Source of the DNA: Chiloscyllium plagiosum
Taxonomy: Eukaryota
Reading direction: 5' to 3'
Length of the DNA stretch: 64,000 nucleotides
Assembly (NCBI RefSeq): GCF_004010195.1
Contig: NC_057752.1
Coordinates: 603,908 to 667,907 of the forward strand
The notes under the pieces were generated by a model. The model ran no database searches and was not told the origin of the DNA. It was given only the letters and a program-made list of their open reading frames with translations. Shown here piece after piece: positions 1-64,000 of this stretch; position 1 is the first letter of the stretch; every line of letters begins with the position of its first letter. The translations under genes were made by a program, and so were the position numbers.

Positions 1-610
1 TCTCCACCAGAATATTGGTCTCATTCCAATTTAGGTGCAACCTCTGTCCCACTTCTACAGTTTACTTATATCCTAGAAGAAATTCCAATGATTCAAAAAT
101 GCTCGACCCTGGCACCTGGGAAGCAACACACCATTCTAATGTCTCATTGGTTGCAGAAATGTCTCTGTGCTCTTAACTAGAGTTCCCTATCACCGTTGAT
201 CGCTTAGAACCTGACATACCCCTCACTACAGTAGAAAGTCTCTACAGTTACCCGGCTGTCAGTGCTACGTCCATCACACCCTGAGAGTCCATCACACCCT
301 CAGTTTTCCAAAACCGCATACTCGTTTGAGATGGGGATAGCCACAGGAGACTTCTACACCTACTTGCCTGTCCTTCCTTTCCTAGAGGTAACCTATCTAC
401 CTGACTTTATCTGTAGTTTTTCTATCTTCCTGAAACTGCCATTCATCCCACCTGGTTCCTGTAAATTCCTCATTGCCTCTACCTGCTACTCCAACCAAAC
501 CAAACAATCTGATAGGATTTGCAATCAAATGCATTTTCTACAGACATAATGATCAAGAACATTGAAATTCTCCCTAATCTCTCTCATTCAACAGGAAGAC
601 CACATCACTG
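1..610 (-). mobile_element. Degraded CR1 LINE ORF1-region fragment
   Basis: Similar to the ORF1 region near 13500-13620 (ggcacc..ggaggcaaca.acc segments). Confidence 0.55.
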
Positions 611-942
611 CACTAAAGGCCATCTCTGCACCATGATAATCTACAGACCTAGTCTTGTTGCTCTAAAAACACTGCTGTAAGATAACTTAATACTTTTGAT
701 TAGATTTTTAAAATGTAAAACATGAGACCGATCATGGTAAAGCATTAAAAAATGCCCTCCCCTACTCACTTATAAAATTTATTTATTTTTGTTGTAAATC
801 TGAGTCTTGCAAATATTTAGTTTGAAAAAAATGACCTTGCGCTGTTAAGTCAAATTTCATGTGACAAATTATCAATGAGATTTAGTACTGTGAATATTCA
901 GGAGCTTGCTGATAGAACGTTGATGTTTTGCTTTCTTTTCAG

Positions 943-1032
943 GAGCTATTGGCATTCAGCCCTCATAAAAGAATCTCCGCTTTTGACGCCCTGCGACATC
1001 CTTATTTTCAAGGCCAAAGTCCTGAAGTTTAA
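943..1032 (+). CDS. CDK4: Cyclin-dependent kinase 4, last coding exon ([29 protein letters not shown])
   Basis: Acceptor ttttgctttcttttcAG at 941-942; phase-0 exon ending TAA at 1030-1032. The peptide matches the kinase subdomain XI tail of human CDK4 ([21 protein letters not shown]). Convergent with TSPAN31, as in human. Earlier exons lie outside the window. Confidence 0.88.
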   Translation, partial: [29 protein letters not shown]

Positions 1033-1789
1033 GATCGATAGTGAGCTGAGGATAAGAAACTGCCTGTGCCTTTGTCTGCAAATCATCACTTGGGTGCTAC
1101 TGTTACAACTGTCCTACAGACTTGCACTCAGGATAGGGAGGGAGGAGGGGTGTTTCACAGAAAACTGAGCATTAACCAACTGAGGGCTTGTCATAGTTTG
1201 CAAAATGTTTTTCCTTCTCATGTTGATTTGTAAAACCCTACTCCTTTGGCAAAGTGTGTGCAGCCTGAAATGTATAATTGAGTGGCTCTTTCGGGGCATC
1301 TCTCCCCCCCCCCGCACCACCACCACCGTCCAATGCAGCCTTCAGTTGGTTAAAATGACGTATCTTTGCTCTATGCATGGCATCATTTTCTTGATGTGCA
1401 CTAGTTTGCCTGTCCATTTACATGGAAGTCCAACTGGCACTGAACATGTTTCATGCCATTTGAGGAGGTAGTTATGCTGTCTATCCAGCTTCTTTCTTCT
1501 CTCCACCCCCTCCGACCCCCCCCCACTCCTCTAATGGTTTTGTTTAAAAGCATGGTTAGACAATAGTACTGTTTCAACCAACTCCATTTCTATGTTGGCA
1601 GGAATGAAAGACCTTCCTCTGAGGTTATATTAAAATGATTGCAGGTTGCTCCGCATTGCCCAGCAATAATTCTTCTCTTTCTCCCTTGCTCTGTTCTGCA
1701 TGGTCCTCCCCACCCGCCAAAAACAAATGACCAATGCATTAAACTTTCTCAAAGGAGCCATGTCCCATGAATCCTGAAATCCTATTTGA

Positions 1790-2180
1790 ACTTGGGATGC
1801 CGTAAAGCGCTTCATAACCAATGAAGTATTTTTGAACTGCAGTTCTTTTTTTTTTAAATTGAAGCGTATGAAACACAAGCCAATTTGCACGCCAAGCTCC
1901 CACAGATAGTGATGTGATAAATGACTAGATCATCTGTTCTTGGACAGTGATTGATTGGGAATGAATGTTGGCCCCAGGACACCAGGGCGAACTCCCCTTG
2001 CTCCTCTTCTGGTTGTGCCCTGAGAGGCCAGACTCCTTCAGTTAAAGCCTCTTTTGGAAGCTGCAATCTCTGGGACAACATTCCCTCAGTGGAGTGTTAG
2101 CCTAGATTTTGTACTCTCATCTGAGTGGGGCTTGAATTCGCTACCTTTGACTTCCAGACAGGGATGCTACCCCACAATGG
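1790..2180 (-). mobile_element. DeuSINE (SacSINE1/AmnSINE-like) remnant
   Basis: Reverse complement contains a Deu-domain-like core (..ggagttcgccctggtgtcctggggccaacatt..tgtgggagcttggcgtgcaaattggct..). Confidence 0.65.
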
Positions 2181-2469
2181 CCTGCAGTTATGGACATGCA
2201 GCCAGTGGAAAGATGTATATGGTACCAGTGTATCCTTGTGTTATATTATTTGTCATTTTGGCTGATCCACCTCCATGTGACTTGGCTTGAAAACTTGGGG
2301 AAAACCTGCAGGTTTGCAGCTCTGTTTGCTGTCTAACCCTTTCACACTAAGGAGCAAGAGGTATGTTTACCAAGCATAATTAAAGGTGGTTATTGCTACT
2401 GGAAATAATTGATTATGACTAGTTGATCACTTGTCATTTGGCAGCACGGAAGTTTAGTATTGCTGGGAA

Positions 2470-2880
2470 GAAGTATTCATTGTCAAATTTCTTTATCTTG
2501 CACGCATCAGAACAATTTGCAAGAATACCAAATGGAGTGAAAACCTGAAATTCATACAGCACAACGTTTACACATGCCTACTTCAATGCATCAAAATACA
2601 TTCTCTTGTTTGATCAAGTTATTATCCTGCGAAACAGTCAACCTGACTTTGTTTAAATTTTAAAGTTTGATAGTTAAATGCAAGTCTTCGTTAACTGGCA
2701 CGTGCTCCATGATACTGTCTGTACCAATTAGAGTCCACTTGTCAACCAATCAGCATTCTTCTCTCCTCTCCTACAGTATAAATGTTGTTTCCTTTTGCTT
2801 TGGTATTTCAAGGATATTGTCCTGATGAATGCAAAATGAAAAGCTTTGGCAAGATATGTGTTTTTCAACCATACTCATTT
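2470..2880. mobile_element. Old inverted-repeat Penelope-like element with decayed hammerhead motifs
   Basis: 2480-2535 is roughly the reverse complement of 2800-2855; gtcCTGATGAatgcaaaatGAAAAGCTT at about 2819-2846. Confidence 0.5.
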
Positions 2881-3269
2881 ATTTCTTCCTTGCCTCTCAA
2901 CTGGTCAGTTTCCCCATGATTATAGGACTGTGCAATATGGTTTTGAAATTCTTACACACTAAAACCACCTTGCCAAATCTCCGCCTTTTACTGGTGCATG
3001 GGAGCGGTGCTTGACAGACGCTTTTGGGCTACATTTAAGGACCCTGTTTGTAGTACTCAATGCCCGACTGTTGTTCCAATTTATAGGCACTAACAGTCTG
3101 AATAAAAACTTTGTCCGAATGTTGAAAGCCAATCCGTGGTTTACTCAATGGAAGTTTTGCACAATATCGTATAGTCACCTAATCACAGAAGTAAAAGTCC
3201 AGCTGCAGGACAGCAGCACTTCAGTGAAGTAGATTCTAGCCTTTGTAAAGATCCTTTCAGAACTATGGC

Positions 3270-6000
3270 ATAGGATTATAATTGTTATGGCACAGGAGGA
3301 GGAAATTCAGCCGATCATGTGTGCATTGACTGACTGCTATTCTCCTATTTTTTTTTTTCTGCCTCCTAACTCTGGATGTGGTTTCTATTTAATTCATATG
3401 GTGCCCTCTTTGCCTCAATTCAACATGCCTCATGCACACTTCCAGGCAATGCTTTCTTAATCCATTTGAGTGGCAACAGTTTCTTCATATCTGCTCTGAC
3501 CCAGCATCCTCACTTTTATTAAAAACAAAACTTATCAGATCTCCCGTTGGTCTTTTCTCCGTGGAAATACCTCTGAATTTCTCCAATCTATCATTGTTAA
3601 AACTGAGGTGTCTCATTCCTGGAACCATTCTTGTAAACTGCTTCTGCACACTTTCCGATGTGCTCACTTCCTTTCTGAGATGTGGTGGCCAGAACTGTAC
3701 TGGTAGTCCAGCTGAAGTCTGTCTAATGTTTCCTACAGATTTAGCATAGCCTCCTATATTCTGCCTCTGTTAATAAATCCTAGAATACTGTAGACTTGAA
3801 CTGCTCCTTCCACCTGTCTCGCTACCCTTTAGTGACTTCTGTACTAGGCACCTAAGTCTGTCTACTCCTGCACATCCTTTTGCCTTTTTTTGTTTTATGC
3901 TATCACTCACTATATGTTCTTATTCCCAAAAATGCATCACCTCGTGCTTCTCTGCAATGAGCTTCACCTGCCACCTACCTGCCTATTTCACCAACTTGTC
4001 AGTGTCCTTTTCTAATTTTAGTCTGGCCTCCTACGTTTAAATGCTTCCATGTTTTGTATCATCTGCACATTGAGATTTAGACCTCCTATAATATCAGAAA
4101 AAGGGTCCCAAAACCATCCAGTAGGAAATAATACTACAAACCTTCCTTGAGCCCGAAAACTAGGCATTAACTATCTTGTTCCCTATCCCTTAGTCCATCC
4201 TGTATCCAAGTTCATCTCGTCCCTTTTATTCCATGAGAGAACCTTTCTCAAGTCTGTGGTGCTGTACTGAACACCTATGTAAATAACATCAACAGCATTA
4301 CCCTCTCTCAAATAGTCCAGGTTAGTTAGACACCATTTTCACTTAAATCTCTGCTGGCTTTTCCCAATTAACCCAATTTCTTCCATGTATGTCTCATTTC
4401 CATCATAAATAATTGTTTGAACAAATTTTCTCAGTACTTAATCTGGGCTTATTCATAGAACGTTTTTTAGAAGCAATATCCAATGTTGCAATTCTCCAGT
4501 CCTCCAGCAATGCCTGATCAGAGAACCCTGTACTCCACTTTCCTGCCATTACCCCACAACCCTTGATTTCCTTCCTGGTACAGGTCATTCCTCTAAATTG
4601 CACACTTCGTTAATGTGAATTTGCTGTAATGTGATTGACCGATTGGGGACATCGTTTCTAAAGTGTGTATTTTTTAAAAACTTGTTGGCTGTAATGTGAT
4701 TACACTGCCAACACTTTAGGAACAGTGTTGAAGTGTCATTTTCCATAATGCAGGGTTGCACAAGAAAGCAGCCAATGTTATAGATGATCTACCTGTAGAC
4801 AAATTTCCAATTTCAGCTGTAATACACTTATTGACGCAGCCTCAACAGTCCTCTGCAGTAAAGAATGCCACAGATTCACTACCCTCAGAAGAAATTTCTA
4901 AACATCTGTCTTAATTTGTGTAATCCGTTTATTCTGAGATTACACCCTCTGGTCCTAGATTCTCCCACAAGGGGAAACAACTTTTCCCCTGTCAAATCCC
5001 CTAAGAATCTTGTATTTTTCAATTGGTCGTGCCTCATTCTTCTAAACTCCAATGAGTATAGGCCGAACGTATTCCTCCTCTCAAGACGGTCTTTCCATAC
5101 CCAGGATCGACCTCGTGAATGTTCTTTGAACTGTCTTCCAATGCCGGTGTGCCTTTCCTTGGATAAGGATCCAATCTTCGGTTTCCAGGTGTGGTCTGAC
5201 TATTTTCTGTAAAAGTATTCACAAAGCTCCCTGTATTTATGCTCCATTCTCTTTGAAATAAAGGCCAACATTCTATTTGCCTTCCCTGTTACCTGCTGAA
5301 CTTGGATGCTAGCTTTTTGTGATTCATGCACAAGGACTCCCAAATCACTCTGTATAGTAGCTTTCTGCAGTCTTTCTCCATTTGAATAACATTCGGTTCC
5401 TCTATTCTTGCTGCCAAAGTGCATAACCTCGCTTGTCTATATCCCTCTGCAGACTTTGACATCCTATTTCTAAATATTCTGCTATTGTATCCTTTTATCA
5501 TAGACTTGGCTTAATGTCTGTTATTGGGAAAATGTTAACTGGCCCGTAGATACTTGGTCTCTTTCACCTTCCCTTTTGTTACTGATCTCTGGAACTGTTC
5601 CAGAATTTAAGAACTCTTGGAAGATAGTACAAGTATATCTACTGTCTCTGTAGTTGTTACTTTTTAATATGCTAGAATGTATCCCATTAGGTCCAGGGAC
5701 GAACCGTTCTTTAGCCCCTTTAGTTTCTGTTGTGCTTGCTCTCTGATAATTTGTATTTATTTCCTTTCCTCCTTTGAACTTCTAATTAATAGCATTCTAA
5801 GATGACTAAATAGTGTCGTCTACTGTGAAGATTGATGCAAAGTATTTCTTCAACTGTTGTTACTTGATTTTCCCCTATATTTCCCCAGCCTCGTTCTCCA
5901 AGGGGGCTATGTTGATTTTGACCTCACTTCCCTATTTATAATGTTTGAAGAAGTTTTGCCTGCATCCTCTTTCCATTCATGCATCCACCTGGTCTTGTCT
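3270..6000 (-). mobile_element. Cluster of degraded CR1 LINE fragments
   Basis: RT C-terminal peptides on - (ESVQKQFTRMVPGM; HFGSKNRGTECYSNGERLQ..SDLGVLVH). Confidence 0.8.
4581..4795. mobile_element. Tc1/mariner-pogo type MITE
   Basis: TA|CAGGT...ACCTG|TA termini; homologous to the copy at 24857-25053; inserted into a CR1. Confidence 0.75.
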
Positions 6001-7267
6001 TCATATTTTCGTACTCTATTTGTTTTTGGCATCCTGTTTGCTCATTTTCTGAGGCTCCTTAAATTCTGATGGCAGAGCTTCCTATATCATTTGAACCAAA
6101 GTGGGCCACTACCTCTAAATGTTCGCCTGACTGCTGAAGCTATCTTGCAGCTAAAACAATTTATATACAGTACAGCACCTCTCACGACGTTTGAGCTAAT
6201 GCAAAACTTGTTCTTGTATTATGTCATGCGAAAGATTTAAAATTTTCCAGTTAAAGTATTCATTAAGCGGCTCCCGTATGCCAGTGCTGAATTGTATAGG
6301 GAGAGGGGAAAGAGGAGAATGATTTGCAGAAACCCTTTGGCAGAGGATTTTGTTTTGGCGTTTTCCCAAATGGTGTTAATTGCATTAAGTGTACAATCTC
6401 TACCTTTTTATTTTAAGACTCCAAATGCTTCTTTAGGCAAAAATATTCCATAATTCTTCAAATCCTACCATGGATTACTATAACTGTTACCAACAGATTT
6501 TTTAAACTGAGAAAGCAATGTGTGCAAATTTCAGCTGCTAATTTAAAAAAAAAAAAAATCCACCTCTTCAGACTCTCTTCAGTCCTTCTGATTTGGATCT
6601 GTAATAAGATGCTACCCCTCTATTTTGGGTTGAGGAAATGAATTGACTGTTGTCCTGCTGGTAAAGGATACGGTCTGGTGTCTGATATGTGCAGTGTTTG
6701 TTTGTATATACACAATCACAATATTTTAATGTGACTTGCTATTTAGTTCCTGTAATTTGTTACAAAAGCCATCAAGTTTTGTTCAAAATTATTTCACTAC
6801 TTAGTCTGGAATGACAGCAGCAAGGAAGTCACTTCAGTTAGTGGTTTTGCATATTTTTTTAAAATTTTGTATTTGTCCAGCTTATAGTAGACTGAACTGG
6901 CTGCCCAGATACTCTGATGTTACTTCCAAATCTGTCAAGTCAATTCTGCGTAAAGGGCCCCTTGTGTCTCCTCCGAATACTGAAATCTGGCTGAATGCTG
7001 GAAAAGATCACGTCAAAAATATGGATATATAAATTGAACACTGAAGCTCAAGTCTGATATTAAGTCCAGTATTGAAACAGATTGTGCAGTAATCATCATC
7101 TGACCCTAGAGGGCCTCTGAATGCTTTCTAAAGTTAACATTCGCAGTCGACAGCAAATCAAAAAGGATTTGGCAGCACCATCAATTGGGTTCTTTTGCTG
7201 TTTCAATGATGTGTAACGGTCTGCATACGTGTGATCCAGACCTAACACTTGTTTGTAGCTCTATTAC

Positions 7268-8698
7268 CCAGGTTTGGAGTTACTAGCGACATACCGCAAG
7301 GGTCGGTGTTGGGTCCACTGCTGTTCGTCATTTTTATAAATGACCTGGATGAGGGCTTAGGGTGGGTTAGTAAATTTGCGGACGACACTAAGGTCAGAGG
7401 AGTTGTGAATAGTGATGATGTATGTAGTAGGTTGCAGAGAGACATCGATAGGATGCAGAGCTGGGCTGAGAGGTGGCAAATGGAGTTTAATGTAGACAAG
7501 TGTGAGGTGATACACTTTGGCCGGAGTAATCGGAATGCAAATTACTGGGCTAATGGTAGGATTCTTGGGAATGCAGATGAGCAGAGAGATCTCTGTGTCC
7601 ATGTACACAGATCCCTGAAAGTTGCCACCCAGGTGGAAGGGTTGTTAAGAAGGCATACAGTGTTTTGGCCTTTATTAATAGAGGGATTGAGTTCCGGAAC
7701 CAGGAGGTTATGCTGCAGCTGTACAAAGCTCTAGTACGGCCACACTTGGAGTATTGTGCACTGCATTATAAGAAGGATGTGGAAGCTTTGGAAGGGTGCA
7801 CAGGAGATTTGCTAGGATGTTGCCTGGTATGGAAGGAATGTTTTACGAGGAAAGGCTTGAGGGCCTTGAGGCTGTTCTCGTTAGAGAGAAGAAGGTTGAG
7901 AGGTGAGTTAATAGAGACATACAAGATAATCAGAGGGTTAGATAGGGTGGACAGGGAGAGCCTTTTTCCAAGTATGAGGACGGCAAACACTAGGGCACAC
8001 CACTTTTAAAGTGAGGGGGGATAGGTATAAGACAGATGTCAGAGGTAGTTTCTTTACTCCGAGTAGTAAGGGTATGGAATGCTTTGCCTGCAATGGTAGT
8101 AGATTCGCCAAGTTTCAGTGCATTTAAATCGTCATTGGACAGGCAAATGGACGTACATGGAATAGTGTAGGTGGGATGGGCTTCAGATTAGTATGAGAGG
8201 GCGGCGCATCATCGAGGGCCGAACATTACTGTGCTGTAATGTTCTATGTTCTATGATCTGAGCTACAGGGAGAGCCTGAACAGGCTGGGGCTGTTTTCCC
8301 TGGAGCGTTGGAGGCTGAGGGGTGACCTTATAGAGGTTTACAAAATTGAGGGGCATGGATAGGATAAATAGACAAAGTCTTTTCCTTGGGGTCGGGGAGT
8401 CCAGAACTAGAGGGCATAGGTTTAGGGTGAGAGAGGAAAGATATAAAAGAGACCTAAGGGGCAACATTTTCACGCAGAGGGTGGTGCGTGTATGGAATGA
8501 GCTGCCAGAGGATGTGGTGGAGGCTGGTACAATTGCAACATTTAAAAGGCATTTGGATGGGTATATGAATAGGAAGGGTTTGGAGGGATATGGGCCGGGT
8601 GCTGGCAGGTGGGACTAGATTGGGTTGGGATATCTGGTCGGCATGGACAGGTTGGACCGAAGGGTCTGTTTCCATGCTGTACATCTCTCTGACTCTGA
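7268..8698 (+). mobile_element. Two abutting 5'-truncated CR1 (HER1-like) LINEs
   Basis: RT motifs PQGSVLGPLLF and KFADDTK; distinct 3' tails (tgttcta)n near 8240 and catctctctgactctga near 8690. Confidence 0.92.
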
Positions 8699-9304
8699 GT
8701 GCTCTTAATCTCTAATGAGCAGTAAGTGGTAGCAGCAGTAGAATATTGCCGTGAGTTAGGGCTTCCCTACTCAATTTTATAATGGTATGTTCATTGGACT
8801 GATTGCTTACTTGAAGTCTGTCTGTACCCCTCTCCTGTTCCCCTAGCCTTTCCCTGGGCTAAATCCCAGTTACAAGGACAGAAGGTGGTAGCCTACTTTT
8901 GAATACCACCTTTCAATTCAGGGTGTGGGTAATTATGATTGATTTTAAGCCTGCTATTAAATGAAAATACAAGTTGGCCTCCATCTTAAGTATGGTCTAC
9001 TTACGTGGTAATGTGCTCCCTTATTATTAGGAAGTGATTTGATTGGTGAATGGCTTCTTTAAGTGATTAATGAGACTCTTATTGGCTTCTTGAGCCTGAG
9101 TAAATTTAGTGTGATAAAATGGAATTTGTTCTTGTATATGAAACTGTCAAGAAATAACATGAAGCATGATATAAACGGGATTTATGCTGTCAATATTACA
9201 GTTGATTTAAGCATATTTATTTGAAAATTGCCTTTGTACAACTCAAAGTTGAATGGACCCCTTAAAGGCTTTGATATATTGAGGAAACCATGCCCCTCTC
9301 TTGA

Positions 9305-9770
9305 ATAGAATCACACCTATACAACATGGAAACAGACCCTTTGGTCCAATGTGTCCACGCTGACCAGATATCCTTCCTATTTATATGCCTATCCAGATGC
9401 CTTTTAAATGCTGTAATTGTACCAACTGCCACCACTTCCTCTGGCAGCTTGTTCTATGCCTACATCACTCTCTACATCCTTCCTATAGCAGGGAGACCAG
9501 AACTGAACTGGTATTCCAAAAGTGGCCTAACCAATGTCCTATACAGCTGCAACATGACCACCTAAGTCCTATATTCAATGCATTGACCAATAAAGGCAAC
9601 TGTTCCTAACACCACCTTCTCTACCTTGTATACCTGTGCCTCTATTGTCAAGGAACTATGATCCTGCACTCCAAGGTTTCTTTGTTGAGCAATACTCCTC
9701 AGGACCTTGCCATTACATGTACATGATGTGCCCTGATTTGTCTTCCCAAAATGCAGCACCTCTTAATCTG
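9305..9770 (-). mobile_element. CR1 LINE 3' fragment with internal deletions
   Basis: Same 3' tail as 8257-8698 in reverse; LHFGKTNQG peptide. Confidence 0.88.
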
Positions 9771-10134
9771 TAAAGTGAATCCTAGACATGTAAACAGAAA
9801 ACACTCAGCAGGTCACACTCTGCTGATATCATTTCAAGTTGGTTACTTTTTTGAGAGCACCAAGAGCCTCTGTTTAACAGCTCATACCTTAGCCCAACAA
9901 AAAAAAATTAGTAACCATCTATGTTATTTTATTGTCTTCAATCACCCTTAATTTCTGGGGGAAATATTTCAATTCCCTTTTTTTGGTTCAGGAAGCATTT
10001 CATATCACTCCTGAATATTCAGGCTCTAAGTTTAAGATTCTGTCCTCTAGTGCCTTGTTTAAGTGCAAACATTGTGTATACTGCCAGTGGGTCTTATAGA
10101 GCAGTGTTCACAGTGCAGAAGGTGGCTGTTCGGC

Positions 10135-13100
10135 CTATCATAGAACATAGAACAGCACAGGGCCTTTGGGTTTCGATGTTGTCGGCCTTGTATCCTTCTA
10201 AGGTCAGACTAACCTACGTTGACAATTGTACGTTATACGTTAGTCTAACCTAACTTTCATTGTACTATTATCCATGTGCCTATCCAAAGGTCGCTTAAAT
10301 ATCCCTATTGTATCTGACTGTACTACTACTACTACTGCTGGCAGAGCATTCCGTGCACCCACCACTCTAAAGAACCTACTTATGACATCTCCCCTAACCC
10401 TTCAAGTCACCTCTCATCATTCTTTGCTCCATTGATAAAAGCCCCAGCTCTCTCAACCTTTCTTCATAAGACATGCCCTCCCGGTCCAGGCAGCATCCTG
10501 GTAAATCCCCTCTGCACCTCCTCTAAAGCGCTCACATCTTTCCTATTATGAGGCACCCTGAACAGAACACAATATTCCAAGTGCTCTATAAAGTTGCAGC
10601 ATAACTTCGTGGCTCTTAAACTCAATCCTCCTGCTAATAAAGTGGAGGAGCTAGTGTTGAACTTGGTGGACAAAATTAAAAATCTCAACAGGTTTCCCAA
10701 TCGATCTGTTGAACTTCAACCTGCTATTGTGATTTTTTTTTTTAACCCTGCTAATGAAAGTCAACACACCCTATGCCACCTTAACAACCCTATCAAGTTG
10801 GGTGGCAACTTCGAGAGATCTATGGATGTGGATGCCGGGATCCCTCTGTTCCTCCACACTCCCAAGAACCCTGCCTTTAACAGTGTAGTCTGCATTCAAA
10901 TTTGACGTTCCAAAATGAATCACTTCACACTTTTCCGGGTTGAAATCCATCTGCCAAGTTATCAGCCCAGTTCTTCATCCTGTTAATGTCCCATTGAAAC
11001 CTATAACAGCCCTCCACACTATCCACCACTCGATCAACCTTCAACTCGGCAAACTTAGTAACCTACCCTTCCACTTCGCCATCCAAGACGTTTATAAAAA
11101 TCACAAAGAGCGGAGGTCCCAGAACATATTCCTGTGGAACATCACTGGTCACTGAGCTCCAGGCTAAATACTTTCCATCTACTCCCACCCTCTATCATCT
11201 TTGGGCCAGCCAATTCTGTATCCAATTAGCCAAATTTCCCTGTGTTCCATGCTTCCTTAATTTCTGAATGAGCCTACTATGGGAACCTTATCAAACGCCT
11301 TGCTGAAATCCATACACACCACGTCTACTTCAGTGTGTTTTGTCACATCCTCAAGAATTCAATAAGGCTTGTGAGGCATGACCTGCCCCTCACAAAGCTA
11401 TGCTGACTATCTAATCAAACTATGCTTTTCCAAGTAATCATAAATCCTGTCTCGGAACCCTCTCCAATACTTTGTCCACCACAGACATGAGACTGATTAG
11501 CCTATAATTCCTAGGATTATTCCTATTTCCTTCCTTGAATAAGGGAATAATATTTGCCACCCTTCAATCATCTGGCACTACCTCAGTGGACAGTGAGGAT
11601 GCAAAGATCATCACTAAATGCGCAGCAATCTCTTCCATTACTTCCGTTGTAACCTAGGATGTATCCAATCTGGCCCAGGGGATTTATCTATCCTTATGTC
11701 TTTCAAGATTTTCAGCCCATCCTCCTTAATGTCAACCTGTTCGAGCACATCAGCCTGTTTCATGCTATCCTCCAAAACAGCGTGGTCCTCTTAATAGTGA
11801 ATACTGAAGCAAAGTATTCATCAAGGACTTACCATACCACAGCTGACTCCAGGTGCGAGTTCCCTCCATTATCCCTAATTGGCCCTACCCCTCACTCTGA
11901 CCATCCTCTTGTTCCTCACATTGGTGTAGAATGCCTTAGGGTTTTCCTTAATCCTACCCGCTATGGCTTTTTCATGCCCCCTTCTGGCTCTCAAGTCCAT
12001 TCTTCAGCTCCTTCCTGGCTACCCTGTAAACCATTGGAGCCCTGTCTGATCCTTGCCTCCTCAACCTGAAGTATGCTTCCTTCTTCCTCTTGATGAGCTG
12101 TTCTACATCCCTTGTCACACAAGGTTCTTTCACCCTGCCACCCCTTCCTTGTCTCAGTGGGACAGACCTTCCCAGCACCATCAGCAAGTGCTTACTAAAA
12201 ACGTCCACATTTGTCGTGCATTTCCCTGAGAACATTTGTTTCCAATTTAGACAGGTCAATTCCTGCCTAATAGCATTGTAATTCCCCCTCCTCCAATTAA
12301 ATACTTTCCCATACAATCTGTTCCTATCCCTCTCCATGACTATAGTAAAAGTCAGGGAGTTGTGATCACTATCACCGAAATGCTCTCCCACAGAGATCTG
12401 ACAAATGAGCTGGTTTATTGTCCAGCACCAAATCCAATATGGCCTCCCCTCTGGTCAGCCTATCTACATATTGTGTCAGGAACCCTTCCTGGACACACCT
12501 GACAAAAACTGCTCCAAGCAAAGTATTTGAACCAAGGAGGTTCTAATCAATATTTGGGAAGTTAAAGTCACCCATGACTACAGCCCTGTTTCTTCTGCAC
12601 CTTTACAAAATCTGCCTCCCAATCTGCTCCTCTGTGTCTCTGTTACAGACTCTTTCCTCTCCCCCCCCCAAAATACTAAAACTCCTAATATACTGACTGC
12701 GCCTTTTCTGTTTGACTGCCACCCATATTGTCTCTGTAGACAAATCTTCCTCGACCACCTACCTTTCTGCAGCTGTGGCACTATCCCTGATTAGCAATGC
12801 CACTCTTGCACCTCTTTTACCACCCCCCACCACAACCATTCTTTTTGAAACGTCTAAATCCTAGAACATCCAACAACCATTTCTTCCCCCTGTGATATTC
12901 AAGTCTCCATAATGGCCACAACATCATAGTTCTAAGTACTGCTCCGTGCTCCTCAGTTCATCACCCTTATTCCTGATATTCTTGCATTAAAATAAACACA
13001 CTTCAACGCATCACACTAACTGCACCTTTGCCCTATCGAGTGCCTATCATTCCTCACAGATTCTGCATGCTGTATCTGGCTGTTCCCTACCGTCATCTGA

Positions 13101-13625
13101 TCCGAAGCTCTGGTTCCCAACCCCTGCCAATGTAGTTTAAACCTTCCCAAAAAGCTTGAGCAAACCTGCCCTGGTGTCCCTCCAGTTCAGATGCAGTCCA
13201 TCCTCCTTGTACAGGTCCCACCTTCCCCAGAAGGTATCCCAATGATCCACATATCTGAAGCCCTCCCTCCTACGCCAGTCCTGCAGCCACATGCTCATCT
13301 TCACTTGCTCTCTGTTCCTAGCCTCAGTAGGCTGTGGCACTGGGAGTAATCCTGAGATTACTGCTCTGCTCATCCTGCCTTCTAGCATCCAACCTAACTC
13401 TCCATATTCTCTTTTCAGGTCCTTCTCCCTTTTCCAACCTATGTCATTGGTACCAATTATGTACCATGACTTCTAGCTGTTCTCCCTCCCTGTTAAGAAA
13501 CCTGTAGACTCAATCAGAGACTTCCCTGACTCTGGCACCCAGGAGGCAACATATCATCGAGGAGTCTGACTCATGACCACAGAATGTCCTGTCTGTTCCT
13601 CTCATGACTGAATCTCCTGTTACTA
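10135..13625 (-). mobile_element. Long degraded CR1 LINE with ORF1 esterase and ORF2 endonuclease-RT
   Basis: ORF1 SGNH-esterase-like peptide (WDTFWGRWDLYKEDGLHLN), APE endonuclease end (GEHFGDSDHNSL), RT and 3' tail; frameshifted. Confidence 0.9.
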
Positions 13626-13735
13626 TTGCTCTCTTTTTTTTTTTTCTCCCCCTTCCCTTCAGCCAGGCTCAGTGCCAGAAATCTGGCTTTCCCCGGTAGG
13701 TCCCCCCCCCCCCCGCCCCCCCAAAACAGTACCAT

Positions 13736-15190
13736 TCATAGAATCATAGAGACGTGCAGCATAGAAACAGACTCTTCGGTCCAACCCATCCACACCAACC
13801 AGATATCCCAACCCAATCAAGTTCCACCTGCCAGCACCCAGCCCATATCCCTCCAAACTCTTCCTATTCATATACACATCCAAATGACTCTTAAATGTTG
13901 CAATTGTACCAGCCTCTACCATTCCCTCTGGCTGCTCATTCCAGACATGTACCACCCTCTATGTGGAAAAAGTTGCCCTGTAGGTCTCTTTTATATCTTT
14001 CCCCTCACCCTAAACCTATGCCCTCTAGTTATGGACACCCCTACTCCAGGGAAAAGACTTTGCTTATTTACCCTATCCGTGCCCCTCATAATTTTGTAAA
14101 CCTCTATAAGGTCACCCCTCAGCCTCCGACACTCCATGGAAAACATCCCCAGCCTTTTCAGCCTCTCTCTATAGCTCAAATCCTCTAACCCTGGCAACAT
14201 CCTTGTAAATCTTTTCTGAACCCTTTCAAGTTTCACAACATCTTTCCAATAGGAAGGAGACCAGAATTGCACGCAGTATTCCAATAGTGGCCTAACCAAT
14301 NNNNNNNNNNNNNNNNNNNNNNNNNNNNNNNNNNNNNNNNNNNNNNNNNNNNNNNNNNNNNNNNNNNNNNNNNNNNNNNNNNNNNNNNNNNNNNNNNNNN
14401 NNNNNNNNNNNNNNNNNNNNNNNNNNNNNNNNNNNNNNNNGTAATCTGAGGTAACCCTCTTCGCTGTCCACTACACCTCCAATTTTGGTGTCACCTGCAA
14501 ACTTACTAACTGTACCTCTTATGCTCGCATCCAAATCATTTATATAAATGACATAAAGTAGAGGGCCCAGCACCAACACTTGAGGCACTCCATTGGTCAC
14601 AGGCCTCCAGTCTGAAAAACAACCCTCCACCACCACTCTGTCTTCTACCTTTGAGCCAGTTCTGTACCCAAATGGCTAGTTCTCCCTGTATTCCATGAGA
14701 TCTAACCTTGCTAACCAGTCTCCCATGGGGAACCTTGTTGAACGCCTTACTGAGTCCATATAGATCACATCTACCACTCTGCCCTCATCAATCTTCTTTG
14801 TTACTTCTTTAAAAAACTCAAATCAAGTTTGTGAGACATGATTTCCCACGCACAAAGCTATGTTGACTATCCCTAATCAGTCCTTGCCTTTCCAAATACA
14901 TGTGTCCCTCAGGAATCCCTCCAACAACTTGCCCACCACAGACATCAGGCTCACTGGTCTATAGTTCCCTGACTTGTCCTTACAACCCTTCTTAAACAGT
15001 GGTACCACGTTAGCCAACCTCCAGGATTCCAGCACCTCACTTGTATCGATGAAAGAAAATGTCGGCAAGAGGCCCAGCAATCACTTCTCTAGCTTCCCAC
15101 AGATTCTCTGGTACACCTGATCAGGTCCTGGGGATTTATCCACCTTTACGCATTCAAGACATCCTGCACTTCCTCCTCTGTGATCTGGAC
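13736..15190 (-). mobile_element. CR1 LINE (younger subfamily) spanning the gap
   Basis: ANVVPLFKKG..NYRPVSL, GVPQ..LGPLL and RPLLEYCVQFWSP peptides; 3' tail. Confidence 0.92.
14301..14440. other. Assembly gap (140 N) inside a CR1 LINE
   Basis: Run of N flanked on both sides by CR1 RT sequence. Confidence 0.99.
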
Positions 15191-15464
15191 ATTTTGCATC
15201 CTACACTGACTTTTCAAATGAGCATTATTACTTTGTGCCAATGTCTTCCTTTCTCTTTATTTCTATGTAAATAATCATCCAATGCCCTTTTTAATGCCCC
15301 AATTGAACTTGCCTCCATCACAGGCAGTGCATTCCATACCCTTATACTTGGGGGGGGGGGGGGGAGGAGGAGAAGAGAGGAGAGAAATAACTGTTCTCTC
15401 ATTTGCCCCTTTTTGCAAATCACTAAATCTAGTGACTCTTGTTCCTTTCACGAACAGTTTCTCC

Positions 15465-16040
15465 CTCAAAAATAAAACAAATTACTGGAGAAACTCGAGA
15501 GGTCCAGGCAGCATCTATTGAGAGAAAACATAGCTACTTTCAATTTAGTTAACTAACAAACGTATATGCTGATGATGGAGGGAAAAGGGGTGAGTAAATC
15601 TGTGGAGAGGAGAAGAAATAGGATAACTAGATCAAAGGTTTGTTGGTAGTTAGCCAGAAGTGAAGCTTTTAAACAAATTGTGGATGCTGGAAATCCGAAA
15701 CAAAAATAGAAAATGCTGGGAAAAAACTCTTCCGTTCTCCCAGTTTTGCCATCTCCACTGCATCTGTTCTGATGATTCCAGCTTCTGCAAGGGGGTCTCT
15801 GAAGTCTCCACCTTCTTCCTCAATCAAGTATTCCCCACCACTATTGTTGATGGAGGCCCTCATCTGCAGTTTAGCCCTTGCCCCTTCTCTTCCCTCCCAC
15901 AACAGAAATAGGGGCGCCATGGTTTTCACTTGCTTACCACTTCACTGGCATCCACATCCAAAGCATTATTAACTGTCATATCCACCATCTCCAGGGATGC
16001 CACCACCAGAGACCTATCCCTCTCCCCTTCTCCAGGGATT
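15465..16040. mobile_element. Penelope-like element remnants
   Basis: PLE RT-thumb-like peptide LPFSQFCHLHCICSDD..STFFLNQVFP on +, plus terminal-repeat-like pieces (gatgctggaaatc..). Confidence 0.6.
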
Positions 16041-18681
16041 TCTGTTAGTTTCAGATTGCCAGCATTTGCAGTTCTATAAAATAGAAATTTCTCCTTTTTG
16101 CCTTTAGCCTGTTCAAACTTTTGAAAACCTATTAAATCTCCTGTCAGCTGCCTCCTCTCCAAAGAGAGCAGCTGGAATTTCTTCAATCTATCCTCAGCTT
16201 GAGACCGTTCTTGTAAACCACTTCTGTGTATACTCCTATAATGTGGCACCCAGAATGATATACAATATGCTAGGAAGGACTCCTCTTCAAGAAAGTTGGG
16301 TGTCAAATGTGCTTGTGTTCAAGTCAAAGGTTTACTGCACACAGATGTCATGTTGTAAAAGAAAAGCTTGATTTTGTAATACAAGCTAGATGACTGTCCA
16401 AAACCATGTCAATAAGTAGAGAGATGGTATTCATTATTTTCTGTTCTATTATGTTAATTATTCAGCACATTAAACTGATATCAATGCAGCCTTAAGTTGT
16501 GATCAGTGACACTGTTTGGGATTAGCTGAATTTACATGCCACTTACTTCAAGGTTTGTGTTGCCTTCCGTTTCCGTGCCTAAGGAGTGCATCATTGAGCT
16601 TTTCCCCCTACCAATTTAATAGTAATTCAGGAATATAACCAACCTGTGTCCACAGTTCTGAATGCCTAGTGCCACTAAATAGTTACAGAAGGAGCCAGTC
16701 ATTGTCCTCTTCTAATACTTGGCTTGTTTCTCATTGCAATCCTGTTATATTTCAAACTATTAATCCTGAGCACTCATTTTAGTGCTTCCAAGTACCTTAG
16801 TTGGTCAGTGCTACTCTGAGCTACTGTTAGTCCCAAATGTTGCTGCTCAGCCAAAAAGAGGGGGAAAGCATAGTACTTTAGACTTTCTTCCTAGGGTGAC
16901 TTTTTTTTTGTTTCTCTTGCGGTTTTCTTTTGGCCTTGCCTTTTCCTCCTCTTCCATCTGGCAATTGTGCTTAGTGGCACTATAAATACTTACTTGTATT
17001 TATATAGCACTTGTGATAGGATGATAATATTCGAGGAGTCCGATTTGCTGCGGTAGCATAGACGTTTTACCTGTCATACACTAAAGCTGTAGCTAGGAAG
17101 TAAATGATGCAACGTTCACCATCAGTGGACTGATCAGACATCTCTCCTTACTGCCTACAATTGGCATTTGTTGGAAGAGTTTGCATATTGATAATCAACC
17201 TGTTTAGTGAAGTTAAGAGTACACCTTTCGTTTTTAAGCCCTGGAATGGAACTTGTACCTGGAGCTTCTTCAAAGACAGGGCTGCTACCCCTGTGGGACA
17301 AGACTTCATATTAAGTACTATACATAGCAGAAATAAAATGCACTTTAGCATATTCAAATCTCATTGACCATTATCATTTTGACATCAAAGAGCTGCCATG
17401 TTGCAATCATATTCAACCACCTATGATCTTCTCTATTACACTTTGTAGACTTTTAAAACAATTATTCTCATTGTATCCAGCCACCTCTGATTGGCCAGAC
17501 ATACTGGATTGGTGGCATGTGTTGGAACACATACTGTGTACGTGGTCGATGTTAACATGGAAGGCAGGAGAAAGTGATAATGGCACAAAGGAAATGTGAT
17601 CAGGCCAAGTAATGAAAGAATACAGGTCCAGTAGAAGGTGCACTGGGAAAAGCAGAGTCTACATCATCTGCTCTCAAAGTAAAAAGGTTATGCCTGAAAT
17701 ATGACAATGTTGAATTCAGAAGGCTGTGATAAAAGTTAATCTTGCACTTCTGAAGAAAGAGTAACTGCTCCACTTGCACTGGGGAAAATTGCCCTCGGTG
17801 AAGAACAGTAACCCAATTGAGAATTTACAAATATGGTAATTATGGTTCCCAATGTTACATGTACATTTAAGCCTGAGGACTGGTACAGGGTGGAAGTATG
17901 CACTAGCCTACAGTAGATTGAATTCAAAAGCCATATAAATAAATTGGAGAGAAAAACTGAATTTTTTTCCAGTATTACCATTTGTGCATTCAAGTGTTTG
18001 GATTAGTGGAGAGTTGCAGTTAATATTTTTCAAGACTTATTTAGCTGTATGTTTGTAGGGGAGGAGAGTGGGAGTGGGGGAGAGAAAAGAGGGAAGAGAA
18101 ACATAGGAAACCTGTGCACATTTACATTTCTGGATGCAAGTTGCCTGCTTCTGGAATGAAGTTAGCTTATACAGCCTTTGTTCACACTGAACATGGGCTT
18201 TCTTGGTTAGTCAAACATTTTTGGTTTAATGTGGTTTTTCAGTTTCCCTTTTAGAGAATGGGAGACTGACGAGTCAGCACCCACTTCCTGCCATTTACCA
18301 TAGAATGCAACTTTACCAATCTGTTTCATTAGAAGAGAAATAAAATATAACATTAGCATCACTTTGTAACAAAACAGCTTTACCATGAAACTGGAGCATC
18401 ATATACACCAATTAAAGCATGTTTAGCGATAATTGTGAAGTGTATTTCTTAGAACTTCTAGCAGAACTAGATACTCCTGTTTATTTCTAATCTTGTTTTC
18501 TATTTTAATAGCAAGCTTCCTTGAACTTCCTCGTCAGAGTTTAATTGAACCATAATCTAATCTCATGTTTTCCTTCTTGCTGGGACTCCTTCAAAACATT
18601 CCCATGGGAAGATTCCAGCTTTGGTTTACACCTCACAACGCAAGTAGGGTAAAGAACTCTGAATTTGTACTTTTGTTAGGT

Positions 18682-19070
18682 AAAAACAAGGACTGCAGAT
18701 GCTGGAAACCAGATTCTAGATTAGAGTAGTGCTGGAAAAGCAGCAGTTCAGGCAGCAACTGAGGAGCAGGAAAATTTACGTTTTGGGCAAAAGCCCTTCA
18801 TCAGGAATACAGGCAGAGTGCCTGCAGGGTGGAGAGATAAATGAGGAGGGTGGGGGTGAAGGTGATAGGTCAGAGAGGAGGGTGGAGTGGATAGGTGGAA
18901 AGGAAGGTTCTTCCTCCAGGCGTCTGGTGGTGAGGGAGCGGCGGTGAAGAAGGCCCAGGACCTCCGTGTCCTCGGCAGAGTGGGAGGGGGAGTTGAAATG
19001 TTGGGCCACAGGGCAGTGTTGTTGATTGGTGCGGGTGTCCTAGAGATGTTCCCTAAAGCGCTCTGCTAGA
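18682..19070 (-). mobile_element. Penelope-like element 3' end (GIY-YIG C-terminus and pLTR with decayed hammerhead)
   Basis: Peptide AQHFNSPSHSAEDTEVLGL..RRLEEE; ttcCTGATGAAGGGCTTTTGCCCaAAACGT on -. Confidence 0.8.
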
Positions 19071-22000
19071 GCTCGTTACCCCACGTTGTGATAATGCTAA
19101 TTGCTACATTTTTTTTATTATTATTGGTGAATTAAAGCATTTCTTGCAGAAATATCTTTCCTCAATTTTATACAATAAAACATTGTCATTTACCTGGTGA
19201 TCCTGTAAAATCCAGATTATGCTGAAATAGCAAACCAGACTTTCATTGATTAGAATCTACCCAAGAGTTTCCCTTAAGGGCTTTATAGTTTGCCACTATT
19301 ATTTAAAATAAAAGAGAGTTGTCCATATTTCAGAAAGACTTATTCAGGTTGTTGGTACCATTACAAATTTTGCAATGAACAATATGTAATATTTTAAATT
19401 CAAAGACAAAGGACAAGGCCAGAGGAGTTCCACTACCAAGAGATTTCAGCCACCAAGGTACCATACACATTTGATCCTGCCCACTTTTCCAGAAGCACTG
19501 GGCCAGAATTCGACGGACATAGCAAGATTCACATTTTCCTGTTTGAGAACCTCTAGCCTGGCACATACTAGGTCTACTAACTAGACAGCCTAAACTTCAA
19601 GTTGCCTCCACTTTCTAAATCCACTTTTACTGCAGCCCACACCATGCCAACTTATTGCCAACATAAAAAAAAAGTCAGGACATCATTTAAATGATTTACT
19701 CATGGAATGAGAGTGTCATTGGTTAGTCCAACATTTATTGCCCAGAGTCAGCCAAACCTAGTAGAGATGGCCGATTTTCTTCCCCAAAGAAAGGACAATT
19801 GTTGTTAAAAACCATCTGGTTCACAATCAACAGCAGTTCCATGGTCACCATCAGGCTATTTTTTTTTTATTGAATTAAGAACTCCATCTCTTTCATGCCT
19901 TTTTGCTGGATTCTCTCCAGCATTCAAGTGCATTCAATTAAAATCAGTACACGGAACTGTAAGTTCACTGTGGTGATGAGCCCAAAGTGCCATGAGCAAA
20001 GTTTGCTTGAATCGCAAACACATTGCTAAAGCTCAATTTAACGTGGAAAACCATTAAGAAATAGACAGCCCAGCTCTACGAATGGGGCAGATATAGACTT
20101 GATTCCCACATCAGCGTACATTTGAGTCTCAAGTAAACACCTCTTTCCTTAGTTTCACTTTGAAACTTTTCTATTCAAATCTTAAAAAAAAATTAACTTA
20201 GCAATGTATAGTGAACATTTAGCGGAGGTGCAAGCTCAGTTTCAGAAAATAGTCTGACAACAGTGAACTGTTCAAAGAATTTAATGTATAATTTCATGAC
20301 TAAAACAGTACAGAATACCCATGAAGATACAGAATATTTCATGCAATTTGTACACAACATCCTGAATAAAGGATTAGCAATTATTCCAAGTTTGGCTTAA
20401 TTTAAGTGATTTATTGCCAATCTCTAGGTGCACTGGATAATGGTGGCCTGCCTTCTTGAACTGCTGCATGTAGCACCATGTGTTGAGGTTAGCCACAGCC
20501 AAGATCAAAGTATTAGAGGCCTGATCAAGGAATGTAGGTTTCTGTCCTTAAGACATTAGTGAACCATTTAAAAAAAAACTCAGTCTGATATCTTTGCACT
20601 CACGTTTACTGGAGGTCTTTTAAAATAAAAAGCTAAATTCAGATTCTCTACAACTATTATGGTGCGATTATTAGCCCAAGCTTCAAGATTACCAATTCAG
20701 TTACATAACTGCTACATTACTGTAACGATTACTGAATGTATAAGTAAATTAAGGGAGTATTAACATTTTCTTCCATAAAATTAAACAAAGAACATTTAAA
20801 TAACTTGGTAAGAGGCCAATTAGGTAATTTCTAAACAGCATGTACGAATGTATACTCCACATCCATCATCACACATTATTTCAAACTTTTAATCCATGAG
20901 AGAATCCACTTTACAAACAGTTTAGCTGCCTCAGTGAAAAGGAAAATTGAAAACATTCACCAAGGTGTTTATTTTTAACCAAAAAAAAACTAATAGAATT
21001 AAAGCTTACCTATGTTAATTGAAGGGATTTAGAAATGTTAAGTTTGGCAATTGCATTTCTCTAGTTGTGTGTCGATACTGTTCACATAAATTGGTGGCAT
21101 ATCATAAAAGAGGTGTAGGCAACGGACATTTCTCAACCAGGATTTTGGATGAGGTGATCATATTTATTAGCTTGGTTAAAGTACAATATAGAATCCCTAT
21201 AATACTGATGCTGCAATTTGTTCATAACTCAAGAAGAGTCCTCCATCACCTTGCATTCTAATTTGGTACGGAGCATTGGTCTTTACTACAGGAAAAGCAG
21301 AAATGTGGGCTTAACTTTCAGCACTGTGATCCTGGATATACAAAATCAGACATGGTTCCAACACATCTTTAGAATGCTTCTTTAAACAATTAGGAAGAAC
21401 AACAAAAGACTGGAAGTATTATGGTACATCACATTACAGCGGTATTGACTTAACTATTTTAAACACCAAAGCCAGACAATTATATGGATTAGTCTTATGA
21501 CAGGTAGTTTGAACCAAGTCTTAGGCAAAAAAAAGCTTTTGACTCTTCAATATTTTTCTCCCTCCTACTCACCCTGACCCTAATTCAAAGGCATTCTGCT
21601 GAATTGTAGTTGCCAGATAGGGTGGAGCTACAAATCTAATGACTATCCCATAGGAAGTCGGAAGAGTAGCGCAACTCCCAGACTGGGCAGAATGTCAATC
21701 ATGCCCCTTGCCATTGCCTAGAGTAAAGTGGAAACTTAGCTTCTGTTTTAATGTGCAGCCAAAGACATGGAACTTGTGTACAAACAAAACTTCAGCAAAC
21801 ATGTTCACTTCCAAAGTTGCAGCAATACGGAAGATAGGCATCTACTGAGAATTTGAAATCAGTACAGCTCCACCTCCTCATTCTGCTATTGCAAATTAAA
21901 ATAAAAATTAAAACCAAGTTTAAACTCTGATAAAGGGATCCTTGTAAAATTAAAAAGGCGTGATCAATTAAAACATTTATTTAAAAAGGAGTTTCTCTCC

Positions 22001-22446
22001 TGCCCCCAATTAGCAAGTCTAAAATCTGGGTAAACATTAATAGTAGCTGTAATGATGCATTATTACCCTGACATATAACTATATCATAAACAAACAGCAT
22101 GTTCTGGACAAATTTTTAAAAATTGTATCAACATTTTGCACATTTTTCAAGTTCTGGTTCTTATACTCAAACATTGTCACACAACCAGGGACTTCACATC
22201 AAGGACGAAGCGTACAGTTAGTACAACCCAAACGTCACAATCTCATCAGCAGTGGCATCATGATAATTCAAAGAGAGTCTGGCTAGTTTGCTCCATCCCA
22301 TCATGCATTAGTGAAGGTAAGCAGACAATCCTCTTCTGTCTTCCATATACATATGAGCTTTGATGAAAATAATCCCTGGGAAAATTTTTTTGACTAGCAG
22401 CTAGAGGATACAATGGTCATGACAGTGCAGAGAAAAGGTGAAAGTT

Positions 22447-22521
22447 CTACAAAAAGGCACTAGGGTTTGCTCGAGGGTCTTTCTGGTTCCTAAAACGCAT
22501 TGCTAGCCAAACTCCAAGGAT
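22447..22521 (-). CDS. TSPAN31: Tetraspanin-31 last coding exon ([24 protein letters not shown])
   Basis: Acceptor ccccAG; 75 nt ending TAG. The C-terminus matches human TSPAN31 as recalled. Confidence 0.95.
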
Positions 22522-22808
22522 CTGGGGTTGGGGGAACAAAGAAGGAACATTAGTGTACTGATATCTTCCACCTACCTTTCATTCTTGCTGACTGGCATGT
22601 TAAATCAAAACACAAATAATACACTGAATATTGATGTCAGAAGACAATATTGGAGAAAGCATACACAAAGAACAATTAACAACCAACAGCAATTATTTCA
22701 CAGTAAACAGATTACTGGGTTCAGATCATATCAAAGTTTAAACACCAATCAATCACCCACAGCTTGAAAATGAGAAGTTAGAGAACCTATAATTCAGTTA
22801 TTTTTGCA

Positions 22809-23308
22809 NNNNNNNNNNNNNNNNNNNNNNNNNNNNNNNNNNNNNNNNNNNNNNNNNNNNNNNNNNNNNNNNNNNNNNNNNNNNNNNNNNNNNNNNNNNN
22901 NNNNNNNNNNNNNNNNNNNNNNNNNNNNNNNNNNNNNNNNNNNNNNNNNNNNNNNNNNNNNNNNNNNNNNNNNNNNNNNNNNNNNNNNNNNNNNNNNNNN
23001 NNNNNNNNNNNNNNNNNNNNNNNNNNNNNNNNNNNNNNNNNNNNNNNNNNNNNNNNNNNNNNNNNNNNNNNNNNNNNNNNNNNNNNNNNNNNNNNNNNNN
23101 NNNNNNNNNNNNNNNNNNNNNNNNNNNNNNNNNNNNNNNNNNNNNNNNNNNNNNNNNNNNNNNNNNNNNNNNNNNNNNNNNNNNNNNNNNNNNNNNNNNN
23201 NNNNNNNNNNNNNNNNNNNNNNNNNNNNNNNNNNNNNNNNNNNNNNNNNNNNNNNNNNNNNNNNNNNNNNNNNNNNNNNNNNNNNNNNNNNNNNNNNNNN
23301 NNNNNNNN
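22809..23308. other. Assembly gap (500 N) inside TSPAN31
   Basis: Run of N between exon 3 and the last exon. Confidence 0.99.
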
Positions 23309-23435
23309 AAAATCACAACACCAGGTTATAGTCCAACAGGTTTATTTGGAAGCACTAGCTTTTGGAGCTGCTTCTTCATCAGATGGTCACCACAACCACC
23401 AGATGAAGGAACAGCGCTCAAAGCTAGTGCTCACA
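23309..23435. mobile_element. Short inverted Penelope pLTR fragment with decayed hammerheads
   Basis: Same family as 48690-48783, in a fold-back arrangement. Confidence 0.75.
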
Positions 23436-23569
23436 CTCCTGATTTGTGCCTTGAACAGGTTGTGAGGAGGCAGGTGAACCCCCACTCAGAATCCCAGCAT
23501 CTACCCTGCTGTTGTAACCATGGTATGTGTGTGGCTGGTCCAGTTTAGTTTTTTGTCAATTGTAATCCT

Positions 23570-24450
23570 CTGTGCAGGAGTCCCTCAAGGTAGTGAACTA
23601 AACCCAACCACATTCAGTTACTTCAATGACATTCCCTCCATCATGAGGTCAGAAGTGTGAATTTTCGACGATTGCACCATGTTCAGTGTCATTTGTGCAC
23701 CTTACTAACTGAAGCAATCCATGTTCAAATGCAGTATATGATATGAACAATAGCCAGCCATGGGCTAATAAATGGCAAATAACATTTGTATCATACAAGT
23801 GCCAAGCAATGACCACATCAAACCATTGTCCCTTGATATTTAATGGCATTACCATTGCTGAATCCCCTACTATCATCATCCTGAGAGTACCACTGACCAG
23901 AAATTGAAGTAGACAATCCATATAGTGGCTACAAGAGCAGGTCAGAGACTGGGAATTCTGTGATGTGTAACTAACCTCCTACCTCTCCAAAGCTTGTCCA
24001 CCATCTCCAAGGCACAAGTCAGGAGTATAATGGAATACTCCCCATTTGCCCGGATGAGTACAGCTCCAACAACATTCAAGTAGGGCTTGTGCCCTACTTT
24101 ATTAGCACCTCATCCAATACATGGTGGCAGCAGAGTGTACCATTCATAAGATGTACTGCAGTAACTCACCAAGGCTCTTCTGACAGCACCTTCCAAATCC
24201 ACAACCTCTACTACTGAGAAAGACAAGGTAGCAGGTGGATGGGAACACTGCCATACACCAAGTTCCCCCTTCAAGCTACACACCATCTGGACTCAGGACT
24301 ATATCATTGTCAATAGGTCGAAATCCTGGTTGTTCCTAGGATTTGCAGCAGTTCAAGGCAACTCACAACCACCTTCTCCAGGGAATTTAGCGATGTGAAA
24401 TAAACCCTAGTTTATGCAGTGACACTGACATCCCAATGAAAAATTGCAAC
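23570..24450 (+). mobile_element. CR1/L2-group LINE 3' part (second family)
   Basis: Homologous to the RT region at 45300-45790; 3' end near 24400. Confidence 0.8.
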
Positions 24451-24509
24451 AGGCTAGGCCTTTTCAAAGAGAAATCACAAAGCATTGGTAGTGATACAGC
24501 CAAGGGTAC

Positions 24510-24590
24510 CTGTTGACTTCGATTAAGAGCCAGGCATGAACAGGAGACTCCAAACTGAATTAAAAAGACCAGGAATAAAATAACCATGTA
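24510..24590 (-). CDS. TSPAN31: Tetraspanin-31 coding exon 3 ([27 protein letters not shown])
   Basis: Acceptor ttcactccAG; 81 nt; donor GTACCC. Matches the TSPAN31 TM3/SCSCLA motif. Confidence 0.95.
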
Positions 24591-24856
24591 CTGGAGTGAA
24601 AGCAAAGTCAAGGAAACAAGGTGGGAAAATTAATGAAAATAAAATTTACTGTAAAAATTGAGATGACAACATGCATTTTGTGAAGGTTTCTTTCTGATAT
24701 TTCCTTCAGGAGGCACTTTCCATTTATGAAGTGAACTGAATACTTGCCTGTTGTTTTCACTTTGTCGCAAAATCAAGTATACTCAGGTCAGACAGAATAT
24801 AGATTAACTGCAGGGCTTGAGCACTGGAGCTTTCACTACAGTGCTCCAGCATTGTA

Positions 24857-25053
24857 CAGGCTGTTCTGCTGGAATGTGAATTTGCTGTAATGCAATTGAC
24901 GAATTGGGGACACTTTCTAAAGTGCGGACTTTTAAAATGTGTGTTTGCTGTAATGTGATATCGCCAACACTAAGTACTGTTTCTAAAGTGTGATTTTTCT
25001 ATAACATGGGCTTGCACAAAAATGCAGCCATCGCATTATAGAAGAACTACCTG
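24857..25053. mobile_element. Tc1/mariner-pogo type MITE, second copy
   Basis: TA|CAGG...ACCTG|TA termini; internal sequence shared with 4581-4795. Confidence 0.75.
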
Positions 25054-25879
25054 TACTTTAAATCCAAACTGCTGGCTCCCCTCAACAACTGCAATACCAC
25101 CACTGCAATCTGTTACAGACGGAAAATAGACTTTAACATGCAGTGACATGGTGACTGAAGTGTGCCAGGGTCTGAGCTCTTCCTTTAAAAGCAATTTAAT
25201 ATTTATTCATGCACTTCATTAAGTAAACTGGTCCCTTAACTATATTCCCAAAGGTACAGCTTTAGCAGCAGGTTTTAATGTAAATATATTAATATCTCTC
25301 GGGAAAGAATATTGCAGCAAACAAGCACACTTGAGTAATTTGGCAGCAAGCATGAAATCATCTGAAATTGTTTCAATCAATGCAGCTCACAATACTTTCC
25401 CCATACATTGGCTTGCAAGGTGGCCACATACAATGAATATTTCACTCATTTCTTGCACCATACCACCAAAATCCGAACAAAGCTAGGGGTGGCAGCCATA
25501 CCATCAGTAGTACACTCTATCCCAGGGCATCTGTTTGATACTGAGAGAGTGCCTCTGACAAGGGCTTAAGAAACAACAGTTGCTTCCCAGTTTATTCATG
25601 CAGCACATGACTCACAAAAGCTGCTCCTGTCACGCAGCTCAGGATTACTGGTGTCAGAATAATCAGCCTGATTTTCAATTTGAATACAACCATGGTTCTT
25701 TTTGACACAAAGTGTAAAGCAAGAGTCAGTGCTAATCTTTTCAGTTATCCTTTAGATATTATCTCTGCATTTTACTTTTGCCACAGAAATGTACAGAATT
25801 AAGATCCTAATCACAGCCTAGGCCCTGCCTGTAAGTGGTGAGTACAGACTAGGCATCTCCACACGAGTCAGAAGCTAGG

Positions 25880-26065
25880 AGAAAGTGAGGACCGCAGATG
25901 TTGGAGATCAGAGTCGAGACAGTGTGGTGCTAGAAAAGCACAGCAGGTCAGACAGCATTCGAGGAGCAGGAGAATCGACGTTTTGGGCACAAGCCCTTCA
26001 TCAGGATTTCTGCATCCAGCAGGATGCTGCCAGACCTGCTGTGCTTTTCCAGCACCACACTCGTG
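25880..26065. mobile_element. Short fold-back Penelope pLTR insertion with a hammerhead motif
   Basis: Inverted arms (gtggtgctagaaaagcacagcaggtc / gacctgctgtgcttttccagcaccac); hammerhead at 25973-26008 on -. Confidence 0.8.
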
Positions 26066-26230
26066 AGTCAGAGAAGCAACAAAGATCACTTTTACTAAGC
26101 TTCTTGCAGGCAGTTCACTGTGGCAAAGACCTAGGAGTAGGACATCAATTTATCTGGCTAAAAATGGAAGAATATCTTAAGAGTCATTCCCAATTTGTTT
26201 TTAAAACCAAAAAAATCAGCAAAAGGATAC

Positions 26231-26398
26231 AAAGAACAGCATGACTTGATGGTGATTGACTGCTCCGATAAGTCCAACAACAGCAATGAGAAGCAGAAAG
26301 ACCCCCACAGCAATGACTCCACCAATGATGTTTATACTGGAAACAATGCCGTAACTTTTGCCCCATGCTGCTACTCCGATAAGTAAGAGTCCAACAAG
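26231..26398 (-). CDS. TSPAN31: Tetraspanin-31 coding exon 2 ([56 protein letters not shown])
   Basis: Acceptor tttctcttccAG; 168 nt phase 0-0 exon with transmembrane segments; donor GTATCCTTTT. Confidence 0.95.
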
Positions 26399-29266
26399 CT
26401 GGAAGAGAAAGGGGAATAAGTGTTATGTCCAAATAACATTGCAATTCACTGTATTCTGGAATGGCACTGACATGCTTAAAAAAAAAAGGAACAAGTGTCA
26501 TAAGTCCTCAAGACTTCCCAAAACATTTTACAACTATGACAAGTTTTTGCAGTGCAGTCACTGGTTAGTCATCAGGCATCCACACCACACTTTTCAACAG
26601 GGGTCACTAGACTAAGAAAGAACTCACCAAACCAAGGCAAAGGCCAGTAATGGTGGCCGAAATGGGCTCTTATGGTGCAGTCCCTACCTTTGAGCCAGGA
26701 GGCCTGGGTTCAAAACCCATCTGCTCTCGGTGCAATAACATCCCTGAACAGTTTGATTAGAAATTATCAGTAATGGTACCCTAACCACCAACCCCAATCC
26801 AGCAGAGCAGAATCAGTCAATGAATCAGATTTTCTCCAGTCTACATGATCCATGATCTGACTTGACGCACCAATAGTGGTCTCTTGTATGTTCCATCCAC
26901 TTTATCATTATGTACAGTCGATTTTCAGCCAAACCTGCTTATCCCTCTTGTACCTAGTACATCTCCTTGAGATGTTGGTGTTAAAGTACAGAACTTATAG
27001 AAATGCAAACCATTGTTGTATGACTGTGCAAAAGTACGATCCTTTGCTCCAGCCTCAATGTCAATTACACGGCTAAGCATTTGAAACACCCAAGATCACC
27101 ATATTGCATAAATTGACCAGGCAAAGGCTAATGCCTTGAGTTATGAAACAGCATTCAAACCTAATCAGTGTTAAGAGTTGCTTTAATGTGTTAAGAAATC
27201 TCTTAAATGTAGTTATTTATTCGTAATTAGATCTTCCATTGTTTTCCGATTTGTTTATGCAAAATTGCTCTCCACATAAAATCTATGCCTATCCTATCTA
27301 TATTTGTAACCACAGTCTCAGCTACGCTAGTCACAACTTCAGTGTATCACTTACAACTGCAAACTAAAGACAAACTTCCTCAGCCTGGGTCTCCATTCAC
27401 CACAACAGTTTTGTCGCTGTTGATCTGCCTGTCTTTCATTGTCTCCTGGCCTTCAGATTTAAAATTCTCATCCTAGTGCTCCCTCATTTCTGTCAACTCC
27501 TCAAGGCCTACAGCTCCCCAGCATCACACACTGTTCCTTTATTTGACTGTCATAATTACTCCCTCCTCTTTTCCATTGGTGGCTGTACCTTTAGCCATTG
27601 GGCCCCATAATCAGGAATTTCTTTCTCAAACTGCCTCTCCTCTTAAAAATACATCACTTTTACCAAGACTTTCTTCAGCCCTTCTGGAATCTCCATTCGG
27701 GTATTTTTGACAAATTACATTCCTGATGGTCTTAGGATGTTCTTTAAGCTTGGTGGGGCTATGAAAATGCAAGTAGTCATTACCATGACTCAGTTAAGTA
27801 TATTTTAAGTGCGTGCTAAAAGTGTGGATGTTTGTTTCAGCTTTGATGCTATTTCAATGCAATAAGGCCACCAGAATGTTGGCATCCAGTTAGAAATTAA
27901 GGATCAGTCCAAGTCAAATGAATGAGGTCTGGGGGCATTCAAATATAGTGCCCATTATACATGTATTGCAGTGGTGATTCCATTATCAAACTGCTACAGT
28001 GTACATGTGAACATTTGTGAAGGTCAATGTAACTGTTTTGTGCCATGATAAGTCCTTTGCCTTCTTTAAGATTGCAACAGCCATGAGGATTTCCACATGG
28101 GTCCAAAACTTGTGTTTCAAAAAAAATGTACAAATCTTTGAATATAACCAAATTTCACAATTCAAAAGAATGACAAGATATACAGAACAGAAATTACTGA
28201 CTTTCTTTTGTTGAGTCCTGCTAAGTCTTTTTCATGCAATTATACACCTGACTGCTTCCTCTTCACAGCAAGCAATCAGTTCCATTCTTTTACAGCTACC
28301 TCTTTGGAGAGGATGCAATCACAGACATAAGTTAAGTCAAAATGCTCAAGGTGACATTATACACCAAATGGCACCTCTTGAATCTTTCATTTAACAATGG
28401 AAATTTGAATAACCACCAGAGCTTATCCACAGCTGCAGAACTTTTGATTTTGAAATAATAACACATTGATCTTTTAATATAACTATTCACAACTCCAAAC
28501 AGAAAGGAAGGGTATTTCCCTTACCAGGTCTTTCAACTTTCCAAGGGAAAAGCTGTGATATAACAAAACATCCATTAACATTATAGCAAAAATTTGAAGC
28601 AATGTTTGACCTAACCATGAATTGGTAGAGTGAGAGTACAATAATGGGTATAGGATTATCTGAACCAGAGTGCATCACAAGGCAATCATAGCATTGAAAC
28701 TACATGTAAGAATAGAGCTCAGTTTACCAATTATTCTGACTGGTGTTAAACAAACTGTATAATGCCACACTCCAATCACCAGTCGGAAAGCTTAGTTCAA
28801 CTTTGTTCATATTTTGCCGAACTATTAATGGTGCTATTAATAGTTACTGTTGATAAGCTATTTGATCACAGTATACATTATAGTTAAGACTGGCTACTTG
28901 GTGTCCACTTCTGACCTTTCAACAGGGGTCAAATAATAGCAATCAGCAAGTCCATTTTCCCTAACCCATGGGTACTAAGGCCAATTGCAGCATGCCTACC
29001 ACTGCCTCAATTGAGCTGAGCCAACTCAGCACAGAGCAGGGACAGAACTGACAGCCTCACCTCAGTTAATTCCACACAAACTTGCTGAGCTGTCAAAACA
29101 TGCCAGTTTCACAGTCTTCTTTAGGACAGTCCCTGGTCTTTGAACTATACAGGCTGTCAGCAGATAAAATATCAAACTACCTCATCAGGTTGAATCAAAG
29201 TTGTAAATCAAATGGATACAAAATCTACATTCTCCATAAACTGTATATACCCAATGCATCAATTTA

Positions 29267-29562
29267 GGGCAGCACGGTGGCTAGCACTGCTGCCTCACAG
29301 CACCAGAGACCCAGGTTCAATTCCTGCCTCAGGTGACTGTGTGTGGAGTTTGCACGTTCTCCCCGTGTCTTTGTGGGTTTCCTCTGGGTGCTCTGGTTTC
29401 CTTCCACAATCCAAAAAACGTGCAGGTTAGGTGATTGGACCATGCTAAATTGCCCGTAGTGTTAGGTAAATGGGTCTGGGTGGGTTGTGCTTCGGCAGGT
29501 TGGTGTGGACTTGTTGAGCCGAAGGGCCTGTTTTCACACTGTAAGCAATCTAATCAATCTAA
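29267..29562 (+). mobile_element. HE1-type tRNA-derived V-SINE
   Basis: A-box/B-box head (gcacggtgg..ggttcaattcc), V-domain (gtggagtttgcacgttctcccc) and (aatct)n tail. Confidence 0.9.
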
Positions 29563-30289
29563 GAAATATTACAACATAGAAGCACTAACCCATATGTTAG
29601 AAATTCCACCTTCTTTGTCGGTGCAACATCGAGGGCCAAAGGGCCTGTTCTGCACTGTAAAGTTTTATGTTCTAATTCAAATTGATTAAGCTACAACATT
29701 TATTGACTCCTTCACTACAACAATTACTACATTTTAAAAGTGCTTCATCAGCAGTAGTGTGCTCAGGCTGAGAAATACATGACATATGCATAAGGCATTA
29801 GAAAGAGAGGCTGTACACCAAGATCAGATCATATGCATTCTAGGATATTTAGGGAACAGTGAAAATTGCAAAGGTACTGGCTATGTCATCCAATTTTCCT
29901 TAGTTACTGCACTGATGCCAAATAAATGGAGAATTGTAAATGTTCAAAATAACATTCAGAAATAAATCCAGCAAAGATTTTTTATCCTCAGCACTGGGAA
30001 AACGTTTAGAAATAATAATCCAGGACACAATTAACATCCAATTAGACAAATGTGGATTAATCAATAAAAGGTTATACAGATGTGATCAGAGAAATTATTT
30101 CCATTGTTCTCTGGTTCTTGACCACCAACTGAAGGTGAAGACAAAGGAACCATAATTGACTAAAGGAAAAACAATTTACAGAGCTAGTGGTTAGAATTTG
30201 GAATTTACTACAAGCGTATGACAGAAGCAGTTCAATCGTAACTTTCAAAATGCAGCTGGATTATTTGAGTATATTTTTAAAAAAAAGGC

Positions 30290-31000
30290 TGCGAGAAAAA
30301 GGTGAAGGAGTGGAAACGATTTGCTTGCCGAAAACCAGCAACCAAGATTAGCCAAACGGCCTCTCGCGCCGTAAACGTTCTCGGATCCGGTATTTCTTGT
30401 TGCTACATGTCACAGTTGGTGGAGGATGTTGTTGCGCATGCTCTGGATCCTTAGTCGGGATTGTTTGGTCCAAATGCTATCTCAGAAGCTTAAAGATCAC
30501 ACAAACTTCCAGCGACACAACGCGACCCCCTCCCCTCGTACCCGCTCCACTTACTATGTACACGACATTTAAAGCAATTAGCGCATTCTTGGAACAGGTG
30601 AAACCACCGCAAACCATTCTCACTGCCGCCTGTATATCTGCTAACTGCTTCTTTCTCTCAGCCACTTGCTAATATCTCTTAGGCCCCGATGCCACCGTCA
30701 TTCGCGACGCAGTTTGAGTCCCACCTCTCGCAAATCATTGGTACTCGCTATAGTCCCGTGACAGTCACTCTAATGTTTCATTTGATTACTTGCCTGTCAG
30801 TCATCCGGACTACTAAAAACTACGCGTTTGTCTAACCTTTCGTAATGCTCGTTTACTGATTGGACAATTTCCATTGATGACAAAGTGGTCCCTGAAGGGA
30901 CGTGTCGGAATCCCGCTTACGTATTGGTTGTCTTGACTGTCAATCACGTTGCTGTTAGAGGGAAAGGTCCTGTTATCATGGACTCGCCATTTAATAAATG
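30290..31000. promoter_or_regulatory. CpG-rich TSPAN31 promoter/first-exon region, possibly bidirectional
   Basis: Locally high CpG density. CCAAT boxes on - at 30737-30741, 30859-30863 and 30923-30927. PBX-PREP/MEIS-type decamers TGATTGACAG (30937-30946, -) and TGACTGACAG (30794-30803, -). Confidence 0.7.
30555..30617 (-). CDS. TSPAN31: Tetraspanin-31 coding exon 1 (MVCGGFTCSKNALIALNVVYI)
   Basis: ATG at 30617, followed after 63 nt by donor GTAAGT. The KNAL..LNVVY motif fits TSPAN31 rather than TSPAN13. Lies in a CpG-rich region. Confidence 0.93.
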
Positions 31001-31634
31001 GTCTCGCTGAGATGACAAAAAAGTTATTTCTTAACGGGAAGGTTAAAGGGTTTAATTAAGTGAAACGACTCTTTTATAATAATAGAGTTGATATCAAACA
31101 TTAAGTTTTCTTTACAACTATTGCCTGACCAGTTGTATGCATTTCATCATAGAGTAAACGCTACGCTTTCTTAACCTCACGCAAACATCTCAACGAGCGC
31201 GAGTTTACCAGGAAAAGAGCTTAAGTTAACATTTGTACTTTTTTTCTCTCAGCGAAGGAGACCGAATGAAAACTGAAGCGTGACTAAATGGAGCTCTTTT
31301 AAGGTTATGGAAGTTTTTGATAAGATACGTTTTGAGAAGATGTTTCTACTTACTGAGGAAGATCAGAGCTGGGAAGATAAATATAAGATTGTTACCAATA
31401 AATCCAATAGCAGCTTCTTTACCCAGAGAACGATGAGAATATAGGACTCGATGTTAAGGTAAATATGATGTGGAGGAGCCGCTGTTGGACTGGGGTAGAC
31501 GAAGTTAAGAATCACACAACACCAAGTTATAGTCCCAACAGGTTTATTCGGAAGCACTCATAAAACACAGAATTTATACCAAAAGATTACAGTGTCATGC
31601 AACTAAAATTATATATTAAACAAACCTAGATTGT

Positions 31635-31805
31635 GGATGTAAATTTGCTCACTGAGCTGGAAGGTTCATTTTCAGATGTTTCGTCACCATACTAGGTAAC
31701 ATCATCAGTAAGCCTCACTGGAAGCTCATGATGTTACCAAGTATGGTGACAAAATGTCTGAAAACTAACCTCAACCTGAGCTACAAATCTTCTCAAAACT
31801 CGCTA
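31635..31805. mobile_element. Nested fold-back hammerhead-bearing insertion
   Basis: TSD aaacctagattgt (31622-31634 and 31806-31818); CTGATGA-T-GTTACC tagtat GGTGAC-GAAAC on -. Confidence 0.8.
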
Positions 31806-32210
31806 AAACCTAGATTGTTGTTAAGTCTTTCATCTTTTAGAATAGGTTGCAGGTTTTGGATCATTAGTATGAAAATCCCAGAACTTCTTTTAAGTCACAT
31901 TCTCCTGGATGTATGTTTGCTCACTGAGTTGGAAGGTTCATTTTCAGATGTTTCATCCAGGTACTAGGTAACATTTTTAGTGAGCCTCTGGATGAAGCCT
32001 TACATTCTTCAGATAACTTAAGGTTTTATAAAAAAAGTGACATCTCAGCTCAGACAATGCATTAAAGGTGTGAGGTTAGAGTCTGTCTGTATCCCAATCT
32101 TGAGTCAGACTGATTCTATTTCTAAAGTGGAATTTACAAAATATTACATAGATTGACTGCCTGCAGATTTTGAACTTTTTGAGCAAAATGAAATGTATCT
32201 GCAAATATAT

Positions 32211-32525
32211 GGGGTGGCACAGTGGCTCAGTGGTTAGCACTGCTGCCTCACAGCACCAGGGTCCCAGGTTTGATTCTAGCCTTGGGTGACTGTCTGTGTG
32301 GAGTTTGCACATTGTCCCTGGGTCTGCGTGGGTTTCCTCTGGGTGCTGCGGTTTCCTCCCACAGTCCAAAGGTGCGCAGGTCAGGTGAATCGGCCATTCT
32401 GAATTGCCCATAATGTGTGCATTAGTCAGAGGGAAATGGGTCTGGGTGGGTTCCTCTTCGGAGGGTTGGTGTGGACTTGTTGGGCCAAAGGGCCTGTTTC
32501 CACACTGTAGGGAATCTAATCTAAA
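32211..32525 (+). mobile_element. HE1-type V-SINE inserted in the Penelope element
   Basis: Full head, V-domain and tail; flanking aaatata duplication. Confidence 0.9.
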
Positions 32526-35402
32526 TATAATCTTGCAAATACACATTCACCCTCTGGACTTGTATGTGTGTGCGCGTGAGTGCACATGAGAGATTGTGTG
32601 TTTGTGTGTGTGTGTATATGAGAGAGAGAGAGAGCACGTCTGTGTGTAAGTATGAGAGAGTGTATAGTGTAGTGGGGTCACCTGTAGTGTGACATGAACC
32701 CAAGGTACCAGTTGCGGCCATCCTCATGGGTACCGAACATGGCTATCAGCCTTTGCTTGGCCACTTTGCGTTGTTGCCTATCCCGAAGTCTGCCTTGGAG
32801 ATTGGTCACCCGAAGATCTGAGGCCAAAATAGAACCAATCTGACTCGAGATTGGGATACAGACAGACTCTAACCTCACACATTTAATATATCGTCTGAGC
32901 TGAGATGTCACCTTTTTGTTAAACTTTGTTTATCTCGAGAATGTGAGTTAAAAGAAGTTCTGGGATTTACATATTAATGAACTAAAACCTGCAACCCAAT
33001 CTTAAAAATGAAAGACTTAATAGCGATCTAGGTTTTTTCATAATATCATTTCAGTTGCATGACACTGTAATCTTTTGCTATAAATTCTGTCTTACGGACC
33101 TGCTCCACAACTACCTGATGAAGGAGCAGCGCACTGAGAGCTAGTGCTTCCAAATAAACCTGTTGGACTATAGCCTGGTGTTGTGTGATTTTTAACAAGA
33201 TAAATATTGTTGATGCAGTGAAAACAGGGAGGGAAAGTTGGATAAACACATGGAGAAAGAAAAAGATGTTGACAGGATGAGGGTCAGGTAGGATTGGGAG
33301 GTGGCTGATGTGGGACATAAACCAATTTGGCAGAACAGCCTATTTCTTTGCTATTAATTTTCTGTAACTTTAAAGCTTCCCAGATATAGAATTAGCTTTA
33401 TTGTCAAACATACTCATGAGTACAGTGTTAAGTTGACATGTCGCCACTTGTGGCACTATCTTAGGTACATATTCTAAAGTACAATTTCTTAGGGGAAGAA
33501 AAATAATAAAGAAATAAAATGCCCAGCAATAAATTAGAAAAATAGAGAAATAACAGTAATTCCAACCCATAACCCACGGGGCTTCACCTTGTGGCCGGGA
33601 GTCAGGGTTCACGCTGAGGCTGGGAGTCGGTACTGGCTTCCGCCCCAGACAATGCTGCCCAAGGATGGGAGGTAAAAAATAATTCAAAAAGAGAGAGGAA
33701 AAAAAGAAAAGAAACAGACACACTCTGGCTCTGAAGTCCTACTCTGCTGCCATTCTTGTAGAAGAATCATCTGAATTACTGTACATCAAACAGAGTTAAA
33801 ACTGTGTCCTGCACATGTGAATTGGGAGCAAGAATAAATTATTTTGTTCCTCAAGCCTGTACCACCATTCAATAGGATCATTGTTGATCTGATTTATGGC
33901 CATAGCTTCACATTCCCAGCTACCTAAATAACCTTTGACTTCCTTGTTAATCAATAACCTACAGTATATACTTATATTATGTGCTGTTTCAGAAATAGTT
34001 TACGCCTGAGGCACATTCCTAGAAAAGGATTGCTTGTAAATGAGCAAATCCTGGGCCTAATAGCTCTCAACTATTGAATTGCTCTCCTAATAGTTGATAA
34101 TTCCAGCAAAAATATTAAGCAATATTAATGAAAAACCGAATTAGCTATTTTCCATTTCTACACCTGTAAAGAACATGCAAATAAACAGTTTTGAATGTTT
34201 CATATGTTATGCAAAAAGGCCTGGTTCATTGTGGCTTAAAATGGCATTTGTTTTTTTTTTAATGCTTTGCATTATGGGATTTTTAAAGCTCTGTATTTCG
34301 GAAAGCATTTCCTGTAATTCCATTTATTGGATATTTTCTATTTTAACTATTTTCTGGTAATCTTGATCCTAATTTGATCTTTAATTAAAGATCCATAGAA
34401 TACTTACTTTCACAAATGCTAACTGGCCTGATTGTAAAGTACCTGCAGTACTTGACAGTGCAATAGGTGATGATGTGCAAGTATTTGTCACTTTATATGA
34501 CACATATTTTACAGTCTGTTGCCCTAAGGGTACATGGAGTTCCCACAGCTGACGCCAAAGTCCTTCTGATTCTTTTTCAGCTTTTTAAAATTGTTACAAG
34601 ATATTTCTAGTGTCCAAAATCATAAAATTAAACCAAAACATACAGGCTTCTCAAAAACCTGTTTAAATTTACCCAGTCCTTTTGGTATTTTTATGCCTTC
34701 CTTAAAGATTTTACTTGAAGGTCTCAGCTTCTCCCAAAGACCTGTGCTTGGATTTGATAATTTGAACTTAAACTGTGATACTAATCTGAACTTGGATTGT
34801 GCGTTCTGAGCATCTTTTAAATGATTCGTTATTTGTGTTCTTTATTCTTCTTCAGCTTCTTACACTTTCTGCATAGTTTTCATGATGGTGAATGATAAGA
34901 GGAAACATATTACCAACCTTACTGAACACACTGAGGTAAAATTTGAGATTTCTTTGCTGTGAGATAAAGAAAGAGCCAACTGTGTTTTAATTATACTTTT
35001 TTTATAAACCATTTTACAAACTTATGAACCATATTTAACTGAGGGTGTTACAGAGGGAGACTGGATTGAAAGAAAGCGAGTAAGAGGCTTAGGTCAGAGC
35101 ATGGGAGAGTTTAATTCCTCCAAATTGATTTTTTTAAAAGAAAAAGACCAGTTCAATATGGAAAACATGTGAAAGCAAAAGGAAACAGCAAGAGATTGGA
35201 AGGGAGATGTGATAATAGTTGAATGTGAGGAGGCTATCAGCAAACCACCTCGAAGGAAATGTGTGAGAGTGGATGGAGACTTGAGAGAAAACCAGCTGCA
35301 ATAGCTTAAAGGAGAGTGGCAGATACAGGGGTTGTGTGTAGTTCAAAGGGAAAGAGGTACATGTTGAGGGAACAGGTGGTAGCAAGAGTCTTAAGTAATG
35401 GG

Positions 35403-36960
35403 AGTCATAGAGTCATAGAGATGTACAGCATGGAAACACATCCTTCAGTCCAACTTGTCCATGCCGACCAGATATCCTAAATTAATCTAGTCCCATTTGC
35501 CAGCATTTAGCCCCTATCCCTCTAAACCTTTCCAATTCATATACCTATCCAGATGCCTTTTAAATGATGTAATTGTACAAGGCTTCGTGTGGCAGTTCAA
35601 TCCATACATGCACCACCCTCTGCGTGAAAGAATTGCCCCATCGGTCCCTTTTAACTCTTTCCCCTCACACCTTAAACCTATGTCCTCAAGTTTTGGACTC
35701 CCTTACCCTGCGGATAAGACCTTGACTGTTCACCCTATCCATGCCCCTAATGATTTTATAAACCTCTATTAGGTCACCCCCTAGCCTCTCATACTCCAGG
35801 GAAAATAGCTCCAGCTTATTCAGGCTATAGCTCAAACCCTTCAACCCAGGCAATATTTTTTTCTGAAATCTTCTCAAGTTTAACAAACTCTTTCCTATAG
35901 CAGGGAGACCAGAATTGAATGCAGTTTTCCAAAAGTGGCCTCACCAATGTCCTTTACAGCTGCAACATGATCTCCTAACTCCTATATTCACGGAGCTGAC
36001 AAAAAAAAAGGCAAGTGTATCAAACGCCGCCTGTCTACCTGTGATTCCACTTTCAAGGAACTATGAACCTGCAGTCTGCACTCTCCTTGTTCAGCAACAC
36101 ACCCCGGAACCTTACCATTAAGTGTATAAGTCCTGCCCTGATATGCCCTACCAGAATGTAGCACCTTGATTGGGATCTGGATTAAACTCCATCTGCCACC
36201 TCTCTGGTCATCAGTCCATCTGATCAAGGTACTCTGAGGTAACCTTCTTCACTGTCCACTACACCACAAATTTCGGTGTCATCCGCAACTTTACTAACCA
36301 AACCTCCTATATTCACATCCAAATCATTTATATAAATGACAAAAAGCAGTGGACCCAGCACTGAACCCTGTAACACAACGCTGGTCATGGAACTCCAGTC
36401 CAAAAAGTAGCTCTCCACTCACTGTTTCCTATGTTCAAGCCAATTTTGTATCCAAATGGATAGTTCTCCCTGTATTCCATGTAATCTAACCTTGTTAACC
36501 AGTCTACTACGCAGAGATTGTTGGACACCTTGCAGAAATCTATATAGACTGTGTCCACGGCTCTGCATTAAGCCGCTTTGTCACTTCTTCAAAAAACTCA
36601 ATCAATTTAGTGAGGCACAATTTCCCATGCACAAAGCCATATTGACTATCCCATTCAATCCTTGCATTTTCAAATGCATGTAAATTGTGTCCCTCAGAAT
36701 CTCCTTCAACAACTTGCCTGAATCACTGATGTCAGGCTCACTGGTCTACAGTTCCATGGCTTTTCCTTACCACCTTTCTTCAATAATGGCACCACGTTAG
36801 CCAACCTCCAGTCTTCCAGCACCTTACCCTTGGCTATTGATGATACAAATATCTCAGCAAGGGGCCTAGCAATCACTTTGCTGGCTTGCCACAAAGTTGT
36901 GGGTATACCTGATCCGATCCCAGGGATTTATCCATCTTTATCTGTTTTAAGACATCCACT
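35403..36960 (-). mobile_element. CR1 LINE 3' portion
   Basis: QGSVLGPLLF and KVADDT peptides; (gagtcata)n tail. Confidence 0.9.
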
Positions 36961-38699
36961 TTTCAAGATATCAGTATTTATTTCCCCAGGTTTGTGAATT
37001 GAAGATAAAAGGATAAAGATGCAATGGGCTGAGGCGGATATGAGTGTTATGGGGAAAGGGAGTTAGGGCCACCTCAGATTAAGCTATTGGACAGGGAGTG
37101 GGAATTGCCAGATGAACTAATGGTAGGAATCTCACTACCTGAACATTCTGATATTCTCTGCCATAATCTTGTCCAATTTTGGGTGGGATTCTGGAGCAAA
37201 ATTCCTTTTTTTGCTGCTGTGTTTGCATGGATTCACTTTCTGTACAAACATTGTTCCTGTTGTATTTTGTAATTTTTAAAAATCAATTTCTTCTCTTTAT
37301 TAATTCTTATTAATATGTGTAAACCGGTCACACTCATTTCTGTCCAACCTGTAGGTTTCCCAAATTGCTATAATTTTATTAAATTTAATTACCAGTAATT
37401 ATAATGCAAAATTCTGGTAGAATATCTGCCTTGAAATGGGGTTTGAATTCCATCTCTGCACCGACCGGTCCAGTTATGACTGGCCTTATAACCCCATTTT
37501 ACCTGAAGACTACAGTTGACTCCCCATGTGCATTGCCACAACTTGTCACCTAGCAGACAAATTAAACAAAATGTTTCTTACGATCTGAATTTGCCAGAGC
37601 TGATATGATCAATAGACTTTGACCATGTGGCAGTCAGTGAGTACATGAAGCACACAAAAGGATCTTGCATCTGCACAAGCTGTCAGCACGTTTGGGTCTG
37701 GATATATTAATGTGAATATTATTTCACCGATTTAGGGTGATGTTTGTTTTTGTGAAAATGAAATTTAAATTAAATGCAAGGCAAATGCTTTTTTTAGCCT
37801 TGTTCTTAAAATTATAATTATCAGCACTTCTATTGTTTTGTTGTTGCAGGAATTCAATAGTTCAGCCAGCAATATGTTCCACCAAGAGCTAGAAACTGCA
37901 AATGATGTAAGTCCGAAATAAAAATGTTTACTCATAACTTTTTGTCAGTGGTATCCTCTTCTTGAAATCGTTTTAGGAATGCTCTGGTCACCACATCAGC
38001 TGGAACCAAAAAGAAATATTTATAACTCCAAATTATTAATTGTCTATAACTACTCTTTCAAGGTTTGATATTATTTTGGCCTCCTTTCCTGTGTGGTTGA
38101 TGATCTATGATAGGGAAGCCAGATTGTCAATTATCACCTCTTATGTCATTATTTATATTGAATGATAAGTTCCACTTCCCCATACCCCATTCACCAAAAC
38201 AAATATATTAACAGAGTTATACTTTGAGTTGATGGTTAATCTGTTGTTTAAAGCTGTGTTTAAATTAATGACTTGCTCATGTAACTGAGAAACTACTAAT
38301 AACTACGAGAACCCTTATACAATGAACATGTAATCTCTCCAAGATAGGTTTTGAACCCAAACCATGCTTTGCCTCTGGCAAGTGATAGGACCCTCCAATA
38401 ATTAGACTTTTTTTTAAAAGATGATAAATTATAAATGTATCATTCTTCCTGCAGCCCTTTAGTTTCTGTTTTTACTACCAAATTAAAATATAGCTAGTTC
38501 TGCCAACAGTCAGATTTTTATCTAAAAACAGCTGTCTCCAGGAGGTCTGCTTGGAAAGGTAGTGTTGGAAATCTTAACTACTCTCAGAAAGATCCGTTTG
38601 CCTTTAAATTAAACTCCTTAAAATAGATAATGGCTACATAGTTGACAATGAATAAGAGCAGAAAACCCCTGCTATTGACTAAGCTGTTTACTTACCCAA

Positions 38700-40350
38700 A
38701 ACATACCATCTATATACTAGAGTAACAGTTGATCTCAGAATTTCATTCTTCTTATACCTCATGTATCAGGCTACCCCCAGCTTTTATCCAAAACTTTAAA
38801 CTCTTTACTTACTGGTAAAGTTACCCTCACTCTAGTGTAAACCTACTTGATATAATCAGAAAATAGCACACCTCTGAAGGGCTAATAATAAATGTGCAAA
38901 CAGAGATAAGCCTGATATGTGGTCGCAGTTGGAAGACAAAGTTGCCAACTACAGTGTATGCCAATAAAAATCACCAGAACAGGCTTTCAGTTTCTCGAGG
39001 ATCTATCCAAATCTTCATTCTAAAAGAACAAGGAAAATTAGATATTCCAAGTTTCAAAGTCAGCTTAGATGCCAGATTTTTAAAGGCAAGCAGGATTGTA
39101 ATGAGACAAAAGACCAAGATTTTGCAGCTTGTCCCAGCAGAAGTCGATGACAGACTAAAGAATTTCCGTGGTATATAATCAAACATTGACAAAAAAATTG
39201 ATACGGATTGGCCTATATTGGGAACGTGGATAAGATCCCATGAATTTTGACATGCTGACCAGTCAAATGGTGAGCCAAATCGGAGAGGAAACAGTGAAGA
39301 CAACTGACTGTAAAAGAGTAGATTCACCATTGTACTGTTGTGTATGTCTGACAGCATAAAACTTGAGCAACTGTGATATTCAAGAGAAAATCCTTCCCAA
39401 AATACTAATTCCCAAAAGAAATAGTTGGCTAATGTTCATAAACAATGAATGGACGGAGGTGGTTTAAAATATGGTTGAGGAAAATTTGGTGGTTCCTTCC
39501 AAGAAGATTACGGAAAGAAATCAAGTCTTCTCATATGCGACATGTTCAGATCACACTTTATCAATGATGTTTTTGCTGACGTTAGATTTCAAAGGAATAA
39601 TTTTGCAGTAATTCCTGAGTAGTCTAACCAATCTTATTCAAACATTGGATGTCTTTCTAAACAGGCCCTTTCAGGATGGCATGAGAAAAATATTAAATCA
39701 CTTGATCAAAGGCAATAAGACATTTATTAAGGGTAGCATGTGGGCTCCAACGTTAGCGATGCTGTGTGAATGGGTTGTAGAGGCCCAAGATGAAAACAGA
39801 ATGGAGATTGTTGTTAAACCATTCAAGAAATGTGGGATATCAAATGCAATCTCGCTCAGAAATGATAATTTATGGAATGATATGGCTGATGACTATGTGA
39901 TTGCTAATAGTGATGATGATCCATATCACTGACATTGAAGAAGCCGATTGAGATGAGTTATTTGGTTCTGAAGTCAAGGTGAAAGGTGATTACATGATCA
40001 GAGAATGCCCTGGTGCTTAGTATTTCTATGTATTATGAAAAAACCATTTGAACTTTTGTAAATATGTATGTTAAATCTTTTGGTTTCGATGAAATTTAAT
40101 TTAGTGTACAGAAATGAATGTCACACTCTATGAAGATATTTCATAAATAAAAATATCAATAATACCTTTTGGCTTCTTTTGCAGTACTTTCAGGATTGTT
40201 GGTTACAGTCTCCAACCTGGCAACTCTGCAATAGTAAGGTGATGGGAGAGGGTGGATTTCAACCTCTCCAAAATGTTACTTGTTTAAGTCAACTTCGTAC
40301 TTTATAAACTAAAAATGTAGTCTTACAAACTTACATGAGTATATATTATC
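38700..40350 (+). mobile_element. Decayed pogo/Tigger-family DNA transposon
   Basis: Frameshifted DDE_1-like motifs (IGNVDKIP, FTIVL, DMFRSH, LDVFLNRPFQD, FKKCGISN); degenerate TIR-like ends tatatactagagt / catgagtatata. Confidence 0.75.
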
Positions 40351-50863: not shown

Positions 50864-52917
50864 GTGAGCAGATGCATCTGCCTGGAATTTTAGCTGAGAA
50901 CGCACACACCACCAGCTTTTTAAAACAAAATACCTCTTACTTTTGACGCGATCTGTTTAACGGAATCTCTCACCGTTTTTGAAACGGTTCGAATTGTGTC
51001 GTAAATGCGCAGTTTAATGGCAAAGTTTTATTTTAAAATTTCCCCCAATTACCCTCGCTGCCTTGTTTCCACAGCTGCTGCAGTATCCCTCAGTGATCTA
51101 ATACAATCCTTGAAGCTGTGATGTAAACTTCATCGTGGGAACATTTTTAATTGTATCCCAGGCAGTGGGTTGTGACGCGATGTGTTTTTGTCTCGAGGTA
51201 GCGCACGGGAAATTCGAGCAGTTCTTCCATATGGTTCAATGGGATGTCGGACAGGTGTAATTTCGCACTTTAAGGGCGTCTTGCCATTGAACATCAGTAA
51301 AGCGAAGCAACTGTTCAGTTTCCCAACACTAGGATCTGTTTTCTTTTCAACCTAGAAGCTGATTATGGATGCCTGTGTGTAGTAAATAGTTTTTGCTTAT
51401 TTGTGTGATGTTTTATTTGCTTACATCTGAGTGTCTCCAGGAGTGTTTTGTTTCTTGATATAAATCCCCCCTCCCTCACACTTACAGCTACACGATTAAA
51501 ACTCCATTGACTAAGGCTTTAAAATAGTTTTATATTTGAATATGTTTTTATAAAATTCTCTGTTCATTGAATGCTGTCTGCATTTGCTGAAGTAGGAGGA
51601 ACATGGGCCTCCCTTGTTTGTCTGTGTAATTATCCAGGAGGTTTGCTGGACTTGTGCCAAATCTCCAGAGCAGATTTACCTGAAGTTCTGAACCAAATAT
51701 TGCTTGTTAACGTTTGAGGGGAGGAAATCATCACAAGCAAAATAATTTCCCAAAGAGCAATGGATAGAGAAAACTAAGTAATGAAGAATGGAATTTAGTT
51801 GAAGCCAATCCTGTTGTCATTTCTTATTTGGAAGAAAAATATGGTGTGAAGATAGGATTCAGATGGAATGCAGCAAGTACCTCTTACTCTGACACCAGAA
51901 TGTCAACAAAAATCCCATCAGATTTCAAAAATTGTTGCTGGATACATAATAAATTAGTTCTGAGGAATAGTCACTGTTTTGTATCCAACAATGACATCCA
52001 TTTTGCCTACAGTAAAGCAATAAATTACAACGACAGTGTTTTTGACGGTATTGGTTGAGGAGGTGAGGAATGTTGCTCAGAACATTGGGAGAACAACCAA
52101 CTTTTTTTTGTTAAACATACCGCAACACAAAGAAAAGGATAACATCTGTTCCCAAATGGTTTACTTTTAAAAATTCATTGGTTTAATTCCTGCAATGAGG
52201 ACACCAGATCAGGCAAATATCTTGACTGGAAACATAACTGTTTCTATTTTCTGCAGTGTGGAAGATCCAAGCTGTTAAATGCCCAATCTTATCTGTTGCA
52301 AGCATCAGTTATATATTGGTAAATGATATAATTTGTTGATCTGCATTTTTCAGTTTGGCATTTAGAACTGTATGTAAAATAACTGAGGAAGGAAGTGGTC
52401 TCGCACAGATTCAGCCCACAGCAAGGGCCTACTTGCTTTAGGGGAGTGTAGAACAAGAATGAGATTATAACTTGGTACAACCTACTTATACTGCTGTAAA
52501 AAGAAATCTGTATCAAAAAGCATGATTTTACAATTCCAAAATTATCAACAAAACACCAATGGGGAAATGGGTTATCTATCTGGTTCCTATTAAATCACCA
52601 AGTTAAACACTTGTCATCAAACAAATTGATAATGCCTAACATTTGTTGTACTGTCAGCAAATATCAGTGCTGACTACTATTGTTGTGTACAAGTGACAGC
52701 AATTTCAGTGTTCACACATACACAGACAAACTCAGAAATCAGCAAGTTGCTATCTGTACAGCGTACTATCCCACAGGGTGTACTTTTTCAGTCTTCACAC
52801 ATACAATTAATGCAGAATCAATGACTTGACATGAATTTAACCTTTTTGTTTATTGTTCTTACTGTAAAAAAATTGAAAATATTAAGACTTGACAAATGGA
52901 ATGCAACTAATTTTTAA

Positions 52918-53975
52918 GACCGTAGGAGCAGAAATTAGGCCATTCAGCCCATTGAGTCTGCTCCACCATTCAAACCTGGCTGATAAGTTTTTCAACCCCA
53001 TTCTCCTGCTTTCTCCTCATAACCCTTGATTCCCTTGCTAATCAAGAACCTATCTATCTCAGTCTTAAATTTACTCAATGACTTGGCCTCTACAGCTTCC
53101 TGTGGCAATAAATTCCATATATTCACCACTCTGGCTGACAAGGTTTCTCCTTATCTCCATTCTAAAAGGTCTCCCCTTTACTCTAAAGCTGTGCCCTCAG
53201 GTGCTAGTCTCTCCTACCAATGGAAACATCTTCCCAACATCCACTCTGTCCAGGCCATTCAATATTCTGTAAGTTTCAATTAGTTCCCCCTCATCCATCT
53301 AAATTCCATCGCGTATGGACCCAGAGTCCTCAAACATTCCTCATTTGTTAAACTTTTTATTCCTGGGACCATTCTCGTGAACCTCCTCTGAACATGCTCC
53401 AGGGCCAGTACGTCCCTCCTGAGATATGGGGCACAAAACTGCATTCAACACTCCAAATGTGGTCTGACCGGAGCTCTATAGAGCCTCAGAAGTACATCCC
53501 TACTTTTATATTCAAATCCTCTCAAAATAAATGCCATCATTGCATTTGCCTTCCTAACTACTAACTCAACCTGCAAGTTTACCTTGAGAGAATCCTGGAC
53601 TAGAATTCTCAAGTCTTTTTGCATTTCAGACTTCTGAATTTTCTCCCCATTTAGAAAATAGTCCATGCCTCCTTTCTTCCTACCAAGGTGCATGTCCTCA
53701 CACTTTCCCACGTTGTACTCCATCTGCCACTTCTTTGCCCACTCTCCTAACCTGTGCAAATCCTTCTGCAGCCTCTCCGCCTCCTCAATGCTACTTGTTC
53801 CTCTGCCTATCTTTGTATCATCTGCAAATGTAGCCAGCATGCCCTCAGTTCCTTCATCTCAATCGTTAATATATAAAGTGGAAAGTTGTGGTCCCAACAC
53901 TGCCTTGCGGAACACCACTTGTCACCGGCTGCCATCCTGAGAAAGACCCTTTTATCCCCACTCTCTGCTTTCTGG
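52918..53975 (-). mobile_element. CR1 LINE 3' portion
   Basis: LATFADDTKIG and RPHLEC peptides. Confidence 0.92.
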
Positions 53976-56914
53976 GTACTAAGTCATAATTAATGCTGAA
54001 CAATCTATGGACTCAGAAAATTGGAGTATCTCACCTCAAATAACATTTTAAACATTCCATGATATTAAAATCATTTTTTAAAATTAGATTTAATTTGAAG
54101 TTGAAATACTTATGTATGTATTTGAATCTTTTAGATTACTGTAAAGCAATTAAGTAGTGATTTATTATCTCTACTTTTTTACTCCCTGATTTACTGTCTT
54201 TGAGAGTTCTTTGATTCAGTTGGCTGCTCAGCTGATTGAATATTTTGCTGTTCCCCCACAAAACTTATGTTGGCAATGTTCTTCAAATTCAACACTGAGC
54301 ATTATGTCCTTGTTGCTGACTGCATAGTCAGGTCCATCTGTGTCTCTGCACCCCCTACGCTGTCTGTCGTTGCACACGTCACTTCTATAAACAGCATTCT
54401 GTAAACCTTACTTGTGTGTGAATTTGTTATGCCCCATTACAGTTGTGCCCCAAATGGATAAATAGAACAGTCTAAGTCTGGAATTACATTGTATTAGTGC
54501 TGCTGCCACCACCCTGACACCTGCCTTGGTTCTGAGCCTTAAATGAAGCAGTACCTAAAATATCTGATCAGCACAGACCAAGAATTTGCAAGATCACATT
54601 TTCAATCCCTGGTCTCTGCTGATGAAGCTGATCTACTACTGACCTTCTCAAAGGTGACAGTATTAGTCACAATGATTCTGCAAGTGTAAATGGAAAGTCT
54701 GCCAGAGTTCCTGCTTTGGGTCACTATCCAGTAACTGGATTTGGCAGGTCTGTGTGGACATTGGATGAAGTCAGGATTGGGCTTACTTGTGATGTCTGCT
54801 GTTATCAAATAGTCTCCTGGCACACAGAAGCCATGATAAAAAATGAATAATGGTCCACAAGTTCAATTTAGAAACTGGCAGTTGAAGACTAAGGCTCTAC
54901 CATGAAATATTCTCAGGAAAGTGGGAAGATTGAGGTTGAATTTAGGAACTGACAATGGAAGATCACATCCAAATTCCCATGTCAAGTTAGGGAGCTTTGG
55001 AGAATAAATTGACAGTGCTAACTATTCTCAAAAGATCATAGAAGTAAATTTCTCTCATCAAAAGTGGATGTAGCTTTACTCTGCGTTGGTCCATGTTATA
55101 CTTGTTGTGACACCGCTTTCACTTGCATGCCTCATGACATGGGAACTTTGCTATTTTTTTCCTCTGCTTTTCATCTAGGAAATGGTTACTCTGGGCTGTT
55201 TCCATAACAGAGATCTTTTTAATACAGAGGATTCATTAGTCTCCTTCCTAACTGTCCAGTTGGATGTCAACGAAATACAATGTGTTGGGGCAAGGGGGGA
55301 ATGGGTGTACTCCATTAGATGTCTGGCTGGTTACATGGAGGCTTGAGCTCTGATCTGCTTGCTGAGTGCTGTTGGCACTGGATCACCAAATTGTCATGGT
55401 CCATTCTTTAGCTGAGACATCCTCCACTTTTTTTAGCACAATCCAGTCCTCTTCCTCTTTAAAAAAAATAGATCAAATAAAGTAGCTTTATCCTAAGCTG
55501 TGGCATTTTATTTTTAAAAGCCGTATTAAACTCCTGAGTTCATGAAATGTTGAGTTTCTTTTACATTTCCTGGTTAGAAACTGGAAAAATCAGAATAATG
55601 GCATAACTGTGTGATATAGATGGATATATCAGTAAATACTCTTTGCAACATGAGAATTGCCCATATGACCAGTTGGATTCCAGTTTCATCCATGGTCTAT
55701 GCTCATCTGTTTAGACAGGCTGAAAGATGTTAAAAGTCTGCGTCTGTGTGGACAACGGACAGCTTGTTTTTTAAAAAAGCAAAATTTTGCTACTCAAAAA
55801 AAGTCCACAGTTGTTTTTTTTCTCCTGATGAATATTCAGTGACTCCTGTTGCAAAATGTGCTGTGTGGTTATTGGGTGAGGACAAGAGTGGACTAAGCTC
55901 TGATGACCCTGTTATTGAATGGCATGCCAACATGCCTTCTCTGGCTAGTGCTTGAAGAATGGTGACTTGAAGAATGGCTAGCATTTGTAGAACTGTACAT
56001 CAAGAAGAAGTTAGCACTTGCACCAGTTATGTAGTCAGTGTGAAAACATATTGTATCTAATGGCTGTGTAACCTGCATCTTTCCAGCTGTTTGTGTTTTG
56101 GCAGGGCCAGAAAACACTCAAAAATGTTAATGCTGCACCCTGGAGAATGACACAATTAAAAAGTTTGCGCAAAAGACCCTGCATAGGCCCCCCCTCACCA
56201 TCATAGAGAAAAATTACTGGGACAGATTATTTTAAAAATCCAGTCAGAAGGAGGCCTGGCTGAGCTTGTCTTTTAACTGCATCGATAGAGGCGGACCGCA
56301 GGAACCTTGAGCGTTCAAGGTATCCACGAGCCTCAAGAATTCTTAATTTGGGTTTTAGAGATTCCCATGCTAAATGTAAACATTGCAGGTTTCACACTGC
56401 ACAATGAAATACATCAGATTTTATGACACATAGCAGTAGCAGTAAAATTGGCTCCATAGGTACACTGAACAGAAAAGATACTGTTCAGATGTGAAATGTT
56501 GCAAATATGTCAGACTGCGGATGTGGGAGGTGGGCGGGGGCAGGAAACAGACAGAAGGTTGAATTACAAACTGCATGGTTTTGTGGTCCTTGAGCTTTTA
56601 TTTCTTATGAACGATAGGTTTGAACAGAAGGCTGAAAAAATCCCACTATTTTCTGAAGGATTGAACAGGATCATGCCTACAGCTTATCACTAAAGGAGAC
56701 TAAATCCATAAGCGCTCGACTGCTATGCTACCAGATCTGAATCATGTTCTCCCTGAGAAATCCATTTCCTGTTCATGTCTAATGTTATTTTCTTGTCTAA
56801 TTCTGGCAACTGTCCAAAATAAGGTTTTCTGTGCATGTAATGTTGAATAGTCCCATCCACTGTATGCTTTGCTAGAAGCCTTGTATCATATGTTGAGTGT
56901 TGACGTTATCATTG

Positions 56915-57460
56915 ACATATGAAAATATAGGAGGCATGGTTGCTAAGTTTGCGTATGACACCAAAATTGGTGGCATAGTGGACAGTGAAGAAGGTTATCT
57001 AAGATTAGAAAGAAATTGTGATCAATTGGGTCAATGGGCTGGGGAGTGGTGGATGGAATTTAATTCAGAAAAATGTGAGTTATTGCATTTTGGCAAAACA
57101 AACAAGGCCGGGACTTACTACCCAGGGCCCTACCATCAATTGTAGAACAGAGCGACCTAGGGATTCAGGTACATAGTTCTTTGAAATTTGCGTCATCAGT
57201 AGACAGAGTGGTTAAAAGCGTTTAGCATGCTTGTCTTCATTGCTCAGACCTTTGCATAGGAGTTGGGGCATCATCTTGAGGTTGTATAGGACATTGGTGA
57301 GGCCTCTTCTGGAATACTGTGTGCAGTTCTAGTCGCCTTGTTATAGGAAGGATATTATTAAACTGGAGACAGTTCAGAAAAGATTTACCAGGATGTTGCT
57401 GGGAATGGAGGGGTTTGAGTTATAAAAATAGGCTGAATAGGCTGGAACCTTTTTTTTAAC
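56915..57460 (+). mobile_element. CR1 LINE RT fragment
   Basis: KFAYDTKIGG..LHFGKTN peptide. Confidence 0.88.
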
Positions 57461-58267
57461 TGGTTATAGGTTAAAATTAATGATGTTTTATCTCAATGCA
57501 AAAGTTTGATTCAAGATAGAAAAATTAATGACACAAACAGAATAATTAGCTTGGTCTAATAGCAATTATAGAGACATAGTTGCATGGTGACCAAGGTTGT
57601 GAACTAAATATTGTGATGTAGTTGTTGTTTAAAAAACACAAAATGGTACAGGAGTGGGGATTGTGGTGGGGGTGGACTCAATCATAAAGAATGAAATAAG
57701 AACAATACTGAGAAAGGATGTTAGCTTGGAAGAGCAGCAAATAGAATCAGTATCGGTGAAGATGAGAAATAATGGGACAGAAAACTAAAAGTAGTTTATA
57801 GGCGTCTTAACAGTAGCTGTACTATTGGACAGAATGCTAATACATAAGAGGAACTTATAACAATACAATGTAATAATCATAAGGGGACTTAAATCTTCAT
57901 GTGATTGGACAAATTAAATTGACAGTTGTAGTTTGGAGGACAGATGAATAAAATGCATTTGAAATAGTTTTCTAGAACAATTCATTCTGGGGAAAAAATG
58001 GAACATGCAACTTTAGATGTTGTCTTCTGAAAGGAAACAGAATTGCTTAGTAATCTAATAATGAGGGTTTTTCGAGGGAAGAGTGACCATGATTTGGTAG
58101 AATTTCACATTGAGTTTGAGAGTGATTTGCTTAAGTATGAAATAAGTGTATTAAACATAAAGCCATTACATGGGTATGTATTTGATGAATGAACTCTATG
58201 CATATTCAGCCACTTTGAGTTGGTGTCCACAATGACTAAGAACTTTGATCCCGTGAAAGGACCTGCG

Positions 58268-58782
58268 TAGAGATGTACAGCACGGAAACAGACCCTTCGG
58301 TCCAACTCGTCCATGCCAACCAGATATCCCAACCCAATCTAGTCCCATCTGCCAGAACCTGGCCCATATCCCTCCAAACCCTTCCTATTCATATACCCAT
58401 CCAGATGCCTTTTAAATATTGCAATTGTACTAGCCTCCAACCACTTCCTCTGGTAGCTCATTCCATACACGTACCACCCTCTGCATGAAAAAGTTGCCCC
58501 TTAGGTCCCTTTTATATCTTTCCCCTCTCACCCTAAAACTATGCCCTCTAGTTCTGGACTCCCACACCCCAGGGAAAAGACTTTTTTATTTATCCTATCC
58601 ATACCCCTCATGATTTTATAAACCTCTATATGTTCACCACTCAGCCTCCGATGCTCCGGGGAAAACAGCCCTAGCCTATTCAACCTCTCCCTATAGCTCA
58701 AATCCTCCAACTCTGGCAAGATTCTTGTAAATCTTTTCTGAACCCTTTCAAGTTTCACAACATCTTTCCGATAGGAAGGTGA
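58268..58782 (-). mobile_element. Younger CR1 3' end inserted in the Gypsy integrase
   Basis: Matches the 41087-41610 subfamily. Confidence 0.9.
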
Positions 58783-59979
58783 CCAGGTTGCAGCTGGGCT
58801 TACTGGGATTTCCCACTGGAATGCTCCCCAGTGCTGAATCGTGGCTGGTGAGGAACTGCAACAGAACTGCTGGGTTTTGCTTGGTCTGTGGTGGTGGTGG
58901 TGGAAGAGAGACAGGGAGGGGGTTTGTGGAGAGAAGAGAGAAGGAAGTAGAGAGGAATAAAGGTTGAGAAGAAGATAAGGGAGGAGGGTTGGCAAGGATC
59001 CCACAGAAGTGAATGGAGACGGCTTCTCAGGGAATAGTGGCAGAAACATGTAACCGAGTCCAGGGTTTACCCGGCCATTCTCACAAATGTGGGGGCAGCT
59101 GCTGGTAGTAATTCTTGTCCTTGTTGGCACTCAGGGCACTGCCCCACCAATACGGCCATGTCTGCATCCAATCCTGGTCACCAGACATAACTTCTCACCA
59201 GCACCTACATTTTGGAAACCCCCAGATGATCCTGGTGGAATTCGGCTGGTATCAAGTGGCAACCTTTGCTCAAGACAATCACTCTTGCTCCCCATAATAA
59301 TATGCCAGCCTCTATGGTGATAGATCTCGCTGGGTCCAGAAAGGTTTGAATTCTGGTGTTGTGATGGCCTTTCTGTTTTCCCAGACAGGATCTTTTTGTG
59401 TCCACAGTCTGATATTGTCAGTGGTGACCGGAAGAGTGTCCAGAAAGTTTAAAACCAGAATGGACTCTTCCAGTGGCGGCACCACTGGTGGTGTATTCGC
59501 AGTGAGAGGTGGCTCAGGTTTTCCACACTTGCTACTTGGCCTCCCAGATGGTGTTCCAACTTGCTGTCTCGAGTCTGCGTACTGGCACCAACTTCAATGG
59601 CCTGCTGGCCCGACCTCGAGAAAATTTGACCGTTTAGCTGAGGCTTGTCTTTGTTTTGGAGCTTTGATGTGGGCTGACATCGGGTCCCTCTGTTCACGAT
59701 ATGTCCTGAGTGAGGCTATGCAATTGCTTTCACTCAGGTGGCGTCCCTCAAGCTCATTTGGCCTGGCGAGGGTATCCATTTCCATGAGCATACCCTATAA
59801 CTCATATGCTCAACTTGCCATATTTTCTAATGTCAAAGCCAGTTGCAATACCTGTTTGAAGTCCAGTTGGGCTTCAGCTAGTAGGCGTTTTTGCATGGTT
59901 ACATCCTTAATCCCACTTTCGTTGTGACTGAAACAACTCCACAAAAGCTGGTATCCCATCAAGTCATCCTGTTTATGCA

Positions 59980-60188
59980 GAGTTAAAAATCACACAACAC
60001 CGGGTTATAGTCCAACAAGTTTATTTTGAAGTACAAGCTTCGGGAGTGCTGCTCCTTCATCACTATCTATTTGACAAAGGAACAGCACTCCCAAAGCTTG
60101 TACTTCGAAATAAATCTGAACTATAACCTGGTGTTGTGTGTTTTTTAACTTTGTCCACCCCAGTCCAACACTGGCACCTCCACATTTT
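59980..60188. mobile_element. Fold-back Penelope pLTR insertion
   Basis: Inverted arms; 10-bp TSD tgtttatgca (59970-59979 and 60189-60198). Confidence 0.82.
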
Positions 60189-61719
60189 TGTTTATGCATG
60201 CATAGTACTTGACACTGGTCCAACTAGCACAGGCTCCTACAGTGAACAGAATCCCCGACATTCCTATTTATTTATTTACTTTTTTAATAACTTATTTTCC
60301 TAATCAATCTGTTTAGAGATGTTATTACACATCTCTTGAGCAGGTGGGATCTCAGCCCAGACCTCCAGTTCAGGGATAGGGACACTACCTAAGGACCATA
60401 AGAGGGCCTGTTCACTCCTGTTTATAGCTGTCAGCCAGGACTCTCTAATTGGACCAGGTTAACAGCTCCAATTAGGGAACTAATACTATGAGATCCATCT
60501 GGCTGACCTTGTTCCAATCAGTACAGGGTCTTCAGAGATGGTGAATGTACTAGTTGTGATTGTCCAAAATTATTGAGATTCTAGGATATCTGAAAGGTAG
60601 AAAGTGTAACATTGCTATTTAGGAATAGCATGTGTGTTTGTGTGCGGGGGTGGGGGATGAGCGCAGTGCACAGGGGAAGAATAGGAAAAACTGCAAAGCG
60701 GTTAATCTTATTCATTAATAAGTTAGTGATTAGAAGATCATTGTGTGATTATGCAGATTTGGCATGATTTTATGAAAGAAAAGTTGTGCACAAATATGTC
60801 AATTTCTTTGAGGATGCAATCATCAAAGTAGATAGAGGAAACCAAAGATGTAATATAAGTGAATTTTCAAAGGTGGTCACTAACCTGTCACACAAAAGGT
60901 TTTTGATAAGGGCTCATGAGATCGGAATAATATATTATTCTGTAGAAGTAATTGGTTAAAGGATGAATAAAAGGAAATAAAGAGGTAATTTTCAGATTGG
61001 CATGCTGTTGCTAATGGGGTTCCACAAGGACTGTACTGGGACTTCACTCATTTACGGTCTATATGAATAACTTGAATGTAGGAATGGCATGTAATGTACT
61101 CAAGCATTCTGATGTTTCAAAAATAGGTGAAAAAGTAGATTATGAGGAGGGTCCAAAGTAACTGCATTGGGACATAGGCAATTTAGTGAATGGAAAAGAA
61201 GGTGGCAGGTGGCATGCAAAATTGTTTACTTTGTAGTATTAGGATACAATATTTTTAAAATGGTGAGGACCTATTAAAAAGTGGTACTCCATGGGTGTCC
61301 TTATACATAAAACACGAAAAGTTAACATGAGGGCACAGAAAGCAATTAAGAAAGCAAGTAGGATGTTGGTTTTCATTGCAAGGATTTGGAGTCCAAGAGT
61401 AAGGAACGCAATCATAGAGAGCTTTGGTGAGACCACATCTGGATTACTGTGTACAATTTTGAATCTAAGGAAGAATATATTTTCATTTGAGATTATGCAA
61501 TGAAATCTCATTGAATTGATTCTTCAGAAGAGGGATTGGTTCTGTGAAGAGAGCTTGTACAGAATTGACCTTTACTCTTTAGAAGCATGAGATGATCTCA
61601 CTGACAAGTACAAGATTCTGAGATGGTTTTTTTTTCCCCTGACCGGAGAGTCGAGAACAAGGGGACAAAGTCTCATGATGAAAGATTGGCCATTCAGGAC
61701 TGGGATTTTAAAATTTTTT

Positions 61720-61942
61720 TAATAGAATCTCCACAGTGTGGAAACAGGCCATTTGGCCCAATAAGTCAACACCAACCCTCCACAGAGCATCCCACCCGGA
61801 CCCATCCCCGTCCCCATCCCCCTACTCTATCCCTGTAACCCTACATTTCCCATGGCTAATGCACCTAACCTACGCATCCCTAAACACTATGGATAATTTA
61901 GCATGGCCAATCCACTGAACTTGCACATCTTTGGACTGTAGG
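61720..61942 (-). mobile_element. HE1-type SINE 3' part
   Basis: Reverse of the HE1 body and tail. Confidence 0.8.
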
Positions 61943-62349
61943 GAATGTTCAATTCTTCAGTATACTCAGGAATGAAATCAGTCAATTTTAGAAGATACTA
62001 GGGAATCACTAAGGTTATTAGGATAGGGCAAGAATGTCAAGTCAATAATGAGCCATAATCTTCTGGAATGACAGTGTAGGTTTGATGGATTGTATGACCT
62101 CGTATTGCTCCTATTTCTTAGGTTTCTATGTGTTAATTGACTGACTGGATCTAATTGGCAAAATGACACAGTGAACAGTTAAAATGGCGTCCCATCTGTT
62201 GACTTATTATAGATAATTGTTTTGGAAGACTATGCAATTTTCTAAGCTCTCTTTGGTAAACTGGTTAGCAAGGTTAGATCTCATGGAACACAGGGAGAAC
62301 TAGCCATTTTGATACAGAACTGGCTCCAAGGTAAAAGACAGAGGATGGT

Positions 62350-62647
62350 CAAAGTTTGTGCGAAGATTTGTAGCTCAGGTGCTCGTTGTTGTGGTTCTGT
62401 TCGCCGAGCTGGGAAATTGTGTTGCAGACGTTTCGTCCCCTGTCTAGGTGGCATCCTCAGTGCTTGGAAGCCTCCTGTGAAGTGCTTCTGTGATCTTTTC
62501 TCTGGCATTTATAACCACTATAAATGCCGGAGAAAAGATCACAGAAGCGCTTCACAGGAGGCTCCCAAGCACTGAGGATGCCACCTAGACAGGGGACGAA
62601 ACGTCTGCAACACAATTTCCCAGCTCGGCGAACAGAACCACAACAAC
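62350..62647. mobile_element. Palindromic Penelope-derived insertion with two mirrored hammerheads
   Basis: 129-bp arms (62385-62513 and 62519-62647) with about 3 mismatches and a 5-nt loop; imperfect TSD acagaggatggt / acagagggtgat. Confidence 0.85.
62569..62608 (+). ncRNA. Minimal type-I hammerhead ribozyme (mirror copy at 62424-62463 on -)
   Basis: GCA-CUGAGGA-U-[imperfect stem II]-GAAAC-GUC/UGC, with ACGU palindrome. Confidence 0.7.
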
Positions 62648-64000
62648 AGAGGGTGATGGCGGAAGGTTGCTTTTCAGACTGGAGGCCTGTGACTGGTGGT
62701 GTGCCACAAGGATCAGTGCTGCATCTACTGCTTTTCGGCATTTTTGTAAATGATTTGGATGTGAACATAGAAGGTATAGTTAGTAAGTTTGCAGATGACA
62801 CCAAAAGAGGAATAGCAGATGGAGTTTAATTCAGATAAATATGAGGTGCTGCATTTTGGAAAGACTTATACACTTAATGGTAAGGTCCTGGGAGTGTTGC
62901 TTGCAAATTCATAGTTCTTTGAAAGTGGAGTCGCAGGTAGATAGGATAGTGAAGAAGGCTTTTGGTATGCTTTCCTTTATTGGTCAGAATATTGAGTATA
63001 GGAGTTGGGAGGTCATGTTGGGGCTGTACAGGACATTGGTTAGGACACTTTTGGAATATTGTGTGCAATTCTGGTCTCCGTCCTACTGGGAGGATGTTGT
63101 GAAACTTGAAAGGGTTCAGAAAAGATTTACAAGGATGTTGCCAAGGTTAGACGGTTTGAGCTATAGGGAGAGATTGAAAAGGCTGGGGCTGTTTTCCCTG
63201 GAGCGTCGGAGGCTGAGGGGTGACCTTATAGAGGTTTATAAAATCATGAGGGATATGGATTGGATAAATAGACAAAGTCTTTTCCCTGGGTTCGGGGAGT
63301 CCAGAACTAGAGCGCATAAAGGTTTAGGGTTAGAGGGGAAAAATTTAAAAGGGACCCGAAGGGCAACTTTTTCACGCAGAGGGTGGTGCGTGTATGGAAT
63401 GAGCTGCCAGAGGACGTGGTGGAGACTAGTACAATGACGACATTTAAAAGGCATCTGGATGGGTATATGAATAGGAAGGGTTTGGAGGGATATGGGCCAA
63501 GTGCTAGCAAATGAGACTAGATTAGATTAGGATATCTGGTTGGCATAGACAAGTTGGACCGAAGAGTCTGTTTCCATGCTGTACATTTCTATGACTCTTT
63601 AGAGTGGATTTGTATTTTTGTTGTATTATGTCACATAATTCTCTAATATTTATTAAAGTATTTAAAATCTGACTATGTGTGGAATCATGTTCTGCACCCA
63701 TTGCCCAAGCTCTGTCACTACTGAACCTCTTGTAAACCTCCTCTTGTCACCACTGCGGTGAGTAGATGAGTGTTCCTGGAAAGTGAGTCCACAATAATGA
63801 AATATGTCTAGTCTTATAATTTTTTTAACAATTGATGAACATCATTATGTAGGCAATAGACCTATCATTCTCAGTCAGAAGATGCAATATCAGAAAGGCC
63901 ATTCAGCCTAATTGATCTATGTTGGTGCTAATGCTCCACACAAACCTCCTTCCACCCTATTTCTTTGAATTCCATCGTCTTATATTTATATTCCTCTTTC

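Follow-up and report, generated by a model that had tools for sequence, protein, structure and literature searches.

Near the right end of the window, which is the whole 64,000-nucleotide stretch of Chiloscyllium plagiosum DNA that was analysed, a short palindrome lies within a LINE in an intron of an AGAP-family gene. The features at the locus are given here in order along the window, with strands relative to the window as presented.

50701-50863, + strand: initial coding exon of an AGAP-family gene in its short isoform, with the donor GT at 50864
62246-62348, + strand: part of the host LINE left of the insertion, whose frame runs on into the right part across the site
62338-62348, + strand: left-hand copy of the duplicated target site, 11 bp, or 12 with T62349
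62349-62384, - strand: Penelope "tail" of 36 nt, present on the left arm only; the tailed 3′ end of the element is 62349
62385-62513, - strand: left arm, a 5′-truncated pLTR with its sense on the - strand, holding all three arm differences in the derived state
62424-62463, - strand: left-arm copy of the predicted minimal type-I hammerhead
62513-62518, + strand: centre, family sense sequence belonging to the right (tail-less) arm; at 62513 it overlaps the left arm by 1 nt
62517-62588, + strand: last 23 codons and stop of the putative RT-endonuclease ORF, 18/23 identical to the C-terminus of P0042
62519-62647, + strand: right arm, a tail-less pLTR in the sense of the host gene, of which 62646-62647 (2 nt) overlap with the target
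62524-62646, + strand: start of the element ORF in another frame, with an ATG at 62524 and a second ATG at 62578 where stem II starts, 35/41 identical to residues 1-41 of P0028
62569-62608, + strand (host sense): predicted minimal type-I hammerhead with a 3-bp stem I, the core CUGAGGA, a bulged U, a C-A in stem II at 62581/62596, a palindromic ACGU replacing stem III, and a predicted cut after 62605
62646-62656, + strand: right copy of the target-site duplication, with 2 differences from the left copy
62657-63600, + strand: remaining RT frame and 3′ end of the host LINE, right limit approximate

The first-pass annotation had described 129-bp arms with about three mismatches, and this was borne out: the arms are 129 nt each and 98% complementary, are separated by a 5-nt spacer, and differ at exactly three positions (62468, 62483 and 62503). 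The differences are ordinary transitions, two of the three at CpG, and by ancestral states taken from the protein frames of related records all three are derived on the left arm. When folded, the palindrome reaches -263 kcal/mol (z -38), which none of 200 shuffles equalled, and the + strand fold forms 128 of the 129 arm pairs. The 36 nt flanking the left arm (62349-62384) have no mirror counterpart. The start of the insertion, previously placed at 62350, is corrected to 62349 from the family ends seen in read contigs.

A target-site duplication of about 12 bp within a CR1 had also been proposed. The duplication stands at 11 bp (12 counting the shared T), with 2 of 11 positions different between its copies, and the insertion does split the middle of the LINE RT frame. 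An uninterrupted copy of the LINE at 14483-14725 is 84% alike to the 62246-62348 part and matches across the insertion site. The LINE flank gave a weak RVT_1 match (E 0.00075, below cut-off) in one of three flank pieces, and we take the host LINE to be CR1-type.

The insertion lies ~11.5 kb into the intron that follows exon 50701-50863. The translation of this exon is identical over 54/54 aa to the Chiloscyllium proteins P0001 and P0006, and since no other AGAP exon was found in the 64-kb window (tblastn, five isoforms), we place the insertion in intron 1 of the short isoform. The earlier placement in intron 1 of AGAP2 thus holds for the intron, as numbered in the short isoform of this bamboo-shark AGAP gene, while the evidence on the name AGAP2 is divided. 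The matching Chiloscyllium proteins are called "AGAP1-like" by NCBI, and raw scores likewise favour the AGAP1 and CENTG3 chains (278 and 274 bits) over centaurin gamma 1 (227 bits), which we take to be AGAP2. Site patterns favour AGAP2: among the GTPase-domain sites that group the shark protein, counted by eye, 11 place it with centaurin gamma 1, one with AGAP1 and none with CENTG3. On these sites the host gene is probably AGAP2, which falls short of proof. P0001 begins the AGAP protein 68 codons upstream (50497-50700), where its ATG is ATA in the window; this upstream start is probably a prediction artefact in the 5′ UTR. Long AGAP isoforms with a different first exon (P0013 and P0025) had no match in the window.

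The arms belong to a coding element. Read on the - strand from 62508, the left arm gives 53 residues, 44 of which are identical to residues 1-53 of P0028, a 656-aa Chiloscyllium RT protein with RVT_1 above cut-off and a DKG motif; P0028 was the one match among two candidates in a protein search with the left-arm peptide. In P0042, one of the relatives of P0028, the RT is followed by a VYKIPC..C...YIGQTGR segment, presumably a GIY-YIG motif, and then by the C-terminus that matches the arm frame. Pfam GIY-YIG was sub-threshold in two of six relatives, with no match for P0042, and the top Atlas match of residues 620-832 of P0032, a 48%-identical relative, was a GIY-YIG cluster at 0.96 in which the family is on 20% of members. 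The family ORF is therefore likely, by sequence similarity, to carry a C-terminal GIY-YIG endonuclease. Because each arm holds an ORF end, an ORF start and a hammerhead, we read it as a Penelope pLTR, and likeness to RT proteins suggests the Penelope/Poseidon clade. The P0028 and P0042 matches, the one-sided tail and the target duplication together uphold the original reading of a Penelope-like pLTR in an inverted 5′-truncated insertion. A phmmer search with a 35-aa peptide returned two matches, both tandem-repeat translations, and was set aside; a PDB search with P0028 returned two chance matches only.

Across the hammerhead region (62517-62646), the end of the ORF and its start share sequence in two frames, and since the stop codon falls in stem II, 62 nt past the upstream ATG, the stretch would be constrained three ways. 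Among the best 120 of 580 relatives of P0028, the best non-shark relatives of the element ORF are parasitic flatworms (Dicrocoelium at 50% over 94% of the query, and many tapeworm records); this likeness could come from database bias or an old transfer. The N-terminus of P0031 resembles that of the element ORF.

The hammerhead core reads GCA-CUGAGGA-stem II-GAAACGUC-UGC on the + strand at 62569-62608 and on the - strand at 62463-62424, with CUGANGA...GAAA...UH kept and with an ACGU palindrome between GAA and the cleavage C as the stem III remnant. A hammerhead descriptor matched four times in the window, compared with a mean of 0.13 in 30 Markov simulations, and once on the + strand of the whole 64 kb. 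The first-pass annotation had assigned each arm a hammerhead core closed by GCA:UGC; the core was indeed found on both strands, with the correction that each strand carries one ribozyme and its antisense, not two ribozymes. The check by covariance-model search went against it, with no Rfam hammerhead among 20 matches at E<=5, nor among three at E<=10 for a single arm. The Rfam matches that did appear were miRNA-hairpin and chance ones, all below gathering score, and the miRNA matches arise because the sequence is a near-perfect hairpin. A metagenome scan for the hammerhead core found 0 loci, and an unconstrained cofold of two copies gave no double-hammerhead fold.

Stem II is, in the folding model, damaged in both arms. 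Pair 10.2-11.2 is C-A and unpaired in both, and is U-A in 3/3 copies of a second family described below. A U at this site is implied by P0028 (Ser for Pro), by P0042 (Val for Ala), these proteins coming from related but non-identical subfamilies, and by three contigs among those listed. The contig substitution table does not contain the stem II site; this table is non-exhaustive, as obvious LINE differences are also absent from it. The closing G10.1-C11.1 pair of stem II has a probability of 0.16 in the isolated motif compared with 0.9985 in the second-family copy. Covariation is only suggestive: the stems could be compared in five sequences only, with one compensatory stem I change between two families, and in the same five, paired cells were 76.6% compared with 32-47% when slid, with shuffle counts of 30/500 and 104/500.

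Head-to-head structure is routine in this window. Three further head-to-head pairs with hammerhead-like cores are present, with spacers of 7-16 nt, and the related pieces are as follows.

31623-31818: older head-to-head pair of the second family at 31646-31812, with a tail-less arm at 31646-31714 (- strand), a tailed arm at ~31720-31805 (+ strand) and a 13-bp duplication
31918-31986, - strand: third copy of the second family, decayed
59978-60153: head-to-head pair of a third family, in the same AGAP intron, 2.2 kb upstream
~23309-23431: another head-to-head pair of the third family
48685-48790, 33107-33196 and 31502-31557: single pieces of the third family

The tail of the element is identical to the second-family tail at 31774-31800 in 26/28 columns; the two families' pLTRs are only 72% alike, yet the tail is shared. 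The third repeat family, with its hammerhead-like core, occurs seven times as two pairs and three singles. Another repeat, at 25915-26065 and 18723-18806, has 38-nt inverted ends around a CTGATGA...AAAC core-like centre and was missed by the strict descriptor. There are also longer inverted pairs at 45793-46919, 32025-32923 and 8476-9473, in which segments of 91-121 nt, 81-92% alike, stand 0.4-0.9 kb apart.

Sequencing reads from four runs of 24 were placed on 61900-62545, and the contig figures come from three DNA runs. The fourth, the RNA run X22, gave 0 reads from the ~6% of it that was covered, too little to bear on transcription, editing or cleavage. In the DNA runs, contig depths added up to 0.8-3.4 million across most of the arm, a depth that is no copy number, compared with 13-25 in the unique flank, so that the family is plainly very abundant. 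Among the best 18 of 420 loose contig ends, at least 44 contigs (X1) and at least 27 (X5) leave before 62349 into unrelated AT-rich flanks, and at least 13 + 10 (X6) leave before 62386/62387. From these pile-ups at 62349 and 62386/62387, we infer that the family has a tailed and a tail-less end. Contigs that match the + strand from 62513 continue upstream in common family sequence (5 in X1 and 14 in X5, with agreement of 0.94 and 0.97), which indicates that the spacer is family sense DNA of the tail-less arm. Two contigs have other centres, where an antisense arm ends at 62408 or 62450 and a sense piece follows after 4 or 19 extra letters. Two substitutions are common to both arms and absent from most family copies, one of them at 62416 (mirror 62616), where the arm base is absent from 98-99.6% of the family read depth, and this shows a common origin of both arms.

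Palindromes can arise as fold-back chimeras, and none of the 24 contig pieces listed, out of a set with 40,838 more, spans a junction of this locus. Against an assembly artefact stand the three differences between the arms, every one of them derived on the left arm, the divergence of the target duplication, and the one-sided tail that ends exactly at the family end, and we give this explanation almost no credence. If the palindrome were a non-autonomous element of MITE-like or retrozyme-like type that moved as one preformed hairpin, its compactness, its target duplication and the very high family depth would be accounted for. This is very improbable here, as the ends are asymmetric with the tail on one side, the arms are pieces of a coding element, the contigs at the centre either carry on in the usual family sequence upstream or have different joints, and there is no tandem copy.

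We conclude, with a probability of about 0.85, that a high-copy Penelope/Poseidon-type retrotransposon left the palindrome as a short head-to-head insertion, which was built at its target site and is now a passive passenger of the intron. Both 3′ ends point outward and sit on the two family end sites, which indicates two priming events, one on each strand of a staggered cut, and the staggered cut accounts for the target duplication. The overlaps with the target (1 nt on the left and 2 nt on the right) are consistent with priming. Two simpler schemes were rejected: with fold-back of the tailed cDNA alone the spacer would read on the other strand, and fold-back of the tail-less cDNA alone leaves no source for the tail.

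Among mechanisms, we give about an even chance to two primings combined with fold-back of the tail-less cDNA. The endonuclease would nick both strands 11-12 nt apart, so that the 3′ end of the top strand could prime a cDNA at the tailed start site and the 3′ end of the bottom strand could prime one at the tail-less site. The tail-less cDNA would stop at ~135 nt, fold back over a 5-nt loop and be copied, and the fold-back product would then pair with the tailed cDNA. Such a course predicts near-equal arm lengths and short spacers, as in all four pairs of the window (5-16 nt). Two observations count against the explanation as a whole: the fold-back would be primed by one base pair only, and the target is not AT-rich, counter to the reported preference of the anole enzyme. 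Two-primer fold-back would be new for Penelope elements.

A serious rival, to which we give a lesser though substantial share of belief, is that two independent cDNAs, one from each nicked strand, were joined end to end through the 1-nt microhomology without any fold-back. The 1-nt overlap at the centre fits such joining, as do the two contigs with other centres and their 4 or 19 extra letters, and both strands are nicked and extended in vitro by an anole Poseidon protein that is predicted to be a dimer (PMC11167929). However, the ends of two independent cDNAs would not have to fall within 6 nt of one another, and yet the spacers are 5-16 nt in 4/4 pairs of the window. Self-priming on an antisense RNA template is improbable. 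It was proposed for palindromic head-to-head junctions of rotifer Penelopes (PMC3846280), but alone it leaves unexplained why the outer ends lie on both family end sites, which are sense-template start sites in vitro (PMC11167929), and no hairpin is available for it in the family sequence upstream of the centre.

The insertion had been called young, which is right relative to the neighbouring repeats, whose arms are 81-92% alike, but it is not recent. Arm divergence is 3/129 or 2.3% (95% CI 0.5-6.7%), and between the window and a flank contig of organism B, 5 letters in ~294 (1.7%) are different and there is one 4-nt insertion, so that the arms differ about as much as the flanks of two species. 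At a mutation rate of 7e-10 per base per generation (PMC10587355), the single non-CpG change alone implies millions of generations.

In a 401-nt context of the + strand, the hammerhead is paired to its mirror with a mean probability of 0.9997. Because of the head-to-head geometry, the antisense arm is transcribed first in either direction, and in the folding model the hammerhead is expected to be masked by this arm. In AGAP pre-mRNA, the antisense arm would come first and zip the hammerhead up as it emerges, leaving a 128-of-129-bp intronic hairpin. The earlier proposal that a transcript in either direction carries a ribozyme plus its antisense in a long hairpin is in keeping with the fold and with pairing at p>0.99. 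Intronic duplexes of this length (129 bp) are typical ADAR substrates, and by analogy editing of this hairpin is plausible; the hairpin would probably be edited by ADAR, with essentially no self-cleavage and no host function. For repeats of this class, more than 40,000 hyper-edited sites are reported in lizard Penelope, together with abundant hyper-editing in elephant shark brain (PMC5625713), and Penelope is among the most edited repeats of X. tropicalis (PMC10636886). Double-stranded RNA and editing of Penelope repeats are thus already known at class level.

The proposal went further, in that the hairpin could mask cleavage of the host pre-mRNA. As a functional switch, the hammerhead would cut AGAP pre-mRNA unless masked by the hairpin, and ADAR unwinding or Dicer processing would tune expression. 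The core residues are intact on the host sense strand, the duplex is near-perfect, editing of Penelope is heavy in both lizard and X. tropicalis, with hyper-editing also in the brain of elephant shark (PMC5625713 and PMC10636886), and tandem retrozymes are depleted from Xenopus introns, although 42-44% of copies overlap introns (10.64898/2026.07.22.740005). Against this, since the single descriptor match on the + strand leaves no second + strand motif in the window, there is no cis dimer partner; stem II is damaged in the model; and the arm differences are ordinary transitions, two of three at CpG. Moreover, metazoan PLE hammerheads cleave poorly, a single minimal motif being uncleaved and dimers little cleaved (PMC4209133), and the anole motif cut only with protein, with no reads ending at the cut site and with cutting dispensable for insertion (PMC11167929). 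Cleavage of host RNA, with or without masking, is unlikely on this modelling, masking of host cleavage is not sustained, and a functional switch is hard to believe.

A broader idea is that head-to-head inversion is a built-in safety catch, where antisense-first transcription would silence the ribozyme both ways. Introns would then keep inverted stubs but lose pLTRs that are sense-oriented or in tandem. In bamboo sharks, nuclear dsRNA and A-to-I editing would come in large part from the very many hairpins of this kind, and two-primer fold-back would be recorded at their centres. We offer this as speculation that is probably wrong. In the titles and abstract openings of the literature, we found nothing on bamboo-shark Penelope hammerheads, two-primer formation of inverted PLE copies or antisense masking. 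As a single locus, the palindrome is of little weight, being one of very many Penelope stubs of a known kind. It is a clean specimen that reveals both outer ends, which arm owns the spacer and which substitutions the arms share, all of them features that separate models of inverted Penelope insertion, a step called undefined in PMC8557442. A census of the family across the genome could discriminate between formation models and test whether inverted pairs escape selection in introns.

The locus may be compared with five known systems. In a typical Penelope insert, the pLTR contains the first codons and has an inverted pLTR beside it, one end bears a 31-bp tail, and the duplication is 8-10 bp (PMC3846280); the same picture, its formation mechanism undefined, is given in PMC8557442, and the inverted-pLTR anatomy is described in Drosophila (PMC2377424). 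With these EN+ PLE inserts, the shark locus has in common a pLTR with ORF start and hammerhead, an adjacent inverted 5′-truncated copy, a 30-40-nt tail at one end, a short target duplication and a head-to-head junction. The shark stub differs in that it is without the element body and measures ~300 bp in all, and its duplication is 11-12 bp compared with 8-10 bp in rotifers.

In anole Poseidon, the stretch from one RT start site to the other makes up the tail, and the ORF begins at stem II, 26 nt before the cut (PMC11167929). The shark element likewise has an ATG at the start of stem II with the predicted cut 28 nt after it (26 in Anolis PAc), two preferred 3′ ends one tail apart and an AC-rich tail-less end. 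In contrast, the shark ends lie 68-70 and 106 nt after the ATG whereas PAc starts mainly at 111-118, the shark target is not AT-rich, and in the shark family another ATG stands in frame 54 nt upstream of the one at stem II.

The minimal motif of metazoan PLE hammerheads was defined in PMC4209133, where opposite-strand pairs stand 100-700 bp apart, and the dimer model is summarised in PMC6765202. The shark motif shares with them the core, the bulged base before G10.1, a long stem II, a short stem I and a palindromic stem III remnant, but it has a C-A beside the closing pair, and its stem I is 3 bp compared with 4-5 in Schistosoma (PMC4209133).

Like the repeats that serve as ADAR substrates (Xenopus Harbinger, and lizard and X. 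tropicalis Penelope; PMC5625713 and PMC10636886), the locus is a single repeat unit that would fold to a tight short-loop hairpin in the transcript; unlike them, the shark palindrome arises at insertion and not as a consensus. With the non-LTR retrozymes (10.64898/2026.07.22.740005), it has in common a PLE-derived type-I hammerhead in a non-coding remnant. Those are head-to-tail tandems with at least two ribozymes on the same strand, whereas the shark arms stand head-to-head, with one ribozyme per strand.
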